The translations under genes were made by a program, and so were the position numbers. Positions 1 to 64,000 of a stretch of DNA of 64,000 bases are shown one piece after another (positions within the stretch are counted from its first letter, which is position 1; every line of letters starts with the position of its first letter). Source of the DNA: an uncultured Methylophaga sp. (lineage in GTDB: Bacteria > Pseudomonadota > Gammaproteobacteria > Nitrosococcales > Methylophagaceae). Where the stretch lies: contig OZ223249.1 of the NCBI GenBank assembly GCA_965140485.1, forward strand, positions 731,750-795,749, given 5' to 3'. Below the pieces are notes generated by a model. It ran no database searches. It was not told the origin of the DNA and saw only the letters and a program-made list of their open reading frames with translations.

Positions 1-1168
1 CAGACAAGACATGTGTTCCACGATAATCAGTGAAAATTTCAAATCCTGATTCGCCAGTTAACGCCTTATCAACGCCATCACTATTGACTGGCAAAATACC
101 TAATGCAGATCCCTTAGTTTCAATTAATTTTCTGCTTTTTTCATCAATCGCTTGTGTCTTTTCTAACAAGTTGAGATAAGCCGCTTTATCTTCAACCAAA
201 AATCGGCTTTCACTCCGTAATAATTTATCGTTGCCAACAAGGTAGGTTTCACCAGATTCACCCAGACCGGCTTCTTTCCACTCTTTTTCAAATGTCATGA
301 TCTGGTTAATGCGGTCCACAGGCATTTGGAAAATCAATACCCCTTGGTTTTGTCCTTCTATTCGAATTGGTGCGGCTACAAAACTCGCAGGACTCTCATA
401 TGACGGTAAATACGGCGCGTAGTCTGCAATCGCAACTTTTTCTTGGTCCTTTAAATTTAACGCCTGTCTGAACGCTTTTCCTATAGCGGTATCGGCATAG
501 GGACCCGTTTTAAGTGATGTTGCGAAATCCAGCTCTTTGAAAACGCTATAAATAATCATGCCGGTATCGGCATCAACAATAAAAATATCGTAATAACCAA
601 ACTTATTTAGGAAGTCTCTCAGAAAGGGATGATACTTTGCGTGGTAATAGCCATATGAACTGTCATCGTTGGCTTGTATGAGTTCATCTTTCATTCCAAT
701 TTTAGCTGGATTATCAATGATATAAGTTTTTTGAAGCGCTAACCCATCCATACTCATATTTGCTAATAACTGATCAGTACTGATGGCGGGGCTTGCCGCA
801 TTCAGAGATTCATACCGTTTAGTAAATTGATTATTGTAATAAGGCGCTACACGCTGACGAAGCGATGTCTTATCAAACTGATTCGTGTCGGCAGCATAAC
901 GTGACGCAGCTGAGTTGAGATCTGAGAGTGCTTCAGATATAAGATGAGAGTCAGCTAAATTAACTAGTTGACTCTCGATAGTAGCGAAGTAATCCTCCAC
1001 CTGATGCTTTTTAACATTACGAAGAGAGATGAGCCGTTCTTCAGAGAGTGTATGCAGAGCAGCGTTTGATTCATTTGTGGCAATATAATTCGTCAATACA
1101 GTAGAAACAAGTATTGGAACAAGAGCGATAATAATCGCAGCCAACGTAATTTTTTGTTTAATTTTCAT
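1..1168 (-). CDS. Membrane sensor with large periplasmic Cache-type domain, probably a methyl-accepting chemotaxis protein (N-terminal part; runs off the window start)
   Basis: Absent from the ORF track. ATG at 1168 (-) reads MKIKQKITLAAIIIALVPILVSTVLTNYIATNESNAALHTLSEERLISLRNVKKHQVEDYF..., i.e. an N-terminal TM followed by a periplasmic domain with a VGESGETYLVG motif typical of dCache receptors. The signalling domain lies outside the window. Confidence 0.7.
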   Translation of the reverse strand, partial: MKIKQKITLAAIIIALVPILVSTVLTNYIATNESNAALHTLSEERLISLRNVKKHQVEDYFATIESQLVNLADSHLISEALSDLNSAASRYAADTNQFDKTSLRQRVAPYYNNQFTKRYESLNAASPAISTDQLLANMSMDGLALQKTYIIDNPAKIGMKDELIQANDDSSYGYYHAKYHPFLRDFLNKFGYYDIFIVDADTGMIIYSVFKELDFATSLKTGPYADTAIGKAFRQALNLKDQEKVAIADYAPYLPSYESPASFVAAPIRIEGQNQGVLIFQMPVDRINQIMTFEKEWKEAGLGESGETYLVGNDKLLRSESRFLVEDKAAYLNLLEKTQAIDEKSRKLIETKGSALGILPVNSDGVDKALTGESGFEIFTDYRGTHVLS

Positions 1169-1297
1169 AGTACCTAATGTGTGAGAGCCGGAACAGTCTT
1201 CTTATATATCGTCCACGAGCACCCATTATTTAATTATTGGTACCAAAAATTTACCCACCACTGAATTCAAACTAATTTGTACAAAGTGGTGCTTATT

Positions 1298-2341
1298 TCA
1301 ATCTCTGAAAGCCTGCTTTGTTTTCAAGGCCAGCGCCACCAGAGATAACATCACCGGTACTTCAACCAACACTCCCACCACAGTGGCTAATGCCGCACCT
1401 GAATTAAGACCAAATAAGCTAATTGCTACCGCAACTGCCAGTTCAAAGAAGTTTGACGTACCAATCAAAGCTGCTGGAGCCGCCACATTAAACGGCACTT
1501 TCCATAAATAAGCCCAGCCATAAGCGATGGCAAAAATACCGTAACTTTGAATCAATAGTGGAATCGCAATCAAGGCAATGACTAACGGTTTAGCCAGGAT
1601 AGTTTCAGCCTGAAAACCAAATAATAAAATCACCATGGCTAACAAACCGATAATTGAATAAGGTTTTATTTTTTGAGTGAAACTATCAATTTCATGATGA
1701 TCCTGACTATTATCAAGACGTTTCCGCGTGATATAGCCCGCAACTAACGGAATCACTACATACAACACAACGGATAAAAATAAGGTTTCCCAAGGCACGA
1801 TAATATCCGTCATTCCTAATAGAAATGCAGTAATCGGAGCAAAGGCAAACACCATAATCAAGTCATTTATTGAGACTTGTACCAGCGTATAATTGGCATC
1901 ACCATTAACCAACTGGCTCCAGACAAATACCATCGCTGTACATGGTGCCACGCCTAATAAAATCATCCCGGCGATGTATTCTTTTGCCGACTGTGGGTCG
2001 ACCCAGCCAGCAAATAAAACCTCAAAAAACAAAATCCCCAAGCCAGCCATGGTGAAAGGTTTAATTAACCAATTCACCACCAATGTCAGACATAATCCTT
2101 TTGGCTTTTTACCCACATCTTTGATCGATGCAAAATCCACATTGACCATCATTGGATAAATCATTAACCAGATAAAGACGGCAACAGCAAGGTTTACATT
2201 GGCATATTGCCAAGTGGCTACTGTTTGAAAAACGGATGGAAATAAATACCCTAAGCCCACGCCGGCCACAATACACAGTCCCACCCAAACTGACAGATAG
2301 CGTTCAAAAAATCCTATTGCTGAAGTAGACTCCTGCTTCAT
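1298..2341 (-). CDS. acr3: ACR3 family arsenite efflux transporter
   Basis: [11 protein letters not shown]-terminus, [13 protein letters not shown] and [16 protein letters not shown] motifs. Confidence 0.95.
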
Positions 2342-2748
2342 TTTAATTCCTTCTCGATGCGAGTTTTTAATAATTGAAAGGCTTCATCGAAAGCCGCTTC
2401 TATCTCCGCCTCAGTCCCTTGGGCTTTCGCTGGATCAGGCGTACTCCAGTGCAATTTCTGGTACTCGCCATAAAAAATTGGGCAGACTTCATTGGCGGCC
2501 TGATCACAAACAGTAATCACATAATCAAAAGGCTGACCAGTAAACTCATCCCATGATTTGCTAACGGGACTTCCCGGATCAATACCATGTCTTTTTAATG
2601 TTTCTATGGATTTAGGGTGAACATAGCCTGCCGGCTGACTCCCTGCACTGACAGCCTGATATTCAGTCCCCTTAAGATAATTAATTAATGCTTCAGCCAT
2701 CACCGAGCGGCATGAGTTACCCGTGCATAAAACCAGTACTTTTTTCAT
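2338..2748 (-). CDS. arsC: Arsenate reductase, LMW-PTP (thioredoxin-dependent) family
   Basis: CTGNSCRS P-loop, VITVCD..A.EVCP. Probable start MKKVLVL at 2748; 4-bp overlap with acr3. Confidence 0.92.
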
Positions 2749-2749
2749 T

Positions 2750-3127
2750 TCAACTCTCTGTTTTAACGGATTGAGGTTTACAACAATCAACAAATTCCAC
2801 CACAGCACAATCAGCATTATCAGCCTGATGCAATCGAGCTAGATCACTGCTACAACAGTCCTGAACCATAAAGGCAATCAAATCCCTCATCTGCTCAAAA
2901 TTCGCCATGTAGATAATGGATCGACCTTCTTTACGTGAAGACACTAAATTGGCCTGACTTAAATGATTCAGATGGAATGACAACGTATTGTGAGCAATAC
3001 CAAGCGCATCACTGATAGCACCAGCTGCTAAACCTAAAGGGCCAGTTTCGACTAATAATCTAAAGGCTTGTAGACGTGTTTCTTGTGACAAGGCATCAAA
3101 TGCGTTCAGTGCAGTTTCTAGTTTCAT
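2750..3127 (-). CDS. arsR: ArsR/SmtB family repressor with C-terminal vicinal cysteines
   Basis: ALSQETRLQAFRLL...TLSFHLNHL...SRKEGRSIIY HTH; C-terminal QDCC and DCC; probable start MKLETAL at 3127; heads the ars operon. Confidence 0.9.
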   Translation of the reverse strand: MKLETALNAFDALSQETRLQAFRLLVETGPLGLAAGAISDALGIAHNTLSFHLNHLSQANLVSSRKEGRSIIYMANFEQMRDLIAFMVQDCCSSDLARLHQADNADCAVVEFVDCCKPQSVKTES

Positions 3128-3176
3128 ATGTCGATAATAGTCGACATATATTTTATATGTCAATAAGTATGGACAT
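3126..3176. promoter_or_regulatory. Probable tandem ArsR operators
   Basis: Perfect 9-6-9 inverted repeat ATATGTCGA-taatag-TCGACATAT (3126-3149) overlapping the arsR start, plus a second ATGTC-N10-GACAT (3157-3176). Confidence 0.6.
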
Positions 3177-3237
3177 GTCATCGTAAATAAGCGCATGTTA
3201 GAGTGATAACAATCGAACTAACTTAGAGAGGAAAACA

Positions 3238-3900
3238 ATGAGTAAAACATTAGTCATTGGAGCCAATGGGCAGATAGGAAAACAACTTGTGAAGTTACTC
3301 TGCGCTGATAACAGTCCTGTTAAAGCTATGGTAAGACATTCTCAGCAAGCCTCATTTTTTCAAGATCTTGGCGCTGAAACCATCATTGCCGATCTGGAAG
3401 CACCTTTACCTGACGATGCATTCAATGACTGCGATAAAGTTGTTTTCACAGCAGGTTCAGGAGGAAAAACCGGGGCCGACAAGACAATTCTGATCGACCT
3501 CTGGGGGGCGGTCAAGGCGGTTGATATGGCTAAGAAGCATGGTCTTAAACAATTTGTTATGGTCAGTGCCAGAGATGCAGGTAATCCCGAGACAGGCACA
3601 GAGGCCATTAAACACTACAATATTTGTAAACATTTTGCGGACCAGTATTTATTAGCTAGTGGCGTACCCTATACTATCCTTCGCCCTGGCAAACTGATTG
3701 ATGATAAAGCAACAGGACATATTTCTACCCAACGTACCGGTTTAGCAGAAAAGGATGTCATTACCCGTTCTGATGTCGCTGCCTGTGTACAGTTTTGTCT
3801 AAACCATACCGAATCGATTAATCAGATTGATGAACTCTATAATGGTGATGAAACTATCCGGGATGCCTTTATCAATAGTGTTTCTGGACGATTGGGGTAA
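3238..3900 (+). CDS. Atypical SDR family NAD(P)-binding oxidoreductase
   Basis: VIGANGQIG Rossmann motif, FTAGSGG, YTILRPG, ITRSDVA. Confidence 0.85.
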   Translation: MSKTLVIGANGQIGKQLVKLLCADNSPVKAMVRHSQQASFFQDLGAETIIADLEAPLPDDAFNDCDKVVFTAGSGGKTGADKTILIDLWGAVKAVDMAKKHGLKQFVMVSARDAGNPETGTEAIKHYNICKHFADQYLLASGVPYTILRPGKLIDDKATGHISTQRTGLAEKDVITRSDVAACVQFCLNHTESINQIDELYNGDETIRDAFINSVSGRLG

Positions 3901-3903
3901 AAA

Positions 3904-4959
3904 TTACCACCCTGTTAGAGAACGACTATATTGACCGACACATCGTTTGATCGCATAAGCGAGCGTCATACTAATCAGTACTGTGAGCGGAAAGGTAATA
4001 GCAAACTGGACCAATCCGCTCATATGCTCCACATTGGGCAGCCACTTATATCCGACTAAGGCGATTAATACCCAAGGATGAATAAAATAAATGGCAAAAC
4101 TAGCATCAGCTAACAGTCTCAATAAAGGTATTTGAGGGAAGTGTTCGCTCAGTTTTTCCAGCAACGATAAAAAGAAAAAACATAAAACAATCTTCTGCAA
4201 AATCAAGATATCCAGACCATCGAAGGTGAATGGACGTAATTTATGCAGATTGCCAAAGCCTGGATAAATCATCGCTTGAAGTATCGCCAGCGATATCACT
4301 GTGACTCCTAGAATGAATGCCTTGTTATGTAGATATCGCTGTACAGGTTCGCGATGCATCGAGACGAGAATGCCTAATAAATACATCGGTAAAAAATACA
4401 TAACGGCATGCCATGGCGACAAATTACTGGCTGGACGATGAACAATCATTGCTACTATTAAAGCAATTATGAATATTACCAAACGTGCTTTCAGACTCTG
4501 ACGAATGTAACTGATAAACAAAGGCGACATCAGAAATATCAGCATAATAAAAGGAATATACCAATAGGCAAACGAAGTTCTGCCTGTCCATAAATACAGG
4601 CCAATCATACTTAAATAATCTTGCCAGTTAGTTAAAGATGTGATGCCCAATTCTTTTGCATCGGGTAAAGAAATACCTGAACTTAAATAATAAATCAGTG
4701 CTAACAACGATAAAAACACATAAGGAAGCAAGACATTTTTGATTTTCTTCAGCATAAACTGACTGTATTGAAACCGCCTGTAAAAAATATGATGAAAGAA
4801 AAAACCAGAGATAAAGACAAATAATGGTGAGCCACCTTGGATTAAATTCGCTATGACTCTTTCATCAAAACTGGTGATGGATTTGTAACTAATACAATGT
4901 CCGGCAACGATGCATAATATGGCAATGGCTCTAAAGTAATCAAAGGCAAGGAGCCTCAT
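3904..4959 (-). CDS. Acyltransferase-3 family membrane O-acyltransferase
   Basis: FDYFRAIAILCIVAGH, LFVFISGFF, WYIPFI, SFAIYFIHP; multiple TM helices. Confidence 0.85.
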   Translation of the reverse strand: MRLLAFDYFRAIAILCIVAGHCISYKSITSFDERVIANLIQGGSPLFVFISGFFFHHIFYRRFQYSQFMLKKIKNVLLPYVFLSLLALIYYLSSGISLPDAKELGITSLTNWQDYLSMIGLYLWTGRTSFAYWYIPFIMLIFLMSPLFISYIRQSLKARLVIFIIALIVAMIVHRPASNLSPWHAVMYFLPMYLLGILVSMHREPVQRYLHNKAFILGVTVISLAILQAMIYPGFGNLHKLRPFTFDGLDILILQKIVLCFFFLSLLEKLSEHFPQIPLLRLLADASFAIYFIHPWVLIALVGYKWLPNVEHMSGLVQFAITFPLTVLISMTLAYAIKRCVGQYSRSLTGW

Positions 4960-5074
4960 TTAAATTACTACCACGGATATTCGAAACGGCATCAGCTAGT
5001 CACTTCTCATGTGTTAAAACAAGCGAACAATACACCAAATATCACGAATCATTATGATTTATTGTGATTTGAGA

Positions 5075-7906
5075 TCAAACGGTATTATTTACGACTATTG
5101 TTTTTAATTTAGCAATGAAATCTGCTTCAGGTATAGGCTTACTAAATAGGTAGCCCTGATAAAAGTCGCAGCCATTATCAGCCAGGAAATCAAATTGTTC
5201 TGTGGTTTCTACGCCTTCTGCTACAACCTTCATTGACAGTCCTTTTGCTAAGGCAATGACCGCTTTTATAATTGCCTGACTACTCTCCCCAAGTTCAATA
5301 TTACGTACAAACTGTTGATCAATTTTTAGCGTATTAAGTGGCAGGTCTTGAAGATAAGATAAAGACGAAAACCCCGTTCCAAAATCATCCATTGCTAACG
5401 TCATGCCTAACTCTCTCAATGCAGTCATTCGTTGAATACAAACATCCTTGTTAGCAATAGCGACTGTTTCGGTAAGTTCTAATTCAATAAAATCTGGGTT
5501 TGTCTGAGTTTTCTCTAAAATCCCAGATAGATGAGAAACCAGAGAATCCCTACCAAACTCAACGGCTGATAAATTGACTGCAATAGGTACGGCTGGCAGA
5601 TTATTCTCAATTAATCTATTCACTAGGTGACAGCAACGTTCAAATACCCAACGTCCTATCTCAATAATTAATAGTGACTGTTCGGCAATGGGGATAAACT
5701 TGGCAGGCGACACCATACCCAACTCGGGATGAATCCATCTAATTAGCGCTTCAGCACCGATTATTTTCTGTTGGCTATCAAATTTAGGTTGAAAATAGAT
5801 AACCAATTCATCTTTTTCGATAGCCTGGCGTAAGTCATGTTCCAACTTCATACTTTCAACTGCTTTAGATGTCATAGCAGACTGATAAAAATGAAAGTCG
5901 GCCCGCCCAGCAGATTTTGCATGATACATCGCCGCATCAGCATGTTCTATGATCGCATCAGCATTGTCACCGTCATCAGGAAATATAGCGATACCAATGC
6001 TGGCAGTGATATGAAGTGATTGTCCATTAACCTCATACGGCTGAGACAGTGCGGTCAATATTTTTTTAGCAATGCTGCTTGAGATTGATACCGGAGCCTG
6101 TATGTGATCAAAGTCTGTCAGCAAAATAACAAATTCATCTCCGCTGATTCTTACTGCCAGATCCGTTTCACGGCAATTCTTTTCCAGGCGCTGAGCAACT
6201 TCTCTCAATAAAGTATCACCCGCAGCATGTCCCATCGAATCGTTAATACTTTTAAAACGGTCAAGATCGACAAATAATACGCAAAAAGCTGTTTTATCAC
6301 GCTTTGCTCTTGCAACAGCCTGTTTTAAATGCTCATTTAAGACACGACGATTTGCTAAGCCTGTTAATCCATCATAGTGCGCCTGGTTATAGAGTTTTTC
6401 TTCCCATGCCGCGTTTGATAATGCCACTGCAATACGATCCCCGAAGTTTCTAGCCGTATTTTTCACTTCATTGGTGATGGCAGATAGCTGATAGTAAGCA
6501 AAACCGACAATAGCAGTAAGCTGTTGATTAACCATAACTGGCACTACCAGATAATAAAATCGCTGATCATTAAAAATTGATTTGATATAGGAATTTGGCG
6601 GTAACTCTTCACTCGCGATAATAAAAAAACGGTTTTGCTCCGATTGAAGAAATCGATAATCCTCATCGCTGAGTACACTAGGTTTCATAACTACGCGCAT
6701 TTGCTGGTCACTTTTGCGGTAATAGAGTTTTTCAATTTCTGGGGAGTTCGGATTGAGACTGGCAATCGCCATCATGTCGACATCGAGCGTGACGGGAAGG
6801 CGCTCCAATGCAGTTACTATCACCTCCTCAGCTTCCCGCACAGAGAGTATCTGACGATCGATCTCACTCATTGTTGTCTGTATATCAAACTGCGTCTGGA
6901 TATGCCGCGTCATTTTATTAAATGAATCGGCAAGAGACTGAAACTCATCTCCACTATTGATATTTACCCGTTGAGAATAATCACCTTTCCCCACCTTCTC
7001 CGTCGCTTCCTGCAGAAAAGAAAGTGGCTGCAAATAGCGTGTGATAAGTTTTGTGACAAAAAACATAACCACTAGAACTGCCAGCATAATGATAGGAGGA
7101 TAAAACGATTTAAAATGCCGGTTTGCAGAGAGTGCTATCGAAGCGGATTGCAATTGAACGATAATAACATCTGAGGAGTTGAACATATTGTGCAATGGCG
7201 TCAGCCAAAAGCCCACTAACAATGTTTTATGTCTATTCTGCTGCCATTTGAATGTACCACTACTTTCAGAAAATAATTTTTGATGCAATGCAGATGCCAG
7301 GGCTGGTTGCTTACTACTACTGAACCATAAACGTCCATTCACCCCATAGACCAATAAATCATTAGCACCGAGTAAGTCTGTTTCCCAAATAGACTCAGCT
7401 TTAAGGCGCCCCATTAACATACCCGATTGCTGGTGAATAAGTGGAACAATCACCCAAAGTGACGTCATTCCTGAACCATCAACATCAACGATCACTGTTT
7501 CTCCAGCATTGATTGCAGACTGTTGGTCTGAATTTAGTTCTGGCGCCTTGAGTTTTCCACCCAGTAAAAATCTACTGTTACCTGAATAATTAACAGCAAT
7601 ATGGGTAAAAAGTGATGTCAGCCTGTCTTCTTGGCGTGCTACCTGACTAGCATTAGTTGCTTTAGCAATTTTGTTATCAAGCAATTTAAGTGTGCTTTCT
7701 GCCACAACCAAACGGTCTATCAAACGTAGTCCATAATCTTTACTACTCTTACGTAACCCTGAAAATGCTTGTTGCTCTAATTCACCATTAACTTGATAAA
7801 ACGACACTACTCCAAGAATAGCAACAGGAATAATGGTGGCTAAAATAAAGGCTATGTATAGGCGTTTAGCAACGGTATTTGTACTGAAAAGAGAACGTGA
7901 GAGCAT
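5075..7906 (-). CDS. Membrane-bound diguanylate cyclase/phosphodiesterase (TM-periplasmic sensor-TM-HAMP-GAF-like-GGDEF-EAL)
   Basis: HYDGLTGLANR, DLDRFKSINDSMGHAAGD, RISGDEF, AEALIRW, DDFGTGFSSL, EGVET; HAMP-like DEFQSLADSFNKM. Confidence 0.92.
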   Translation of the reverse strand: MLSRSLFSTNTVAKRLYIAFILATIIPVAILGVVSFYQVNGELEQQAFSGLRKSSKDYGLRLIDRLVVAESTLKLLDNKIAKATNASQVARQEDRLTSLFTHIAVNYSGNSRFLLGGKLKAPELNSDQQSAINAGETVIVDVDGSGMTSLWVIVPLIHQQSGMLMGRLKAESIWETDLLGANDLLVYGVNGRLWFSSSKQPALASALHQKLFSESSGTFKWQQNRHKTLLVGFWLTPLHNMFNSSDVIIVQLQSASIALSANRHFKSFYPPIIMLAVLVVMFFVTKLITRYLQPLSFLQEATEKVGKGDYSQRVNINSGDEFQSLADSFNKMTRHIQTQFDIQTTMSEIDRQILSVREAEEVIVTALERLPVTLDVDMMAIASLNPNSPEIEKLYYRKSDQQMRVVMKPSVLSDEDYRFLQSEQNRFFIIASEELPPNSYIKSIFNDQRFYYLVVPVMVNQQLTAIVGFAYYQLSAITNEVKNTARNFGDRIAVALSNAAWEEKLYNQAHYDGLTGLANRRVLNEHLKQAVARAKRDKTAFCVLFVDLDRFKSINDSMGHAAGDTLLREVAQRLEKNCRETDLAVRISGDEFVILLTDFDHIQAPVSISSSIAKKILTALSQPYEVNGQSLHITASIGIAIFPDDGDNADAIIEHADAAMYHAKSAGRADFHFYQSAMTSKAVESMKLEHDLRQAIEKDELVIYFQPKFDSQQKIIGAEALIRWIHPELGMVSPAKFIPIAEQSLLIIEIGRWVFERCCHLVNRLIENNLPAVPIAVNLSAVEFGRDSLVSHLSGILEKTQTNPDFIELELTETVAIANKDVCIQRMTALRELGMTLAMDDFGTGFSSLSYLQDLPLNTLKIDQQFVRNIELGESSQAIIKAVIALAKGLSMKVVAEGVETTEQFDFLADNGCDFYQGYLFSKPIPEADFIAKLKTIVVNNTV

Positions 7907-7909
7907 CGA

Positions 7910-8446
7910 TTAGAAGTCTTCCGCCACACCAATAAACAAGCCGTCTCTAGCAATAATAATGTCATCAAGACTGTCTTTATTCGAGATCTGTTTTTTGGTC
8001 AACCCATCTTTTCCTTTGCTATAGAAATCATATTGAGTGTTGATGGGATTCAGCTTCTTATCTTTTCTTACTTGTCCTTTTATTCCCGGACCGGCATTGG
8101 CAATATTTAGATAAATATATTGATTACCCCATGGGTCATTACCATTGTTGGGTAAATTACCAAGCTCAGTAATATCTGCCGGGAAACGATTCGTTTCAGC
8201 ATAAAACCGTTCAATAAAAAAACGTACTTTGGTCAGATCTGCTACGGCCAACTGCTTGTCAGCCTCTTCCCGATATTGCTGATAACTGGGCACAGCAATC
8301 ATTGATAAAACACCAATAATCGCAACAACAATCATGAGCTCAATAAGTGTCAGTCCACTGTCACGATGCCTACTCCATGAGTGAACACTACAAACTAAAG
8401 GAGAACTATATGCAATGCTATCTTGGTGATTATGGTTAAAAGTCAT
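7910..8446 (-). CDS. Prepilin-type (GspG-like) pseudopilin
   Basis: SG|LTLIELMIVVAIIGVL N-methylation motif, DPWGNQY and YSKGKDG...DDII motifs. Probable start 8446 (AAGG upstream); ORF-track start is 8488. Confidence 0.8.
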   Translation of the reverse strand: MTFNHNHQDSIAYSSPLVCSVHSWSRHRDSGLTLIELMIVVAIIGVLSMIAVPSYQQYREEADKQLAVADLTKVRFFIERFYAETNRFPADITELGNLPNNGNDPWGNQYIYLNIANAGPGIKGQVRKDKKLNPINTQYDFYSKGKDGLTKKQISNKDSLDDIIIARDGLFIGVAEDF

Positions 8447-8555
8447 CTTACCTTGTGATTTAGCGAAAAAGCAGTGTATGCAAGTCAATAAACGACCTGA
8501 TATATGCTTCTATTTTATATTGCGCACAAGGTTTCTACTAACTCTGATATTTACT

Positions 8556-8577
8556 AATCGTGAACAATCTCACAATT
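8556..8577. promoter_or_regulatory. Candidate CRP (cAMP receptor protein) site upstream of the pseudopilin gene
   Basis: AAT-CGTGA-acaatc-TCACA-ATT versus consensus AAA-TGTGA-N6-TCACA-TTT. Confidence 0.5.
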
Positions 8578-8598
8578 TCAACTAAACAGCATGACTTT

Positions 8599-9345
8599 TT
8601 ACCAATATTTCTCAATACTGATTTGCCCCGGTTCACGTCGGGAATGTTTTTTTAAGCCGTGTGTATTAATTAGGACTTCCATCGTTTCATTCACCATGTC
8701 TGGATTACCGCATAACATCACTTGACTCTCTTCTGCAGTAATTTTCAGACCGGTACGTTGCTCAAAGCGTCCATCTTCAACTGCTTGAGGAATACGTCCT
8801 GATAAGGCCTCCGGAGCTTCTTCCCGACTAACAAAAGGCACATAGATAAACTGATCCTGATGTGCTGTATTTATCGAGTCAATATTATCTTGATAGGTCA
8901 GCTCATTTTGATATCTGACAGCATGGACTAAAACGATCTTCTCATATTGCTGCCACACTTCTCTGGTGTTCAGAATAGAAAGAAAAGGACCGACGCCTGT
9001 GCCAGTAGAGAGTAAATACAGGTGTTTACCCTCAGGTAATTGATCTAAGGTCAATAATCCAGCGGCTTTTGGGGCCACTAAGACCTCATCTCCAGCCTTA
9101 AGTTTGGCCAGTCGGGTAGATAGCAGCCCATCAAGTACTTCTATAAAGTAAAAATCGAGCGGTCGGGTATCAGGACTATTCACTATAGAGAATGGACGGC
9201 TAACCAGTTCACCCTCAACTTCCAAAGCCAAACGGGTAAATTGCCCGGCTTTAAACAGTGGATAATCAACATCCAGTCTCAATGAGTGCAAACGATCATT
9301 CCACTGTTTATTTTCAACTACCGTTGCTGTTAGCCAATCAGCCAT
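8599..9345 (-). CDS. fpr: Ferredoxin--NADP+ reductase (bacterial type)
   Basis: FKAGQF, RPFSIV, TGTGVGPF, MLCGNPDM, C-terminal EKYW. Confidence 0.92.
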   Translation of the reverse strand: MADWLTATVVENKQWNDRLHSLRLDVDYPLFKAGQFTRLALEVEGELVSRPFSIVNSPDTRPLDFYFIEVLDGLLSTRLAKLKAGDEVLVAPKAAGLLTLDQLPEGKHLYLLSTGTGVGPFLSILNTREVWQQYEKIVLVHAVRYQNELTYQDNIDSINTAHQDQFIYVPFVSREEAPEALSGRIPQAVEDGRFEQRTGLKITAEESQVMLCGNPDMVNETMEVLINTHGLKKHSRREPGQISIEKYW

Positions 9346-9468
9346 TATGGAGTCTCCGTTTTTTGTCGAGTTGATATAACTTTCCAGTTTATGGTCATGC
9401 TACTATCAATCGACTTTTAATACGACGTATACAGCCGACATTAAATTAGCTTGAAGGATTAACGCTCA

Positions 9469-9927
9469 ATGACCAATCACATCATTGCAGAAGCGACATT
9501 AACCGATCTGAATATCATCACGCATTTACTGACCGTCCTATTCACCCAAGAAGCCGACTTTGAACCACAGCCAGAAAAACAGCGCCATGCAGTCAGTGAA
9601 ATCTTGAGACAGCCTGACAAAGGACATTTCTTACTCATCAAACATCAATCAAAAGTGGTCGGTGTCGTCAGTTTATTGTATCTAACCTCAACCGCTATGG
9701 GAGGTAAGGTCGCTTTATTGGAAGATATGGTCATTGATGAACAGCATCGGGGTAAAGGCTTCGGCTCTGCTCTATTAAACGCGGCAATCAATTTTGCCAG
9801 ACAAAAAGGCTGTCTTCGTATTACCTTATTAACCGATACAAATAACACTATTGCCCAAAAAATGTATCAGGATGAAGGCTTCACTCACTCTGCCATGACT
9901 CCGATGCGATTAATTTTAGACACATAA
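9469..9927 (+). CDS. GNAT family N-acetyltransferase
   Basis: LEDMVIDEQHRGKGFGSALL acetyl-CoA motif A; N..AQKMY...GF. Confidence 0.88.
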   Translation: MTNHIIAEATLTDLNIITHLLTVLFTQEADFEPQPEKQRHAVSEILRQPDKGHFLLIKHQSKVVGVVSLLYLTSTAMGGKVALLEDMVIDEQHRGKGFGSALLNAAINFARQKGCLRITLLTDTNNTIAQKMYQDEGFTHSAMTPMRLILDT

Positions 9928-9938
9928 ACAGATACGTC

Positions 9939-10343
9939 ATGGATGCCATTAATCCCAAATTATTATGGGAAATTTTTAAGCACATACAGCGGTGGTTAGC
10001 GAATCTTAATCGTGCTGGTGAAGCTCGTCAGCAGCAATCTAGAAAAGCCCTGAGAAATGTGATTATTGCTGCTCGCGAAACCAGCGTTTATGTCAGACAA
10101 ATACAAGATACGCAACAAACTGATCATGCGACCGAGCGACATATGGCAAAATGCTGGACGCAACTTGGATTTGATTTAGATGATATCGGACTGAATAAGC
10201 TCGCTAAACGCTGTCATATCACGGGGAAACATTGGGCTGACCCTCAGTTTTATACCGATGACTTTCTGGAAAAAGCGGATATCAGTCTGGAGCGAATGGA
10301 AACACTGGCAAAACAGATATTACTGGATATTGATAAACTCTAA
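9939..10343 (+). CDS. Hypothetical helical protein
   Basis: 134-aa ORF tightly packed (11- and 3-bp gaps) between co-oriented genes; no motif recognised. Confidence 0.65.
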   Translation: MDAINPKLLWEIFKHIQRWLANLNRAGEARQQQSRKALRNVIIAARETSVYVRQIQDTQQTDHATERHMAKCWTQLGFDLDDIGLNKLAKRCHITGKHWADPQFYTDDFLEKADISLERMETLAKQILLDIDKL

Positions 10344-10346
10344 ACC

Positions 10347-10706
10347 ATGAAATATATTATATTTAGCCTGCTTTTTATTGTCTCACCACTGACTCAGGCA
10401 CAAGCGCTATGCCCAATGACGACAGTTGATGCCAGACAAGCCTGCCTGGATGAAAAACTGCAATCAGCAATTGATGAGATGGTAAATGACTTGACCATCA
10501 TCAAACAACGATATGCAAAAAATAACGCCTTAATAAAATCACTTGAGTTATCACAACAAACTTGGGATGCGTACCGGAAAACACAATGTCTGAATGTCTA
10601 TCAAACCTGGCAAGAAAATCAGCAGCAAAAAACCATGACTATCAGTTGCGCTATTGAGTTGACCAGGCAACGGAATCAGTTTTTACAAAACTATTATCTG
10701 AAATAA
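10347..10706 (+). CDS. Secreted LprI/DUF1311-like (lysozyme inhibitor family) protein
   Basis: Signal peptide, C...T.D.RQAC, LELSQQTWDAYRKTQC, C.IELTRQR.Q.L pattern. Confidence 0.7.
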   Translation: MKYIIFSLLFIVSPLTQAQALCPMTTVDARQACLDEKLQSAIDEMVNDLTIIKQRYAKNNALIKSLELSQQTWDAYRKTQCLNVYQTWQENQQQKTMTISCAIELTRQRNQFLQNYYLK

Positions 10707-10712
10707 ACCCGC

Positions 10713-11645
10713 TCAAACCTGCGAAAAATATTGGCGAGCCTGCTCTGCATCCAGGTGAATCTGACTGATCAGTTGGTCAAGGTTTTCAAAGCGCTGTTCA
10801 TCTCGAATCTTATGTAAGAAAAACACCTGGACATGCTCTCCGTATATTTCTCTTTTAAAATCAAACAAATGCACTTCAAGTAACGCTTTATTACCACCGA
10901 TAGTGGGTCGAATACCAATATTTGCCACGCCATTGACCGGTTCTTCATCAATACCAAATAACTGCACAGCAAACACGCCTATCAGTGGAATTTTATGGCG
11001 ATGTAAATGGATATTAGCCGTAGGAAACCCCATCTTGCGGCCGCGCTTATCACCATGGGCGACACGACCACTCATCCTGTAGGGGCGTCCTAATAATTTT
11101 TCAGCCAATACTAAATCACCGCTGCTCAGAGCATTTCTTATGCGCGTACTACTCACCCGATTTTGGTCAATAGCAAAGGTATGCATATTCACAACCTGGA
11201 AGCCATACTTCTGTCCTGCCTCCTGCAGCAGAGCAAAATCCCCTTTTCGCTCACAACCAAAGCGAAAGTCATCCCCCACCACCAAATATTTAACATTCAG
11301 TCCTTTCACTAATAATGACTGGATAAATGCTTCTGCTGACATTTGCGCCAGACGTTTATTAAACCGTAAGACACATAACTGCTGAATGGAATAACAACGC
11401 AATGCTTCCACTTTTTCACGAAAACGGGTCAGTCTGGCTGGTGCTTTCTCTGGGACAAAATATTCAAAGGGTTGCGGTTCAAAAGTAATCACCACTGCGG
11501 GTAATTTCAGCGTATCGCCTTTCATGGCTAACTGCGTTAAGACCGCCTGATGCCCGAGATGAACACCATCAAAGTTACCAATGGTGGCAACACATCCCTG
11601 TGGTGAATCAGGTAAATTATGAAAGCCGCGAATGATTTTCGGCAT
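10713..11645 (-). CDS. ribF: Bifunctional riboflavin kinase/FAD synthetase
   Basis: IGNFDGVHLGHQ, GDDFRFG, VSSTRIR, GFPTAN, EVHLFDF; probable start 11645. Confidence 0.95.
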   Translation of the reverse strand: MPKIIRGFHNLPDSPQGCVATIGNFDGVHLGHQAVLTQLAMKGDTLKLPAVVITFEPQPFEYFVPEKAPARLTRFREKVEALRCYSIQQLCVLRFNKRLAQMSAEAFIQSLLVKGLNVKYLVVGDDFRFGCERKGDFALLQEAGQKYGFQVVNMHTFAIDQNRVSSTRIRNALSSGDLVLAEKLLGRPYRMSGRVAHGDKRGRKMGFPTANIHLHRHKIPLIGVFAVQLFGIDEEPVNGVANIGIRPTIGGNKALLEVHLFDFKREIYGEHVQVFFLHKIRDEQRFENLDQLISQIHLDAEQARQYFSQV

Positions 11646-11770
11646 AAGGTGTTGTCTACCCAAAATGAACCAAACTCAACAGAGTAACGGCAAATAAAAA
11701 AACAATCCAGCAGGCAAGCACGTTCCTATTACCTTATAATAGGCAAAAATTATTTCGGTCAGAGGCAAGA

Positions 11771-12016
11771 ATGGCAGCGAAACAAAAAAAACTGGATTAT
11801 GAAGCTGCAGTGAAAGAGCTGGAAGCACTGGTTGAACGCTTAGAAGAAGGCGACATTAGTCTGGAAGAATCACTCAAACTTTATGAACGTGGCGTATTAC
11901 TGACACGTGACTGCCAGGAATCACTACAAGCGGCGGAACAAAAAGTACAAATGCTGTTACAACAATCTGGCCAAACTAATATGGTAGATTTCGATCCGGA
12001 AACTGGTGAAGCGTGA
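11771..12016 (+). CDS. xseB: Exodeoxyribonuclease VII small subunit
   Basis: YEAAVKELEALVERLEEGDISLEESLKLYERG; xseB-ispA-dxs synteny. Confidence 0.95.
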   Translation: MAAKQKKLDYEAAVKELEALVERLEEGDISLEESLKLYERGVLLTRDCQESLQAAEQKVQMLLQQSGQTNMVDFDPETGEA

Positions 12017-12909
12017 ACGTCAAGTTTCCCCTCCAAGACTGGATGTTAAAACACCAGTCTCAAATTGAATTTGTCCTGGAAAAACGTCTTCAACAAGCCC
12101 ATAAACCTGGCTCATCACGTTTGTTTGAGGCTATGCGCTATGCCACATTAGGTGGTGGTAAACGTTTACGCCCCCTACTTGTCTATGCCACGGCTGAAGC
12201 ACTTGGCGCAAAGCAATCATCAATGGACGTAGCTGCCGCCGCTGTTGAAATGATACATGCCTATTCACTGGTGCATGATGATATGCCAATGATGGATGAT
12301 GATGATCTACGTAGAGGGCGTCCAACCTGTCATAAAGCTTTTGATGAAGCCACAGCACTATTAGTGGGTGATGCATTACAAACACTGGCTTTCGAAACTT
12401 TATGCGACGACACTCTGACTGAAAAACAACAAAGTCGGATGATAAAAACACTCAGCCAAGCTTCTGGTGCAGCAGGTATGGCAGGCGGTCAAGCCATTGA
12501 TCTGGAGTCCGTAGGCAAAAAGCTGGATATCGATGCACTTCAGGCGATGCATAAATTAAAAACTGGCGCATTAATTAGAGCCAGTGTTCTATTAGGTGCT
12601 CTGGCTGCAGAAGAATATGATGAACATACTCTGGAACATCTGGATCGTTACGCTGACTGTATTGGACTCGCCTTTCAAGTACAGGATGATGTCTTGGATG
12701 TTGTCACTGACACAGCAACACTTGGAAAAACCCAAGGTGCCGATATTGCATTGAATAAACCCACATATCCTGCTTTACTAGGCCTCGAAAAAGCACAACA
12801 AAAAGCCGTTGCTTTGATTGAAAAAGCACTTACTCATCTTGATGCGTGTTCATTCAACACGGAAGTCCTGGCCACATTGGCCCAGTTTGTTGTGAAACGC
12901 TCACATTAA
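12013..12909 (+). CDS. ispA: Farnesyl diphosphate synthase
   Basis: GGKRLRP, HAYSLVHDDMPMMDDDDLRRGRPTCH, FQVQDDVLD. Confidence 0.95.
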   Translation: MNVKFPLQDWMLKHQSQIEFVLEKRLQQAHKPGSSRLFEAMRYATLGGGKRLRPLLVYATAEALGAKQSSMDVAAAAVEMIHAYSLVHDDMPMMDDDDLRRGRPTCHKAFDEATALLVGDALQTLAFETLCDDTLTEKQQSRMIKTLSQASGAAGMAGGQAIDLESVGKKLDIDALQAMHKLKTGALIRASVLLGALAAEEYDEHTLEHLDRYADCIGLAFQVQDDVLDVVTDTATLGKTQGADIALNKPTYPALLGLEKAQQKAVALIEKALTHLDACSFNTEVLATLAQFVVKRSH

Positions 12910-12921
12910 GAAATCGACAGA

Positions 12922-14745
12922 ATGGATACTATACTCACTCATATCAATAGCCCGGATGACCTGCGTCAGCTGGACAAAAAAGAGTTGCCACAGCTGGCCG
13001 AAGAGTTGAGAACACTCATTATCGATAGTGTGCAACAAACCGGTGGGCATATTTCCTCTAACCTAGGCGTTATCGAACTAACGATTGCCTTGCATTATGT
13101 CTTCGATACTCCCACCGATCGATTGGTCTGGGATGTAGGTCACCAGAGTTATGTTCATAAAATACTGACTGGCCGTCGAGATCAAATGAACACCATGCGT
13201 CAGCCCGGTGGTTTATCTGGTTTTCCTAAGCGTAGTGAGAGTGACTATGACACTTTTGGTGTCGGCCATTCGAGTACGTCAATCAGTGCAGCTTTAGGTA
13301 TGGCACTGGCTGCACAAGCCAATAACGATCCACGCCACGCTGTTGCCATTATTGGTGACGGTGCACTCACCGCTGGACAGGCATTCGAAGCACTGGCACA
13401 CGCGGGTGATTTAAGTGCCAATTTATTAGTTATTCTCAATGATAACGAAATGTCTATATCGAGAAATGTCGGCGGTATGGCTAATTATCTGGCTAAATTA
13501 TTATCGGGTAGCTTTTATGCCTCTGCACGGGAAGGCAGTAAGCGTGTACTTGAAAAGATTCCACCAGCATGGGAAATAGCTAAACGTGCTGAAGAGCACG
13601 TCAAAGGCATGATGGTGCCCGGTACTCTGTTTGAAGAAATGGGCTTCAACTATATTGGTCCGATTGATGGTCATGACATTGATACATTGATTGCGACTAT
13701 GACCAATTTAAAAAAGCGCAAAGGACCACAGTTTCTTCATATCGTGACCAAAAAAGGGAAAGGCTATGAGCCTGCCGAACTTCATCCTTGTAAATATCAC
13801 GGGGTAAGTCCTGCTAATAGTAAATCCTCTGGCCCGACTTACACACAAGTATTTGGCCGCTGGTTATGTGATATGGCACGTTTAGATCCGGATTTGTTCG
13901 GTATTACACCGGCCATGTGTGAAGGTTCTGGTCTAAATCGCTTTGCCGAAGACTTCCCTGATCGTTATTTCGATGTTGGTATTGCTGAACAGCACTCAGT
14001 GACCTTGGCAGCAGGTTTAGCCTGCGAAGGTAAAAAACCCGTGGTCGCGATTTATTCCACTTTTTTACAACGTGCTTACGATCAACTGATTCACGATGTC
14101 GCCATTCAGAACTTAAATGTCTTGTTTGCCATTGACCGTGCTGGTTTAGTGGGCGCTGATGGTCCGACCCATGCGGGTAGTTTTGATTTAAGCTACTTGC
14201 GCTGTATTCCAAATATGATCGTCATGGCTCCGGCAGATGAGAATGAATGTCGCCAAATGTTAACGACCGGTTTTCGTTATAACGGTCCAGCAGCAGTACG
14301 TTATCCTCGTGGTAGTGGTAACGGTACCGCGATTGAGCCTGCGTTGACTTCATTGGACATTGGTAAAGCACAATTAAAACGTCAAGGTGAAAAAGTAGCG
14401 ATTCTTGCCTTCGGAAGTATGGTGTCAGCAGCAGAGCAAGCTGCGAAACAGACAAATGCTACTGTGGTGAATATGCGTTTTGTAAAGCCACTTGATACAG
14501 AAATCATCAAACATATCGCTGATACACATGACTTCATTATCACCATTGAAGAAAATGCCGTAATGGGTGGTGCTGGAAGCGCAGTAAACGAATTTTTAAG
14601 TGAAATAAATCACCCCACCGCAATGAAATTAATGGGCTTACCTGACACCTTCATTGAGCATGGGGTTCATAGCACCATGTTGAGTAAGTGCGGACTGGAT
14701 GCTGCAGGTATTTTGCATACCATTAATCAGCACTTTACGGCATAA
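12922..14745 (+). CDS. dxs: 1-deoxy-D-xylulose-5-phosphate synthase
   Basis: [38 protein letters not shown]. Confidence 0.97.
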
Positions 14746-14789
14746 TACGCTGTCTTCGTGAACGATTCCTGAGTATAATAGTCAACATT

Positions 14790-15173
14790 ATGAGCGCAAC
14801 GTATACCCTGAAAATTTTGGCCGATTTTGCTTCGGCACATACCCTGAGAGATTATCCAGGTGACTGCAGTCGCATGCATGGGCATAACTGGAAGTTGGAA
14901 GTTGAAGTCACTGCTATAGATCTGAATGATCATGGTATGGGAATGGACTTTAAAACCATTAAAACAGCCACTCGTGAGTTGGCAAAAACGTTGGATCACC
15001 GTTACCTGAATGATATCCCACCATTCGATACCATTAATCCAACTGCTGAAAACATTGCCAGATTCTTTTACCAAAAGCTCAGTGATACTCTGAATAACGA
15101 TATCGCTAAAGTTTCCGGTGTTACTTTGTGGGAAACAGATCGCGCTTGCGTCAAATACAGCGAGGATAATTGA
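14790..15173 (+). CDS. queD: 6-carboxytetrahydropterin synthase
   Basis: FASAHTL..YPGDCSRMHGHNWK, LDHRYLN, NPTAENIA, LWET. Confidence 0.9.
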   Translation: MSATYTLKILADFASAHTLRDYPGDCSRMHGHNWKLEVEVTAIDLNDHGMGMDFKTIKTATRELAKTLDHRYLNDIPPFDTINPTAENIARFFYQKLSDTLNNDIAKVSGVTLWETDRACVKYSEDN

Positions 15174-15986
15174 ATGAGTACAACCCCAGTCAGCACTGAG
15201 ATTAAGGACGAAATCGAAGACGTCCAGAATATTGCCGATCAGCGCAAAATTGCTATTGATAAAGTCGGCATCAAAGACATTAAACATCCCGTTAAGGTCA
15301 GTGATCGTAATACGGGTGAACAGCACACGATTGCTAACTTCAATATGTATGTGAATCTGCCACACCAGTTCAAAGGCACACATATGTCACGCTTCGTGGA
15401 GATTTTGAATCAACATGAGCGTGAAATCACGGTTAAATCTTTCCGCGAAATGTTGGGCCAAATGACGGAACGTCTTGATGCGGAATCAGGCTATATTGAA
15501 ATGAACTTCCCTTATTTTGTAAATAAGGAAGCCCCTGTTTCAAAAGTGAAAAGTCTGATGGATTATGATGTCACCTTTATTGGTGAAATCACTGGCACAA
15601 AAACAATGATGACCGTGAAAGTAGTTGTTCCTGTCACCAGCTTGTGCCCATGCTCAAAAAATATTTCTGACTATGGTGCTCATAATCAACGTTCACACGT
15701 CACTTTGACTGTTCGCGTAGACAGCTTTGTTTGGATTGAAGACTTGATTGATCTGGTTGAGAAAGAAGCATCTTGTGAAATCTTTGGCTTATTGAAACGT
15801 CCGGATGAAAAATTCGTCACCGAACGTGCATACGATAATCCAAAATTTGTTGAAGATATGGTACGTGATATTGCAGCCAGACTAAATGAAGACTCTCGCA
15901 TTACGGCTTACACAGTCGAATCAGAAAACTTTGAGTCCATTCATAATCACTCTGCTTATGCATTGATTAGCAAAGGTTTTGATTAA
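15174..15986 (+). CDS. folE2: GTP cyclohydrolase IB
   Basis: [50 protein letters not shown]. Confidence 0.95.
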
Positions 15987-16004
15987 TCATTATTGATTTT
16001 TTAA

Positions 16005-16036
16005 TAAAAAAGCCCGGTTTAACCGGGCTTTTTTTT
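16005..16036. terminator. Bidirectional intrinsic terminator
   Basis: AAAAAAGCCCGGTT-TAACCGGGCTTTTTTT hairpin between convergent genes. Confidence 0.85.
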
Positions 16037-16038
16037 GC

Positions 16039-16683
16039 TTAATATTTTTGTCTTAAATCAAGACGCTCACCGTTATGTTGTATATCTAACTGCCCTAGAA
16101 AAGACATACCTAATAAGGTGACAGAAGGCTCTTCACCATCAAGTACGACAGCATCCACATTATGTAACTTAATCTGATCAAGCTGCACATAATCAAGCTT
16201 GATCTTATAGCCAACACTTTTGCCTGAAGCTGTTCGGATACCAACCTGCTGCCCACGAAGATAATCAATTCCCAGTCTCGATGCTGTAGCCGCATTCATC
16301 GCGATAGTGCTGGCGCCGGTATCGACTAAAAAACTGATGGTGTAGCCATTGATATTGCCTGTAGCTGTATACATACCATTGGTCGGCCACAACGTCACTG
16401 CTGTTTTTTTCTCGGCTTCTATGTAATTGCTATTAATCCGATCGCCTAAGGGAAAGATTTGTTTTTCACCATCGATTTCAAAGGTTGCACTGTTGCTGTT
16501 AGCGGCGATTAGCTTCAGGCCTTCTGGGCTGGTTTCTCCAACAGTTAAAAAGTGCTGCTGACCATCGACTTCAACCACAGCTTTGTCTTTAAATAAACCA
16601 ACCACCATAATGTTTACGACGACAGCCTCTGCTCGATAGCTAATTAACAGTATAATAAGCGACAGTAATATGACTTTAGCCAT
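16039..16683 (-). CDS. Clan AA (retropepsin-like) aspartic protease, TIGR02281-like
   Basis: FLVDTGAS active site, LLGMSFL; signal peptide. Confidence 0.88.
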   Translation of the reverse strand: MAKVILLSLIILLISYRAEAVVVNIMVVGLFKDKAVVEVDGQQHFLTVGETSPEGLKLIAANSNSATFEIDGEKQIFPLGDRINSNYIEAEKKTAVTLWPTNGMYTATGNINGYTISFLVDTGASTIAMNAATASRLGIDYLRGQQVGIRTASGKSVGYKIKLDYVQLDQIKLHNVDAVVLDGEEPSVTLLGMSFLGQLDIQHNGERLDLRQKY

Positions 16684-16721
16684 AACATTTCTTTTTAATC
16701 AGGTTTATCACTAACACCATC

Positions 16722-17837
16722 ATGAGTGCATTCTCTCCTATTACAGTATCTGGCGTACTGCTGGCTGGCGGCCAATCCCGCCGAATGGGTGGTCAGGACA
16801 AAGGTTTGCTTCCCTATCAGGGTCGTTCAATGGCAAGCCACGTTATTGATGCTATATTACCGCAAGTTGATGATTTTTATATCAGTGCTAATCGACATAT
16901 TGAAGAATATCAATCATTTTCTCACCCGGTCATCATGGACGACCTTGATAATTTTCAGGGTCCACTCGCCGGTATATTGGCTGTGATGGCGCAGATCAAT
17001 TCTGAATATTTGCTAACTGTACCATGTGATAATCCGCATATCAGCCCACAGTTAAGGCAGCGGTTATTAGAAGCTGTATTAGCCACCGGTAGTGATATTG
17101 CCGTTGCTCATGATGGTCAACAGCTACAGCCCGTTTTTACGTTAATTCCACGTCGACTTGAGCAGTCTCTGTCTGACTATTTGACTTCAGGTCAGCGAAA
17201 AACGCGTGACTGGTTATTCCAGCACAAGGTCGTCGAAGTCGACTTTTCAGATCAAGCCGACTGTTTTATCAACATCAATACATCTGATGATTTAGAGATA
17301 AAACCCAAGATACGTTCAGATTTACCAGTCCTTGGCTTTGCAGCATTTAGTGGTACTGGTAAAACCACGTTACTTACCAAGCTTATTCCTGCATTAAGGG
17401 ATAAAAATATCCGTGTCGCCGTGATAAAACATGCGCATCACAATTTTGATATTGATAAGCCGGGTAAAGACAGCTATCAAATCCGTGAAGCAGGTGCGGA
17501 AGAAATTATTATTGCTTCTGCAAAAATGATGGCGCTAATGAGGAAAAATCACGATGAACAAATCGAACCTGAATTGCAGCCGCTCATCCATCGACTCGAC
17601 ACCACTAATATCGACCTTATTCTTGTCGAAGGATTTAAACACGAGAATTTCCCCAAAATAGAATTAAACCGAGCGGAACTGGGAACACCTATTTTGTTTA
17701 AAGAGGATCCACAGATCATAGCGATCGCCTCAGACCAACCCAATAAAAATAATGATATGCCTTCAATGCTAGATATCAATAATATTCCCGCGATGGTCGA
17801 ATTTATAGAACATTTTATTTTTTCATGGAAAAGCTAA
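16722..17837 (+). CDS. mobAB: Fused molybdenum cofactor guanylyltransferase MobA / MobB
   Basis: LLAGGQSRRMGGQDKG and GPLAGI (MobA), followed by FSGTGKTTLL, KHAHH.FDID.PGKDS and VEGFKH (MobB). Confidence 0.9.
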   Translation: MSAFSPITVSGVLLAGGQSRRMGGQDKGLLPYQGRSMASHVIDAILPQVDDFYISANRHIEEYQSFSHPVIMDDLDNFQGPLAGILAVMAQINSEYLLTVPCDNPHISPQLRQRLLEAVLATGSDIAVAHDGQQLQPVFTLIPRRLEQSLSDYLTSGQRKTRDWLFQHKVVEVDFSDQADCFININTSDDLEIKPKIRSDLPVLGFAAFSGTGKTTLLTKLIPALRDKNIRVAVIKHAHHNFDIDKPGKDSYQIREAGAEEIIIASAKMMALMRKNHDEQIEPELQPLIHRLDTTNIDLILVEGFKHENFPKIELNRAELGTPILFKEDPQIIAIASDQPNKNNDMPSMLDINNIPAMVEFIEHFIFSWKS

Positions 17838-19099
17838 ACATGGCCGAATTTACTCCACAGCCCAGTTGCTCAGATGACTTTGATGACAATAACCTGAATG
17901 TAAAGCAAGCAAAACAGCGTATTCATGATTTATTATCACCTATTTCAGGTTGGCAGAAAGTCTCTTTAAGGCAGGCTCTGGGGCAGATTTTACATCAAAG
18001 TGTTGTATCACCACGTCAAGTTCCACCTTATGATAATTCAGCCATGGATGGATATGCCTTACGAAGTGATGATATTGAAAAAGCGCCATTTTCACTAAAA
18101 AATGCTGGTGTCGCTTTTGCAGGAAAGCCTTATCAAGGCCGGGTTGAAGAAGGACAGTGTGTTCGCATTATGACCGGAGCAAAAATTCCGGATGATTGTG
18201 ACACGGTAGTGATGCAGGAACAGGTAGAGCCTAAAGAACATACCATTATTATTCATAGTGAGGTTAAAGCCGGACAAAATGTCAGACTTGCCGGAGAAGA
18301 CATTGACTGTGGTGACACAGTTTTACCTGCTGGACGGCGACTCACCGCAGCCGATTTAGGGCTGCTGGCATCTTTGGGCATCGCAGAAGTGGTCATTTAC
18401 CGCCCTCTCCGAGTCGCTTTTTTTTCTACCGGTGACGAACTATGCGGTTTAGGCGAACATTTAGGCGATGGTCAAATCTATGACAGTAATCGTTACACAC
18501 TGTTTGGTATGCTCAGCCAGCTGAATATCGATGTGATTGATATGGGTGTGGTCCCCGATAATAAAGCCGCGTTAAGAATTGCTTTGCAACAAGCTTCTGC
18601 TGATGCAGATGTTATTATTTCCTCTGGAGGTGTCTCCGTAGGTGATGCCGACTACGTCAAAGATATGCTGGCTGAACTGGGACAGGTTAACTTCTGGAAA
18701 ATTGCGATGCGTCCAGGACGTCCTCTGGCATTTGGTCAAATCGGTGAAGCGATGTTCTTTGGTTTACCCGGTAACCCTGTTTCTGTGATGGTAACCTTTT
18801 ATCAATTTGTCCAACCAGCCCTGAAACGCTTAGCAGGTGAAACTGACACCGCTCCTATTATCGTAGAAGTACCGTGCGATAATGTAATTAAAAAACGTGC
18901 TGGCCGCTTTGAATTTCAGCGCGGCATTTTATTCCGTAACAGTGATGGTCAACTCAGAGTCAGTACAACTGGAGCCCAAGGCTCAGGTATTCTTCGCTCA
19001 ATGAGCATGGCGAATTGTTTTATTTTACTTGATGAGAGCTGCGATGGACTCAGTGCCGGCAGTCTTGTTAACGTTCAACCCTTTGCAGGTCTGGTATGA
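17825..19099 (+). CDS. moeA: Molybdopterin molybdotransferase
   Basis: [39 protein letters not shown]; start may be 17840. Confidence 0.95.
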
Positions 19100-19974
19100 C
19101 AGAATCCACAACCGAACACACTTTGGTCAAACAACAACGCGAGTTTAATAAACTGCGTAAACGCTTACGTCGCAACGTCGGTCAGGCAATTGCCGATTAC
19201 AATATGATTGAGGACGGCGATAAAGTCATGGTTTGCTTATCTGGCGGTAAAGATAGTTATACCATGCTCGATATTCTGATTAACCTAAGAGATCATGCGC
19301 CGATTAATTTTGAGCTGATCGCGGTGAACCTTGATCAGAAACAACCCGGCTTCCCCGAACATGTCTTGCCGGAATATTTATCATCAATCGGTGTGCCCTT
19401 CCACATTATAGAAAAAGACACCTACAGTATCGTTAAAGAAGTTGTACCAGAGGGTAAGACCACCTGTGGCATCTGTTCTCGTCTGCGCCGTGGTTCATTG
19501 TATGGCTACGCAAGACAAAATGGCATCACCAAAATAGCTTTAGGTCATCACCGTGATGACATTATTGAAACGCTATTTTTGAATATGTTTTATGGCAGCA
19601 AAATAAAAGCCATGCCACCTAAATTATTAAGTGATGACAAAACCAATATCGTCATTAGACCTTTAGCTTATGCACAAGAGTCAGATATTGCGCGTTATGC
19701 CGAAGCAATGAAGTTTCCTATTATTCCGTGTAATTTATGCGGCTCACAGGAAAATCTACAACGTCAGGCTATCAAAGCCATGTTACAAGGATGGGAAAAA
19801 CAATTCCCAGGCAGATTAGAAAATATTTTCCGCAGTATTCAGAATATTTCACCATCGCAAATGGCCGATCTTGATTTATTCAACTTCACTGATCTAGAAC
19901 AATTCAGGCAGGAGCCAACCGGTGAAGAAGATCGCTTTCAGGATGATATACAACAGCCTGCGCTAGCAAGATAG
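19096..19974 (+). CDS. ttcA: tRNA 2-thiocytidine(32) synthetase
   Basis: SGGKDS PP-loop, [23 protein letters not shown]. Confidence 0.95.
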
Positions 19975-20028
19975 ACACAGACTTATCACCAGTTATAAGA
20001 AATATTACAAAACGAATACAAGTATCAA

Positions 20029-20210
20029 CGCTAAGTCATTGAAACTGGACAAAACAAATATAAACCATTGATTTTTATATGTTTAATAAAATGGTCATTT
20101 TTTAACCAAAACCGTCAGGCTTGTTACGTAAGAATGACTTAGCGATTTTCACAGAAGTTAATCACAGAGTTATCCACAGAAAATGTGGGTAACTCTGTAA
20201 GTCATTGATC
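20029..20210. promoter_or_regulatory. Cluster of DnaA boxes and IHF-consensus sites (datA/DARS-like)
   Basis: TTATCCACA 20170-20178, inverted TTACCCACA 20184-20192, degenerate boxes at 20145 and 20158; AATCAA-N4-TTA on the minus strand at 20061-20073 and near-matches at 20032-20044 and 20198-20210. Confidence 0.55.
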
Positions 20211-20224
20211 GCTTCTCTAAGTGC

Positions 20225-20620
20225 TTATTTTTCGATTGGCTTGGGCGTAAAATCTTCTGCAAACTCTAAAGCATTACCATCAGGATCACGACAGAAAAAC
20301 GCTGCTCTACCGGACTTGCTTCGCGAAAATTCATAACCTGCAGCTTCCAGACGCTCACCTAAGGCTTCTAAATCATCCACTACTAGGGCTAAATGACGAT
20401 CACGGCCACCATGTGCAGGACGACCATCTGTTGAATCAGGATTAGGTAATACCATCAGATGAATCATTTGTCCGGTATCAGCGATATCTAACCAAGCACC
20501 ATCATAGGCAAACTCAGGTCTGTCGGGATTTAATGGTAGTTGTAAAACATCACAATAAAAACGTAAGGAAACATCTAGGTCTTCTACTAAAAAACTGGCA
20601 TGTGCGATTGATTTGATCAT
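20225..20620 (-). CDS. VOC/glyoxalase family protein
   Basis: HASFLVEDL..SLRFY..VL, HLALVVDDL, FCRDPDGNALEF. Confidence 0.88.
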   Translation of the reverse strand: MIKSIAHASFLVEDLDVSLRFYCDVLQLPLNPDRPEFAYDGAWLDIADTGQMIHLMVLPNPDSTDGRPAHGGRDRHLALVVDDLEALGERLEAAGYEFSRSKSGRAAFFCRDPDGNALEFAEDFTPKPIEK

Positions 20621-20700
20621 ATTTCACCCGGATAAATAAAAAACATTTAAAAGCGCTAGCGTTATTCTAACGTGAAGCGATCTTTGCTCCCAAATAAGGC

Positions 20701-21582
20701 TCAGGCTTTACCTTGCTTAGCCATGCCATAGGCGGCAATAAAAATAAGTGCTCCACCTAACCATTCAGTCTGACTCATTTGTTCATTGGTCAGCCACCAG
20801 GCGGATATGGCGGCGACTATAAGTTCTGACAACATCAAAATGGCTGAACGAAATACTGGCATACGCGCTAAACCATATAACACCGCTATCGTCATGGCGG
20901 TAAAACATAAACCACCAAAGACCATGACCACAATCCAAAGGTTAAGACTGATATCGGGGACACTCGATTGCTGCAGAATTAATACAATCCCTGCCACCAT
21001 GACGACTCCCCAATATACGATGGTCGTTTTAACTTCCATGGCCACATCAGCAAGTTTGCGACTTAATACGTTATTCACTGAAAACATGAACCCCGCAAAT
21101 AAGGCTAACCAGTCCGCCAGATCGTTTGGCCACGGCAGTCCGATTTCCGGATGCCATAACATAATCATCGTCCCTGACATCGCGACGATAATCATCAACA
21201 TAGACAGTCGGGAAATCTTTTCGCCTAACCACCAGCGACTTAATAATACTGACCATAATGGTGATAAGTAGAAAAGCAGCATGACTCGCATTACTTCGCC
21301 CTGAGTAAGGGCGACTAAAAAAGCAATATTGGTGATACCTGCAGCAGCGGCAAGCGCCCAGAGACTCAGAGGCCAATGGCCTGAAAAATCTTTCTTTTGT
21401 CGCATCAACATAATACTTGCCACAATGGCTGCAGCAAAATACATCAATAATGTAGACCAAACGACGGGAAGGCCTTGTTGTTCGAGTAAGCGCATCGGAT
21501 ACCAAATTAATCCCCACATGGCTGAGGAAAATAAGATACCGAGTACAGCAAGATTAAATTGTTGGTTATTCGTATTTGTCAT
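20701..21582 (-). CDS. DMT/EamA family transporter
   Basis: About 10 TM helices, LFYLSPLW..LLSRWWLGEK; probable start 21582. Confidence 0.85.
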   Translation of the reverse strand: MTNTNNQQFNLAVLGILFSSAMWGLIWYPMRLLEQQGLPVVWSTLLMYFAAAIVASIMLMRQKKDFSGHWPLSLWALAAAAGITNIAFLVALTQGEVMRVMLLFYLSPLWSVLLSRWWLGEKISRLSMLMIIVAMSGTMIMLWHPEIGLPWPNDLADWLALFAGFMFSVNNVLSRKLADVAMEVKTTIVYWGVVMVAGIVLILQQSSVPDISLNLWIVVMVFGGLCFTAMTIAVLYGLARMPVFRSAILMLSELIVAAISAWWLTNEQMSQTEWLGGALIFIAAYGMAKQGKA

Positions 21583-21654
21583 GGCACACCTTATAACACG
21601 AGATGGTCTCAACCCGTTATAATGGTCGGATTTTTCACTCATTTATTTGGAATT

Positions 21655-22848
21655 ATGAATCCAGAACTGGCAAAACTGCACCCCTATCCTTTCGAGAAGT
21701 TAGCACAGCTTAAGCAAGGCTGTGTACCACCGGAAGATAAGGCACATATTGCACTGTCGATAGGCGAGCCTAAACACCCTACGCCAGGATTTATCACCGA
21801 AGCGGTCATCACACATTTACACGGTTTATCATCCTATCCCACCACAGCGGGTACCAATGAGCTCCGTCATACTATTGCGACCTGGCTAAATACCCGGTTT
21901 AATCTGGATGGGCATATCAATGCTATGACCCAAGTTTTGCCAGTGAATGGCACGCGTGAAGCTTTGTTTGCTTTTGCCCAAGCAGTCATTGATCGTGATA
22001 AAGCACCATTAGTATTAATGCCTAATCCGTTTTATCAAATCTACGAAGGTGCAGCTATTCTGGCCGGTGCAGAACCCTATTATATGAATTGCTCCGCCAG
22101 TAATAATTTTATTCCCGATTTTGAAGCCATTGGTGAAGAGACCTGGCAACGTTGCCAACTGATCTATATCTGCAGCCCTGGCAATCCAACCGGCGCGGTT
22201 ATTGACCAAGTCACTCTGACACGTTTAATTGAACTAGCTCACCAGTATGATTTTGTCATTGCTGCCGATGAATGTTACTCAGAGATTTATCCCGATGAAG
22301 CCAACCCACCGGTCGGTTTATTAGAAGCAGCTTACGCGGCTGGTTACACCGATATGAGCCGCTGTGTTGTTTTTCATAGTCTGTCAAAACGTTCGAATGC
22401 CCCTGGCTTGAGAAGTGGTTTTGTCGCTGGTGATGCTGATATTCTGAAACAATTCCTACGTTATCGCACCTACCATGGCTGCTCAATGCCACCGGCTACA
22501 CAAGCGGCCTCCATTACCGCCTGGAATGATGAAGATCATGTGGTGCATAACCGTGAGCTGTATCTGGAAAAATTTAATGCGGTATTAGAGATTTTATCGC
22601 CAGTGATGTCAGTGTCGATGCCCCAAGCCGGTTTCTACCTTTGGGCTGAAACACCGATTGCTGATACTGAATTTGCCAGACAACTATTTGAACAACAAAA
22701 TGTCACCGTATTGCCAGGCACCTATCTGGGTCGGGACACCACCGCAGGCAACCCAGGTTCAAATCGTATTCGCATGGCCTTGGTTGCCCCGCTGGAAGAA
22801 TGTATTGAAGCTGCAAATCGCATTCGCAGCCTTATTGAAAGTTTATAA
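21655..22848 (+). CDS. dapC: N-succinyldiaminopimelate aminotransferase
   Basis: LHPYPFEKL, SIGEPKH, CSPGNPTG, DECYSE, SLSKRSNAPGLRSG; upstream of dapD; probable start 21655. Confidence 0.93.
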   Translation: MNPELAKLHPYPFEKLAQLKQGCVPPEDKAHIALSIGEPKHPTPGFITEAVITHLHGLSSYPTTAGTNELRHTIATWLNTRFNLDGHINAMTQVLPVNGTREALFAFAQAVIDRDKAPLVLMPNPFYQIYEGAAILAGAEPYYMNCSASNNFIPDFEAIGEETWQRCQLIYICSPGNPTGAVIDQVTLTRLIELAHQYDFVIAADECYSEIYPDEANPPVGLLEAAYAAGYTDMSRCVVFHSLSKRSNAPGLRSGFVAGDADILKQFLRYRTYHGCSMPPATQAASITAWNDEDHVVHNRELYLEKFNAVLEILSPVMSVSMPQAGFYLWAETPIADTEFARQLFEQQNVTVLPGTYLGRDTTAGNPGSNRIRMALVAPLEECIEAANRIRSLIESL

Positions 22849-22871
22849 TTAAATCAATGGAGTAGACACCA

Positions 22872-23693
22872 ATGAGTGATATTCAACAAATTATTGAAGA
22901 GGCGTTTGAACGTCGCGCTGATATTAATCCAGCTAATGCTGACAGCGATGTTAGAAATGCAGTTAATGAAGCACTCGCTATGCTGGATAACGGTTCAGCT
23001 CGTGTGGCAGAAAAACAAAATGGCGATTGGGTTGTTAATCAATGGCTGAAAAAAGCGGTTTTATTATCATTCCGTTTAAATGACAACAAGATCATGCCTG
23101 GTGCAGAAACTAACTATTTCGACAAAGTTGATCCTAAATTTGCCAGCTTTAACGAAGATGACTTTAATAAAGCCGGTGTTCGTGTTGTTCCACCAGCCGC
23201 TGTTCGTCGTGGCTCATACATCGCACCTGGTGTTGTACTTATGCCCTCTTATGTCAATATCGGTGCTTATGTTGATTCAGGCACCATGGTTGATACTTGG
23301 GCGACTGTAGGCAGCTGTGCTCAAATCGGCAAAAACGTTCACCTTTCAGGTGGTGTTGGTATCGGTGGTGTATTGGAACCATTACAAGCTGGCCCAACAA
23401 TCATTGAAGATAACTGCTTTATTGGTGCGCGTTCTGAAGTTGTTGAAGGTGTTGTTGTTGAAGAAGGCTCAGTTATCTCAATGGGTGTTTACATTGGTCA
23501 AAGCACAAAAATCTTCAATCGTCTGACCGGTGAAATCACTTATGGCCGCATCCCAGCAGGTTCTGTTGTGGTTTCAGGTAACTTACCGTCTAAAGATGGT
23601 TCATACAGCTTGTACTGCGCGGTCATCGTCAAACAAGTTGACGAAAAAACACGCGGCAAAGTCGGTATCAACGAATTATTACGTGATATCTAA
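22872..23693 (+). CDS. dapD: Tetrahydrodipicolinate N-succinyltransferase
   Basis: [40 protein letters not shown]. Confidence 0.97.
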
Positions 23694-23717
23694 TATCTGA
23701 ATAGATCAGTAAAATTT

Positions 23718-23756
23718 AGGGGATGGGTATATTGTTTACTCATCCCCTTTTCTTTA
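23718..23756 (+). terminator. Intrinsic terminator/attenuator after dapD
   Basis: AGGGGATGGGTA-tattgtt-TACTCATCCCCT followed by a T-run. Confidence 0.65.
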
Positions 23757-23781
23757 CAGCTTGATAACAATGTGACGAACT

Positions 23782-24120
23782 ATGATTCTCTACGGTATTA
23801 AAAACTGCGATACAGTAAAAAAAGCCAAGCGGTGGCTTGATGCACATTCAATTGACTATCAGTTTCATGATTTTCGCCAGCAAGGCCTTGAAGAACAGAC
23901 GATCAGAGAATGGCTTCAATCCGTTGACTGGGAGACTTTATTGAATAAACGAGGAACCACCTGGCGCAAGCTGGATGATCCACGTAAAGAGCATTTGGAC
24001 AAAGACACAGCGGTTGAACTAATGCTGGAAAACCCTACTCTGATTAAGCGACCTGTTGCGGTAAGCAACTCAACAACCATAGTCGGATTTAATGAAGATG
24101 TTTACCAACAATTTAATTAA
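23782..24120 (+). CDS. yffB: ArsC/Spx family YffB-like reductase
   Basis: LYGIKNCDTVKKA, LLNKRGTTWR, PTLIKRP; typical neighbour of dapE. Confidence 0.85.
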   Translation: MILYGIKNCDTVKKAKRWLDAHSIDYQFHDFRQQGLEEQTIREWLQSVDWETLLNKRGTTWRKLDDPRKEHLDKDTAVELMLENPTLIKRPVAVSNSTTIVGFNEDVYQQFN

Positions 24121-24610
24121 CTTAGGTTTTCCAGGTAGGGTTCTGGCACTTTTATTCTTATTCGCTCCTCTAGCTGGCTTTGCAGATGATACAAAGCATG
24201 AAGATAGTTACTTTGATCATTATTATCTTCAAGGCGGCACTTATTTGCACTATACCGATAGTGATGACTATACCGGCACAAAAATATTTACTTCGCTGGA
24301 AGGCGTTAAGTCGAATGACTGGTTGTATGGTCTAGCCTTATTTGACAACTCTTTTGGCCAGTTTTCCCAGTATCTCTATACCGGTAAGAGCTGGAATTAC
24401 CATGGTAAATTTGAAGGATTCCACACCAAGCTAACCGCGGGCTTTATCCATGGTTATCGAGGTGATTATAAGGATAAAATCCCACTCAATCACTTCGGTA
24501 TCGGGCCAGCGATAATCCCTGGCATCGGTTATGATAATGGCAAATTTGGTGCCGATGTCATTATGTTAGGTGGCGCAGGATTATTATTTACTGTCGGCAC
24601 TCATTTATAA
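24092..24610 (+). CDS. Small outer-membrane beta-barrel resembling Pseudomonas-type PagP (PA1343) lipid A palmitoyltransferase
   Basis: Signal peptide; YLQ..TY.H, F.NSFGQ.S.Y.Y.GK, KLT.G...GYRGDYKDKIPLN.FG..PAIIP..G pattern as I recall it for that family; terminal beta-strand. Confidence 0.6.
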   Translation: MKMFTNNLINLGFPGRVLALLFLFAPLAGFADDTKHEDSYFDHYYLQGGTYLHYTDSDDYTGTKIFTSLEGVKSNDWLYGLALFDNSFGQFSQYLYTGKSWNYHGKFEGFHTKLTAGFIHGYRGDYKDKIPLNHFGIGPAIIPGIGYDNGKFGADVIMLGGAGLLFTVGTHL

Positions 24611-25762
<1,152 letters not shown>

Positions 25763-25772
25763 GCAAGTTCTC

Positions 25773-26063
25773 TTGTATCCAAGACAATACAAACGGCACT
25801 ATCTATATGTGTTAGCAGCCATTGTGCTGCTATTGCAGTCGTTTGCTGTCTGGCATGATGCCGAACATCCTTTCCATAAAGCTGAAGCGCAATGTGAGCG
25901 CCTCAATGCCATTGGTCATTTTCCACTTGCTGATGTTACTGCAGATGTCAGTATTTATCTGCAACAGACTGTTATCAGTCTCGAAGTAGAGTCTCCCATA
26001 ACCACTCTGCCATTCGCGCAGCGTCAATCCTATCTTATCCGCGCCCCACCTGCTTTTTCATAA
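25773..26063 (+). CDS. DUF2946-like upstream leader protein with His/Cys motif and C-terminal RAPP arrest motif
   Basis: TTG start; hydrophobic N-terminus LYVLAAIVLLLQSFA; WHDAEHPFH...C...H; ends YLIRAPPAFS. Confidence 0.75.
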   Translation: MYPRQYKRHYLYVLAAIVLLLQSFAVWHDAEHPFHKAEAQCERLNAIGHFPLADVTADVSIYLQQTVISLEVESPITTLPFAQRQSYLIRAPPAFS

Positions 26064-26161
26064 CCTCTCCTACCCTCTTTATTTTTAATCACACTACGGA
26101 TCCGTTTAACGTTTGATCTGTAGCTATAGCTTATGGCTATGAGGAAAGTTTATGAAAAGCA
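26051..26161 (+). promoter_or_regulatory. mRNA structure able to sequester the RBS and start codon of the 26152 gene
   Basis: 26051-26063 TGCTTTTTCATAA pairs with 26150-26161 TTATGAAAAGCA (1-nt bulge); CCTC 26064-26067 pairs with SD GAGG 26141-26144. Confidence 0.6.
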
Positions 26162-27531
26162 AAAAACTGCTTGTGCTGCTGATGACAGCTGCACTGAGCC
26201 CGGTATCACCTGCGTTCGCCGGCGATATTGACGATCTGAAACAAGAAATAGCAAAAATGCGTGCTGATTATGAGCAACGCATTCAACAACTCGAACAACG
26301 TTTATCTGATGCAGAAGCGACCACTCAGGCCGTTGCCGATGAGGTAGCAGCAGTACCAGAAGCTCCCATTCCGGTGGCTTCGGCAAACAGTAGCAATACG
26401 TTTAATCCTGCTATTAGTATGGTCTTAAACGGTACCTTCAGTCAGTATCAAAATAATGCAGATGATTACGCTTTGGATGGTTTTAATGTTCAAGGTGAAG
26501 GTGGCTTAAACGAAGAAGGTTTTTCTCTGGGTGAAAGTGAGTTAACTGTAAGCTCGAATATTGATCAATTATTTTATGGTCAGGCTACACTGGCAGTGCA
26601 TGAACATGAAGGTGAAACAGAACTTGAAGTTGAAGAAGCCTATATTGAAACTCTAGGCTTAGGCAATGGCTTAACTGTTCGTGCTGGTCGTTATTTTTCT
26701 CCCATTGGTTACTTAAACGAACGTCATGCTCATGCGTGGAACTTTGCTGATGCGCCATTAATTTATCGTGGACTGTTTGGCAATCAACTTTCTACAGATG
26801 GTGTGAAACTCTCTTACCTATTACCAACTGATTATATGCTCGAGGTGGGTACCAGTGTCGGCAATGGTGATAGTTATCCTGGCAGTGGTGATCACAGTGG
26901 TATTGGTGACTGGCTGGTCTACGCCAAAACCGGTGGTGATATTGGTATAGAAAGCAGCTGGCAAGCAGGTATTTCTCATTGGCGCTCAAGCCCTGATGAT
27001 CGTTCTTATGATGGTGGACACCACCATGGTCATGATGAAGATCACGATGAAGACATTTCAGCAATGTTCAATGGTGATACTGATATCACGAATCTGTCTC
27101 TAGTTTATAAATGGGCACCGAACGGTAACTTCCGTCAGGAAAATCTGACCTTGATCGGTGAGTTCATGTATCTACATGATGATGGTGATATCAGTCATGG
27201 CAGTGATGAGTTCGCTAACTACGATGGCAAACAATACGGCGGTTATCTGGAAGGTATTTATCAATTCAATCCACAATGGCGTTCCGGTGTCCGTTATGAC
27301 TGGTTAGGTAGCAAACATCGTGCATCAGATGATGAATTGCTGGCAGATGCAGGGCTTGAAGGTGGTAGAAGCCACCCGCAACGTACCAGTGCCATGGTGG
27401 AATACTTACCGAGTGAGTTCAGCCGTATTCGCGCGCAGATTAATCATGATCAATCCTATAGCGATGATGATTGGCAAATGATTCTGCAATACACCGTTAG
27501 TCTTGGCGCTCATGGCGCGCACCAATACTAG
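26152..27531 (+). CDS. His-rich outer-membrane beta-barrel, putative Zn/metal uptake porin or receptor
   Basis: Signal peptide, N-terminal coiled coil, FNPAISMVLNG, GYLNERHAHAWNF, HHHGHDEDHDED loop, C-terminal GAHGAHQY. Confidence 0.8.
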   Translation: MKSKKLLVLLMTAALSPVSPAFAGDIDDLKQEIAKMRADYEQRIQQLEQRLSDAEATTQAVADEVAAVPEAPIPVASANSSNTFNPAISMVLNGTFSQYQNNADDYALDGFNVQGEGGLNEEGFSLGESELTVSSNIDQLFYGQATLAVHEHEGETELEVEEAYIETLGLGNGLTVRAGRYFSPIGYLNERHAHAWNFADAPLIYRGLFGNQLSTDGVKLSYLLPTDYMLEVGTSVGNGDSYPGSGDHSGIGDWLVYAKTGGDIGIESSWQAGISHWRSSPDDRSYDGGHHHGHDEDHDEDISAMFNGDTDITNLSLVYKWAPNGNFRQENLTLIGEFMYLHDDGDISHGSDEFANYDGKQYGGYLEGIYQFNPQWRSGVRYDWLGSKHRASDDELLADAGLEGGRSHPQRTSAMVEYLPSEFSRIRAQINHDQSYSDDDWQMILQYTVSLGAHGAHQY

Positions 27532-27540
27532 GAGTTCATA

Positions 27541-28434
27541 ATGAAAACACTTATTTTCACTGTTTTATTTTTATTGAGCTCACCAGTATGGGCTCAACTG
27601 TCTGTATTCGCTTGTGAACCTGAATGGGCATTCTTAACTAAAGAGTTAGGTGGTGATGATGTTTCGGTGTTTAGTGCGACCAGTGGTTTACAGGATCCGC
27701 ACTATATCCAGGCACGCCCGAGTCTGATTGCTAAAGCACGTCAAACCGATTTATTGGTTTGTACAGGTGCCGAGTTAGAAGTGGGTTGGTTGCCATTACT
27801 TCAGCGTAAAGCAGGTAACCCCAATATTCAGATTGGTGCTGAGGGCTATTTCATGGCGGCAGATTATGTCCGATTACTGGAAAAACCTGTCACTGTCGAT
27901 CGGAGTCAGGGCCATGTTCATGCAGCAGGTAATCCACATATTCAAACCAGTCCGGTGAATATTTTTAAGGTAGCGCAAGCGCTGACTGAAAGGTTAAAAC
28001 AACGTGATCCTGAACATGCCAGCAACTATGAAAAACGCTGGCAGGATTTTCAGCAGCACTGGCAAACAGCTATGAAACAATGGCAAGAGAAAGCAGCGCC
28101 TTTGAAAGGTGTGCCGATTGTTGTGCAGCATAAAAACTGGATTTACCTGACCAAATGGTTAGGACTGAACGAAGTCGCTGTGCTGGAAGCGAAACCTGCC
28201 GTACCACCCACTGTAAAACAGTTGCAATCAGTAGTTGAGAAGCTGAAACAAACACCGGCAAAAATGGTGATTCTGGCAGCCTATCAATCACCAAGAGCCA
28301 CAGATTGGTTGGTGGATAAAACAGGCATCAAAAAAGTGGTACTGCCATTCACCGTTGGTGGAGATAAAAACAGTAATAACTTGTTTGAGCTTTATGACGA
28401 CACCATCAACTTATTACTGGATGGCGCTAAATGA
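27541..28434 (+). CDS. Cluster A-I (ZnuA/TroA-like) metal-binding periplasmic protein
   Basis: QDPHYIQARPS, GAELEVGWLP, DRSQGHVHAAGNPH, HKNW, LEAKP. Confidence 0.88.
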   Translation: MKTLIFTVLFLLSSPVWAQLSVFACEPEWAFLTKELGGDDVSVFSATSGLQDPHYIQARPSLIAKARQTDLLVCTGAELEVGWLPLLQRKAGNPNIQIGAEGYFMAADYVRLLEKPVTVDRSQGHVHAAGNPHIQTSPVNIFKVAQALTERLKQRDPEHASNYEKRWQDFQQHWQTAMKQWQEKAAPLKGVPIVVQHKNWIYLTKWLGLNEVAVLEAKPAVPPTVKQLQSVVEKLKQTPAKMVILAAYQSPRATDWLVDKTGIKKVVLPFTVGGDKNSNNLFELYDDTINLLLDGAK

Positions 28435-29195
28435 ACCTGATCAATCTTGATTGGTCGCTAATATTGCCTGCCCTCGTGGCAGGCATGTTAGTTCTGACAA
28501 CACATGTGCCTCTGGGTCAGGAAGTACTCAAGAGAGGCATTATTTTTATTGACCTTGCCATTGCACAAATGGCCGCACTAGGTGTGATGGCCGCCACCAT
28601 TTTTGTTGGTGATATGCATGGTCCCTGGCTGCAAGTCAGTGCTGCTACCAGCGCGCTCTCCGCCTCCGTTTTAGTGCTGTGGTTAGAGAAACGATATCCG
28701 CATATTGTCGAAGCATTAATCGGCTTATTATTTATATTGGCCGCTAGTGGTGGGATTTTACTTGTCAGCCATGCACCACATAGTGATGAATTACTCCATG
28801 ATTTATTAGTGGGTCAGATTTTGTGGGTTACGCCTTCTCATCTGTTATGGGTCACGGCACTCTATGCTGCCTTATTAATTGTGTGGTTTACCATGCAATC
28901 CCAGCGTAGCTGGCTGTTTTATATTATATTTTCACTGACTGTCACAGCCTCCGTACAATTAGTGGGTGTGTATCTGGTCTTTGCCAGTTTAATCTTGCCC
29001 GCTTTAGCCAGCCGTGGATTTGAAAAACCCTATCATAAGCTCATGCTTGGTTATGGTATTGGCTTTCTCGGTTATTTCTTTGGGCTGATTTTAGCGTTAT
29101 TACTTGATGTGCCAATGGGCGCCATGACAGTTTGGACTTTATTTGCTCTGGTGGTATTAAGCCGCTTTATGATGCAGTGGCTAAATAGACGATAA
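28431..29195 (+). CDS. ABC-3 (ZnuB/MntB-like) metal permease
   Basis: THVPLGQEVLKRGIIFIDLAIAQMAALG, LLVGQILWV, LVGVYLVFASLILPA; ATGA overlap with the binding-protein gene. Confidence 0.82.
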   Translation: MNLINLDWSLILPALVAGMLVLTTHVPLGQEVLKRGIIFIDLAIAQMAALGVMAATIFVGDMHGPWLQVSAATSALSASVLVLWLEKRYPHIVEALIGLLFILAASGGILLVSHAPHSDELLHDLLVGQILWVTPSHLLWVTALYAALLIVWFTMQSQRSWLFYIIFSLTVTASVQLVGVYLVFASLILPALASRGFEKPYHKLMLGYGIGFLGYFFGLILALLLDVPMGAMTVWTLFALVVLSRFMMQWLNRR

Positions 29196-29235
29196 CTTTG
29201 GTAGATTGTCTTAAAACAACCATCGGGAACGCAGC

Positions 29236-29580
29236 ATGAGCGAATCAACACAAGCCAGTCAAAACACCGTCAAACTCGTGTACTTATTATTTATTGCCAA
29301 TATTATTATTCAGTTCTTAGGTTTTGTGGCAGTGGTCATTGCTTACATAAATAAAGACGATGCCGCCGCTTGGTTACAATCTCACTATCAGTTTCAAATT
29401 AGAACATTCTGGATAGGTTTTCTGTATCTATTTATCGGCGTGTTATTCGCGTTCTTTTTAGTTGGCTATTTCATTTTAGTATTCTGGGTTATCTGGGTTG
29501 TCATTCGCTGTGTCAAAGGTATGAAATACCTGGATCAGCAACAGCCACACCCTAATCCAAACAGCTGGCTGTTTGGCTAA
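29236..29580 (+). CDS. Small membrane protein (DUF4870-like)
   Basis: VYLL...AVVIAY....A..WLQSHYQFQIRTFW...W...RCVKG. Confidence 0.7.
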   Translation: MSESTQASQNTVKLVYLLFIANIIIQFLGFVAVVIAYINKDDAAAWLQSHYQFQIRTFWIGFLYLFIGVLFAFFLVGYFILVFWVIWVVIRCVKGMKYLDQQQPHPNPNSWLFG

Positions 29581-29587
29581 AATGAAC

Positions 29588-29609
29588 AGACCGGATAAAC
29601 CGGTCTTTT
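29588..29609. terminator. Intrinsic terminator between convergent genes
   Basis: AGACCGG-ataaa-CCGGTCT followed by TTT. Confidence 0.6.
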
Positions 29610-29614
29610 AAATG

Positions 29615-30373
29615 TTACTGACGATAAAATGCCATCGGCCCGTTCGCTTCATGGGTCGGCATAACTTCAATGGTAGTCACATTGACATGCTCTGGGGTAT
29701 TGACCAACCACCAGACTGTATTAGCAATATCTTCGGCATCTAATGCTCTAGTACCTTCATAGACTTTATCTGCACGAGCCTCATCGGCTTTAAAACGTAC
29801 TTTTGAAAACTCTGTTTCAGCATTACCTGGTTCCACATTAGACACTCGTACATTGGTACCTAATAAATCCGCACGTGTTGCTAGTGAGAACTGTCTGACA
29901 AAGGCTTTGGTGCCACAATAGACATTGCCACCAGGATACGGCCAATTCCCAGCGACAGAACCAATATTAATGATGTAGCCAGATTTACGTTCAGTCATCA
30001 TTGGTAAGATGGTGCGCGTACAGTAAAGTAAGCCTTTGATATTGGTATCCACCATTTTTTCCCAATCATCCAGGTTAGTTTCCTGGGCAGGTTCCAGACC
30101 TAATGCCAAGCCAGCATTATTCAGTAAAACATCAATTTTCTTAAAAGGTTCAGCAAGACCATTGATAGCAGATTCAACCGCTTTTCTGTCTGTGACGTCA
30201 AAGCAGCAGGTAGCTACTTTATCTTTGCCACCCAGTTCCTGCTGTAAATCATCTAGTCGTTGCTGGCGTCGTCCCGTCAGGATTAATTGCCAGCCATTGT
30301 TTGCAAACAATCTGGCACAAGCTTCCCCAAACCCTGAGGTCGCTCCGGTAATCATGATGGTTTTATTCGACAT
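29615..30373 (-). CDS. YdfG-like NADP-dependent short-chain dehydrogenase
   Basis: ITGATSGFG, NNAGLALG, YPGGNVYCGTK, EPGNAETEFS.VRF. Confidence 0.88.
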   Translation of the reverse strand: MSNKTIMITGATSGFGEACARLFANNGWQLILTGRRQQRLDDLQQELGGKDKVATCCFDVTDRKAVESAINGLAEPFKKIDVLLNNAGLALGLEPAQETNLDDWEKMVDTNIKGLLYCTRTILPMMTERKSGYIINIGSVAGNWPYPGGNVYCGTKAFVRQFSLATRADLLGTNVRVSNVEPGNAETEFSKVRFKADEARADKVYEGTRALDAEDIANTVWWLVNTPEHVNVTTIEVMPTHEANGPMAFYRQ

Positions 30374-30398
30374 GCATTCGACTCCTTATTGAGATTAA

Positions 30399-31256
30399 TC
30401 AGGCACCTTCAGAAAACACAATGGTGCGGCGACCATTGATAATAATGCGATGCTCAATATGTGCTTTCACGGCTCTCGCCAGCACAATACGTTCAATGTC
30501 TTTCCCCATCATTACTAGATCTTGCGGACTGTTATCATGCTGAACATGCTGTATATCCTGCGCGATAATCGGTCCCTCATCTAACTCAGCAGTCGCATAA
30601 TGCGCTGTGGCACCAATGATTTTAACGCCGCGCTCATAAGCCTGATGATAAGGTTTAGCGCCTTGGAAGGCAGGTAAAAAGCCATGATGAATATTGATAA
30701 TCCGTCCAGAAAACTCAGTCACAAATTCCTCAGACAGAATTTGCATGTAACGCGCCATCACAATCAGATCAATATCAAACTCTGCCAGCAGGCGTTTTAT
30801 TTCAGCTTCCTGTGCTTGTTTGGTCTCAGCCGTAATAGGTAAATGATAAAACGGTTTATCAAACTGACGAGACATACCCTCTAAATCACGATGATTACCA
30901 ATGATAAGAGGGATATCACATTTCAGCTCACCTTCTAATTCTCTGAGTAACAAGTCGTATGGGCAGTGGGAAGCTCTTGTCACCAGTAAAGCTACTCGAT
31001 AAGGCTCTTCGCTATAGCGGACGGACCAGTTTAAGTCGATAGTGGTTGCAAACTGGCTGAACTCGGCTTCCAGCTGTTGATGGTCATAACTACCATCATC
31101 TTCCAGCTTAATACGCATAAAATACTGGCCGACTTCGGTATCGGTATACTGCTGACAATGCAAAATATTAAACTGTCTTTGAGCAAAAAAGCTGGTGATA
31201 CCTGCCACCAAACCTTTTTGATCTTTGCACTGGATCAGGAAAACAATGGCGCTCAT
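30399..31256 (-). CDS. purU: Formyltetrahydrofolate deformylase
   Basis: N-terminal ACT domain, VMARYMQIL, INIHHGFLPAFQGAKPYHQAYERGVK, LDEGPII. Confidence 0.95.
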   Translation of the reverse strand: MSAIVFLIQCKDQKGLVAGITSFFAQRQFNILHCQQYTDTEVGQYFMRIKLEDDGSYDHQQLEAEFSQFATTIDLNWSVRYSEEPYRVALLVTRASHCPYDLLLRELEGELKCDIPLIIGNHRDLEGMSRQFDKPFYHLPITAETKQAQEAEIKRLLAEFDIDLIVMARYMQILSEEFVTEFSGRIINIHHGFLPAFQGAKPYHQAYERGVKIIGATAHYATAELDEGPIIAQDIQHVQHDNSPQDLVMMGKDIERIVLARAVKAHIEHRIIINGRRTIVFSEGA

Positions 31257-31316
31257 GAGGGTTTCCTAAGAAAATAATACGGATAAAAAGCTAAATCCTA
31301 GCACTGTCACAAGGCT

Positions 31317-31667
31317 TTATGGATATTCATCGTATTTGTCATTACGACCTTTGACTTTATCTCGTGGGTATTTAGCCGCATTCTTTTGCATTTTGTGTTT
31401 GATGACCTGATTTAAATCGATATTTAAGTCATGACAAAGATAAAAAAGGTAAACAGCAACATCGGCTATTTCATCTTCTAAATCTTCACGTTTCTCAGAG
31501 GCGAGGCGCTGTTGGACTTCTTCAGCACTCTTCCATTGAAACCATTCCAGTAACTCAGAGGCTTCTATCGATAACGATATGGCGATATCTTTCGGATTAT
31601 GAAACTGCTCCCAATCTCTTTCACGACGAAACTCGATGAGTTGCTTAAATAATTCGGGCTCAATCAT
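31317..31667 (-). CDS. MazG-like nucleotide pyrophosphohydrolase
   Basis: FRRERDWEQFHNPKD.AISLSIEASELLE.FQW, DEIADV, KM.KNA.KYP. Confidence 0.88.
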   Translation of the reverse strand: MIEPELFKQLIEFRRERDWEQFHNPKDIAISLSIEASELLEWFQWKSAEEVQQRLASEKREDLEDEIADVAVYLFYLCHDLNIDLNQVIKHKMQKNAAKYPRDKVKGRNDKYDEYP

Positions 31668-32424
31668 CCTGTAAGAACTCCTCTACCACCTTTTTAAATT
31701 GTTGTGGTCGTTCAGCCTGAACCCAATGACCTGCCTTTTCAATACCGCTAAACCTTGCCTCAGTAAACTGTCTACTAATTTGCTGACGGTCCTGCTCAGT
31801 CACATAATCTGACAGCTCACCATAAACAAATAAGCTTGGCATGGTAAACGTTTTATCCTCACTAATCGCTGCCATTAATTCAGGATAGTTTGCCTTTAAA
31901 GCTGGAAGATTAATCCGCCATTGGAAGGTCTCTTGCTCAGAGACTAAATTCATCAATAAAAATTGGCGAACAGCCTTGTCCGGTACCGATTCAGCCAAGG
32001 CATCATCGACTTCAGTCCGGCGGGTAAATTGAGACAAATTGAGCGCCATCATGGCATCCATCAGTGGTGTATGCGCACTGAAGTATTGGCGTGGAGAAAT
32101 ATCCGCTACGATTAATTTAGATACTTTCTGTGGATACATTGCAGCAAACATCATCGCCACTTTGCCGCCAAGAGAATGGCCGAGAATATGTACATGCTCT
32201 AACTGTAAATCTTCACACAACTCGTGAATATCATCCGCCATAACAGTGAAGTTCTGTTCATCACTGTGTGGGGAACGGCCATGATTGCGTAAATCAACGC
32301 TAATAACACGATAAAAACGTGAAAAATACTTTGCCATACTACGCCAGTTATCCGCAGAGCCAAATAAGCCATGGATAATAATTAAAGGCGTACCTTCACC
32401 ACTTTCTTGATAATGCAATTTCAT
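31660..32424 (-). CDS. YbfF-like alpha/beta hydrolase (esterase)
   Basis: IHGLFGSADNW, DLRNHGRS, GHSLGG, AGHWVQAE; next to fab genes. Confidence 0.88.
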   Translation of the reverse strand: MKLHYQESGEGTPLIIIHGLFGSADNWRSMAKYFSRFYRVISVDLRNHGRSPHSDEQNFTVMADDIHELCEDLQLEHVHILGHSLGGKVAMMFAAMYPQKVSKLIVADISPRQYFSAHTPLMDAMMALNLSQFTRRTEVDDALAESVPDKAVRQFLLMNLVSEQETFQWRINLPALKANYPELMAAISEDKTFTMPSLFVYGELSDYVTEQDRQQISRQFTEARFSGIEKAGHWVQAERPQQFKKVVEEFLQDD

Positions 32425-32478
32425 TGATAGCTTGTTGAAACGTTATAATCGAACAATTTAAATAAACTGGAGCCTGAT

Positions 32479-32652
32479 GTGGAAGACGAAACAATTTTGG
32501 TGATGCTAGTGAAACAATATGCCGATAAATTTGGCATTACCTTCAGCTCAAAATATCTTGATGATCCTGATAAGAAACAATTACTGATCACACTGATACA
32601 AGAAGCCAACGCGGGTAAGCGCGGTCCAGTCACTGACGACGATCTACAATAA
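32479..32652 (+). CDS. Small hypothetical protein (57 aa) below the ORF-track cutoff
   Basis: GGAG-6 nt-GTG start; MEDETILVMLVKQYADKFGITFSSKYLDDPDKKQLLITLIQEANAGKRGPVTDDDLQ; stop runs directly into a terminator. Confidence 0.7.
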   Translation: MEDETILVMLVKQYADKFGITFSSKYLDDPDKKQLLITLIQEANAGKRGPVTDDDLQ

Positions 32653-32680
32653 AAAAAGCCACCGAAAGGTGGCTTTTTTC
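32651..32680. terminator. Bidirectional intrinsic terminator
   Basis: AAAAAAAGCCACC-gaaa-GGTGGCTTTTTT. Confidence 0.9.
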
Positions 32681-32681
32681 T

Positions 32682-33899
32682 TTAATCATCCAGTTTCTCA
32701 AACACCAGACAGGCATTGGTTCCACCAAAGCCAAAACTATTCGACATCACCGTCGTCAATCCAGCGTTATCCACGCGTTCCCGCAGAATAGGCATGCCTT
32801 CCGCTTCAGGATCTAATGTTTCAATATTGGCAGATGCAGCAAGAAAATCATTTTCCAGCATCAACAAACTGTAGATCGCTTCCTGAACACCGGCAGCACC
32901 TAAAGAATGACCTGATAATGATTTTGTCGATCCCACCGCAGGCATATCGGCGCCGAAGGTATTCTTGATAGCACCTAATTCAGCCAGATCACCTACCGGC
33001 GTGCTGGTGCCATGAGCATTGATGTACTGTACTTTACCGCGGCTCGTTGACATCGCTAATTGCATACAACGCATCGCACCTTCACCTGATGGCGCTACCA
33101 TATCGTAACCATCTGATGTTGCGCCGTAACCGGTCAGTTCAGCATAGATTTTGGCGCCACGAGCTTTGGCGTGTTCGTACTCTTCAAGTACCAGTACACC
33201 ACCACCACCAGCGATAACAAAACCATCACGGTCAGCATCGTAAGCACGAGATGCTTTTTCTGGCGTGTCATTATATTTAGTCGATAATGCACCCATCGCA
33301 TCGAATAAAGAACTCATAGACCAATGTTCTTCTTCACCACCACCAGCAAAGACAATATCTTGTTTGCCTAGTTGAATTTGTTCCATGGCGGTACCGATAC
33401 AATGAGCACTGGTAGCACAAGCAGATGACATGGAATAATTTACACCTTTAATTTTAAAAGGTGTAGCAAGACAGGCTGAAGTTGTGCTTCCCATGACTTG
33501 GGTAACACGATAAGGCCCAATACGTTTTAAGCCTTTTTCACGCAGGATATCTGCGGCTTCAACCTGATTTGAAGAAGAAGCACCACCGGATCCCATAATA
33601 AGGCCTGTTCGAATATTAGAAACCTGCTCATCTGTTAAACCAGCATCGGCGATAGCTTGCTCCATAGCGATATACGCATAAGCAGCAGCATCCCCCATAA
33701 AACGTAATGTTTTACGATCTATGAATTCTTTGAAATCAATATCGATGGAGCCTGCAACATGGCTACGAAAGCCCATATCAGCATATTCTTGTTTGAAGCG
33801 AATACCTGAGCGGCCCTCACGAAGAGACTCTGTCACTGTTTGGGCATCAAGACCTAAGCAAGAAGTGATACCTAACCCTGTAACGACAACACGTTTCAT
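32682..33899 (-). CDS. fabB: 3-oxoacyl-ACP synthase I
   Basis: [45 protein letters not shown]. Confidence 0.96.
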
Positions 33900-33908
33900 T
33901 ATGACATC

Positions 33909-34424
33909 CTAAAAATCATCGGTTGATGTAAACAGACCAACGCGTAAATCTTTTGCAGTATAAATATCGCGTCCATCCACAGATACCGTGCCATCAGCAA
34001 TAGCTAAAACCAGCTTGCGAGAAATAACACGTTTTAAATCAATACGGTAAGTAACTTTCTTAGCTGTTGGTAATACTTGTCCAGTAAATTTAACTTCACC
34101 TGAACCTAATGCTCGACCACGGCCAGGATTCCCATCCCAAGCCAGGAAAAAACCAACTAACTGCCACATTGCATCCAAGCCTAGACACCCAGGCATGACA
34201 GGATCACCAGGAAAATGGCAGTCAAAAAACCACAGATCTGGATGTATATCCAATTCTGCAATAATTTCGCCTTTACCGTAAGTACCACCTGTATTTGCAA
34301 TATGAGTAATGCGATCCATCATCAGCATATTGGGAACAGGGAGTTGTGCATTGCCGGGACCAAACATTTCGCCGTGTCCACACTGCAATAATTCTTCGTA
34401 TGTAAATGATGATTGCTTACTCAT
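33909..34424 (-). CDS. fabA: 3-hydroxydecanoyl-ACP dehydratase/isomerase
   Basis: [45 protein letters not shown]. Confidence 0.96.
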
Positions 34425-34511
34425 GAATTCTCTTAATTATCCCGTCAATTGGGCTCCGTATAATACCACGAACGTTTCTAAACCAGAAAAAAACGTCATT
34501 GGTATATATAT

Positions 34512-34537
34512 AAAAAAGCCACGGGATTGACCGTGGC
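34512..34537 (-). terminator. Intrinsic terminator after the TolC-family gene
   Basis: Minus strand GCCACGG-tcaatc-CCGTGGC-TTTTTT. Confidence 0.8.
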
Positions 34538-34560
34538 CATTACTTAGTTAAATTTATGGT

Positions 34561-35880
34561 TTATTGTTTTATAGCAATAGTTTGAGCTGTCTCTGGAGCT
34601 TTGATGTTCAAGCCTTCCAATAAAAGTCCCATGCTATTCAAAATACGATACTGCGCATAAAGCTCATCATACTCGGTGTTGACCAATGCCTTCTGAGCTC
34701 TAAAAACTTCATTCTCTGAGTCCAACAAGTCCAATAATGTACGTTGTCCAAGACTAAATTGTTGTCTGTACGCATCACGCGATTTTTGACTCGCTTCTAC
34801 ATGCTGTTCTCTATACAGCATTTGATGCTTAACAGTTTCCCATGCATTCCAGGAAAGTCTTAGACCTTCCTCCACTTCACGGTAAGTGTTGTTACGTATT
34901 TCAGCCGCCTGATTAATTAAATAGGCAGTCTCTTCGCGACGGGCTGAATCTCTACCACCATTTAATAGGTTATAGCGTAAGCGTAACATCGCAGTAATAT
35001 CTTTGTCTGTACCAACCTGACCATCTATATTGTGATCAGCACGAGTGCCGACTTCAAGGTGAAGATCCGGATAGAATGGTGCCTTAGCTGTAGCATGCTG
35101 AGCTCTTGCTGACTCTAGGTCAAAGTTGGCCAGCCTTAAGGTTGGATGATTATCGACCGCTTTGGCAATGGCTTCATCTAGAGTTTCGGGTATAAAACTT
35201 TTCGGAACTTCAGGCTCTTCCAGTGATTCAGCTTGCGCTCCCACGACTCGAATGAAAGCTGTTTCCGCATCACGTAGCTTACTTTCTTCTTCCATCAGAT
35301 TAGCTTCAGCCAGAGCGAGACGGCCTAGACTCTGATCCATGTCAGCACCACGCCCCACGCCACGTTCACTACGCAGTACGATTTGATCATGTGTTCTTTG
35401 ATGGGCTTCAAGGTTAGTCTGAGCTAATTCAACTATTTTTTGCTGTCTTAATACATTGATATATGCATCCACAGCTTCTAAACCAGTATTTTCGGCAGCA
35501 CTGTAGACAGCGGAGGCACGTGAGTTGGTTCTATATTCCTGCCTCAACACTTCATTTTTAGTTTCCATGCCATCAAACAACATCTGACGAAGTTGTAAAC
35601 TAGCTTCGTCCCTGTTTAATCTTACTTCACCACGGCCTGCCGAACGTGTATTAGGATTATCAGTCATTTCCCAACCAGTGCCGAGAGCAAGGTCAAGTGT
35701 GGGGTAGTATCCTGCTTTAGCCTGATCAATTTCTTTAGAAACCGCTTGTCTTTCGCTAGCGGCAGCAAGAATATCAGGGTTTGACTCAATCGTCGTCATA
35801 ACTGCTGATTGCAGTGTCTGAGCTGATACACTTGATATCATCATCCAAAGAGGTAAACTTAAAACTAACTTTTTGTTCAT
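34561..35880 (-). CDS. TolC-family T1SS outer-membrane protein (LapE-like)
   Basis: Signal peptide, A.AGYYPTLDL, LRQMLFDG, YRQQFSLGQRTLLDLLDSENE; probable start 35880. Confidence 0.9.
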   Translation of the reverse strand: MNKKLVLSLPLWMMISSVSAQTLQSAVMTTIESNPDILAAASERQAVSKEIDQAKAGYYPTLDLALGTGWEMTDNPNTRSAGRGEVRLNRDEASLQLRQMLFDGMETKNEVLRQEYRTNSRASAVYSAAENTGLEAVDAYINVLRQQKIVELAQTNLEAHQRTHDQIVLRSERGVGRGADMDQSLGRLALAEANLMEEESKLRDAETAFIRVVGAQAESLEEPEVPKSFIPETLDEAIAKAVDNHPTLRLANFDLESARAQHATAKAPFYPDLHLEVGTRADHNIDGQVGTDKDITAMLRLRYNLLNGGRDSARREETAYLINQAAEIRNNTYREVEEGLRLSWNAWETVKHQMLYREQHVEASQKSRDAYRQQFSLGQRTLLDLLDSENEVFRAQKALVNTEYDELYAQYRILNSMGLLLEGLNIKAPETAQTIAIKQ

Positions 35881-36004
35881 GACTTCAAATCCCAATCCCC
35901 CCCAGCCTAAACAACATGTGTTCAGTAACTGACATAAGCCGCATTCCATTATGCTTACAAATGGCACGTTGTATTAAAACATAACATATTGTTATTTAAT
36001 AGAA

Positions 36005-36676
36005 CTAACGTAAATCTCTGAAAAATATAGCAAGTGACAACCTATCCGGAATACTCATTTTCTGGAAAATGGCTGTTAAATGTGCTTTTACTGTTCTTTC
36101 TGTAATATTCATTGTCTTGGCGATCATTTTATTTGTCGCCCCATGACTCACAAGCTCAGCTACTTCTAATTCTTTTCGTGACAAACTGTCTAATTTTTCT
36201 TGCTGTTCTGAAGAGAGTTGTGGCGCATGATTTAATTCATCTATCAGGCCAGCTATAACATGTCGCTCGACCCAGACCTCACCTCTTTGGATCAACTCCA
36301 GCGCTATCAGCAATTTCTCATCTAATAGTTCTTCCTGAAAATAACCCCGAGCACCTTGCTTTAAAATAGAAATCTGCTCGATAACAGATAATTTTGGTCC
36401 CAAAATTAGTACTCGAACACGATCAACAGCATTTTCCATTATGCTAAATAATGATTGAGCCTGCTCATCTAAACAAGATAAATGACAGAGAATTAGTTTC
36501 GGTTTTGCTTCTATCAGTGATGGCTGCGCGTCTTCAATGCTTGAGAATCCACTCACCTTATAATTTTCACCTAATAGGTGCTTTATGTGCACAAGCTGGT
36601 TTACATCTTGACCGATGCAATAAAGCATTAACTTGTCTGTCTTATCTGACATTGTGGGCATGGCAGGATTAATCAA
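36005..36676 (-). CDS. LuxR-family regulator with degenerate receiver domain
   Basis: LSRKELEVAELVSHGATNKMIA...ITERTVKAHLTAIFQK HTH; receiver lacks the canonical acidic residues. Confidence 0.85.
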   Translation of the reverse strand: MINPAMPTMSDKTDKLMLYCIGQDVNQLVHIKHLLGENYKVSGFSSIEDAQPSLIEAKPKLILCHLSCLDEQAQSLFSIMENAVDRVRVLILGPKLSVIEQISILKQGARGYFQEELLDEKLLIALELIQRGEVWVERHVIAGLIDELNHAPQLSSEQQEKLDSLSRKELEVAELVSHGATNKMIAKTMNITERTVKAHLTAIFQKMSIPDRLSLAIFFRDLR

Positions 36677-38004
36677 CGTTCTCTCATTGCCTCGTTTTTA
36701 GCTTTGAGTATCGGTTTAAACAAATAATCCAGCACTGTTTTTTTACCTGTCAGAATATCAACCGTTACAGTCATACCTGGAATAATCTCTAATGGACCTT
36801 TACTACTCTCTATATAGTTTTTATCTGTTCTTAAATAGATAAGATAAAAACTTTCTCCCTCATCATTGGTGATTGTATCAGCACTTATCCTTTCTAATGT
36901 AGCAGGAAGTCCACCATAAATGGAAAAATCATAAGCCGTTAATTTCACCATGGCTTGCTGACCTGGACTCAAAAAAGCGATATCAGAGGGTCTGATCTTC
37001 GCTTCTATCAACAGATTATCCTCTACTGGAACAATTTCAAGTAAATCCATTCCTGGCTGAATAACCCCACCTACGGTATTTATTTTTAATTGTTTTATCT
37101 TGCCTTTCACAGGTGACCGTACCAAGGTTCGTCTTACTCTATCTTCTTGAGAAGTCGTTGTTTCTTTTGTAATAGCTAACTCTGATTGCACCTCACTCAG
37201 TTGTGATGCTGCATCAGATTTAAATCGAAGAGTAGTATCCTTGATTTTCTGTTGTGCTTCGTTCAGTGTAGAACGGATACGTGGAATAGCCAATCGCGTC
37301 GTTTCCATTTCACCGCGCAAATCATTTGTCGCCCGCTTTAATCTCAGCAATTCGACTTCGGATATTACACCAACTGAGACCAAAGGCTCAGACATTTCTA
37401 ACTCTTGACGACTTAGGTCATAGCTTGTACTGAGTTTATTTAATTTTGCCTGGTTTTCTAGTAACTCTTGCTGTCGTTGTTTTACTTGTTGTTTGAGGAC
37501 ATCAATACTGCTTTCTAATTCGAGTTGTCTGGATTTATATAAGGACTGTTCACTTGCAGCCAGCCCAGGTTGTTCCTTTATGATTTCTTCTGGTAGCTGT
37601 AATGGCTTACCCTCAACTTCAGCGGTTAAACGAGCTTTCCGTGCAAGTAATTCCCAGTATTTTAATTTTGTTTCGCGAAATGATGATGAAAACCGTGTAT
37701 CGTCAATTTTGAGTAGTACATCGCCTTTGTTCACAATGTCGCCTTCTTTCACCAACACTTCTGAGAGGATCCCACCTTCCAGATTTTGTATGATTTGAAC
37801 TTTACTGGAAGGAATGACCTTCCCCTGGCCTCTCGTGACCTCATCTAACTCAGTGACACTTGCCCACCAGAAAGCACAGATAAAAAACAAACTGATAAGT
37901 AATAATAGAGAGTGGCCAAGTCGAGAAGAACTTTCCAAAGAAGCTGCGCTAACCTCGGACATAAATTCCAGGTCATCTGAGTGGGTTCGTCTAAACCATG
38001 CCAT
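36673..38004 (-). CDS. HlyD-family T1SS membrane fusion protein (LapC-like)
   Basis: GKVIPSSKVQIIQNLEGGI, VRSPVKG, AYDFSIYGGL, IIPGMTVTVDILTGKK. Confidence 0.92.
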   Translation of the reverse strand: MAWFRRTHSDDLEFMSEVSAASLESSSRLGHSLLLLISLFFICAFWWASVTELDEVTRGQGKVIPSSKVQIIQNLEGGILSEVLVKEGDIVNKGDVLLKIDDTRFSSSFRETKLKYWELLARKARLTAEVEGKPLQLPEEIIKEQPGLAASEQSLYKSRQLELESSIDVLKQQVKQRQQELLENQAKLNKLSTSYDLSRQELEMSEPLVSVGVISEVELLRLKRATNDLRGEMETTRLAIPRIRSTLNEAQQKIKDTTLRFKSDAASQLSEVQSELAITKETTTSQEDRVRRTLVRSPVKGKIKQLKINTVGGVIQPGMDLLEIVPVEDNLLIEAKIRPSDIAFLSPGQQAMVKLTAYDFSIYGGLPATLERISADTITNDEGESFYLIYLRTDKNYIESSKGPLEIIPGMTVTVDILTGKKTVLDYLFKPILKAKNEAMRER

Positions 38005-38006
38005 TG

Positions 38007-40187
38007 TTAACCCTTACTCACTTTAATATGACCATTTTTCAATGCGGCAAGAATCTGCTCGCGAGGCCCGTCGGCAACAATGTGTCCTTGGTCCATGACA
38101 ATCACTCTATCCACCAAGCTCAATAAGGACGCCTTATGAGTCACTAATAATAGGGTTTTATCCTCGATATACTCTGATAGTTTTGATTTAAACCGTTCTT
38201 CAGTACTATTATCCATAGCATTTGTCGGTTCATCCAACATCACAACAGACGAATTCAATAACAACGCTCTTGCTACAGCAACGCTTTGTCGCTGACCACC
38301 AGATAAGCCTTCACCACGTTCCCCAACAGGCATATCAAACCCAGACGGATGACGGTTTACAAATTCAGTGACACCAGCAATATCGGCCGCTTTTAATACT
38401 TCATGATCTTCAGCAAATGGAGCAACCATCGTAATATTTTCACGGATACTGCCATAAAACAGCACCACATCTTGCGGTGCATAACCAATATTTTTTCTGA
38501 GATCCACAGGATCAACCTGCCGAATATCAGTATCATCGAGTAAAATAGAACCTTCACTTGGTTCATACAAACCCAACATCAGTTTTTCTATTGTGCTTTT
38601 TCCCGAACCTATTCGTCCGATAAAAGCCACTTTTTCACCGGCATTAATCTTAAAAGAGACATCGGATAAAGCGTCAATGGGTTGTTCTGGATAGCGGAAA
38701 CCCACATTTTTAAACTCAATACCACCTTTAAACTCTGGGCGATTAAGAAACTCACGACCAGAAGGTCGTTCAACGGGTAAAGCCATCAAACTATTCAAAG
38801 AGCTCAAAGCAGCTTTAGATTGGTGGTAACGTGTCAGAATGCCGGCTAATTGTGCCATTGGTGCCAATGCACGTCCTGTTAGAATCGTGCTGGCAATCAG
38901 TGCACCCATCGTAATTTCATTTTCAGTAATCATATAGACACCAAAAACAACGACACTAATTGACGCCATTTGCTGTAAAAATGAAGAAAAGTTAATCGCG
39001 CTAGCGGATAATATTCGAGCACGCTGGCTATATTTAGTCATAAAGCCAATGGTCTGCTCCCATTTACGCTGAATTGGAGTCTCTGCGCCAATACTTTTAA
39101 TGGTTTCTAACCCAGTGAGAGTCTCAATTAGGGTGGAACTTCGCTGTCCCGAATGCCTGAATAAGTGTTGAATCGTTTTAGATAAGGGGATCTGGATAAT
39201 CAAACTTACCAATATAGTTAAAGGGATCACCGCTAGAGGAATATAAGCAACAGGCCCTGCAACAAGCCAAATAACGGCTATAAATAATAATGAGAAAGGC
39301 AAATCCACCAATGTCGTCAGTGTAGCCGATGTAAAAAACTCTCTAAAAGATTCAAACTCTTGCATGCTATTCGCAAATGAACCGACCGAATTTGAACGTG
39401 CGGACATTTTCACAGCCATCACTTTCTCAAAAATGGTGGAAGAGAGAATGACATCGGCTTTTTTACTGGCAATATCAATAAAATAAGCACGAAGCGTGCG
39501 AAGTAATAATTCAAAAACAAATACTGTGGCCACCCCAATAGCTAATACCCAAAGGGTTTCTGTGGCATTGTTTGGTACCACTCGGTCATAGACATTCATC
39601 ACAAACAACGGTGATGCCAATGCAAAGCTATTCACAAGTATAGAGGCGATAAATACTTGGCCATAGATTGGCCAAAATCGCATAATAGTGCCCCAAAACC
39701 AGTGTTGCGCACGTGGTATAGCTGAAAACTCAGTACGTTTATCAAATTGATGAACGGGTTTGATAAAAATACTGTAGCCAGAGTAATGCTCTGCTAAGTC
39801 ATCAAGCGAAACCTCAGACTCTCCCTCACCTGTCTCAGGAAAAATAACTCTGGCTTTGGTTTTTTTGACTTCGAGGAGAATGCAGGCATTCGCATTGTCT
39901 AGTAACAATATAGCTGGCAACACTAGGTTAGATATTTTTGTCAGCTTTCTTTTTACAATTCGTGAAGACAGCCCTGCACGCTCAGCAGCACGACTAAATA
40001 AAGATGGTGAAAGCTTGTTATCTACTAGAGGAAGTCCTGCAGTCAATGATTCAGGACTATGAGGTTTGTTAAGAATCTTTGCCAGCAATGTCAAACACGC
40101 CAGCAAAGGATCATCATGTGTACGGTAACTATCCTGAGCATCCCACTGCTCATTTTTGTTTGTATTGATGACAGGCTCCGTATACAT
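38007..40187 (-). CDS. T1SS permease/ATPase with C39-like domain (LapB/LssB-like)
   Basis: DDPLLACL N-terminus, MNVYDRVVPN, GRIGSGKST Walker A, LSGGQRQ, MLDEPT. Confidence 0.93.
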   Translation of the reverse strand: MYTEPVINTNKNEQWDAQDSYRTHDDPLLACLTLLAKILNKPHSPESLTAGLPLVDNKLSPSLFSRAAERAGLSSRIVKRKLTKISNLVLPAILLLDNANACILLEVKKTKARVIFPETGEGESEVSLDDLAEHYSGYSIFIKPVHQFDKRTEFSAIPRAQHWFWGTIMRFWPIYGQVFIASILVNSFALASPLFVMNVYDRVVPNNATETLWVLAIGVATVFVFELLLRTLRAYFIDIASKKADVILSSTIFEKVMAVKMSARSNSVGSFANSMQEFESFREFFTSATLTTLVDLPFSLLFIAVIWLVAGPVAYIPLAVIPLTILVSLIIQIPLSKTIQHLFRHSGQRSSTLIETLTGLETIKSIGAETPIQRKWEQTIGFMTKYSQRARILSASAINFSSFLQQMASISVVVFGVYMITENEITMGALIASTILTGRALAPMAQLAGILTRYHQSKAALSSLNSLMALPVERPSGREFLNRPEFKGGIEFKNVGFRYPEQPIDALSDVSFKINAGEKVAFIGRIGSGKSTIEKLMLGLYEPSEGSILLDDTDIRQVDPVDLRKNIGYAPQDVVLFYGSIRENITMVAPFAEDHEVLKAADIAGVTEFVNRHPSGFDMPVGERGEGLSGGQRQSVAVARALLLNSSVVMLDEPTNAMDNSTEERFKSKLSEYIEDKTLLLVTHKASLLSLVDRVIVMDQGHIVADGPREQILAALKNGHIKVSKG

Positions 40188-40302
40188 TTTTTGATTTTTA
40201 GTTATTAATAAACTTGCTGAGTTTCACAGTTTTTTAGTTTACTGTAAAGCTTATCCCGTCATAATGTGCTTATACGTCAGGTTAAATGAGGGTTGAAAGA
40301 GA

Positions 40303-40641
40303 ATGGTATATGTAAAGAGAGATGAAACGGCAAATATCATCGCTGTCTATGACAGCCCTCAAGCTGACGCTAAAGAGGAGATGTCCATCACCTCTGAGGA
40401 GTTGGTCGCGTACTTAACACAATCGGAAAGAAAAGAAGATAGTCTGTCAGCACTGAGCGCATCAGACTTATCATTAATCAGGGTACTAGAAGACTTGATA
40501 AATACCTTGATAGAAAAACAAGTCATTTTATTTACTGACTTACCTCTTGCCGCTAGAGAGAAGCTCGCCAATCGTGAAAAAATCAGGGACCAGCTCAATA
40601 GCCTTGAAAATCTAATGAGTGATGATCCCGGATTACTTTAA
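40303..40641 (+). CDS. Conserved-looking small hypothetical protein divergent from the T1SS operon
   Basis: MVYVKRD..., SDLSLIRVLEDLI.TLIEKQVILFTDLP.AAREKL..R pattern; good SD (GAGGG). Confidence 0.7.
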   Translation: MVYVKRDETANIIAVYDSPQADAKEEMSITSEELVAYLTQSERKEDSLSALSASDLSLIRVLEDLINTLIEKQVILFTDLPLAAREKLANREKIRDQLNSLENLMSDDPGLL

Positions 40642-42044
40642 TTTTTACGGCTCTTTCTTGGTGGACGCTGCTTTTTCTGAGGCGTACTCTGAGTAGCACT
40701 TTTTATTGCTTTATCACGGTATGGATTATCACTGGTTTTGAACTCAATCATCACCGGTGTACCCTGTAATTTAAGTACTTCTCTAAAAGTATTTTCCAGA
40801 TAACGTTTATAACTGTTTGGGGTCGACTCAGTCTGATTGCCATGAATAATAATTCTGGGAGGATTTTTCCCCCCCAAATGCGCATAACGAAATTTAATAC
40901 GTCTTCCTCTAACCAACGGCGGAGGATGATCCGCCACTGCATCTTCCAATACCCGAGTTAAGCGTGATGTAGGTACTTTTGTCATCGCTGATTGGAACGC
41001 TTGTCTGACAGACTTAAATAACAAACCAACACCACTACCGTGTAATGCTGAAATAAAGTGCGTCTTAGCAAAATTCAGAAAAGGTAAGCGACGTTCAATA
41101 TTAGTTGTTACCCATTCACGCTCACTTTTTTCGAGACCATCCCATTTATTGACGGCAATAACAACGGCACGACCGCTTTCTATAATTAAACCCGCTAAGT
41201 GCAGATCCTGTTCAACAATACCTTCATGTGCATCAAGTACCAACATAACCACATTAGCGTCTTCCAACGCTTGTAATGTTTTTAAGACACTGAACTTTTC
41301 CAGTTTTTCAGATACTTTAGAGCGTCGTCTGACACCAGCAGTGTCAATCAAAGTGTAATTGACCCCATCTTTTTCAAATGGAATATGAATACTATCGCGA
41401 GTTGTTCCAGGCTCATCAAATGCCACAACACGCTCTTCACCAAGTAAACGGTTAATTAATGTTGATTTACCAACATTGGGCCTCCCCAATACTGCTAATC
41501 GAATTTCATTTTCGTCAAACTGTTCTGGTTCATCTGTCTCTAACTTTTCAACCGCCGGGATACGCTCTTTTATTTCTTCTAGTAAGGCATCAATACCCCG
41601 ACCTTGAGTTGCAGAAATAACTTGGGGTTCACCTAACCCTAACGCATAAAACTCAGCTGAAATAATTTCACGACGCTCACCTTCTGTTTTATTGATAACA
41701 AGACAAACAGGTTTTCCGTCATTTCGTAAAAGCTGAGCCACATCAGAATCAGTTGGCATTAATCCCGCACGACCATCTACGATAAACAGAATGAGATCAG
41801 CTTCATCGATAGCAAGCTTTGCCTGCTTACGCATGAGATCGGACATATTGTCTGTTTGATCGGTGAGACCACCAGTATCAATTAAGATAAAATCAAAACC
41901 AGGTTCTCTCGCTGTGCCATATATGCGGTCACGAGTCAGGCCAGAGTAATCAGCGACAAGCGCATCACGACTTCTTGTCAGCCGATTAAATATAGTAGAT
42001 TTGCCAACATTAGGACGGCCAACCAGAGCAATTACAGGTTTCAA
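40638..42044 (-). CDS. der: Ribosome biogenesis GTPase Der
   Basis: Two GTPase domains (GRPNVGKS twice, DTGG/DTAG), C-terminal KH-like domain. Confidence 0.97.
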   Translation of the reverse strand: MKPVIALVGRPNVGKSTIFNRLTRSRDALVADYSGLTRDRIYGTAREPGFDFILIDTGGLTDQTDNMSDLMRKQAKLAIDEADLILFIVDGRAGLMPTDSDVAQLLRNDGKPVCLVINKTEGERREIISAEFYALGLGEPQVISATQGRGIDALLEEIKERIPAVEKLETDEPEQFDENEIRLAVLGRPNVGKSTLINRLLGEERVVAFDEPGTTRDSIHIPFEKDGVNYTLIDTAGVRRRSKVSEKLEKFSVLKTLQALEDANVVMLVLDAHEGIVEQDLHLAGLIIESGRAVVIAVNKWDGLEKSEREWVTTNIERRLPFLNFAKTHFISALHGSGVGLLFKSVRQAFQSAMTKVPTSRLTRVLEDAVADHPPPLVRGRRIKFRYAHLGGKNPPRIIIHGNQTESTPNSYKRYLENTFREVLKLQGTPVMIEFKTSDNPYRDKAIKSATQSTPQKKQRPPRKSRKN

Positions 42045-43213
42045 TTTTCAGGTACTCTCACTGCGGTAATACTGCCATCAGCTGCAGTAACATAAACAAC
42101 ACCATTAACAACTAATGGTTTGCTATAAATTGGACCGTCACTGAGCTGCTGACGAGAGACAAAACGACCATCATCTCTTGCGATCCAATGTAGATACCCT
42201 TCAAAATCACCAACTACAATATAGTTTCCTGCAATCGCAGGGGCTGTTACTTGACGTCGTAATAATCGTGTCTGGCGCCATAAGGCATCACCTGATCCAT
42301 CTTGAACGGCCCAAACATAGCCTTCATCATCAGTCACATAGACAGCATTTTGATAAGCCACATCCAGCCCAATTTGTGAAGACATATCACGTGACCATAA
42401 AACTCGACCCGAATTGATATCTACAGCTGCCAATTGTCCTTGGTATGTCACTACGTAGACAGTGTCGTCTACAACCACTGGATCAGCATCAATATCGACT
42501 AAACGTTCCAGCTCTGTGCGACCACGAGGAATAGCAATACTTTTTTCCCATAGTACTTTGCCATCATTTAATGATAGAGCAACTAATTTACCGTTATCAT
42601 AACCGGCGATGACTTCATTACTAGCGATCACCGGACGACCAGCACCTCGCAAGCTCAGTAATGGGACAGCACGCTGGTATGACCATATCACTTTGCCATC
42701 ATCAGCAGAAATGCCAGACACTCGGCCATCAGATGTACGGCTGACTACAACACCATTTGCCGATGTTGATGGAGCAAGGACTTCACTGGTCAATTGTGTG
42801 CGCCATAGTTCTTTGCCATCAGCTTCATTCAAGGCGACTAGTTCACCTTTATCAGAGCCAACATAAACCATTTCCATACCGCCACCAACACCCGTGACGA
42901 CATTGAAATCAAGATCAACATCCCAGATTTCACGTCCAGTTTCGGCATTAAGTGCTGTCACTTCACCCTCATGGTCAACAGCAAAGATTTTATTATTTTG
43001 CCACCAGGAAGCGAGAGCGAGTTTCTTTTCATCGGTGCCGTCGTTGACGCCTTTATCCCATAAAATCTTTGGGCTCAGCTCACTGACAAATTCTGTTAAT
43101 GGTTCTGGCGGTTCTTCATAAGACTCTTCAGCAAACCAACCGCCAACCGTACTACAGGCTGTTAAAGCTGTGAGTGAAAATCCGATCGCCAATAATCGTA
43201 AATTAACTTTCAT
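42041..43213 (-). CDS. bamB: Outer membrane assembly lipoprotein BamB
   Basis: Lipobox LTAC, PQQ-like beta-propeller repeats, RGRTELERLVDIDADP; yfgM-bamB-der synteny. Confidence 0.93.
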   Translation of the reverse strand: MKVNLRLLAIGFSLTALTACSTVGGWFAEESYEEPPEPLTEFVSELSPKILWDKGVNDGTDEKKLALASWWQNNKIFAVDHEGEVTALNAETGREIWDVDLDFNVVTGVGGGMEMVYVGSDKGELVALNEADGKELWRTQLTSEVLAPSTSANGVVVSRTSDGRVSGISADDGKVIWSYQRAVPLLSLRGAGRPVIASNEVIAGYDNGKLVALSLNDGKVLWEKSIAIPRGRTELERLVDIDADPVVVDDTVYVVTYQGQLAAVDINSGRVLWSRDMSSQIGLDVAYQNAVYVTDDEGYVWAVQDGSGDALWRQTRLLRRQVTAPAIAGNYIVVGDFEGYLHWIARDDGRFVSRQQLSDGPIYSKPLVVNGVVYVTAADGSITAVRVPEN

Positions 43214-43844
43214 GAGCTACGGCCACATCGTCTAATTTCATTTTAATTAATGATTGTCTGGGTGCACCCGCATTCAACCCCATTAAAGCTTTTTGATAAG
43301 CCGCATGTGCTTCTTCAGCCTCACCTTGCGCAGTTTTAATGTCTCCCTCCAACTCGGCAAACAGTGAGTTGAATGCTTCTGCATCATTTGACTTCACTTG
43401 CTTTAATGCTTCATCTAACTGACCATGGTCAAACTCAACCTTTGCCAACCGTAATCTTGCTAACGCTATATGGCCTGATAATTTGGCATTAGCAATCACC
43501 CAGCGCAAATAATCTTTTGCTTTATCAAATTCCCCTGCCTCACTGGCTTTTTCAGCCATTTGTAACGCAGCAAATACAGCATAGGCACTATTTTTATTGT
43601 CTTGCATTAATTTTTCGGTAGTCGCCTGAGCAGCTTCAGTGTCTTCATTACTCACTGAAACGATAGCTTGCTGATACATCATCGCCGCTTGCTGAGTTTG
43701 AACTTGTTGGTAGTTCATCCAATAACGAACACCAAAAATACCTGCAATACCCAGTATCACACCTATAAAAACAGAACGGCCATTTTCTCGCCACCACTGC
43801 TTTATCGCTTCCGCTTTTTCTTCATCAGATGCATAGATATCCAT
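43203..43844 (-). CDS. yfgM: YfgM ancillary SecYEG/BAM chaperone (TPR_21)
   Basis: EEKAEAIKQWWRENG, TM, LARLRLAK, GDI. Confidence 0.88.
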   Translation of the reverse strand: MDIYASDEEKAEAIKQWWRENGRSVFIGVILGIAGIFGVRYWMNYQQVQTQQAAMMYQQAIVSVSNEDTEAAQATTEKLMQDNKNSAYAVFAALQMAEKASEAGEFDKAKDYLRWVIANAKLSGHIALARLRLAKVEFDHGQLDEALKQVKSNDAEAFNSLFAELEGDIKTAQGEAEEAHAAYQKALMGLNAGAPRQSLIKMKLDDVAVAHES

Positions 43845-43964
43845 GCGGTCTCCTCAACATCGGTTTTATGATCAACATAATATAAAGCGCTTGATTATAC
43901 GTTTTTATACACGGCTTGTGGATCAACAATTCATTTAAGAATATGCACCACACCTTACCAACGA

Positions 43965-44011
43965 GCACCAAAGCGGTGCCCTAATAATAAAAAATGCACC
44001 ATAATGGTTCC
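43965..44011. promoter_or_regulatory. Paired NtrC binding sites upstream of amt
   Basis: GCACCA-aag-CGGTGC (43965-43979) and TGCACCA-taa-TGGTTCC (43995-44011), 31 bp apart. Confidence 0.7.
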
Positions 44012-44075
44012 CAATATACATCTATATTAGATATAAATATTTATAGAATACTGATTTATAAATACTTTTTAATTT

Positions 44076-44091
44076 TGGTGCAGGTCTTGCT
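44076..44091 (+). promoter_or_regulatory. Sigma-54 (-24/-12) promoter of amt
   Basis: TGGTGCAGGTCTTGCT: GG at 44077-44078, 10 nt, GC at 44089-44090. Confidence 0.6.
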
Positions 44092-44132
44092 ATTTTGGTG
44101 CTTTATATCTAAACCAACGAGGGGATAGGATA

Positions 44133-45317
44133 GTGAATAGTGCAAATGATGTTTTGTTTATATTACTAGGCGCCATAATGGTGCTAGCCATGCATGCTGG
44201 CTTTGCGTTCTTAGAAGTCGGAACAGTTCGTAAAAAAAATCAGGTTAATGCACTGGTGAAAATTATCGTTGATTTTGCAATATCAACTATTGCTTACTTC
44301 TTCATCGGTTACGGTATCGCCTATAACTTACATTTTTTTGATGCCGCCCCCACGCTTAATGAAAACTATGGCTACGGCCTGGTGAAATTCTTCTTTTTAC
44401 TTACCTTCGCTGCGGCTATCCCGGCCATTATTTCAGGCGGGATTGCAGAAAGAGCTAAGTTTTATCCTCAATTGATCGCTACTTTTTTTGTGGCCGGATT
44501 TATTTATCCATTTTTTGAAAGTATCAGCTGGAATGGTGCATTCGGTATCCAGGACTGGCTCAATAATAATTTTGGCGCAAGCTTCCATGACTTTGCTGGT
44601 TCTGTTGTTGTTCATGCAGTCGGTGGCTGGATCGCATTAGCTGCGGTTTTACATTTAGGTCCACGTCATGGTCGCTATGGTAAGAAAGGTGAGATTTTTG
44701 CACATCCACCTTCAAATATCCCCTTTTTAGCTTTGGGAGCATGGATATTAACCGTTGGTTGGTTTGGCTTTAATGTAATGTCAGCTCAGAGTATTGATGG
44801 TATAAGTGGGCTAGTTGCAATTAACTCTTTGATGGCTATGGTTGGCGGTATTTTAGCCTCATGTCTCATCGGTAAAAATGACCCAGGTTTCGTTCATAAC
44901 GGCCCATTGGCTGGATTGGTTGCAGTTTGTGCAGGTTCTGACATTATGCATCCCTTAGGTGCACTTGTTACTGGGCTTGTTGCAGGCGCGTTATTTGTAT
45001 TCACTTTCACTTTGACACAAAACAAATGGAAGATAGATGATGTCCTTGGTGTTTGGCCTCTACATGGACTCTGTGGCGTGTGGGGCGGTATTGCTGCTGG
45101 AATATTTGGTCAGGTCGCGCTAGGTGGAATGGGGGGTGTCAGCTTAACCTCGCAGCTTATTGGCACTGGGCTAGGAGTGTTAACAGCATTTACCGGTGGG
45201 TTTGTGGTGTATGGCCTACTCAAGCTAATGCTTGGCTTAAGATTAACGCAAGAGCAGGAATATGAAGGTGCCGACTTGAGTATTCATAAAATCACAGCAA
45301 CACCCAATAATGATTGA
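44133..45317 (+). CDS. amt: Ammonium transporter (Amt family)
   Basis: MHAGFAFLEVG.VR.KN.VN, HDFAGSVVVH, GWFGFN, DDVLGVWPLHG; GTG start. Confidence 0.93.
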   Translation: MNSANDVLFILLGAIMVLAMHAGFAFLEVGTVRKKNQVNALVKIIVDFAISTIAYFFIGYGIAYNLHFFDAAPTLNENYGYGLVKFFFLLTFAAAIPAIISGGIAERAKFYPQLIATFFVAGFIYPFFESISWNGAFGIQDWLNNNFGASFHDFAGSVVVHAVGGWIALAAVLHLGPRHGRYGKKGEIFAHPPSNIPFLALGAWILTVGWFGFNVMSAQSIDGISGLVAINSLMAMVGGILASCLIGKNDPGFVHNGPLAGLVAVCAGSDIMHPLGALVTGLVAGALFVFTFTLTQNKWKIDDVLGVWPLHGLCGVWGGIAAGIFGQVALGGMGGVSLTSQLIGTGLGVLTAFTGGFVVYGLLKLMLGLRLTQEQEYEGADLSIHKITATPNND

Positions 45318-45348
45318 ATGATAATGGAATAAAGGCATAATCCGATAT

Positions 45349-46119
45349 TTAACGGATTATGCCGCCTTCCTGTTCCTTGAGAAAACCAGATAACATAGAT
45401 ATTTCATCTGACTCTGCATCTATATCATTGATCCTGACTTCTGCTTCTTCCAGCTTTAAACCAGAGCGATATAAATACTTATAGGCTTGTCTGATATTCT
45501 TGATTTGTATATCGCTAAAACCACGTCTGCGAAGACCTTCAACATTAATGCCGAACGGTTTTGCCATATGTCCTGATACCAACACGTAAGGCGGCACATT
45601 TCTGGAAATGACACTCCCCATAGCACTGAAGGAATGTGAGCCCATGTAATTAAACTGACTGATTAAGGTAAAACCACCCAGAATGACAAAGTCATCAATA
45701 ATCACATGACCAGCTAGCGAGGCATTATTAGCAAAAATATTGTCGTTGCCGATAATACAATCGTGTGCAATATGAACATAGGCCATAATCCAATTATTAC
45801 TGCCTAGCCGTGTTACCCCACCACCTTGAACGGTACCACGATTGATAGTTACTGACTCACGAATAAGGTTGTTATCACCAATTTCGAGTAATGTATCTTC
45901 ACCGTGATATTTTTTATCTTGAGGCTCTTCACCTATTGAGGCAAACTGGAATATACGGTTATTTCTGCCAATTTTTGTCGGTCCGTTTATCACCACATGT
46001 GATGCGATTTCGGTGCCTTCACCGATCTCAACTTGTGGACCGATGACAGAAAATGGACCAATTTTGACATTATCAGCAATAACGGCACTTGGGTCTATGA
46101 TAGCTGTTTGATGAATCAC
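45349..46119 (-). CDS. lpxA: UDP-N-acetylglucosamine acyltransferase
   Basis: [29 protein letters not shown] hexapeptide repeats. Confidence 0.96.
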
Positions 46120-46565
46120 TTCGGCATTTCTTGGTTAACACACATGATATCTGCGCTGACGACGACTTCACCATCAACACTTGCTTCACCTGTAAACTTC
46201 CATAAGTTACGCTTATTCTTTTCTAGTTTCACTTCCAGTCTCAGCTGATCACCAGGTTCCACTGGCTTTTTGAAACGCGCATTATCAATACCAGCTAGAT
46301 AATATAATGCTTCATCAGAGCGGATTTCATCAGCTGTCTTAAATGCTAATAGCCCGGTTGCTTGCGCAAGCGATTCAAGGATTAACACACCCGGCATAAT
46401 AACCCGCTGTGGGAAATGTCCAGTGAAATGTGGCTCGTTGAATGTGACATTTTTTATGCCGACTAAGCGCTCACCTGGCGTAAATTCTATAACCCTATCG
46501 ATCAACAAAAAAGGGTACCGATGAGGCAAAAGCCGTTGAATTTCATGTATGTCAATCGTGTTCAA
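46116..46565 (-). CDS. fabZ: 3-hydroxyacyl-ACP dehydratase
   Basis: [32 protein letters not shown]. Confidence 0.96.
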
Positions 46566-46652
46566 GCTAATATCCCTTGACTATCATTGTATTTAAAAGA
46601 CCGACAATGTTACTGCGAGATAGGGCTTTGGTAAAGCAAAAGAACATTTCGA

Positions 46653-47669
46653 TCAATCTTTATGTAGCTCTTCAAGCTGTTTAACACGATCAAATAATTT
46701 ATCCATTTGGCGATATCTAATCACGTTTTTGTGCCATTGTTTGGTTGGCTCTACTGGTATACCAGAAGAATACACACCAGACTCATTGATGGACTTGGTC
46801 ACCATGCTCATCCCCGTCAACTGGACGCCACTAGCGATGTTGATATGCCCTGCCATTCCAGTTCCGCCACCTATCGCACAGTACTCACCAATGGACGTAC
46901 TACCAGCAATACCAGTACATCCAGCAATTACTGTATGCTTACCAATAGTGACATTGTGTCCGATTTGTATTTGATTATCGAGCTTTACACCTTCGGCAAT
47001 AAAAGTATCTTCGATTGCACCTCTGTCAATGGTTGTATTAGCGCCAATTTCGACATCATTACCGATTGATACAGAGCCTACTTGAGGTACTTTTATCCAG
47101 TTTCCGTTATCATTAGCGATGCCAAAACCATCAGCACCAATAACGACACCAGGATGAAGAATCGCACGTTCTCCAATAACGACACCAAAACATAAAGTCA
47201 CATTGGGACGAAGTTTTGAGCCTGTATGAATAATAACATCACGCTCAATCACGCACCCTGCACCAATAACAACATCATCTTCTATGATGACATTTTGCTC
47301 GATAACCACATTAGCACCAATACTGACATTACTGCCAATTTTTGCCGATGGATCAAGTGACGCTGAGGGGTGAATTACAGGAAGCTTTTTCTCAATTGGA
47401 TGCAGCAGACTGGCTGCTTTTGCATAAGCCACATAAGGATCATCAACTTCTATTGCATTTGTCATGACATATTCTGACATGCCTTTCGATACAATAATGA
47501 CACCTGCCTGTGATTGCTTTAGAAATTTTTTATATTTTGGATTTGATAAAAAGCTAAGCTGAGTCGAGTCAGCATTTGATAAGGTACCGACGCTACTAAC
47601 TGAATAGTTAGCATCGCCGATAACATTACCATTGATATATTGTGCTATTTGAGCAAGAGTCGAACTCAC
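46653..47669 (-). CDS. lpxD: UDP-3-O-acyl-glucosamine N-acyltransferase
   Basis: LSFLSNPKY, GADGFG, GANTTIDRGA, KLDNQIQIGHN. Confidence 0.96.
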   Translation of the reverse strand: MSSTLAQIAQYINGNVIGDANYSVSSVGTLSNADSTQLSFLSNPKYKKFLKQSQAGVIIVSKGMSEYVMTNAIEVDDPYVAYAKAASLLHPIEKKLPVIHPSASLDPSAKIGSNVSIGANVVIEQNVIIEDDVVIGAGCVIERDVIIHTGSKLRPNVTLCFGVVIGERAILHPGVVIGADGFGIANDNGNWIKVPQVGSVSIGNDVEIGANTTIDRGAIEDTFIAEGVKLDNQIQIGHNVTIGKHTVIAGCTGIAGSTSIGEYCAIGGGTGMAGHINIASGVQLTGMSMVTKSINESGVYSSGIPVEPTKQWHKNVIRYRQMDKLFDRVKQLEELHKD

Positions 47670-47678
47670 AGATGTACT

Positions 47679-48185
47679 CTATTTTTTAGATTTTAACATT
47701 TCCAAAACTTTGTCAGTTAAATCAACTTTATCACTGGCAAAAATAACACCCTGATATAAAACTAAGTCATAAGATTCTTTCTTAGCTAAGTCGACAATCG
47801 TTTCAGCGATGTCTTTTTCGAGCTTTCTCAGTTCTTCATTGCGGCGGATTGATAAGTCTTCACTATACTCATCCTGAAGGCGTTGTAATTCACGTTGATC
47901 ACTCAATAAATCGCGTTCTTTATTACGACGTTGATCTGCACTTAAAATAGCGCCGTCTTTTTTTAGTTTTTCCTGAGCAGCTCTTAATGCTTTATGTTTC
48001 GCTTCTAGTGACTTACTTCTTGCTGAGAATTCTTTTTCTAACCGCGCGAGTGCTGCTGCTTTCTGTGGTGATTTATCGAGCACCACGCCTGCATTTACAA
48101 CACCGATTTTTAGGTCTGCTGCATAACTAGCAGGTGCGGCGATGAACAATGCAAATAATAGCCAAATAAACTTAAAATTCTTCAC
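47679..48185 (-). CDS. skp: Periplasmic chaperone Skp/OmpH
   Basis: Signal peptide, KIGVVN, LEKEFS.R, YDLVL; probable GTG start with GGAG. Confidence 0.9.
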   Translation of the reverse strand: MKNFKFIWLLFALFIAAPASYAADLKIGVVNAGVVLDKSPQKAAALARLEKEFSARSKSLEAKHKALRAAQEKLKKDGAILSADQRRNKERDLLSDQRELQRLQDEYSEDLSIRRNEELRKLEKDIAETIVDLAKKESYDLVLYQGVIFASDKVDLTDKVLEMLKSKK

Positions 48186-48204
48186 ACTCAACTCCAATAA
48201 TTAA

Positions 48205-50493
48205 TTAAAACGTCGAACCTAATGAGAACTGGAATGCTTCAGTCTCATCGCCGTCTTCTTTCTTCAACGGTGCCGCTATACTAAATGACATTGCACCGAA
48301 TGGTGAAATCCATATAGCTGACAAACCTGCTGAATATCTCAATAATCCTGCATCAAAATCTTGGTCCACATCATAAACATTACCAAAGTCAGTAAATGCA
48401 CTGAGACGGAAAGATTTTAACGTTTTTTTCATAAACGGTACTGGGAATATCACTTCAGCGCCACCACTGACCAGTAAGTTACCACCTAAAGGTTCATCAT
48501 CTTCTTTAACACCCAAGGTATTCGCTTGGAAACCTCTGACGCTTCTGATACCACCCGCATAGAAGTTCTGGAAGAAAGGAAACTCTTCTGTATCACCGTA
48601 TGAATCACCATAACCAAACTCACCTCTCAACGAGAAAGTAAAAGTATCGTTAATCGGATGATAAGCATTCGCCTTATATTTTAGCTTGTAGTACTGCAAT
48701 GAAGGACCTGGTACAGCAAACTCACCAGTCAAGGTCTGAGAGACACCGCTTGTTGGCAACAATGCGTTATTACGGTCATCACTTGACCAACCAAGATTTA
48801 ATGTCACAGTATCAAAGGTATCACCTTCGCGCTCAATAAAATCAGAATAACGTGAAATAGTATTATCAGAAGGTAGATCAATTTGAGTACGTTCATAACC
48901 AACACCGAGGTTAATACGGTTTTCTTCTGAAATTGGAATACCAAAAGTGATATCACCACCAAAAGCATCCAAAGTATACGTCGCGATATTAGCTTCATCA
49001 GCATCGGTTTCACGATAAAACGCATTAAAGCCCTGACTGATACCGTCAACGGTCACAAATGGATTTGTGTAACCGAAGCTATAGACGGTATTGATACTAC
49101 TATTATTGAAACCAAACCGAACGTGTTTACCACTACCCAAAAAGTTTTTCTGTGTCACATTGGCATTAAAAATCAGACCATCAGATTGTGAAAAACCGAT
49201 ACCGGCAGAAAGACTACCAGACGGTGTTTCAGTAACACCAAAATCCAAATCAACCTGATCCTGCACACCTGCGACCGGTATGGTTTCAACGTTAACATTC
49301 TCAAAGTAGCCCAGACGAGAAACCCTTGCTTTTGATTGCTCTACTTTTTCGGTAGATATCCATGCTGATTCTTGTTGACGAAACTCACGTCGTAATACTT
49401 CGTCACGAGTTTTACTGTTACCAGAGATATTAATACGTCTGACATAGGCTCTGCGGCCTGGATCTACGAAAAAGGTCAATTCTACTTCACGATTTTCTCG
49501 GTCAATCTCAGGTACAGCATTCACATTAGCAAAGGCATAACCATCATTACCTAAACGATTCGTTAAGTTCTCTGTACTCTTTGTGATGGCCTTACGTGAA
49601 AATACAGAATTTTCGCGAATTGTAATTAACTTAAAGAGCTGATCTTCAGGGACAATCAAATTCCCTGCGAGACGCACCTGATTGATTTTATATTTTTCGC
49701 CTTCACTGATATTAATCGTGATGAACATATGCTTTTTATCATCACTGATAGAGACCTGTGTCGACTCAACTGTGAAATCAACATAACCGCGGTCCAGATA
49801 AAAAGAGCGCAATGTTTCTAAATCAGCGGATAATTTTTGACGTGAATACTGGTTGTCTTTGGTCAGGAAGGACAGTAATGACCCAGTTGTCGTTTGAAAG
49901 TCGGTCATCAATTCTTCATCATCATAAGCATGATTACCAACAATATTAATTTCACTAATTGTGGCGACGACACCTTCTTTCATTGTAATACGGATAGCGA
50001 CACGGTTTCGTGGCAGAGGTGTGACTTCAGAATTGATCACAACCCCATATTTACCACGACTGAAATACTGACGTTCCAGCTCAAGCTCAACTCGTTCAAG
50101 CATCGCTTGTTCAAATACCTGACCTTCACCAAAACCGATTTCACGCAGTGATTTAAGTAATTCTGCAGAGTCCATGTCTTTGTTACCAACAAGCTCAATG
50201 CTAGATATGGCTGGACGCTCTTTTACTTTAATGACCAGTACATTGTCCTGTTTTTCGACTTCAACATCATTGAAGTACTTCGACTTAAACAATGAGCGAA
50301 TAATGCCTTTTGCATCATTATCCGTCATCGTGTCGCCAACTTTTACCGGAAGATAGTTAAAGACTGTACCAGCAGATATACGCTGTAATCCTTCTATACG
50401 AATATCTTCGATGGTAAAGGACTCAGCATTAGCGACTGAAAAAAAACAGAAAAAGAAAAGTATAGGCAGTAATTTATTCATTGTTATCAGCAA
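48205..50493 (-). CDS. bamA: Outer membrane protein assembly factor BamA
   Basis: POTRA repeats (GLQRISAG, GN.KTRDEVLRRE), FYAGG..SVRGF, C-terminal FQFSLGSTF. Confidence 0.96.
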   Translation of the reverse strand: MLITMNKLLPILFFFCFFSVANAESFTIEDIRIEGLQRISAGTVFNYLPVKVGDTMTDNDAKGIIRSLFKSKYFNDVEVEKQDNVLVIKVKERPAISSIELVGNKDMDSAELLKSLREIGFGEGQVFEQAMLERVELELERQYFSRGKYGVVINSEVTPLPRNRVAIRITMKEGVVATISEINIVGNHAYDDEELMTDFQTTTGSLLSFLTKDNQYSRQKLSADLETLRSFYLDRGYVDFTVESTQVSISDDKKHMFITINISEGEKYKINQVRLAGNLIVPEDQLFKLITIRENSVFSRKAITKSTENLTNRLGNDGYAFANVNAVPEIDRENREVELTFFVDPGRRAYVRRINISGNSKTRDEVLRREFRQQESAWISTEKVEQSKARVSRLGYFENVNVETIPVAGVQDQVDLDFGVTETPSGSLSAGIGFSQSDGLIFNANVTQKNFLGSGKHVRFGFNNSSINTVYSFGYTNPFVTVDGISQGFNAFYRETDADEANIATYTLDAFGGDITFGIPISEENRINLGVGYERTQIDLPSDNTISRYSDFIEREGDTFDTVTLNLGWSSDDRNNALLPTSGVSQTLTGEFAVPGPSLQYYKLKYKANAYHPINDTFTFSLRGEFGYGDSYGDTEEFPFFQNFYAGGIRSVRGFQANTLGVKEDDEPLGGNLLVSGGAEVIFPVPFMKKTLKSFRLSAFTDFGNVYDVDQDFDAGLLRYSAGLSAIWISPFGAMSFSIAAPLKKEDGDETEAFQFSLGSTF

Positions 50494-50539
50494 TAACTAT
50501 CCGTCGACGAAAGAGTAAGTGTACCTGCAATTAAACTGA

Positions 50540-51877
50540 TTATCCAAACACTCTTGATAGATCATTAAAAAAGGCAATAAACATCACCATTATCAAAACC
50601 AAAAAGCCTACTTTCTGTATCTGTACTTGTACAGTTTCTGAAAGTGGTTTGCCTCTGACGGCCTCAAATGCAAACATCGCCAGATGCCCACCATCCAACA
50701 TGGGAATAGGTAACAGATTCAGGATGCCTAGCGTAATACTTATCATGGCAAGAAAACTGATGAATGACGTAATGCCTTGCTCAGCCGAACTGCCTGCGAT
50801 TTGTGCAATACTGATAGGACCACCTAAGTTATCCGTAGATACTTTTCCCGTTATCATCCCCCACAAACTTTTTAATGTTGATGAGGAGAAGTCCCAGGTC
50901 TGAATAACAGCCTCTTTGAATGCAGCAACAGGACCATACCTTAATTCAGCCTGTAATGTTTTTGGTATCTTGGTTTGGCTGGAATCTACTGCTGCTCCGA
51001 TTCGACCATTCCCATCCTCACCAGCTTCCGGCGTGATCGTCCTTGTCAGACGCTCACCGTTTCGTTCAATTTCAATATTTAGACTTTTACCTGCACTAGC
51101 CTGAATCAATTCCACCCATTGCTGCCAATTAGAAATGGCTTGCTGCTGTGAGGATAGAAGAACATCCCCCACTTTCAACCCTGCTTTCTGGGCAGGAGAA
51201 TCTGGCATAACTTTACCTAATACAGGCTTTATTGCGGGTCGTAGTGGTTCAACCCCTATTTTTTCTAGGATATTTCCAGCTTGATCAATGCCGACCTGAG
51301 GTAATATAAAAGAATGATATTGCTGAATACCCGAGCTAAGCACCATCATTTTGACGTCTTCACCGTATTCTGCTTTTTGTATTAATGCTTTATATACACT
51401 ATTCCAAGTCGGTGTTTGCTTACCATCGATCTCAACAATCTGATCCCCAGCGACAAGCCCTGCTTGGGCGGCAATTGATGCTGGACGGACATCATCAATA
51501 ACCGGCTTAATACCGGAAACACCGACGACGAACAGAAGCCAGTAGGCAAAAATGGCAAAAATCAGATTAGCAATTGGGCCTGCAGAAACAATCGCAACTC
51601 GCTTCATCAGCGACTGTCGGTTAAATGCATACTGAGCTTGTTCTTCACTGACTGGCATTTCTCGCTCATCCAGCATTTTCACATATCCACCCATTGGAAT
51701 AGGTGCTAACACATATTCAGTGCCATCTTTACCCACTTTTTGCCAAATAGGTTTACCGAAGCCAACAGAAAATCGTAAAACTTTGACTCCACAGCGTCTC
51801 GCTACCCAGAAATGGCCATATTCATGAATAATAATCAGAAGAGCTAAGGCAATTAGAAAGAATATTAATGAATGCAT
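50540..51877 (-). CDS. rseP: RIP metalloprotease RseP
   Basis: HEYGH, GGYVKM, two PDZ domains, NLLPIPMLDGGH. Confidence 0.95.
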   Translation of the reverse strand: MHSLIFFLIALALLIIIHEYGHFWVARRCGVKVLRFSVGFGKPIWQKVGKDGTEYVLAPIPMGGYVKMLDEREMPVSEEQAQYAFNRQSLMKRVAIVSAGPIANLIFAIFAYWLLFVVGVSGIKPVIDDVRPASIAAQAGLVAGDQIVEIDGKQTPTWNSVYKALIQKAEYGEDVKMMVLSSGIQQYHSFILPQVGIDQAGNILEKIGVEPLRPAIKPVLGKVMPDSPAQKAGLKVGDVLLSSQQQAISNWQQWVELIQASAGKSLNIEIERNGERLTRTITPEAGEDGNGRIGAAVDSSQTKIPKTLQAELRYGPVAAFKEAVIQTWDFSSSTLKSLWGMITGKVSTDNLGGPISIAQIAGSSAEQGITSFISFLAMISITLGILNLLPIPMLDGGHLAMFAFEAVRGKPLSETVQVQIQKVGFLVLIMVMFIAFFNDLSRVFG

Positions 51878-53052
51878 AAACCAATCTTGCTTTTAGCCAA
51901 AGTTCTTGCTGCTTTATCGTCAGCCAGGATTTGTTCAAGCGACGTAGCATCATTAATAGGCAGTTCCGCTAGTACGTCTTCAATAATTTTAGCGATGTCC
52001 GTAAATCGAATTTGTTCATCTAAAAATGCTTGCACAGCCACTTCATTGGCAGCATTTAAAATTGCCGTGGCCGTGCCGCCTTCGGTTAACGCTTTATAAG
52101 CTAAACGTAAACACGGGAAGCGTGAAAAATCTGCAGCACTGAAGTCCAGTCTGCCAACTTTTACTAAATCTAACGGCTCCACACCAGATTCTATTCTTTC
52201 AGGCCAAGACAAGGTATTTGTAATCGGGGTGCGCATGTCGGGATTACCCATCTGGGCTAAGACAGAGCCATCCTCATAATCAACCATAGAATGAATAACA
52301 CTTTGTCTATGCAAGACGACTTCAATTTGTTCACTCTGCAAACCAAATAACCAATGAGCCTCAATTACCTCAAGACCTTTATTCATCATAGTCGCAGAAT
52401 CAACAGAAATTTTTTGGCCCATTGACCAGTTTGGATGTGCAACAGCTTGTTCTGGTGTCACATCTTCTAATTTATCAATATCATAATCTCTGAAAGGTCC
52501 CCCCGAGGCCGTAAGAATAATTTTCCTTACTCCCTTTCCGTTAAAATCATGATGCTGTGTATTTGCTACTGGAAGACACTGCCAGATAGCATTGTGCTCA
52601 CTATCCACAGGAAGTAATGTGGCACCGTTCTCAGCAACGGTTTTCATAAACAAAGCGCCGCTCATCACTAATGCCTCTTTATTGGCAAGTAAAATACGTT
52701 TTCCTGATTTCGCTGCAGCCAGAGTGGGTAGTAACCCTGCGGCTCCGACAATCGCAGCTACTACAATATCCGTTTTTGCTGAAGAGGAGACATCTTCAAG
52801 CGCTTTATGTCCACTTTTAACAATGGTCTGGCAGTTTTTTTTCTTAAGCTCTTCAGCCAGTTTATCTGCTGATACAGGGTCAAGCATCACAGCAATGTCA
52901 GGATTAAATTGAATACATTGCTGTAACATAGATTCTACAGAATGATTGGCAGTTAACGCGTAGACTTTGAATTTTTCAGGGTGAAGGCTTAAGACTTCAA
53001 GCGTACTTAGACCTATGGAACCAGTTGACCCAAGAATCGTCACTGATTTCAT
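51865..53052 (-). CDS. dxr: 1-deoxy-D-xylulose-5-phosphate reductoisomerase
   Basis: LGSTGSIG, LANKEALV, PVDSEHNAI, HPNWSMGQKISVDSATMMNKGLE. Confidence 0.97.
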   Translation of the reverse strand: MKSVTILGSTGSIGLSTLEVLSLHPEKFKVYALTANHSVESMLQQCIQFNPDIAVMLDPVSADKLAEELKKKNCQTIVKSGHKALEDVSSSAKTDIVVAAIVGAAGLLPTLAAAKSGKRILLANKEALVMSGALFMKTVAENGATLLPVDSEHNAIWQCLPVANTQHHDFNGKGVRKIILTASGGPFRDYDIDKLEDVTPEQAVAHPNWSMGQKISVDSATMMNKGLEVIEAHWLFGLQSEQIEVVLHRQSVIHSMVDYEDGSVLAQMGNPDMRTPITNTLSWPERIESGVEPLDLVKVGRLDFSAADFSRFPCLRLAYKALTEGGTATAILNAANEVAVQAFLDEQIRFTDIAKIIEDVLAELPINDATSLEQILADDKAARTLAKSKIGLCIH

Positions 53053-53876
53053 CTAAAACCACCCATGATTAAAATAAGGAAAGTAAAAACAGGGACTGCT
53101 GCTAATAAACTGTCAATTCTGTCTAAAATGCCGCCATGACCGGGTAATAAGTTACCACTATCTTTAACAGAGAATGCACGCTTATACAGACTCTCAAACA
53201 AATCGCCAATAATAGAGGCTGCTACCGTAATGATTGTGAGTAGAATCCATTCAAACATCGTTATCATTTCAGGTGTTATCACTGAATAAAAGCCAACAGC
53301 CCAAATTGAGGCAAGCACGATGCCGCCAGCAACACCTTCCCATGTCTTGTTTGGACTAACTGATGATGCCAAAGCATGTTTTCCATAACGTTTACCTGCA
53401 AAATAGCCACCCGTATCAGCTAGCCATACGGTGACCATCGCAAAAAAGAATAAAACGGCTCCCATCTCATTAAAGGCTTTTAGCGTTATAGAAGACACCA
53501 CAAATACAGTCAATATGAAAATACTGCTAATCGCACCGAAGACTTTATTTTGAAATACACGTGATAGCTGTTTTGCTATGGAGGTATTGGCAAAACCAAG
53601 AATGATGATCAAAGCGATAAGCCAAATAATTATGCCAATACTGATGATGAAATATGGACTAATTTGTGTGGCCAAGTACAGGATTACGATCAGATCAACA
53701 GCCAGCATGACACGCATAGCTGGGCTTTTTATGCCCATCATCTGATGCCATTCCCAAGCAGCAAGTATGGCAACGGCAACGATCAGTGTAGTAAAAGTTG
53801 TTATTGAGCTGGCAAAAATAGCCCAAACAATCAGGGGGATTAAAATGGCGGCAGTAATTAATCGTTGTTTAAGCAT
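53049..53876 (-). CDS. cdsA: Phosphatidate cytidylyltransferase
   Basis: ADTGGYFAG, SPNKTWEG, GDLFESLYKR...KDSG.LLPGHGGILDRIDS; probable start 53876. Confidence 0.94.
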   Translation of the reverse strand: MLKQRLITAAILIPLIVWAIFASSITTFTTLIVAVAILAAWEWHQMMGIKSPAMRVMLAVDLIVILYLATQISPYFIISIGIIIWLIALIIILGFANTSIAKQLSRVFQNKVFGAISSIFILTVFVVSSITLKAFNEMGAVLFFFAMVTVWLADTGGYFAGKRYGKHALASSVSPNKTWEGVAGGIVLASIWAVGFYSVITPEMITMFEWILLTIITVAASIIGDLFESLYKRAFSVKDSGNLLPGHGGILDRIDSLLAAVPVFTFLILIMGGFR

Positions 53877-54612
53877 CTGATTGACCTTGTAGCTGCTCAG
53901 AAGTACGTCCAAAACGCCTTTCTCTTTTGCTGAATGAGCTGATAGCAGCATCTAGTTGTTTTTTATCAAACTCCGGCCACAATACATCTGTAAAGAAAAA
54001 TTCTGTATAGGCCATTTGCCACAATAAAAAATTACTGACGCGCTGCTCGCCACCAGTTCGAATAAATAAATCGGGTTCCGGAAGAGCAGCAGTTGATAGA
54101 GAAGCGTGAATATCTTCTTCACTGATATCATCAGGTTTGAGTTCACCACTAACTACTTTATGTGCTAGCTGACGAACCGATTGCGTAATATCCCAACGAC
54201 CACCATAGTTGGCAGCTATATTCACTATCAGCCCAGTATTCTTTTCTGTTAACGCCTGAGCTTCAGCTATTTTTTTTTGTAATGCTGGGGAAAACTTATC
54301 TATGTCACCAATGATGCATAATCTAATATTATTTTGGTGTAGTTTTTTGACTTGATTGTCCAGAGCATGACTAAATAATTCCATAAGCAATGATACTTCT
54401 TTACCTGGTCTCCGCCAGTTTTCACTGCTAAAAGCAAACAAACTTAGTACTTCGACACCAAGCTCAGCACAACGTTTAACAATCTCAGCGACAGTTTTAA
54501 CACCTGCTCGGTGGCCCATAAAACGTGGCTGTAAACGTCTTTTTGCCCACCGACCATTGCCATCCATAATGATGGCAATATGTCTGGGAATATTATCGTT
54601 TTGGGATTTCAT
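53869..54612 (-). CDS. uppS: Undecaprenyl diphosphate synthase
   Basis: HIAIIMDGNGRWA, FSSENWRRP, IRTGGEQRVSNFLLWQ. Confidence 0.96.
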   Translation of the reverse strand: MKSQNDNIPRHIAIIMDGNGRWAKRRLQPRFMGHRAGVKTVAEIVKRCAELGVEVLSLFAFSSENWRRPGKEVSLLMELFSHALDNQVKKLHQNNIRLCIIGDIDKFSPALQKKIAEAQALTEKNTGLIVNIAANYGGRWDITQSVRQLAHKVVSGELKPDDISEEDIHASLSTAALPEPDLFIRTGGEQRVSNFLLWQMAYTEFFFTDVLWPEFDKKQLDAAISSFSKRERRFGRTSEQLQGQSDA

Positions 54613-54624
54613 TCAAGAGCCGGT

Positions 54625-54652
54625 CAATAAAAGTGTAACCACACGGTTACAC
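54625..54652 (-). terminator. Hairpin/terminator at the frr stop
   Basis: GTGTAACC-4 nt-GGTTACAC perfect stem (54633-54652) followed on the minus strand by TTTTATT. Confidence 0.6.
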
Positions 54653-55204
54653 TTCCATTAAATCCGTTTCTTTTTCTGCAAGGACATCATCAATTTGCTT
54701 GATGGTAGCATCGGTCAGCTTCTGAATATCTTCTTCAGCACCGCGTTGCTCATCTTCAGAGATTTCTTTTTCTTTCAATAGATCTTTAAGCGTACTGTTT
54801 GCATCACGACGGATGTTGCGAACAGCAATACGTGCATTTTCTGCTTCACTTTTTGCCACTTTGACTAAGTCACGACGACGTTCTTCTGTCAGTGGTGGAA
54901 TAGGAATACGGATAGTCATACCGGCACTATTAGGATTGACACCAAGATCAGATGTCATGATGGCTTTCTCCACGACGGATACCATATCTTTTTCCCACGG
55001 CGTTACCGTCAATGTTCTAGAGTCTTCAACTCCCACGTTAGCCACTTGGCTTAGTGGTACATCAGAACCATAGTAAGACACATGCAAATGATCCAATAAG
55101 CTTGTATGAGCTCGTCCAGCACGAATTTTAGCCATTGCTGAGCCAAGTGCAGCAACACTTTTATTCATACGATCAGCAGCATCTTTCTTGATATCTTCAA
55201 TCAT
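54647..55204 (-). CDS. frr: Ribosome recycling factor
   Basis: [33 protein letters not shown]. Confidence 0.97.
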
Positions 55205-55212
55205 ATTCAGTC

Positions 55213-55938
55213 CTATTTCACTAATGTTCCAACTTGTTCGCCATGGATAATTTTTGTTAGGTTGCCTTCTTTGTGAACGTCAAATACACGTAAAGGAATC
55301 TTCTGTTCCTGACACATGACGACAGCTGTTGTATCCATGACAGCAAGGCGGTTATTGATGACTTCATCATAACTAAGTTCATCATAACGAACGGCACTCG
55401 GGTCTTTGTTTGGATCAGCATTATAAACGCCATCAACCTGGGTCGCCTTTAGCATCAGTTCAGCACCAATTTCTACAGCGCGTAAACTCGCTGCCGAGTC
55501 CGTTGTGAAAAAGGGATTACCAGTACCAGCTGCAAAAATAACGACACGGCCTTTTTCAAGATGTCTGATAGCTCGGCGACGAAGATAATCCTCGCACACC
55601 TCATGAATTCTTATCGCTGACATCACACGACAGAACGTACCATTTCGTTCTAACGCGTCTTGTAAAGCCAGAGCATTCATCACTGTGGCTAACATACCCA
55701 TATGATCGGCACTGACACGATCCATGCCGCTCGCTGCAAGACCTGCACCACGGAAAATATTCCCGCCACCAATGACGACACCAAGCTGAACGCCTTTTGC
55801 GCTCAGCTCAGATATCTCTTTTGCAAAACGGGAAATCACTTCTGGCTGGATGCCATACTCCGCATCCCCCATTAATGCCTCGCCACTCAGTTTGAGCAAG
55901 ACACGCTTATAAACTGGTTGACTTCCCGTTTGTGTCAT
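55213..55938 (-). CDS. pyrH: UMP kinase
   Basis: [31 protein letters not shown]. Confidence 0.97.
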
Positions 55939-55941
55939 AAA

Positions 55942-56823
55942 TTACTTCCCTCTGGCTTGAGCCATTACTTCTTCAGCAAAATTGTCTTCTGCTTTCTCGA
56001 TACCTTCACCTACTTCAAAAAACTCAAAAGCGTCAATTGAAGCACCAGCTTGCTTGATTAGTTTTTCAACTGTCACATCTGGGTCTTTAACAAATGGTTG
56101 GCCAACCAGGCTGATTTCGTTAACGAATTTCGCCATACGGCCTTCGATCATTTTTTCGATGATGTTTTCAGGCTTACCGCTATCTCTTGCTTGAGTTGCA
56201 ACGATATCACGTTCTTTATCCAACAACTCTTGTGATAAATCATCCGGAGAGATTGCTTGTGGACGATTAGCCGCAACATGCATGGCTAAATCTTTAGCCA
56301 ATTCTTCGTTACCACCGGTCAACTGAACCATAGTACCGATACGATCACCATGACGATAGAAACCAATAATGCCACTATCCGTATTTAATGTTGTAAAACG
56401 GCGAACCTGGATATTTTCACCAATTTTAGCCACCAATGCCTGACGTACAGTTTCTACTGTTTCACCAGAGTCCAATGTTAATTGTTTTAATGCATCTAAG
56501 TCTGCAGGTTGTGCTTCTAATGCTTTTTTCGCAACAGCAGACACAAAGTTAACAAAATCATCTGCTTTTGCTACGAAGTCAGTTTCTGAATTCACTTCCA
56601 GCATAATCGCATGCTTGTTATCACTACTAGTCTCAATAGCGATGATTCCTTCAGCAGTGATGCGATCTGCTTTTTTATCGGCTTTTGCTAAACCTGATTT
56701 ACGCATTTCTTCGATAGCGACTTCAATGTCACCATTTGCTTCAACGAGTGCTTTTTTGCACTCCATCATGCCTGAGCCTGTACGCTCACGTAGTTCTTTT
56801 ACTAAAGCTGCAGTAATTGCCAT
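55942..56823 (-). CDS. tsf: Elongation factor Ts
   Basis: [36 protein letters not shown]. Confidence 0.97.
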
Positions 56824-56928
56824 TGCTCTAACCCTTTTAATCTGATTGTTTTATGAATGCTCATCACTGAGCTCATATACAACACAGGCCCACCCACGGG
56901 CGAGCCTGCTGAATTAAACTAATAGAAA

Positions 56929-57681
56929 TTATTCGCTGGCTGATTCAGCACTTTCTTCAGCAACCTCTACGAATTCTTCTTTTGCATCTGCCGTTGTTAC
57001 AGACGCACGTCCTTCCAGAATTGCATCAGCAATATTTGCAGTGTAAAGACGGATTGCGCGCATTGAGTCATCGTTACCAGGAATAACGTAGTCAACGCCA
57101 TCAGGGTTACTGTTGCTATCAACGATAGCGATAACAGGGATACCTAATTTTTTAGCTTCTTGAATAGCAATGCGTTCATGTTCAACATCGATAACGAACA
57201 TTGCATCAGGTAAGCCACCCATTTTACGGATACCACCAATGCTTTTTTCTAATTTTTCTTGTTCACGAGCCAGATCCAAAACTTCTTTTTTCTTCAGACC
57301 TTCAGTTTTACCAGACTCGATCATTTCCTGGATAGCATCCAGACGTTTGATTGATTGACGTACTGTTTGGAAGTTAGTCAACATACCACCTAACCAACGA
57401 CGGTTGACGTATGGCATGCCTGCACGTTCTGCATCTTCACGAATTGCATCTTGTGCTGCACGCTTAGTACCAACAAACATGATACGGCCCTTTTTAGAAG
57501 CCAGTTTGCTGACAAAATTCAATGCATCGTTGAACATTGGCAAGCTATGTTCTAAGTTGATGATATGGATATTGTTACGTTTACCAAAGATGAATGGGCC
57601 CATTTTTGGGTTCCAGTAGCGGGTTTGGTGCCCGAAATGTACGCCTGCTTCAAGCATTTGGCGCATTGTTGTTTTAGCCAT
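56929..57681 (-). CDS. rpsB: 30S ribosomal protein S2
   Basis: [36 protein letters not shown]. Confidence 0.98.
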
Positions 57682-57689
57682 GTTTATAC

Positions 57690-57790
57690 CTTCATAGTAT
57701 GGGGTTGAACCTCCACGTACCCCAGCTGTCGACTAATTAGGTCAGACCTAACAGCACCCCGACACCTGTGACGGCACATGTGTGATTTTG
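57690..57790 (-). ncRNA. rpsB 5' leader (t44 / S2 autoregulatory element)
   Basis: Minus strand CACAC...GTCGGGGTGC...TGGAGGTTCAACCCC upstream of rpsB, matching the gammaproteobacterial rpsB leader pattern; boundaries approximate. Confidence 0.75.
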
Positions 57791-57951
57791 CCTTCTTTCG
57801 GCGCGCATATTATTCCACACTTAAGCAACAAAACAAAGCGAAAAGAACAATTAACAGGGCCGGTCAGAATGATTACTGGTGACCAAAGCAGATTTACGGC
57901 AAACTATGTGTAATATCACATACTTCATTACAAAATTAGCAGGGAATTTAA

Positions 57952-58719
57952 ATGGCTGTCAGTATAAAAACTGCCGAAGAAATTGAGAAAATGCGTGTTG
58001 CAGGTAAACTTGCCGCTGATGTTTTGACAATGATTGAACCTCATGTCCAGGCGGGTATTACCACTGAAGAACTCAATCAAATCTGTCATGACTATATTGT
58101 CAATGAACAAGAAGCTATTCCTGCCCCGTTAAACTATCATGGTTTCCCCCGTTCAATCTGTACCTCAGTGAATCATGTTATTTGTCATGGCATCCCCAGT
58201 GAGAAAAAGCTAAAAGACGGCGATATCATTAATATTGATATCACTGTTATCAAAGATGGTTACCATGGTGATACCAGTAAAATGTTTCAGATCGGAAAAA
58301 CATCCATTCTGGCTCAACGCCTTTGCCGTGTTGCCCGTGAATCTATGTTTGTAGGGATTGAGATGGTCAAGCCTGGTATTCGACTTGGTGATATTGGCCA
58401 TGCTATTCAGACTTATGCTGAAAAAGAAAACTTTTCTGTTGTACGAGAATACTGCGGACATGGTATAGGACAAGTCTTTCATGAAGATCCTCAAGTGCTT
58501 CACTACGGTACGGCGGGAACGGGGCTCGAACTAAAGCCCGGCATGACATTCACTATCGAACCAATGATTAATGCGGGTAAACGTCATGTACGACAACTCC
58601 CCGATGGCTGGACAGTAGTAACTAAAGACCGCTCTTTATCAGCACAATGGGAACACACGATTTTAGTGACTGATAACGGATATGACATTTTGACCTTGCG
58701 TGAAGAAGAAACCGTTTAA
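57952..58719 (+). CDS. map: Methionine aminopeptidase type I
   Basis: CTSVNHVICHGIP, DITVIKDGYHGDTS, YCGHGIG, FTIEPM, QWEHT. Confidence 0.97.
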   Translation: MAVSIKTAEEIEKMRVAGKLAADVLTMIEPHVQAGITTEELNQICHDYIVNEQEAIPAPLNYHGFPRSICTSVNHVICHGIPSEKKLKDGDIINIDITVIKDGYHGDTSKMFQIGKTSILAQRLCRVARESMFVGIEMVKPGIRLGDIGHAIQTYAEKENFSVVREYCGHGIGQVFHEDPQVLHYGTAGTGLELKPGMTFTIEPMINAGKRHVRQLPDGWTVVTKDRSLSAQWEHTILVTDNGYDILTLREEETV

Positions 58720-58736
58720 TCAAACTAAGGTGTTGT

Positions 58737-61355
58737 ATGCCTCAGCAGACTCTATCTATATGGGAAGTTGGTAACTTAGTTATACCTTCTGATGCAGAGG
58801 TAACTAATGAAATTTGTCGGGAAGCTTTAAAACAAAGTCAGCTATACCTTCAACAACAATTTGATTCTGGTAGCCCGATTGAAGAATTAGTGTATCAACG
58901 CGCTTCTTTTGTTGATGAAATTCTCAACCAAGTCTGGCAGCAACATATTAGTTATGAGACACCTGTCAGTCTGGTGGCTGTTGGTGGCTATGGCCGAGGC
59001 GAACTACACCCCTACTCTGACATTGATGTTTTAATCTTGCTTGATGAGTCTGTATCTGACACCCCACCAGACTCTCTGTCCAGTTTCCTGACTCAACTCT
59101 GGGATGTTGGACTGGAAATAGGTCACAGTGTAAGAACCATACAGGAGTGTCGTCAGCAAGCAGAAGATGACATTACGATTGCCACTAATTTACTTGAAGC
59201 CCGTTTATTATGTGGCGCAAGTGAACTGTTCGAGTCACTACAAAAACTGACCGTTACTAATAAAACCTGGGATACACGACGATTTTTTGAATTAAAAAGA
59301 CAAGAACAGTTAGATCGGCACCAACGCTATAACGATACGGCTAATAACCTTGAACCGAATATTAAAGAATCGCCTGGAGGCCTAAGAGATATTCAAGTTG
59401 TAAACTGGGTGGCGCAACAACATTTTGATGTAAAGAATCTGGAAGGACTTCGTCAAAAAGGCTTTCTGGCGAATAGTGAATATGACACCTTGCAAAAAGC
59501 TCAAAACTTTTTGTGGACAATCCGCTTTGCTTTACATCACCTTGCTGGTCGTAAGCAAGAAAAATTGATGATCGACTTTCAACGTGAGCTTGCCAAGAAG
59601 CTGGGTTATAAAGACGATGAGTCTAGACTCGCTGTCGAAAAATTCATGAAAGATTATTATCGTTGTGCCCGATCTGTTCGACAAATGAACCGTCTTTTGC
59701 TGCAACTTTTTGAAGAGACAATCATCCTCGCTGATGAACCTCGAGAAGTCAAAGTCATTAACAGACGTTTTCAGTCCCATAATGGTTATCTTGAAACGAT
59801 CAACCCTGGCATCTTTGCTTATTACCCATATGCACTGTTAGAAGTCTTTCTTATTCTTCAGCAAAACCCAGAACTCAGAGGCGTGAGAGCCTCGACAATT
59901 CGTCAGATCCATGCCCATTTACATCTGATAGATGGCAGCTTCCGTCGGGATATAAAAAACCGAACCTTATTCATGGAAATTATCCGCCAGCCTAAAGGTG
60001 TGACCCATGAATTCCGACGCATGAATGAACTAGGTGTTTTAGGCGCTTACCTGCCTGAGTTCGGTCGCGTCGTCGGCCAAATGCAGCATGATTTATTTCA
60101 TGCCTATACGGTAGATGAACACACTCTATTTTTAGTAGGTAATTTAAGACGCTTCTCCTGTGAAGAAAACAGGGAGGAGTTTCCTCTATGTTCAGAAGTA
60201 TTCAAACAACTACCTAAACCTGAAATACTCTACATTGCTGGCATTTACCATGATATTGCCAAAGGTAGAGGTGGAGATCACAGTGTCTTAGGTGTGGTTG
60301 ATGCAAAAGCATTCTGTGAACGTCATAACCTCAGTGAATATGATACGAATATCGTCGCTTTTCTGATTCGATACCATCTTGCAATGTCGACTACGGCTCA
60401 GAAAAGTGATTTGGAAGATCCGACTGTCATCAAAAAATTTGCTGACTTAGTAGAGACGACTGAGCGACTGAATTATCTCTATTTATTAACGGTTGCTGAT
60501 ATCAGAGCGACTAATAATAACTTGTGGAATGGTTGGCGAGATTCTTTATTGAAACAGCTTTACCACAGCACGCATCAGTGGATTGAACATACTGAGGCTC
60601 AAGCAAAAAGTACACGTGAGAAGAGTTACAAAAAATATCAGGAAGCTATGCAAAAGCTTCTTGCTACCGGCCGTAGCCAGGAAGACATCGGCAGACTCTG
60701 GCACGCTTATGATTTGGACTACTTTCTCCGGCATTCAGTCGATGAACTTGTCTGGCAATCAGAACAACGCTTAGATCACATAGATGATGACCCATTGATT
60801 GCGTTGAGAAAGCATAACGATCAACAGACCTTGGAAATTTTTATCGTCACCCATGACCGAGCTGGTATCTTTGCCGCTATCACCGCTGCTTTAGAACAAT
60901 GCCAATTAAATGTGTTAGATGCCAAAATCAATGTCACCAACGAGTACGATGCCTTAAATACTTTTATCGTGAATGGGGACAGGCTTGATAACAGACAAAT
61001 CACAAGTTCGCTTGAAAAACAGCTAGCCAATACGTCTCATGTGAAGCCATATAGTCCAACCATCACCCCTCGGACTATGAAACTGTTTAAAACTCAACCT
61101 AGCATTGATTTTGACACCAACCTGCAGCAAAACCATACGGTTATGTCTTTGCATACGCATGACAGACCTGGTCTGGTATCAGCTATCGCACAAGTATTTC
61201 TGGCCTGCAAAGTACAATTAATCAATGCGAAAATTAATACATTAGGTGATCAAGTGGAAGATATATTTTTTATCACCACTGCCAATGAAAATGCACTTGA
61301 TGAATTAGAAGAAAATAGTCTAAAAGAACAGCTGCTGGCCAACTTATCACACTAA
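58737..61355 (+). CDS. glnD: [PII] uridylyltransferase/uridylyl-removing enzyme
   Basis: AVGGYGRGELHPYSDID, KESPGGLRD, HAYTVDEH, HDIAKGRGGDH, two C-terminal ACT domains. Confidence 0.96.
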   Translation: MPQQTLSIWEVGNLVIPSDAEVTNEICREALKQSQLYLQQQFDSGSPIEELVYQRASFVDEILNQVWQQHISYETPVSLVAVGGYGRGELHPYSDIDVLILLDESVSDTPPDSLSSFLTQLWDVGLEIGHSVRTIQECRQQAEDDITIATNLLEARLLCGASELFESLQKLTVTNKTWDTRRFFELKRQEQLDRHQRYNDTANNLEPNIKESPGGLRDIQVVNWVAQQHFDVKNLEGLRQKGFLANSEYDTLQKAQNFLWTIRFALHHLAGRKQEKLMIDFQRELAKKLGYKDDESRLAVEKFMKDYYRCARSVRQMNRLLLQLFEETIILADEPREVKVINRRFQSHNGYLETINPGIFAYYPYALLEVFLILQQNPELRGVRASTIRQIHAHLHLIDGSFRRDIKNRTLFMEIIRQPKGVTHEFRRMNELGVLGAYLPEFGRVVGQMQHDLFHAYTVDEHTLFLVGNLRRFSCEENREEFPLCSEVFKQLPKPEILYIAGIYHDIAKGRGGDHSVLGVVDAKAFCERHNLSEYDTNIVAFLIRYHLAMSTTAQKSDLEDPTVIKKFADLVETTERLNYLYLLTVADIRATNNNLWNGWRDSLLKQLYHSTHQWIEHTEAQAKSTREKSYKKYQEAMQKLLATGRSQEDIGRLWHAYDLDYFLRHSVDELVWQSEQRLDHIDDDPLIALRKHNDQQTLEIFIVTHDRAGIFAAITAALEQCQLNVLDAKINVTNEYDALNTFIVNGDRLDNRQITSSLEKQLANTSHVKPYSPTITPRTMKLFKTQPSIDFDTNLQQNHTVMSLHTHDRPGLVSAIAQVFLACKVQLINAKINTLGDQVEDIFFITTANENALDELEENSLKEQLLANLSH

Positions 61356-61394
61356 AAAGAAACGGCATGAAATAAATACATGCCGTTTCTTTTT
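61354..61394. terminator. Bidirectional intrinsic terminator
   Basis: AAAAAGAAACGGCATG-9 nt-CATGCCGTTTCTTTTT 16-bp perfect stem. Confidence 0.9.
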
Positions 61395-61411
61395 ATAAAA
61401 TATAAGAAAGC

Positions 61412-61681
61412 TTAATTCTGAGAAACTGTCAGGTCATTAGAAAGTTTTTCTAACTTTTTATCACCAATGCCTTTGACATTGGCAAGCTCGTCTATCGTTT
61501 TAAATTTACCATGAGCATCACGATACTGAATAATGGCATCTGCCGTTGACGGTCCAACACCATTTAACATCTGTAACTCTTCTGAGGTCGCCGTGTTGAG
61601 ATCAATCTTGTCGGCAGCAAAAGCATAAGAGGTACTTAAAAGAAGTGATAAAACCAATGCAAAAAATGATTTTCGTAACAT
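61412..61681 (-). CDS. comEA: ComEA-like periplasmic helix-hairpin-helix DNA-binding protein
   Basis: Signal peptide; IDLNTATSEELQMLNGVGPSTA.AII.YR..HG.F.TIDEL.NVKGIG. Confidence 0.9.
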   Translation of the reverse strand: MLRKSFFALVLSLLLSTSYAFAADKIDLNTATSEELQMLNGVGPSTADAIIQYRDAHGKFKTIDELANVKGIGDKKLEKLSNDLTVSQN

Positions 61682-61787
61682 AATCCATACTCCGTGTTAA
61701 TACTAAGTCCATAAACAGCTTCTCCTGAAACTGAATGTTTAGATTAGATGAAAGAACAAACGAAAATCAAACAGACTTTTTACATTG

Positions 61788-61803
61788 TGTGAGCTGGCTC
61801 ACA
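61788..61803. promoter_or_regulatory. Perfect CRP core site upstream of comEA
   Basis: TGTGA-gctggc-TCACA, about 107 bp upstream of the comEA start. Confidence 0.55.
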
Positions 61804-61805
61804 AC

Positions 61806-62357
61806 TCACTTTCTGATGCGGTCTCCCGCCCCTTTACCAGTTAAGGTAAGAAAGATTAAACAGAAATATTGCTTTACTGAAAATGAAGCAATCATTTTGG
61901 CATCTGTTTCAGCAAGCAACTCTGGTGTCGACATATCAATATCATTGACCTGGGCTAAACCGGTAATACCAGGACGAACCGAGAAAACATTCAGCTTATT
62001 TCTGGCTTCAATTAACTCATGTTGACTCTCCAGACAAGGCCTCGGCCCAACCAGACTCATATCGCCTTTCAATACATTCCAAAGCTGAGGCAGTTCATCA
62101 AGTTTAGTTCGTCTAAGAAACCGCCCGAAAGGTGTCACTGAAGACTCAGCCGCCAAATGGGTGGCCACATGAGCGGTGTCTTTACGCATAGTTCTGAATT
62201 TAATCAATGTGAAAGTATTTAAATTTCTACCAATACGCTTTTGAAGAAAAAGTGGTGAAGCATTGAATACACAACCAACTACTAATAACAGAGCAAATAC
62301 TATAGAAAGGGGAATAATCGCTAATATTGACAAGATTATATCAAATAAACGTAACAT
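61806..62357 (-). CDS. Polyprenyl-phosphate initiating sugar transferase (Bac_transf family)
   Basis: RLFDI, F.LIKFRTM, FLRRTKLDELPQLWNVLKGDMSLVGPRP, RPGITGLAQV. Confidence 0.92.
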   Translation of the reverse strand: MLRLFDIILSILAIIPLSIVFALLLVVGCVFNASPLFLQKRIGRNLNTFTLIKFRTMRKDTAHVATHLAAESSVTPFGRFLRRTKLDELPQLWNVLKGDMSLVGPRPCLESQHELIEARNKLNVFSVRPGITGLAQVNDIDMSTPELLAETDAKMIASFSVKQYFCLIFLTLTGKGAGDRIRK

Positions 62358-62585
62358 ACTCTTAAACTCCGTTTAACCCTGTAATCACATAGAAAAGCAG
62401 TATTTTCTCAAATAGTTAATAAACGATCGTAGAAAATGATTGAAATTAATTTTTATAGATAAAATGCAATTGTACACAGGCTATCATTATCAGAATGGTC
62501 CGATGTGCTTAAATTTGAAACGCCCAAAGGTAATTCCTTAAGTCATAGCCTTATTGGGAAATGGCTTATGATCACCATTTTTTTA

Positions 62586-64000
62586 TTATCGGAAAATTCT
62601 AGGTAGAGGTGAACGATAATAAATTTGACGCGTCAGCCAATAGAGTGCACTAACAATAGAAGTCCAGGGACGTGCTCTGCCATTGCGTAGATTCTTATAT
62701 GGAGCTGTAAAGTCTCTGTCTAATTTTTTAACTTTACTAGGCAAAACAATAGTATCGTCAACTTCCAGATCTAATTGACTCAGTAATGATGGACGAATAT
62801 GTCCCGCTCTTACTTCACGTTCAACCTCTTCTCGTGTAATAAAGCCGAACGAAATGGCTCGTTTCAGACAGGAAACCCATAAATATCCCAAAGGATTTGC
62901 TAAAGAAATCCAAGGCTGTGTATTCATATCTGTATAGTGCAATAAGGCGGTGGTTGCAGGCTTAAATGATTCTAATGAGTTCCATTTTGGATCAATATTT
63001 TTTCCTATTTCTGGCGCAACTTTCATTTCATACATTAGTCCAGCATAGTCAAGGTCACCAGAATTCAGCTTCTCCACAATCGCTTTGATATCCCACTTTA
63101 AGCGAGCGCAGTCAAGTAACATAACGCTAAATTGTCCTTTCCGACCATTACCGCCATCTTTTACTGTTAATAAATCAGCCTCATCCAATGGATAATTCCA
63201 TAATTCAGTAATATCCTTAAAAACTTGCATATCTGCATCCAGATAAATTGCTCTTCCTTGATACTCACATAACTCAGGGATTAAAAACCGCTGAAATGAA
63301 AAAGGAGTACGAGGGCGATTTTTCGGATTATCTGGAACAGGGATATCTATTCCGGATTGATATAGAAAACTAACATCCACAGCTAAGTCAGTCTTCTCAC
63401 GAATCGAGAACTCCAACACTCGTGCTGGTAGCCATTCAGCAGGGGTGGCAGCGACAAACACTCGAACCGGCTCAGTATTAGAACCACTATTCATGTAAAC
63501 TTTATTTTTCATCTGAACAATCTCATTCAGTGACTTCGACACATTCGGAGTAGCAGCATTGTTGGAATATTTTTCAACATAACTCGAAACTTCAGGACGC
63601 TTCATCATTCGAGAGATAATATCTCTATTCAAAAATGTCCGGTCATAGTGTTTTTCCGGTATATCAACCATAAGGTTCTTATATTTAAGATCAACACCCA
63701 AAAATTCGTTTATATTTTTTATTGAGTTATCGAAATCAAATACAAGTTCCTCATAGTGGATGTGAAAGACTTTTTCATGAGATTGAGCTCGACTCACAGC
63801 GTTATAGGCTTCACACCAAGCATTGATCATGTCATCAATATCTGTAATAGCTTTCCACCAGTCTTTCCCTTCTTTCGCCATTGCCGTCCTACGAAGCATG
63901 GAATTAACGACATCGAAAGGATTCCGAGTTATATGCAAATAACGAACTTCTGGTATAGCCAAGACGTTATCAATTTCTTTGCAATAGTTTGGAAACTTGT
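62586..64000 (-). CDS. Sulfotransferase-like N-terminal domain fused to a GT8-like glycosyltransferase (5' end outside the window)
   Basis: The frame stays open to the window end (KFPNYCKEIDNVLAIPEV...); HITRNPFDVVNSM and IHYEEL sulfotransferase motifs; TPFSFQRF, YLDADM (DxD), HYT in the C-terminal domain. Confidence 0.75.
   Translation of the reverse strand, partial: KFPNYCKEIDNVLAIPEVRYLHITRNPFDVVNSMLRRTAMAKEGKDWWKAITDIDDMINAWCEAYNAVSRAQSHEKVFHIHYEELVFDFDNSIKNINEFLGVDLKYKNLMVDIPEKHYDRTFLNRDIISRMMKRPEVSSYVEKYSNNAATPNVSKSLNEIVQMKNKVYMNSGSNTEPVRVFVAATPAEWLPARVLEFSIREKTDLAVDVSFLYQSGIDIPVPDNPKNRPRTPFSFQRFLIPELCEYQGRAIYLDADMQVFKDITELWNYPLDEADLLTVKDGGNGRKGQFSVMLLDCARLKWDIKAIVEKLNSGDLDYAGLMYEMKVAPEIGKNIDPKWNSLESFKPATTALLHYTDMNTQPWISLANPLGYLWVSCLKRAISFGFITREEVEREVRAGHIRPSLLSQLDLEVDDTIVLPSKVKKLDRDFTAPYKNLRNGRARPWTSIVSALYWLTRQIYYRSPLPRIFR

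Follow-up and report, generated by a model that had tools for sequence, protein, structure and literature searches.

The intergenic gap between ttcA and a VOC gene in an uncultured Methylophaga sp. (~19983-20210) probably represents a DARS-type element and not a datA-like one. All positions given without further qualification are those of the window, which is the whole stretch of 64,000 nucleotides that was analysed. Membership of this element in the DARS core sequence family is very probable, and we regard a DnaA-reactivating function as likely. As predicted from its sequence, the element would bind DnaA, IHF and Fis, promote the release of ADP from DnaA and influence initiation. Most likely, it is the counterpart of DARS in a methylotroph, where none has been described. 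To our knowledge, experimental work on DARS has been carried out only in E. coli, with homologues reported for a handful of related species. The term 'DARS-like' has reportedly been used in one paper, and a search of the literature returned no paper that joins Methylophaga with 'DnaA box'. Earlier work has demonstrated DARS2 homologues in Shigella, Erwinia, Yersinia, Photorhabdus, Rahnella, Vibrio and Shewanella (PMC8682772).

The gap is 250 bp long (19975-20224) and lies between two convergent 3′ ends, with a PP-loop/TtcA-like open reading frame on its left flank (19096-19974, plus strand) and a glyoxalase/VOC open reading frame on its right (20225-20620, minus strand). This element, copy A, and its full-length paralog elsewhere in the genome, copy B, are both situated between convergent 3′ ends, and a promoter is therefore unnecessary at either site. 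A scan of the gap for promoters and terminators found no excess over shuffled sequences. The original prediction had described the gap as a datA/DARS-like element, and all the motifs that it listed were recovered at their positions.

Four DnaA boxes at the right-hand end of the gap form the core of the element. Box II (TTATCCACA, 20170-20178, plus strand) is a perfect consensus and is invariant in 20 species. It is positioned head-to-head with box I (TTACCCACA, or TGTGGGTAA on the plus strand; 20184-20192, minus strand) across a 5-bp spacer, GAAAA, and head-to-tail with box III (TTAATCACA, 20158-20166, plus strand) across a 3-bp spacer, GAG. A further degenerate box (ATTTTCACA, 20145-20153, plus strand) is the positional match to box III′ of E. 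coli DARS1. The consensus box and its inverted partner had thus been recognised correctly, as had the two degenerate boxes at 20145 and 20158 with their spacing of 13 and 12 bp, and the 15-5-15 palindrome said to enclose the opposed pair is present at 20164-20198 (ACAGAGTTATCCACA / TGTGGGTAACTCTGT, 14/15 match). Read on the minus strand, the core is TTACCCACA-TTTTC-TGTGGATAA-CTC-TGTGATTAA-CTT-CTGTGAAAA.

The DARS core has been defined by boxes I and II, which are opposed across 5 bp, and by boxes II and III, which are arranged head-to-tail (PMC6868365, Sugiyama et al.). On boxes I and II, DnaA forms a head-to-head dimer that depends on Gln208 and releases ADP, and a degenerate box III′ beside box III of DARS1 is dispensable (PMC6868365). 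All four of these published core features, namely the opposed boxes I and II, the 5-bp spacer, the head-to-tail box III and box III′, are present in the element. In E. coli MG1655, the core of DARS1 reads TTATCCACT-ATTCC-TGTGGATAA-CCA-TGTGTATTA and that of DARS2 reads TTATTCACC-TTTTC-TGTGGATAG-AGT-TGTGAAGAA. Box order, box orientation and the 5-bp and 3-bp spacers of this 9-5-9-3-9 layout are identical in the element, DARS1 and DARS2.

Beyond this common layout, the element shares different features with each of the two E. coli sites. DARS2, in the rppH/ygdT-mutH gap, has the same three box orientations and the same two spacer lengths, and its spacer between boxes I and II is identical in sequence (GAAAA in the orientation of the window); however, its box II carries one mismatch, whereas that of Methylophaga is a perfect consensus. 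DARS1, in the bioD-uvrB gap, likewise has a three-box core, in which box II is perfect and box III is accompanied by a degenerate box III′, but it is located in a promoter region and not between convergent 3′ ends, and there is no consensus IHF site within 330 bp of it. DARS1 works without IHF or Fis. As a separate observation, the rppH-mutH gap of MG1655 contains a second core-like unit, TTATCCCAG-CTTTC-TGTGGATAA-CAT-GGTGTAAGA (L029 1152-1190), approximately 315 bp from the DARS2 core. This unit may correspond to the published accessory boxes of DARS2, and the sequence profile described below matches only its box II part, at 13.3 bits.

The third E. coli site, datA in the glyY-queG region, resembles the element as a cluster of DnaA boxes outside the origin that comes with an IHF site, a single and essential one in datA, but it differs in having no head-to-head pair with a 5-bp spacer. 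datA consists of boxes 2, 3 and 7 around one IHF site and promotes the hydrolysis of DnaA-ATP, which is the opposite function to that of DARS. The geometry found in the ttcA-VOC gap is that of DARS, and it does not fit the datA arrangement.

These comparisons were put on a quantitative footing with R1, a 51-position sequence-only model derived from 62 cores, none of which came from E. coli. The E. coli DARS1, DARS2 and datA loci were taken by coordinate, because the core is too short for BLAST; a blastn comparison of the element with E. coli genomes gave no chromosomal match, and only plasmid matches at non-significant E values of 0.2-3. Among the E. coli sites, R1 scored highest on DARS1 (28.3 bits, E 7e-8 for the 67 kb covered by the search), with all three boxes in register. 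All three boxes were also matched in DARS2, at 16.8 bits and with an E value of 3e-4 for the same 67 kb, which on its own would be borderline if scaled to the whole genome. In both matches, box III of the element lines up with box III of the E. coli site. The match to datA was partial (18.3 bits, model positions 6-30) and covered only two tandem boxes, because datA does not have the opposed box. The two halves of the original prediction thus fared differently. Its DARS half is supported by the core geometry, the R1 profile, the orientation and phase of the IHF site, the conservation within the genus and the paralogs; its datA half is not supported, given the absence of a head-to-head box from E. 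coli datA and the partial R1 match there.

Within its own 3.14-Mb genome, R1 found exactly five matches, with scores of 35.7-58.6 bits, and the next best match, at the origin candidate, reached 13.8 bits. A mismatch-based scan for the geometry, run separately from R1, returned the same five sites in the 3.14 Mb. Head-to-head box pairs with a 5-bp spacer and at most one mismatch in each box occur three times genome-wide, and all three are within these elements. Moreover, 72 stretches from a collection of species-representative genomes contain the exact 23-mer TTATCCACAGAAAATGTGGGTAA, which comprises box II, the spacer and box I, where our own arithmetic predicts approximately 0.02. The three-box geometry is therefore far beyond chance. 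Individual motifs are much less informative. There are 44 perfect DnaA boxes in the genome compared with approximately 35 expected, and a single box is hence unremarkable; perfect IHF sites number 434, or one per 7.2 kb, so that the probability of finding one in a 250-bp gap is approximately 0.03; and sites as good as the Fis-like site of copy A, with two mismatches, number 398 in the genome. Single motifs are weak evidence, and it is their arrangement that counts.

To the left of the core, the gap contains an arm with several further sites. Its outermost part is a DnaA-box-like 9-mer with two mismatches (TTATCACCA, 19983-19991, plus strand), which is located 187 bp upstream of box II in a region that appears in the genus alignment as a conserved block right after the ttcA stop codon. 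The perfect IHF consensus previously reported for the minus strand at 20061-20073 (AATCAATGGTTTA) was confirmed. It reads YAANNNNTTGATW (TAAACCATTGATT on the plus strand) and lies 109 bp upstream of box II; its consensus positions TAA....TTGWT are conserved in 20 species, whereas the N4 positions are variable. Between the IHF site and the core, 77 bp upstream of box II, there is a Fis-like 15-mer (GGTCATTTTTTAACC, 20093-20107) with two mismatches to GNTYAAAWTTTRANC. Conservation of this site within the genus covers its G at -7, its C at +7 and TTTTAACCA, and the conserved columns read TG...TTTTAACCA.

The arm is framed by the 12-bp inverted repeat of the original prediction, which is indeed present at 20029-20040 and 20133-20144. 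Its 12-mer occurs twice genome-wide, both times inside the ttcA-VOC element. The distal repeat arm forms part of a CTAAG motif (CGCTAAGTCATTGAA, 20029-20043) that is nearly invariant in the 20-species alignment and overlaps an IHF site at 20032-20044. The proximal repeat arm is the motif AATGACTTAGCG (20133-20144), whose CTTAGC core begins approximately 31 bp upstream of box II; in the same alignment ACTTAGCG is invariant, and the three bases before it are nearly so. A third copy of the motif (CTGTAAGTCATTGAT, 20196-20210) flanks box I on the other side, with TAAG and TTGAT conserved in the genus, and overlaps an IHF site at 20198. The IHF sites at 20032 and 20198, which had been called near-consensus, each contain one mismatch.

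This arm resembles the regulatory arm of DARS2 in several respects. In both, an IHF site is present in the same orientation at ~100 bp from the core, and in both there is a Fis-type site in the arm, a putative one in Methylophaga, together with extra distal DnaA boxes. E. coli IBS1 (TAATGCATTGACT) is located at -99 from box II and the Methylophaga site at -109, which is 10 bp, or one helical turn, further out. Phase and distance of the DARS2 IHF site are known to matter (Kasho et al., PMC4245941). There are also clear differences between the two arms. In Methylophaga the Fis-like site is closer to the core than the IHF site is, but the essential sites FBS2-3 of E. coli lie beyond IBS1-2; the CTTAG motifs that flank the Methylophaga arm have no counterpart in E. 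coli; and sequence similarity is confined to the core. In DARS2, the essential Fis sites FBS2-3 overlap low-affinity DnaA boxes. Since the order of Fis and IHF sites differs from that in E. coli, the arm is DARS2-like in its logic and not an orthologous regulatory arm.

The conservation of the block in relatives, which had been proposed as a check, was examined next to its two gene neighbours. The ttcA-VOC gap element was found in 24 assemblies of the same genus. In an alignment of 20 Methylophaga species, both flanking gene ends are retained in 18 rows, and the right flank differs in the remaining two (L015, L016), which are also the two species with two tandem units at the orthologous site. 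The conserved columns of this alignment coincide with the four boxes, the IHF consensus, the Fis-like site, both repeat arms and the third TAAG...TTGAT motif. In four species (L010, L017, L018 and L020), pairing between the two arms of the long-range 12-bp repeat is lost without compensation; the arms are probably two binding motifs rather than the halves of an RNA stem.

The element is one of five core units that are present at three loci in the same genome: copy A in the ttcA-VOC gap (~0.75 Mb), copy B (2.63 Mb) and a tandem triple, C1-C3 (0.24 Mb). Copy B is a full-length paralog at genome positions 2,629,2xx-2,629,4xx, in the interval at which a ClpB-like gene and cobO converge with their 3′ ends. 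Alignment of copies A and B extends over 257 columns at 63% identity, with a score of 190 compared with 75 ± 9 for shuffled sequences, and the order of the sites is the same in both. Relative to box II, a distal DnaA-like box is found at -187 in A and at -185 in B (where its sequence is TTATACACT), and both copies have a CTAAG motif at about -139, a perfect IHF consensus at -109, the Fis-like 15-mer at -77 and a CTTAG-type motif at about -31. Array C1-C3 (~238,200-238,700; L022 1480-1960) is located beside ogt and consists of tandem units of roughly 170-180 bp. Every one of the five copies has the Fis-like 15-mer at -77/-76, and GNTYAAAWTTTRANC itself is matched without mismatch just twice in the 3.14 Mb, on both occasions in array C. 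Copies B and C1-C3 keep the boxes, but the extended palindrome is absent from them, and copy B retains only the CTAAG/CTTA cores of the long-range repeat. With five cores spread over three loci, a tandem array that contains the only perfect Fis sites of the genome and a widely shared CTTAG motif, this system should be of interest to specialists.

The proteins that would act at such an element are encoded in the genome. Its DnaA shares 58% identity with E. coli DnaA and keeps Gln208, Leu290, Phe239 and Lys243; of these, Gln208 is required in DARS action for head-to-head and Leu290 for head-to-tail interaction. Hda was identified by TIGR03420 (253.6 bits against a cut-off of 194.8 bits). The gene for Fis, a protein of 96 amino acids with 47% identity to E. 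coli Fis, stands in the order prmA-dusB-fis-purH. For IhfA and IhfB, the identity to the E. coli counterparts is 80% and 66%, respectively. There is also a DiaA-like SIS protein that is 37.5% identical to E. coli DiaA. With DnaA, Hda, Fis and IHF encoded, none of the proteins employed at DARS2 in E. coli is missing, and the cell is equipped to produce ADP-DnaA.

A mechanism can be proposed for the element on the model of DARS in E. coli. ADP-DnaA, arising from Hda-dependent hydrolysis after initiation, would first bind the perfect box II. The protomer on box II would recruit a second one to box I, head-to-head over the 5-bp spacer, and a third DnaA molecule, aided by box III′, would bind box III in head-to-tail orientation. 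The head-to-head contact between the AAA+ domains, which in E. coli depends on Gln208, would then free ADP, and the resulting apo-DnaA would depart from the DNA and rebind ATP, leading to more ATP-DnaA before the next initiation. Together with the CTTAG motifs and the distal box, the IHF and Fis-like sites could constitute a DARS2-like regulatory arm, which an IHF-induced bend would fold onto the core, coupling its activity to the cell-cycle or growth phase. Given the conservation of the element in the genus, its paralogs and the presence of suitable proteins (a DnaA that has Gln208, together with Hda, IHF and Fis), the circuit that recycles DnaA between ADP and ATP forms probably extends well beyond enterics and vibrios. 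The Methylophaga elements also provide natural variants with which to consider what DARS requires, as a perfect box II occurs in them alongside IHF and Fis-like sites, the sites are ordered differently, cores are arrayed in tandem, and one more conserved motif is present.

A cluster of this kind could alternatively bind DnaA without any nucleotide exchange, and act as a titration sink, as a datA-like site of hydrolysis, or as a local DnaA-dependent block to transcription for the converging genes. Titration of free DnaA has been proposed for box clusters in B. subtilis, and DnaA titration models are current in the literature. High-affinity boxes would bind DnaA regardless of what follows, an IHF site beside DnaA boxes is an arrangement found in datA too, and five cores with 15-20 boxes would tie up a noticeable share of cellular DnaA. 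However, titration needs neither the 9-5-9-3-9 geometry nor a fixed spacer, and it is precisely this head-to-head layout that is kept in each of the five copies, throughout the 20 species and in lineages far outside the genus, while E. coli datA, as set out above, is without it and matches R1 only in part. We therefore consider such a role without exchange to be unlikely, and favour the DARS-type reading.

The inverted repeats in the gap could also be taken to encode RNA structure, in the form of a bidirectional terminator or a small structured RNA. The gap does fold better than shuffled sequences on both strands (z -4.2 and -3.9), the 15-5-15 palindrome gives a long hairpin, and the bases that flank boxes I and II change together in five variant species (CAGAC...GTC). 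Against this, any inverted repeat in DNA folds equally well on both strands; the hairpin is AT-rich and without a U-tract, and the terminator scan calls none in the gap; and an Rfam scan of the gap gave only sub-threshold chance matches, mostly to eukaryotic miRNA and lncRNA families. The stem itself is made of two opposed DnaA boxes, its extension is missing from copies B and C1-C3, and the uncompensated loss of long-range pairing in four species has been described above. The reading was rejected, as the fold z-scores are explained by DNA inverted repeats and covariation gives the stem no support, and we regard an RNA-level role as very improbable.

Two further identities had been named as ones that would count against a replication-control element, namely the true oriC and the end of a mobile element. 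In the cumulative GC skew of the genome, the lowest point is at 1,388,979 and the highest is near 3.01 Mb. Located 7 kb from the minimum, the folA-priA gap (C1:1395740-1396024) contains three perfect DnaA boxes (1395831, 1395847 and 1395865), a fourth box with one mismatch and a GATC cluster, and is the probable oriC. The dnaA gene itself is approximately 230 kb from this origin candidate, at 1.623 Mb. The element is 644 kb away from the folA-priA gap, and an oriC reading of the element was rejected in view of the skew minimum and the three-box, GATC-rich gap at 1.39 Mb. Finally, it is hardly credible that the gap contains a mobile or selfish repeat (a MITE, the end of an integrative element, or an origin with DnaA boxes from a plasmid or phage) or serves as a cryptic secondary origin. 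In favour of such readings are the presence of several copies, among them the tandem units at 0.24 Mb, the paired units that certain congeners carry at the orthologous site, and short similarities to E. coli plasmids, which are the non-significant matches mentioned above. Against them, the copy number is just five; terminal inverted repeats, target duplications and mobility genes close by were not seen; an AT-rich unwinding element with a GATC cluster of the folA-priA kind is absent, and the skew minimum lies elsewhere; and the constancy of the flanking gene pair in nearly all sampled species means that the element does not resemble a mobile-element end.

The distance to the folA-priA gap corresponds to ~42% of the replichore, compared with ~41% for DARS2 in E. 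coli (calculated from map positions). Among four complete congeners, with folA used as a proxy for the origin, the orthologous element lies at approximately 42, 49, 56 and 93% of the half-chromosome. The position thus varies and is only partly conserved, and it was therefore given little weight. Copies B and C are each located ~76% along the replichore, on opposite arms (C on the left, B on the right).

The core is not restricted to Methylophaga. Carriers of the exact 23-mer include, in addition to this genus, many gamma- and betaproteobacterial lineages, among them Nitrosomonas, Undibacterium, Methylobacter, Cycloclasticus, Legionellaceae and Acidithiobacillus, as well as one metagenome-assembled genome labelled Eubacteriaceae, and almost all of them have box III at the 3-bp spacing. 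At a lenient threshold (E <= 1e-3), R1 matched 332 of 400 genomes drawn evenly from the class (83%), but it also matched 53 of ~90 control genomes from other classes of the phylum, mostly at two tandem boxes. The class-wide prevalence of 83% was accordingly discarded as non-specific, and since matches at this threshold occur outside the class, a weak profile match is not diagnostic. At E <= 5.8e-8, approximately 115 of the 400 class genomes were matched (a hand count among the 150 matches listed), compared with 6 of ~90 outside the class. Judged by these profile matches, the three-box core is common in the class, and we claim no firm figure for its prevalence. R1 can be used to annotate DARS sites elsewhere, given a strict threshold that demands all three boxes. 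Four genomes from outside the class and within the same phylum (G500, G453, G458 and G467) have full-length three-box matches of 34-41 bits, and with these DARS-type geometry may extend past the Gamma- and Betaproteobacteria.

One accessory feature recurs with the core in these lineages. Among 53 non-redundant beta- and gammaproteobacterial copies, TTAG[CG] starts between -33 and -31 from box II in 21, compared with one to three per 10-bp bin elsewhere. The motif CTTAG[CG] (20139-20143 in the window) is thus found at a fixed distance from the core in ~40% of non-redundant copies (loci L030-L101). Neither DARS1 nor DARS2 of E. coli has it, and we know of no protein that binds it. A tentative picture, which we put forward as a possibility, is that three-box cores are old and widespread in Gamma- and Betaproteobacteria, with a fixed core and a lineage-specific accessory arm, that Methylophaga has built from them a system of five cores at three loci, and that CTTAG marks a cofactor site or a requirement for DNA shape.

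Paired or arrayed core units on one contig are also common in other beta- and gammaproteobacterial lineages (L041, L051, L067, L075 and L089). At three loci (L031, L063 and L083) the core units are ~305 bp apart, and one uncultured betaproteobacterial contig has five core units.

Follow-up and report, generated by a model that had tools for sequence, protein, structure and literature searches.

A 96-codon open reading frame (ORF) located between dapE and a zinc-type uptake module of an uncultured Methylophaga sp. probably encodes a regulatory nascent-chain metal sensor of the CruR/CutF kind, and zinc is probably the metal that it senses. The ORF and its flanking genes lie in the window, the whole 64,000-nucleotide stretch of DNA that was analyzed, and their coordinates are compiled in the table below. 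We infer the arrest, its ligand, the direction of the response, and the involvement of Rho. A metal-sensing ribosome-arrest switch had been proposed here by a sequence-only reading; the conservation of the locus, the RNA helix, and the zinc-type target all speak for this switch, but the suggested link of the leader to the DUF2946 family was not supported by HMM or profile-profile comparison.

Table. Features of the leader locus and of the genes flanking it (window coordinates)
Feature	Position	Strand	Details
dapE (M20 succinyl-diaminopimelate desuccinylase)	24632..25762	+	Pfam Peptidase_M20 4.7e-45, M20_dimer
Leader ORF	25773..26063	+	TTG start, 96 aa; proposed as arrest peptide and metal sensor
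Hydrophobic segment, residues 12-27 (LYVLAAIVLLLQSFAVW)	25806..25853	+	preceded by K7-R8-H9
Putative metal site H28-x3-H32-P-F-H35-x5-C41	25854..25895	+	periplasmic side of anchor; from conservation
Spacer, residues 42-89	25896..26039	+	sequence variable, length fixed
C-rich, G-poor tract, possible rut site	25973..26110	+	C 36-44%, G 8-15% in 78-nt windows
R90-A91-P92-P93 arrest motif (CGC GCC CCA CCT)	26040..26051	+	Pro codons 26046-26051
5' arm of closing helix	26051..26071	+	final base of Pro93, A-F-S codons, TAA, CCUCUCCU; MFE structure
Two inner hairpins (26094-26123, 26125-26141)	26094..26141	+	within loop of closing helix; MFE structure
3' arm of closing helix	26141..26161	+	SD GAGGA 26141-45, spacer, AUG 26152-54, porin codons 2-4
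Outer-membrane beta-barrel porin (BBP2/OmpL-like), first regulated gene	26152..27531	+	Pfam BBP2 2.7e-08; His/Asp-rich GGHHHGHDEDHDED
ZnuA-family periplasmic metal-binding protein, zinc-type	27541..28434	+	Pfam ZnuA 2.9e-42
ABC-3 (ZnuB/AztB-like) permease	28431..29195	+	Pfam ABC-3 1.7e-19
Small membrane protein, weakly DUF4870-like	29236..29580	+	21.7 bits, below cut-off; last gene of module

The leader ORF is real, and the coordinates given for its parts by the sequence-only reading all match the sequence. Orthologues were found in 23 of 24 other Methylophaga genomes, and nearly all of the homologues (n = 41) are 96 amino acids long. Judged from these sequences, the feature is beyond chance, with both the peptide motifs and the RNA pairing conserved within the genus and further afield. 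In the Methylophaga alignment, the block LLLQSFAVWH-x3-H-x-FH-x5-C (also written LLLQSFAVWH..H.FH....QC.R) and the motif I-R-x-P-P are invariant, and the middle of the peptide is variable. Across a wide alignment of 33 diverse sequences, there is no variation at Q22, H35, C41, R90, P92, or P93, and conservation reaches at least 90% at H28, H32, and F34. The hydrophobic segment is predicted to be a signal-anchor or Sec signal; the AF2 model has a helix at residues 4 to 31 (pLDDT of 91 to 98 across residues 11 to 30) and gives the order transmembrane (TM) helix, loop, short helix, and then coil after residue 48.

The leader has a single Cys, in C41-E-R-L, and lacks CxxC and CxxxC. A CxxC beginning at the position of C41 is retained in some distant relatives, in agreement with the suggestion that this motif has been reduced in the leader. 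The six-residue gap described between this Cys and the next His was miscounted, with seven residues lying between C41 and H49. The distance from Cys to Arg is 46 to 49 residues across 84 family members and exactly 48 in 66 of them. The arrest motif is RAPP in 74 cases and RGPP in 9, with R, P, and P invariant, and three residues follow PP in 63 of the 84 members. In the leader itself, RAPP occupies residues 90 to 93 of 96 and is followed by the codons for A-F-S and by TAA at 26061-26063. As in RAPP-type arrest peptides, a small protein with a localization signal here bears R-A/G-P-P close to its C terminus, and RAPP and RGPP are the strongest arrest variants (PMC12992588). The 3.14-Mb genome contains just two other ATG-started ORFs of 40 to 220 amino acids with R[AG]PP no more than 8 residues from the stop.

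The sequence-only reading had paired nucleotides 26051-26063 (TGCTTTTTCATAA) with 26150-26161 (TTATGAAAAGCA) at the start of the next gene, and CCTC at 26064-26067 with GAGG at 26141-26144 in the Shine-Dalgarno (SD) sequence. Folding of 26040-26170 with RNAfold gave a minimum free energy (MFE) of -32.8 kcal/mol (z of -4.58), and 0 of 200 dinucleotide shuffles folded as well. The proposed long-range helix is the MFE structure: 26051-57 and 26059-63 are paired with 26150-61, a single bulge is found at 26058, and both inner hairpins are present. The SD is masked as proposed, but not in the GAGG/CCUC register; instead, AGGA at 26142-45 pairs with UCCU at 26068-71 and AG at 26147-48 pairs with CU at 26065-66.

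Pairing between the leader tail and the ribosome-binding site (RBS), scored where at least 2 of the 4 SD-core bases are directly paired with the tail, recurs in 22 of 23 Methylophaga loci (at least 3 bases in 20 loci), with intergenic regions (IGRs) of 63 to 181 nt; many of these loci are closely related, and the counts overstate the number of independent events. When 85 sliding windows of the leader are compared as partners of the RBS, the tail ranks first or close to first in most loci. Compensatory changes were found in the helix, with GCU/AGC in the window against GUU/AAC in L007, UUU/AAA against CUU/AAG in L011, and UAA..UUA against UAG..CUA. Between species the inner structures vary, whereas the closing helix is retained. 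Among 24 loci of other gammaproteobacterial families, the tail-RBS duplex beats 95% of shuffles in 18; a convincing duplex was missing in the other 6 of these distant loci and in 1 of the 23 Methylophaga loci. Orthologous and distant loci alike keep RAPP, the His/Cys cluster, and the helix that sequesters the RBS.

In the free RNA, the SD has a predicted probability of 0.05 of being unpaired, and the AUG one of 0.00. When the 5' arm is occluded, the value for the AUG rises from 0.00 to 0.72, and the RNA loses 9.6 kcal/mol of structure. The idea that a stalled ribosome exposes the start site was upheld by the model for the AUG but less so for the SD, which is predicted to re-pair weakly with a second CCUC at 26074-77 (probability unpaired, 0.15). 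Because of this residual pairing, the switch may be partial. The 5' arm begins from 2 nt before to 8 nt after the point where the second Pro codon ends, within reach of a stalled ribosome, and the leader shares with CutF and SecM an mRNA helix that masks a downstream SD/AUG close to the predicted stall site.

The same region carries a C-rich, G-poor tract, within which a stretch of 30 nt (26064-26093) is G-free and unpaired. As in CruR-type leaders, this rut-like, unstructured C>G tract runs across the end of the upstream ORF (uORF) and the IGR. Its conservation suggests additional Rho-dependent polarity, a component outside the model of the sequence-only reading. We see a minor but real chance that Rho provides the main output, which would be compatible with our best explanation: the stalled ribosome would mask rut, and its release would let Rho terminate before the porin, with the RBS helix being secondary or just keeping the downstream RNA free of protecting ribosomes. 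The tract spans the last 25 codons of the leader into the IGR, the C>G maximum is placed at the leader 3' end in 19 of 20 Methylophaga loci, and CruR operates via the comparable C>G bubble of the cruR rut region (PMC9426467). However, the RAPP codons themselves supply part of the C-richness, the tract is short (about 100 to 140 nt) with half of it inside the translated ORF, and a pure Rho mechanism does not need a conserved, covarying anti-RBS helix.

Whereas SecM, MifM, and VemP precede a component of the Sec/YidC machinery, the leader is followed by porin, ZnuA-like, and ZnuB-like genes; no ATPase gene appears in this cluster in the ORF list. In 18 of 24 diverse loci from Gammaproteobacteria, a leader-like ORF is followed by a porin of the same family. 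The best NCBIfam match of the ZnuA-like protein is AztC, under the cut-off, and its best PDB relatives are the zinc binders AdcAII, YcdH, Lmb, and AdcA, with which three His positions align. In most other Methylophaga the leader targets a ZnuD-like TonB receptor (NF038289, 3e-108; PDB ZnuD 4rdr, 9.7e-65), which scores far ahead of the copper receptor OprC, and homologues of the small membrane protein come after this receptor, closing those modules too. On sequence evidence the leader targets are zinc-type, being either ZnuA/ABC-3 or a ZnuD-like receptor, and the zinc-type uptake operon named by the sequence-only reading is supported both by the domains in the window and by the receptor in sister species.

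The His3-Cys site could bind Cu, Ni, or Co besides Zn, and it is conceivable, if rather unlikely, that the same switch senses one of these metals and not zinc. All characterized relatives sense copper (PMC9426467, PMC9973294), His-only CutF-like proteins are linked to Ni/Co genes (PMC9973294), and inspection of the peptide suggests that cleavage after S-F-A25 would leave a mature V-W-H resembling the Cu/Ni-binding amino-terminal X-X-His. On the other side, all contexts that were looked at have regulated genes of zinc type, from the ZnuA-family gene with its three His and zinc-binding PDB relatives to the ZnuD-like receptor that leaves OprC far behind, and DUF2607/ZrgD is tied to the Zur regulon (PMC9817125).

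The leader starts 10 nt after the dapE stop in the window and 1 to 10 nt after it in 20 of 20 Methylophaga loci, and many Methylophaga leaders have a weak or absent SD and a non-ATG start. Because of this proximity, dapE is the probable source of both the leader transcript and the coupled ribosomes, and because the leader abuts dapE in all loci, there is no intergenic room for a promoter. DapE of other bacteria is a zinc-dependent enzyme. A promoter scan of 25300-26300 gave no match, and synonymous sites at the 3' end of dapE, checked for the unusual conservation that a concealed promoter or operator would leave, showed no clear excess of it; both elements could still lie within the coding end of dapE. 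The lack of a Zur box noted earlier holds, with no E. coli-type box in the window and none convincing in the genome. Upstream of the MerC-like/dksA2/COG0523/zur cluster of this genome lies a candidate palindrome, TATGATACGATATATCATA. Its sole near-match elsewhere is intragenic and hence provides no validation of it as an operator, and no copy lies close to dapE or the leader.

Constitutive coupling without any sensing is improbable as a full account of the locus. In such a scheme, ribosomes from dapE would translate the leader, pause at RAPP, and open the helix, giving a fixed low expression of the downstream genes; the tight attachment of the leader to dapE and its poor initiation signals would fit, and the helix would be opened by any translating ribosome. 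Coupling leaves unexplained, however, the H28/H32/H35/C41 cluster, the membrane segment, the fixed 48-residue spacing, and the strict association of the family with metal importers in unrelated contexts that lack dapE.

There is likewise only a slim prospect of the opposite logic, in which metal binding would induce or prolong the stall and switch the downstream genes on. CutF, for which this logic is described, brings together exactly these elements, with a signal sequence, a metal motif on the periplasmic side, a Pro motif at the C terminus, and a stem-loop masking the SD (PMC9973294; bioRxiv 10.1101/2025.02.05.636593). Yet the targets of the leader are importers (porin, binding protein, permease, and ZnuD-like receptor), the induction of which by excess metal would be counterproductive, and CruR, the controller of an importer, is released by metal (PMC9426467). 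Least probable of all is a stable small membrane protein that belongs to the uptake system (a ZrgD-like accessory or metallochaperone) and carries RAPP and the RNA pairing incidentally: ZrgD appears among the zrg operon proteins as one with unknown function (PMC9817125) and the N-terminal region of the leader is highly conserved, but half of the leader is an unconserved, unstructured spacer of fixed length, the sole other conserved element is a known arrest motif whose position is precisely the one at which a stalled ribosome would cover the anti-RBS arm, and neither CutF nor CruR can be detected as a protein in vivo (PMC9973294, PMC9426467).

Using a broader profile, relatives of the leader were found in 89 of 400 sampled Gammaproteobacteria, nearly always 5' of the same porin or ZnuD-like receptor, and one of these relatives is a bona fide member of DUF2607, the Vibrio ZrgD family. 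Pfam and NCBIfam scans of the leader peptide itself gave no significant match. The sequence-only reading had likened the leader to DUF2946 (PF11162; gathering score, 23.7 bits), and the motif and its spacing do resemble that family, with RAPP at residues 90 to 93 and a spacing of 48 (46 to 49, n = 84) compared with 45 in DUF2946 (PMC9426467). Membership found no support in either the HMM search or the profile-profile comparison: the DUF2946 HMM had no match at an E value of ≤1 in the leader and 24 genus members and none at ≤10 in a six-frame search of the genome of the window, and hhalign of the wide alignment (A2) with three true DUF2946 sequences gave 8.7% probability, in the TM region only. 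Two distant relatives score 14.7 to 15.3 bits against DUF2946.

The DUF2607 HMM (PF10795; gathering score, 24 bits) also had no match in the leader peptide, the genus members, or a six-frame search of the genome, and hhalign of alignment A1 with a true DUF2607 member gave 2% probability. Distant relatives found with the family profile reach DUF2607 at 16 to 20.8 bits over the full length, and the last positions of the model align with their RAPP. In another family, a gene in G312 encodes a bona fide DUF2607 protein (29.9 bits) with TM segment, His/Cys, and RAPP, and it heads an identical porin-ZnuA-ABC-3 module. A word-based homologue search with this protein found no match, and an order-level DUF2607 search around G312 added one weak match and no more. 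Like DUF2607 genes, the leader heads a zinc-uptake operon, and by sequence comparison its nearest curated family is DUF2607 (ZrgD), reached via intermediates only. From the end points of three alignments to the model, we infer that DUF2607 terminates in RAPP. Because there is no significant HMM or profile link to DUF2946 or DUF2607, homology to the characterized sensors rests on shared architecture and weak transitive matches.

In the mechanism that we favor, the leader would share a transcript with dapE, and its translation would probably be coupled to that of dapE. The N-terminal hydrophobic segment would direct the nascent chain to the Sec machinery, placing the H28/H32/H35/C41 cluster at the periplasmic face. 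By analogy with the toeprinted CruR stall, in which the P and A sites hold the two Pro codons (PMC12992588), the ribosome would be expected to arrest at R90-A-P-P93 with Pro92 occupying the P site and Pro93 the A site, while the conserved 48-residue tether would span the exit tunnel and the translocon. The arrested ribosome would cover 26046 to about 26061 and keep the 5' arm (26051-26071) from the porin SD/AUG region (26142-26161); because pairing of this arm is blocked, the start site would be accessible and the porin, ZnuA-like, and ZnuB-like genes would be translated. Binding of metal, most likely Zn(II), to the nascent His3-Cys site would release the arrest. The released ribosome would terminate three codons on, the helix would re-form and block porin initiation, and the naked C-rich, G-poor RNA would then probably permit Rho-dependent polarity too.

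Bacterial zinc uptake is described as being under transcriptional control by Zur. Metal-sensing arrest peptides have so far been experimentally shown for copper only, in CruR and CutF (PMC9426467, PMC9973294); zinc goes unmentioned in the key papers on such peptides, and our literature search found no paper tying ZnuD or ZrgD to translation arrest. We put forward tentatively, and with somewhat more doubt than confidence, the wider reading that the leader family (TM, H-x3-H-x2-H-x5-C, RAPP), present in about 1 in 5 Gammaproteobacteria including the Vibrio ZrgD/DUF2607 proteins, might form a translational layer of zinc homeostasis, maybe independent of Zur, in which the nascent chain senses periplasmic Zn(II) and gates the translation, and possibly the Rho read-through, of outer-membrane zinc importers. 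If this is true, a nascent-chain sensor responding to zinc would bring in a further, post-transcriptional level of control that reads the periplasm, ZrgD/DUF2607 would gain a function, and the occurrence of such small ORFs ahead of ZnuD-type receptors and the porin-ZnuA-ABC-3 module in many lineages would be accounted for. The zinc-uptake module of Methylophaga could then sit promoterless behind the housekeeping gene dapE. Methylophaga offers a clean test bed, with a leader that has no intergenic promoter region, a simple helix, and natural variants that serve as compensatory mutants.

Among known systems, CruR (Bp2923) of Bordetella pertussis is the prototype of Pfam DUF2946 (PMC9426467), and its arrest and toeprint have been described (PMC12992588). 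Like the leader, CruR is a small exported uORF at the head of a metal-uptake operon, with a metal motif that contains Cys and is set a constant number of residues from a RAPP located three residues before the stop and with a C>G tract at the ORF 3' end. Its logic, in which metal relieves the arrest and the importer is turned off, is that proposed for the leader. In contrast, CruR has a CxxC and senses copper, whereas the leader has three His and a single Cys and zinc-type targets; the spacing is 45 residues in CruR and 48 in the leader; and CruR acts through Rho with no described RBS-sequestering helix and a dispensable signal peptide, whereas the leader has the helix.

CutF of Rhodobacter capsulatus matches the model proposed for the leader in having a Sec-targeted nascent chain, a metal motif in the periplasm, a proline arrest motif at the C terminus, and a stem-loop in the mRNA that masks the next gene's SD and that the stalled ribosome melts (PMC9973294; bioRxiv 10.1101/2025.02.05.636593). 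It differs from the leader in its CxxxC and its EF-P-dependent PPP-type motif in place of RAPP, and in having stalling that copper induces and a detoxifying multicopper oxidase, not an importer, as its target. In place of the stem-loop of CutF, the leader helix closes a 70-nt loop by pairing the last codons of the leader with the RBS.

ZrgD/DUF2607 is encoded by the first gene of the Zur-regulated Vibrio zrgDACBE cluster (PMC9817125) and has neither an assigned function nor a description as an arrest peptide in the searchable literature. It shares with the leader the link to zinc, a DUF2607 member heading the same porin-ZnuA-ABC-3 module, although the leader, unlike the G312 member, falls below the DUF2607 threshold. 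The arrest motif I-R-A-P-P of the leader is identical to that of ApdA and ApdP and is comparable to the G-I-R-A-G-P of SecM (PMC7897499, PMC10951233, PMC10987492), and the RBS unmasking proposed here is the typical output of such monitoring substrates. ApdA, ApdP, and SecM monitor Sec/YidC activity and sit upstream of sec or yidC genes, whereas the leader precedes metal importers and is set apart from all three by its conserved metal-ligand cluster.

The ORF downstream of dapE reads largely as the sequence-only reading described it (sequence MYPRQYKRHYLYVLAAIVLLLQSFAVWHDAEHPFHKAEAQCERLNAIGH...SYLIRAPPAFS); the His noted after the Cys is present, at a distance of seven residues from C41 to H49, not six. 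A word-based search returned 41 homologues, nearly all of exactly 96 aa and, where named, from Methylophaga, and a six-frame search located the leader in 23 of 24 other Methylophaga genomes; with the single leader sequence as query, none of 16 genomes outside the genus was matched. The genus alignment revealed an invariant LLLQSFAVWH-x3-H-x-FH-x4-QC-x-R block, a middle part of constant length and hardly conserved sequence, and a C-terminal end in which an invariant I-R-(A/G)-P-P is followed by three residues and the stop codon. An arrest peptide that carries a sensor would be expected to show such a pattern. S-F-A25 followed by V-W-H28 fits the signal-peptidase -3/-1 pattern, small residues occupy the equivalent positions in many family members, and putative cleavage after A25 would yield an N-terminal X-X-His (ATCUN-like) end.

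Coordinates of the leader, its RNA elements and associated genes
Feature	Coordinates	Strand	Detail
Lysine/DAP gene cluster	21559-25762		aminotransferase, dapD, ArsC/Spx-family gene, 172-aa secreted protein of unknown family, dapE
Leader ORF	25773-26063	+	TTG start, 96 aa
Leader residues 23-28	25839-25856		
C>G tract	25973-26110		leader's last 25 codons into intergenic region
R90-A-P-P93	26040-26051		
Leader stop codon	26061-26063		
Main helix (MFE)	26051-57 and 26059-63 with 26150-61		one bulge
Further pairs (MFE)	CU 26065-66 with AG 26147-48; UCCU 26068-71 with AGGA 26142-45		
Inner hairpins (MFE)	26094-26123; 26125-26141		
CCUC/UCCU repeats	26064-67; 26068-71; 26074-77		anti-SD-like, within C>G tract
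BBP2/OmpL-like porin gene	26152-27531	+	first of four genes downstream of leader; GGHHHGHDEDHDED stretch
ZnuA-family binding protein gene			second; Pfam 2.9e-42
ABC-3 permease gene	28431-29195		third; Pfam 1.7e-19
Small membrane protein gene			last of four
Region with Zur-like gene	C1:2709900-2713300 (outside window)		after MerC-like, DksA2-like, COG0523 and DUF1826-like genes
Second, weak leader match in another genome (L033)	G021:C1:785400-785576		E 0.008; lies in a 408-aa open frame; true leader of that genome 3 kb further downstream

The leader family is widespread and under-annotated. Only 55 of 1.84 billion representative proteins matched a profile built from the genus sequences at E<=1e-3, evidently because most of these small ORFs escape gene calling; the distant matches share the architecture of the leader. 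A wide profile, used in a six-frame search of 400 evenly sampled gammaproteobacterial genomes, detected the family in 89 (74 of 320 genera), mostly as full-length matches. Aligning 33 diverse members showed no variation at Q22, H35, C41, R90, P92, or P93 and conservation of at least 90% at H28, H32, and F34. Among 84 sequences carrying both motifs, the Cys-to-Arg distance is 46 to 49 residues (48 in 66 of them), 74 have RAPP as the arrest motif and 9 have RGPP, and in 63 the PP is followed by three residues. These two motif variants are the most prone to arrest (PMC12992588).

The long-range helix proposed from the sequence proved to be the minimum free energy (MFE) structure of 26040-26170 in RNAfold (-32.8 kcal/mol, z -4.58); all 200 dinucleotide shuffles were less stable. 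The accompanying GAGG:CCUC pairing is an equivalent alternative register; the MFE uses another. For 23 Methylophaga loci we folded the segment that begins at the Arg codon and ends at +15 of the next gene, defining the leader tail as the second Pro codon to 10 nt past the stop. At least two of the four SD-core bases pair directly with the tail in 22 loci, and at least three in 20; in the window's clade the AUG of the next gene is also paired. This pairing persists despite intergenic regions of 63 to 181 nt, differing inner hairpins, and differing downstream genes; relative to the end of the second Pro codon, the 5' arm starts anywhere from 2 nt upstream to 8 nt downstream, and across 85 sliding windows of leader mRNA the tail is the best or near-best RBS partner in most loci. 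Conservation of stem and RAPP in orthologous loci, which the sequence-only reading proposed as a check, was found, with compensatory changes in the two arms: GCU...AGC in the window versus GUU...AAC in locus L007, altering one residue in both proteins; UUU...AAA versus CUU...AAG in locus L011; and, including the stop codon, UAA...UUA versus UAG...CUA. In 24 loci of other families the tails have quite different sequences, and the tail-RBS duplex is stronger than 95% of shuffled tails in 18 (median z, -2.6); three further distant loci have the same arrangement. On this comparative evidence, the RNA helix is conserved and covarying.

A ribosome covers roughly 12 to 15 nt downstream of its P-site codon. 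If the arrested ribosome held Pro92 (26046-48) in the P site, as by analogy with the CruR toeprint (PMC12992588), protection would extend to about 26058-26062 and cover nearly the entire main 5' arm. In constrained folding with 26040-26060 unavailable, 9.6 kcal/mol was lost, the unpaired probability of the AUG rose from 0.00 to 0.72, and the SD became paired with another CCUC, at 26074-77 (unpaired probability of the SD, 0.15). The initiation region is predicted to open to a large extent, perhaps incompletely, since the SD can re-pair in this way. The proposed leader topology is based on positive residues before the hydrophobic segment, an AF2 model (helix 4-31, HPFH loop, helix 38-48, then coil; mean pLDDT, 74.7), and the fixed 48-residue tether, which would be about long enough to reach through the exit tunnel and translocon with the ribosome at RAPP. 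Metal binding would release the arrest, as the logic of an importer and the CruR analogy suggest; the rival is the opposite, CutF-like logic of metal response.

The C>G tract contains 36 to 44% C and 8 to 15% G per 78 nt, includes a G-free unpaired 30-nt stretch, and has its maximal window at the same position in 19 of 20 Methylophaga loci. In cruR, a C>G bubble is the rut site, and copper-triggered ribosome release leads to Rho-dependent termination (PMC9426467). Because the tract resembles that bubble, Rho-dependent polarity may reinforce the translational block.

In each of the 20 loci examined, the leader starts 1 to 10 nt downstream of the dapE stop codon, which leaves no intergenic sequence that could hold a promoter or operator. 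Given this spacing and a start codon that in many cases is not ATG and has no clear SD, leader translation is probably coupled to dapE. The genome encodes a Zur-like protein, adjoining dksA2- and COG0523-like genes, and the palindrome TATGATACGATATATCATA upstream of this cluster is a candidate Zur box, not validated at other genome sites. Near dapE it has no counterpart, and the E. coli-type Zur consensus is unmatched in the window, in line with the earlier statement that no Zur box lies near the leader. Transcription may alternatively start at a promoter inside dapE, at the end of which synonymous-site conservation is not clearly elevated. The leader ends a lysine/DAP gene cluster. DapE is a zinc-dependent enzyme in other bacteria, which may be the reason for an attached zinc-uptake module.

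The zinc-type target named in the sequence-only reading holds for the ZnuA-family and ABC-3 genes here and for a ZnuD-like receptor in most other Methylophaga species. The nearest solved relatives of the window's ZnuA-like protein are the zinc binders AdcAII, YcdH, Lmb, AdcA, and Synechocystis ZnuA, with manganese binders ranking behind, and in the alignment three of its His residues coincide with conserved AdcAII His. In most other species the leader is followed by a TonB-dependent receptor of about 710 aa and then the same small membrane protein. This receptor matches NCBIfam ZnuD at 3e-108, under the model's strict cut-off, and PDB ZnuD 4rdr at 9.7e-65 (next structure, 1.8e-13; copper receptor OprC, about 1e-10), and by these matches is ZnuD-like. 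Among the 24 loci of other gammaproteobacterial families, 18 have a gene of the same porin family directly after the leader and 4 a ZnuD-like receptor gene; leader-porin-ZnuA-ABC-3 recurs in two distant metagenomic or MAG loci with unrelated upstream genes. Within Methylophaga the cargo differs (26152-29580 versus loci L023-L033): the porin, ZnuA-like, and ABC-3 genes occur in the window's clade (also genomes G006, G020, G021, and G022) and the ZnuD-like receptor in most species, but both arrangements share the leader and the small membrane protein at the end. It seems that importer modules have been exchanged downstream of a shared switch. The window's cluster contains no ATPase gene; the ATPase-less three-gene set also occurs in G312, a genome of another family, and two metagenomic or MAG loci (L028, L040, L041).

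The suggested DUF2946 membership fails: HMM searches matched the window's leader to neither DUF2946 nor DUF2607, and profile-profile comparison of the family with both was not significant. Distant members retrieved with the family profile match DUF2607 over their own full length at 16 to 20.8 bits (cut-off, 24), and two give weak matches to DUF2946, in its C-terminal half. For three sequences, the DUF2607 model alignment stops exactly at the second Pro of RAPP. In G312, the product of a bona fide DUF2607 gene (29.9 bits) is a 92-aa peptide that has a TM segment and a His/CxxC cluster and ends in ...TRAPPHFL; the gene heads a porin, ZnuA-like, ABC-3 operon homologous to that of the window. On these grounds, the Methylophaga leader is treated as a divergent branch of the DUF2607/DUF2946-like group and a formal member of neither. 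DUF2607 is ZrgD, a protein without an assigned function, from the Zur-regulated zrg cluster of Vibrio (PMC9817125).

The original observation is confirmed, and its interpretation as a putative arrest switch is largely supported by the comparative data. Copper sensing by CruR and CutF is established (PMC9426467, PMC9973294, bioRxiv 10.1101/2025.02.05.636593), a link to Ni/Co genes is described for CutF-like proteins whose motifs contain only His (PMC9973294), and a catalogue of RAPP/RGPP uORFs includes ones that precede TonB-dependent receptors and other metal genes (PMC12992588). Neither of the two survey papers (PMC9973294, PMC12992588) mentions zinc or Znu, the CruR paper (PMC9426467) does not mention zinc, and no link of ZnuD or ZrgD to arrest peptides was found in the literature searched. 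We class the leader as a probable zinc-linked variant within the CruR/CutF kind of regulator. In DUF2946 a CxxC-to-RAPP spacing fixed at 45 residues is a hallmark (PMC9426467), whereas the Cys-to-Arg distance in the leader family is 46 to 49.

Follow-up and report, generated by a model that had tools for sequence, protein, structure and literature searches.

A Methylophaga copy of a widespread proteobacterial metal-uptake cassette whose ZnuB-like permease lacks the ATPase-docking helix

The defining feature of ABC importers is the ATP-driven coupling of a binding protein to a pair of membrane domains and a pair of ATPase domains. In the 64,000-nucleotide stretch of DNA from an uncultured Methylophaga sp. 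analysed here (the window), a ZnuA-type binding protein and a ZnuB-like permease are encoded next to an outer-membrane barrel but no ATPase, which raises the question of how such a permease could import metal. The sequence-only reading of the window had left a choice between an ATPase borrowed from elsewhere and ATP-independent operation. Our results clearly favour the latter, with the coupling helix deleted in every member of the permease clade and no ZnuC-like or orphan importer ATPase found here or in five other genomes. We estimate a probability of about 0.6 that positions 25773-29195 hold a copy of a widespread proteobacterial divalent-metal uptake cassette, most likely for Zn2+, that works without an ABC ATPase. 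The features of the locus are as follows.

25773-26063, + strand: leader ORF of 96 codons, with an uncertain TTG start
26051-26161, + strand: structured leader RNA (predicted fold)
26152-27531, + strand: porin-like gene, 459 aa (ORF call)
27541-28434, + strand: ZnuA-type binding protein gene, 297 aa (ORF call)
28431-29195, + strand: ABC-3 (ZnuB-like) permease gene, 254 aa (ORF call)
29236-29580: membrane-protein gene, 114 aa (ORF call)
29588-29606, no strand assigned: hairpin with flanking T/A runs, a likely bidirectional terminator 3' of the 114-aa gene

The three coupled genes at 26152-29195 had been delimited exactly by the sequence-only reading: the porin gene stops with TAG at 27529-27531, a 9-bp gap precedes the binding protein gene, and the latter overlaps the permease gene through ATGA at 28431-28434. 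Its description of a metal-uptake operon devoid of an ATPase gene likewise agrees with the Pfam families assigned, and no P-loop or ABC_tran ORF was found inside or adjoining the operon, the nearest NBD being that of a fused exporter about 9 kb downstream (window ~38007-40187). What had been overlooked is the conserved leader ORF directly upstream of the porin gene. As read from the sequence, the locus is a four-gene unit consisting of a leader mini-gene, a porin, a zinc-type binding protein and an ABC-type permease.

A survey of synteny, which had been suggested as a check, revealed that all of 20 loci drawn from different gammaproteobacterial families, as well as Vibrio campbellii, keep the order porin, binding protein, permease with no ATPase in the operon. 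The porin is the first structural gene in all 20, and none has an ATPase gene linked to the cassette. At locus L109, an ATPase near the cassette was considered as a partner and rejected, as it is FetA, located beside its own FetB. At locus L101, a complete and separate znuA/znuCB adjoins the cassette. About one in six of the sampled Gammaproteobacteria carry the cassette, as do some other Pseudomonadota, and a contig scan for its relatives returned two close Methylophaga loci.

The permease matches Pfam ABC-3 (PF00950) with 70.8 bits in two stretches (cut-off 20.1) and is ZnuB2-like. Its AF2 model (pLDDT 88.4) retains the complete nine-helix type II importer fold, and Foldseek aligned it to PsaC with a TM score of 0.75 (E value 1e-8), i.e., a PsaC/BtuC-type fold. 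ZnuB residues 143-161 have no counterpart in this protein. All 43 distinct permeases of the clade have 7-9 aa where canonical ZnuB has 28, whereas the 28 aa are kept, together with FDxxFAxxxGV, in seven of seven canonical ABC-3 proteins; the split between the helix-less clade and canonical ABC-3 received 100/100 support. The deleted part covers the whole coupling helix along with the cytosolic extension of TM5. In E. coli ZnuB this helix, alpha2, comprises residues 154-162 and makes the main contact with ZnuC (PMC12236471). The coupling helix that the sequence-only reading had proposed to look for by modelling is absent from the AF2 model, in which helix 135-154 (TM5) runs straight into helix 156-178 (TM6) with no cytosolic helix between them, and thus the EAA-like element of ZnuABC-type importers (ZnuB 154-162) is missing.

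The permease is under strong purifying selection (dN/dS 0.04-0.065), and the membrane-embedded polar residues H25, D41, Q46, Q68, E94, Q129, Q176, and D226 are invariant. Zinc uptake by E. coli ZnuB needs Asp36 and His40, although growth was lost only in the D36A-H40A double mutant (PMC12236471). This residue pair is not preserved as such in the window's permease: the position of His40 is an invariant Gln, the equivalent of Asp36 is conserved one position earlier, and the position of H91 is V/I.

The complete 3.14-Mb genome encodes only one ZnuA and one true ABC-3 protein. No ATPase in it reached the ZnuC or AztA cut-offs, and the genome-wide search for an orphan ZnuC/MntA-like ATPase, which had been advocated on the basis of the window, found no orphan importer ATPase. 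Every ABC ATPase of the genome is either paired with a permease or of a known class (LptB, SufC, LolD, ABC-F, fused DppDF), and the remaining P-loop matches are UvrA, RecN, and PilT/U. The nearest kin of ZnuC are the BtuD-like ATPases of two FecCD-type systems, both of which sit in complete operons of their own. One of these, at 703 kb, is the best match of the genome to the AztA model (146 bits); the ABC-3-like and AztA-like matches at that position had resembled a distal znuCB and proved to be a complete BtuF/BtuD/BtuC-type FecCD operon. An ATPase beside a Zur-like gene at 2713 kb was also rejected as ZnuC, being part of a zinc-starvation island with ABC-2/DUF3526 and a TonB receptor. In all five further cassette genomes, each complete or nearly so, the cassette permease accounts for all ABC-3 matches, and in the complete genome G393 neither a FecCD system nor a second ABC-3 was found. 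When G393 was scanned with the AztA model, no type II ATPase stood out, which is a tentative negative.

No cognate ATPase was therefore found in the operon, in the 20 homologous loci or in the genome. Because the synteny holds in 20 of 20 loci, the helix deletion in 43 of 43 permeases, the genome census yielded no candidate, a second ABC-3 is missing from five genomes and purifying selection acts on the permease, the missing ATPase is a designed feature of the cassette and not a gap. The loss of the ATPase-docking helix, in turn, argues that the permease, fed by its binding protein, probably imports metal without ATP.

The likeness to ZnuABC (E. coli ZnuBC cryo-EM, PDB: 9OKO-9OKR; PMC12236471) and to the manganese importer PsaBC (PDB: 7KYP) extends to a cluster A-I binding protein with three ligand histidines, a nine-helix type II ABC-3 permease, and translational coupling of the two genes. 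The differences from ZnuABC are that a ZnuC gene is found in neither operon nor genome, that ZnuB 143-161 (alpha2 plus the TM5 extension) is deleted, that His40 is replaced by Gln, and that the unit also comprises a leader ORF and its own porin gene.

The binding protein has a Pfam ZnuA domain (PF01297; 145 bits) and falls in cluster A-I as a ZnuA2-like protein. Its best solved relatives, AdcAII, YcdH, Lmb, and Synechocystis ZnuA, are zinc binders. H54, H133, and H197, which correspond to the three ligand histidines of ZnuA, as well as H127, are invariant in 16 sequences, and in this respect the protein has what is expected of the binding protein of a ZnuABC-type importer.

The product of 26152-27531 matches the Pfam BBP2/OmpL-like porin family (33.9 bits). 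It includes a signal peptide, an N-terminal coiled coil (about residues 20-62), the His/Asp-rich loop GGHHHGHDEDHDED (about 288-301), and the C-terminal sequence GAHGAHQY. The AF2 model (pLDDT 82) consists of the coiled coil and a porin-like barrel, for which the best Foldseek matches were OmpT, chitoporin, OprP, and DcaP; the sole match in a sequence search of the PDB was a chance match of the coiled coil and was discarded. No plug domain was found, Pfam giving BBP2 only and the AF2 model and Foldseek agreeing, so that the plug plus 22-strand barrel of TonB-dependent receptors is not what this protein presents.

The leader ORF contains an N-terminal hydrophobic segment, the histidine motif H28-x3-H32-x2-H35, the sequence C41-E-R-L (a degenerate CxxC), a spacer of 45 residues and RAPP at positions 90-93, followed by three residues. 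H28, C41, and R-x-P-P are invariant in the leader alignment (A3). In 17 of the 20 loci the unit opens with a uORF that ends in RAPP and lies 22-120 nt upstream of the porin gene. The 45-residue spacing between Cxx(C) and RAPP in the window compares with 43-46 in 15 other cassette uORFs, and in position of RAPP, spacing and place as first ORF the leader conforms to the uORFs of DUF2946/CruR type, the family hallmarks being drawn from PMC9426467. It departs from them in the metal motif: CxxC is present in 14 of 17 other cassette uORFs but not in the window, where QCERL, common to all six Methylophaga copies, leaves one Cys among four His. Selection on these six copies gave dN/dS of 0.10-0.43. 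Pfam DUF2946 (PF11162) had no match on the window's leader; six of ten homologous uORFs gave sub-threshold matches, the best of 23.5 bits against a cut-off of 23.7, and all of these fell on the C-terminal half of the profile.

Based on sequence features, we consider the leader a CruR/CutF (DUF2946)-like regulatory mini-protein, its metal-dependent arrest being putative. Like CruR of B. pertussis (Bp2923) and CutF of R. capsulatus, it is the first ORF of a metal operon and has an N-terminal hydrophobic or signal segment (PMC9426467, PMC9973294); it also shares a sensor motif with Cys, separated from the downstream RAPP by exactly 45 residues, and the position of RAPP three residues from the C-terminus, and, as in CutF, a structured RNA is predicted to mask the ribosome-binding site of the next gene. 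It differs in that the lineage of the window has CxxL plus HxxxHxxH in place of CxxC, with Pfam DUF2946 below threshold, in that its downstream genes (porin, ZnuA-type binding protein, ABC-3 permease) are absent from the copper genes listed for cruR operons, and in an intergenic distance of 88 nt as compared with 162 nt for cruR-bfrG.

In the predicted fold of the leader RNA, an outer helix pairs 26051-26074 (the last codons of the uORF, the stop codon, and some 10 nt more) with 26142-26161 (the Shine-Dalgarno sequence, AUG and first codons of the porin gene), enclosing two hairpins, one of which includes the palindrome TAGCTATAGCTA. The minimum free energy, -32.8 kcal/mol, lies well below that of 200 shuffled sequences (z = -4.7). 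All six Methylophaga loci retain the outer helix, one of them being only 71% identical; because no compensatory changes were found among these six close loci, the structure is backed by energy and conservation only.

The Vibrio branch of the cassette bears on the substrate. At locus L124 of V. campbellii (NZ_CP050465), the homologues of the barrel, the binding protein and the permease of the window have E values of 3e-65, 7e-81, and 3e-40, respectively, and two Zur-box-like palindromes are present. The branch shares with the window the order barrel, ZnuA-like protein, ZnuB-like protein, the lack of an ATPase, the identical coupling-helix deletion, and a barrel ending in GAHGAH, although the permeases have diverged (37-39% identity). 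By gene order and homology the window's cassette therefore belongs with the Vibrio omr-ZnuA2-ZnuB2 cluster, but a Zur box was not found: no match with up to three mismatches was found near 25300-26150, using a pattern not defined from this genome. In other words, the Vibrio branch has Zur boxes but no RAPP leader ORF, and the reverse is true of the window. The ZnuA2 protein of V. parahaemolyticus (Vpa1307) supports growth when zinc is scarce (PMC3794297), and the predicted Vibrio Zur regulon includes the ZnuA2/ZnuB2 cluster (PMC9817125). The papers call the barrel a TonB-dependent receptor, while the homologue in the window models as a plug-less porin, and neither mentions the missing ATPase or the missing helix. 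The ligand histidines lie at 62, 141, and 205 in the V. campbellii protein and are reported at 69, 148, and 202 in Vpa1307; an offset of +7 accounts for the first two but not for the third. At L101, the cassette and the canonical znuA share an intergenic region that bears a Zur box. In view of the three invariant ligand histidines, the zinc-binding solved relatives, the Zur boxes and predicted Zur regulon of Vibrio and the low-zinc growth supported by Vpa1307, the substrate is, by analogy, most likely zinc.

The energetics could be explained otherwise. The permease might be a regular ABC importer that borrows an ATPase, e.g., the BtuD/HmuV-like protein of one of the two FecCD systems, docking by a non-canonical surface. 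The type II fold is common to ABC-3 and FecCD permeases, ATPase sharing among ABC importers is known in other families, and the BtuD-like protein at 703 kb heads the AztA-model matches. We regard such borrowing as unlikely, however, since all 43 members have lost the very helix through which ZnuB chiefly contacts ZnuC, both FecCD-type ATPases are part of complete operons, the five other cassette genomes lack another ABC-3 system (G393 lacking FecCD as well), and 0 of 20 loci carry a cassette-linked ATPase gene. More improbable still is that the permease-like protein does not transport at all and instead offers the binding protein a docking site or sensor in the membrane, for example to buffer periplasmic metal, supply periplasmic enzymes or signal. 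The altered E. coli ZnuB channel residues (H40 to Q, D36 shifted, H91 to V/I) and the want of an evident energy source would be in keeping with such a role, but the confidently modelled nine-helix type II fold, the invariant polar residues within the membrane, and a gene always translationally coupled to the binding protein and accompanied by a dedicated porin, the arrangement of an uptake pathway, speak against it, as does the growth promoted by Vpa1307 under zinc depletion (PMC3794297).

A different question is whether the same transport mechanism serves copper or another metal, with copper acquired under a copper-sensing leader of CruR type. The leader has the DUF2946 architecture of Cys motif, 45-aa spacer and terminal RAPP, and the two characterised leaders of this family sense copper, not zinc (PMC9426467, PMC9973294); moreover, no Zur box was found upstream in the window, and the host is a methylotroph, kin of copper-demanding lineages. 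This assignment is nevertheless a doubtful one, given the three-His ZnuA signature and zinc-binding relatives of the binding protein, the Zur boxes of the Vibrio branch and the low-zinc growth supported by its binding protein (PMC3794297), and the Zur-box-bearing region shared with canonical znuA at L101. The reduction of CxxC to one Cys among four His in the window's lineage also makes the motif less copper(I)-like.

In the proposed ATP-independent pathway, the metal would cross the outer membrane via the dedicated porin-like channel with its His/Asp-rich loop, be captured by the ZnuA-type protein through the three invariant histidines and be passed to a dimer of the ZnuB-like permease. Having lost the helix, the permease would offer no canonical docking to an ATPase and would serve as a channel or carrier under the gating control of the binding protein. 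The driving force for uptake would come from the membrane potential together with buffering of the metal in the cytosol, or possibly from protons. At the level of expression, a ribosome arrested at the C-terminal RAPP of the leader would melt the helix that masks the ribosome-binding site of the porin gene, and may also shield the mRNA from Rho; binding of metal to the His/Cys sensor segment of the nascent peptide would relieve the arrest and turn the operon off.

To our knowledge, ATP-free import is known for no binding-protein-dependent ABC-type permease, and our literature searches found no ATPase-less Znu system. In the TRAP and TTT transporters, a periplasmic binding protein feeds a membrane component without an ATPase, the substrates being organic anions; going by their general description, the likeness to the cassette is functional only, since the membrane folds are unrelated. 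A broader proposal, for which we see the odds as even, is that an entire clade of type II ABC-importer membrane domains does without the ATPase and works, independently of ATP, as a metal channel or secondary carrier that the binding protein gates. This would be the first binding-protein-dependent transporter of ABC fold to use no ATP, and a His-rich, zinc-tuned form of the copper-type RAPP arrest peptide would be its switch. A conserved and strongly selected clade has kept the binding protein and the membrane fold and has lost the motor gene as well as the helix to which the motor docks. If the permease transports, a type II membrane domain can by itself form a gated route for metal, which bears on the gating of metal ABC permeases and on the evolution of ABC importers. 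The cassette would then also be an unrecognised route of zinc (or copper) acquisition, present as well in Vibrio, where the binding protein contributes to low-zinc fitness. The leader would extend metal sensing by RAPP arrest peptides to a new type of operon and possibly to a new metal, all within a small system of three genes and a leader.

The hairpin and T-run at 29588-29606 bear out the terminator that had been noted after the small membrane-protein gene, and no terminator-like element was found between the permease gene and this gene. The suggestion that its 114-aa product is an accessory of the permease does not hold: the gene is present in 34 of 37 Methylophaga genomes, including cassette-free ones, and in 0 of 20 other cassette loci, and is a backbone gene of the genus.

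The binding protein and permease encoded in the window are of a known kind, the Znu-type pair; new here is such a pair without its ABC motor and the motor's docking site, combined with a porin and with a proposed arrest-peptide switch in a leader ORF. The genes of this cassette and the features that follow it are:

25773–26063: leader ORF, 96 codons, ending 88 nt before the porin gene
26152–27531: porin-like protein, 459 aa (Pfam BBP2/OmpL-like porin, N-terminal coiled coil)
27541–28434: ZnuA-family binding protein, 297 aa (PF01297, 145 bits)
28431–29195: ABC-3 permease, 254 aa (PF00950, 70.8 bits, match split in two stretches)
29236–29580: 114-aa membrane protein gene, 3' of the permease gene
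29588–29606: hairpin, a likely terminator, after the 114-aa gene

The sequence-only reading had placed the porin, binding protein and permease ORFs exactly where they were found, and their 9-bp gap and ATGA overlap are both visible in the sequence itself. It was also right that the operon has no ABC ATPase gene, and none adjoins it either, but it overlooked a fourth gene, the leader ORF. To account for the missing motor it had offered either an ATPase borrowed from elsewhere or an ATP-independent permease.

The genome around the window is a complete single contig of 3.14 Mb, in which the window occupies positions 731750–795749. The host is a Methylophaga, and its permease is 96% identical to the counterpart in M. 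sulfidovorans DSM 11578. The genome encodes a single ZnuA and a single true ABC-3 permease; two weaker ABC-3 matches are FecCD permeases, whose Btu/heme-type operons are complete, binding protein and ATPase included. The search for orphan ZnuC-like ATPases that had been proposed returned none among 42 P-loop hits. Each ABC ATPase is either encoded next to a polytopic permease or accounted for as a soluble or otherwise special protein already known (LptB, SufC, LolD, ABC-F proteins, and a fused DppDF), and the remaining hits are UvrA, RecN, and PilT/U. No ATPase in the complete genome reached the ZnuC or AztA model cut-offs. This genome therefore lacks an orphan ZnuC-like ATPase.

The ATPase whose gene adjoins a Zur-like gene at 2713 kb was rejected as a candidate, being part of an ABC-2/DUF3526 and TonB-receptor zinc-starvation island. 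This island (positions 2710000–2721500 of the contig, outside the window) encodes a COG0523 (CobW-like) GTPase, DUF1826, a 150-aa Fur-family protein that is probably Zur, the ABC ATPase, a TonB-dependent receptor, two ABC-2/DUF3526 permeases, and a second COG0523 protein, and is likely the genome's other zinc-acquisition system. A ZIP-family gene is present at 1093.9 kb.

E. coli ZnuB (9OKO) was the one solved structure that matched the permease, and the match falls into two parts, leaving out ZnuB residues 141–168. Cryo-EM of ZnuB identified residues 154–162, after the cytosolic extension of TM5, as coupling helix alpha2 and the main contact with ZnuC (PMC12236471). In the alignment, no cassette permease has an equivalent of ZnuB 143–161. 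With the groups set by which query scored better against each protein, the segment measures 7–9 residues in 43 distinct cassette permeases versus 28 in seven canonical ABC-3 proteins, where it includes the motif FDxxFAxxxGV; a single branch with 100/100 support divides the two groups. Modelling for a coupling helix, as had been suggested, gave an AlphaFold2 model (pLDDT 88.4, pTM 0.84) in which helix 135–154 turns straight into helix 156–178, with no cytosolic helix between them. The best structural matches of the model are PsaC of PsaBC (TM 0.75), followed by HI1470 and BtuC. The position of ZnuB His40 is an invariant Gln in cassette permeases, and the Asp is one position earlier than ZnuB Asp36. 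In E. coli, Asp36 and His40 are together needed for zinc uptake, growth being lost only in the D36A-H40A double mutant. A conserved motif in and after periplasmic helix alpha1, PH(G/S)(G/D)E(H/L)LxDLLVGQILW, may be the site at which the metal is handed off. The dN/dS of the Methylophaga copies (0.04–0.065) indicates strong purifying selection, and the gene is therefore no decaying remnant.

Of 400 gammaproteobacterial genomes sampled, approximately 70 have close relatives of the permease (44–61% identity). The unfiltered count at E ≤ 1e-20 is 78/400 genomes and 66/320 genera, and takes in a small number of fragments and canonical ZnuB proteins as well as two unpublished genomes, G172 and G070, used for this count only and for no other result. 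Across the phylum the permease was found in 19/401 sampled genomes (E ≤ 1e-40), including one family outside the class; only 5 of 24 other Methylophaga genomes carry it. A synteny survey, also anticipated by the sequence-only reading, covered approximately 15 kb around 20 hits spread over different families. The order porin, binding protein, permease was kept in 20/20 loci, none with an ATPase in the unit, and the sole other conserved neighbour was a small upstream ORF. Five other cassette genomes that are complete or nearly so, from five families, gave no ABC-3 match beyond the two halves of the cassette permease itself. One of the five (G393; single contig, 100% complete) has neither a FecCD permease nor a second ABC-3 protein, and thus no type II importer that could lend an ATPase. 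Between the two possibilities, ATP independence of the permease is favoured.

Canonical znuA/znuCB and a helix-less cassette coexist in some genomes (G376 and G040). At L101, the G376 locus, a separate, complete znuA/znuCB adjoins the cassette and is divergently transcribed, the two diverging from a Zur-box-like palindrome, TGTTATATTATAACA. At another locus, L109, a nearby ATPase was rejected as the cassette motor, since it is FetA with its own partner FetB; a MerC-family membrane protein gene (6334–6768) immediately follows the permease gene and precedes the fetAB pair, possibly a metal-handling neighbourhood. Two unrelated cassette loci (L094 and L100) share three genes directly upstream, with products of ~250, ~140 and ~300 aa, sizes that fit ExbB/ExbD/TonB-like proteins.

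The accessory role suggested for the 114-aa protein, a three-helix membrane protein with a weak DUF4870 match, is rejected. It occurs in 34/37 Methylophaga genomes (26/26 high-quality ones), remains linked to SDR and purU genes where the cassette is missing, and is absent from 20/20 other cassette loci; it is a backbone neighbour. There is no terminator between the permease gene and this gene, and in this lineage transcription of the cassette may therefore run on into it.

An equivalent leader ORF is present in 17/20 cassette loci. These ORFs share a hydrophobic segment at the N-terminus, a pair of histidines, a Cys motif (CxxC in 14/17), a spacer of 43–46 residues, and RAPP one to seven residues before the end. 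The DUF2946 leaders CruR and CutF, first in metal operons, have CXXC, RAPP and a conserved 45-residue spacing; in CruR, ribosome arrest at RAPP holds the operon on and copper lifts the arrest (PMC9426467; PMC9973294). The window's leader carries this signature, but has CxxL; matching CruR, its spacer is exactly 45 residues long and RAPP is followed by three residues. Pfam DUF2946 scored sub-threshold in 6/10 cassette leaders and gave no match to that of the window, and they therefore form a divergent subgroup beyond reach of the published survey, in which neither ZnuA nor ABC transporters nor porins appear as partners (PMC9426467). A dN/dS of 0.10–0.43 marks the leader as coding, and 6/6 Methylophaga copies retain both IRAPPxFS and the sensor segment WHDAEHxFHxAxAQCERLNAIxH. 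From leader end to porin start, the RNA has a strong fold (-32.8 kcal/mol, z = -4.7) with predicted pairing of the last leader codons and stop with the Shine-Dalgarno sequence and AUG of the porin gene. This helix is intact in 6/6 Methylophaga loci, without covariation across them. By analogy with CutF, arrest at RAPP would place the ribosome over the 5' arm of the helix and unmask the porin start.

Zinc is the probable substrate (about 60%). The best solved relatives of the binding protein are the zinc binders AdcAII, YcdH, Lmb, and Synechocystis ZnuA, and the three ZnuA ligand histidines (H54, H133, H197), along with H127, are invariant in 16 sequences. The porin model (pLDDT 82) has an N-terminal coiled coil and a porin-like barrel without plug, resembling OmpT, chitoporin, OprP and the coiled-coil porin DcaP; its His/Asp-rich loop, GGHHHGHDEDHDED, was also counted for zinc, and its C-terminal end is GAHGAHQY. 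A tblastn search against plasmid records gave a match on V. campbellii chromosome 2 (NZ_CP050465), where the same trio has the same helix deletion but, unlike the window, two upstream Zur-box-like palindromes and no leader ORF. A Zur-regulon cluster of an outer-membrane receptor, ZnuA2 and ZnuB2 has been described in V. parahaemolyticus, V. vulnificus and V. campbellii (PMC9817125), and Vpa1307, described as a new subfamily of ZnuA, promotes growth when zinc is depleted (PMC3794297); that it is orthologous to the V. campbellii protein is as given in the paper. Both the Vpa1307 experiments and the Zur boxes of the Vibrio branch and L101 argue for zinc. Copper is rather unlikely as the substrate against this evidence, even though the leader type is so far known only as copper-responsive and no Zur box was found upstream of the cassette in the window (around 25300–26150, allowing up to 3 mismatches); another metal accounts for the rest. 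Neither paper on the Vibrio cluster comments on the missing ATPase, and literature searches found no such comment. Judging from the plug-less coiled-coil porin model of the window's homologue, the name TonB-dependent receptor given to the Vibrio barrel (3933–5075 of the fetched V. campbellii locus) is probably wrong.

Elsewhere in the window, a 172-aa ORF (24092–24610) without Pfam or NCBIfam match overlaps the end of an ArsC-family gene by 29 nt and is conserved (83–95% identity) in two related Methylophaga genomes.
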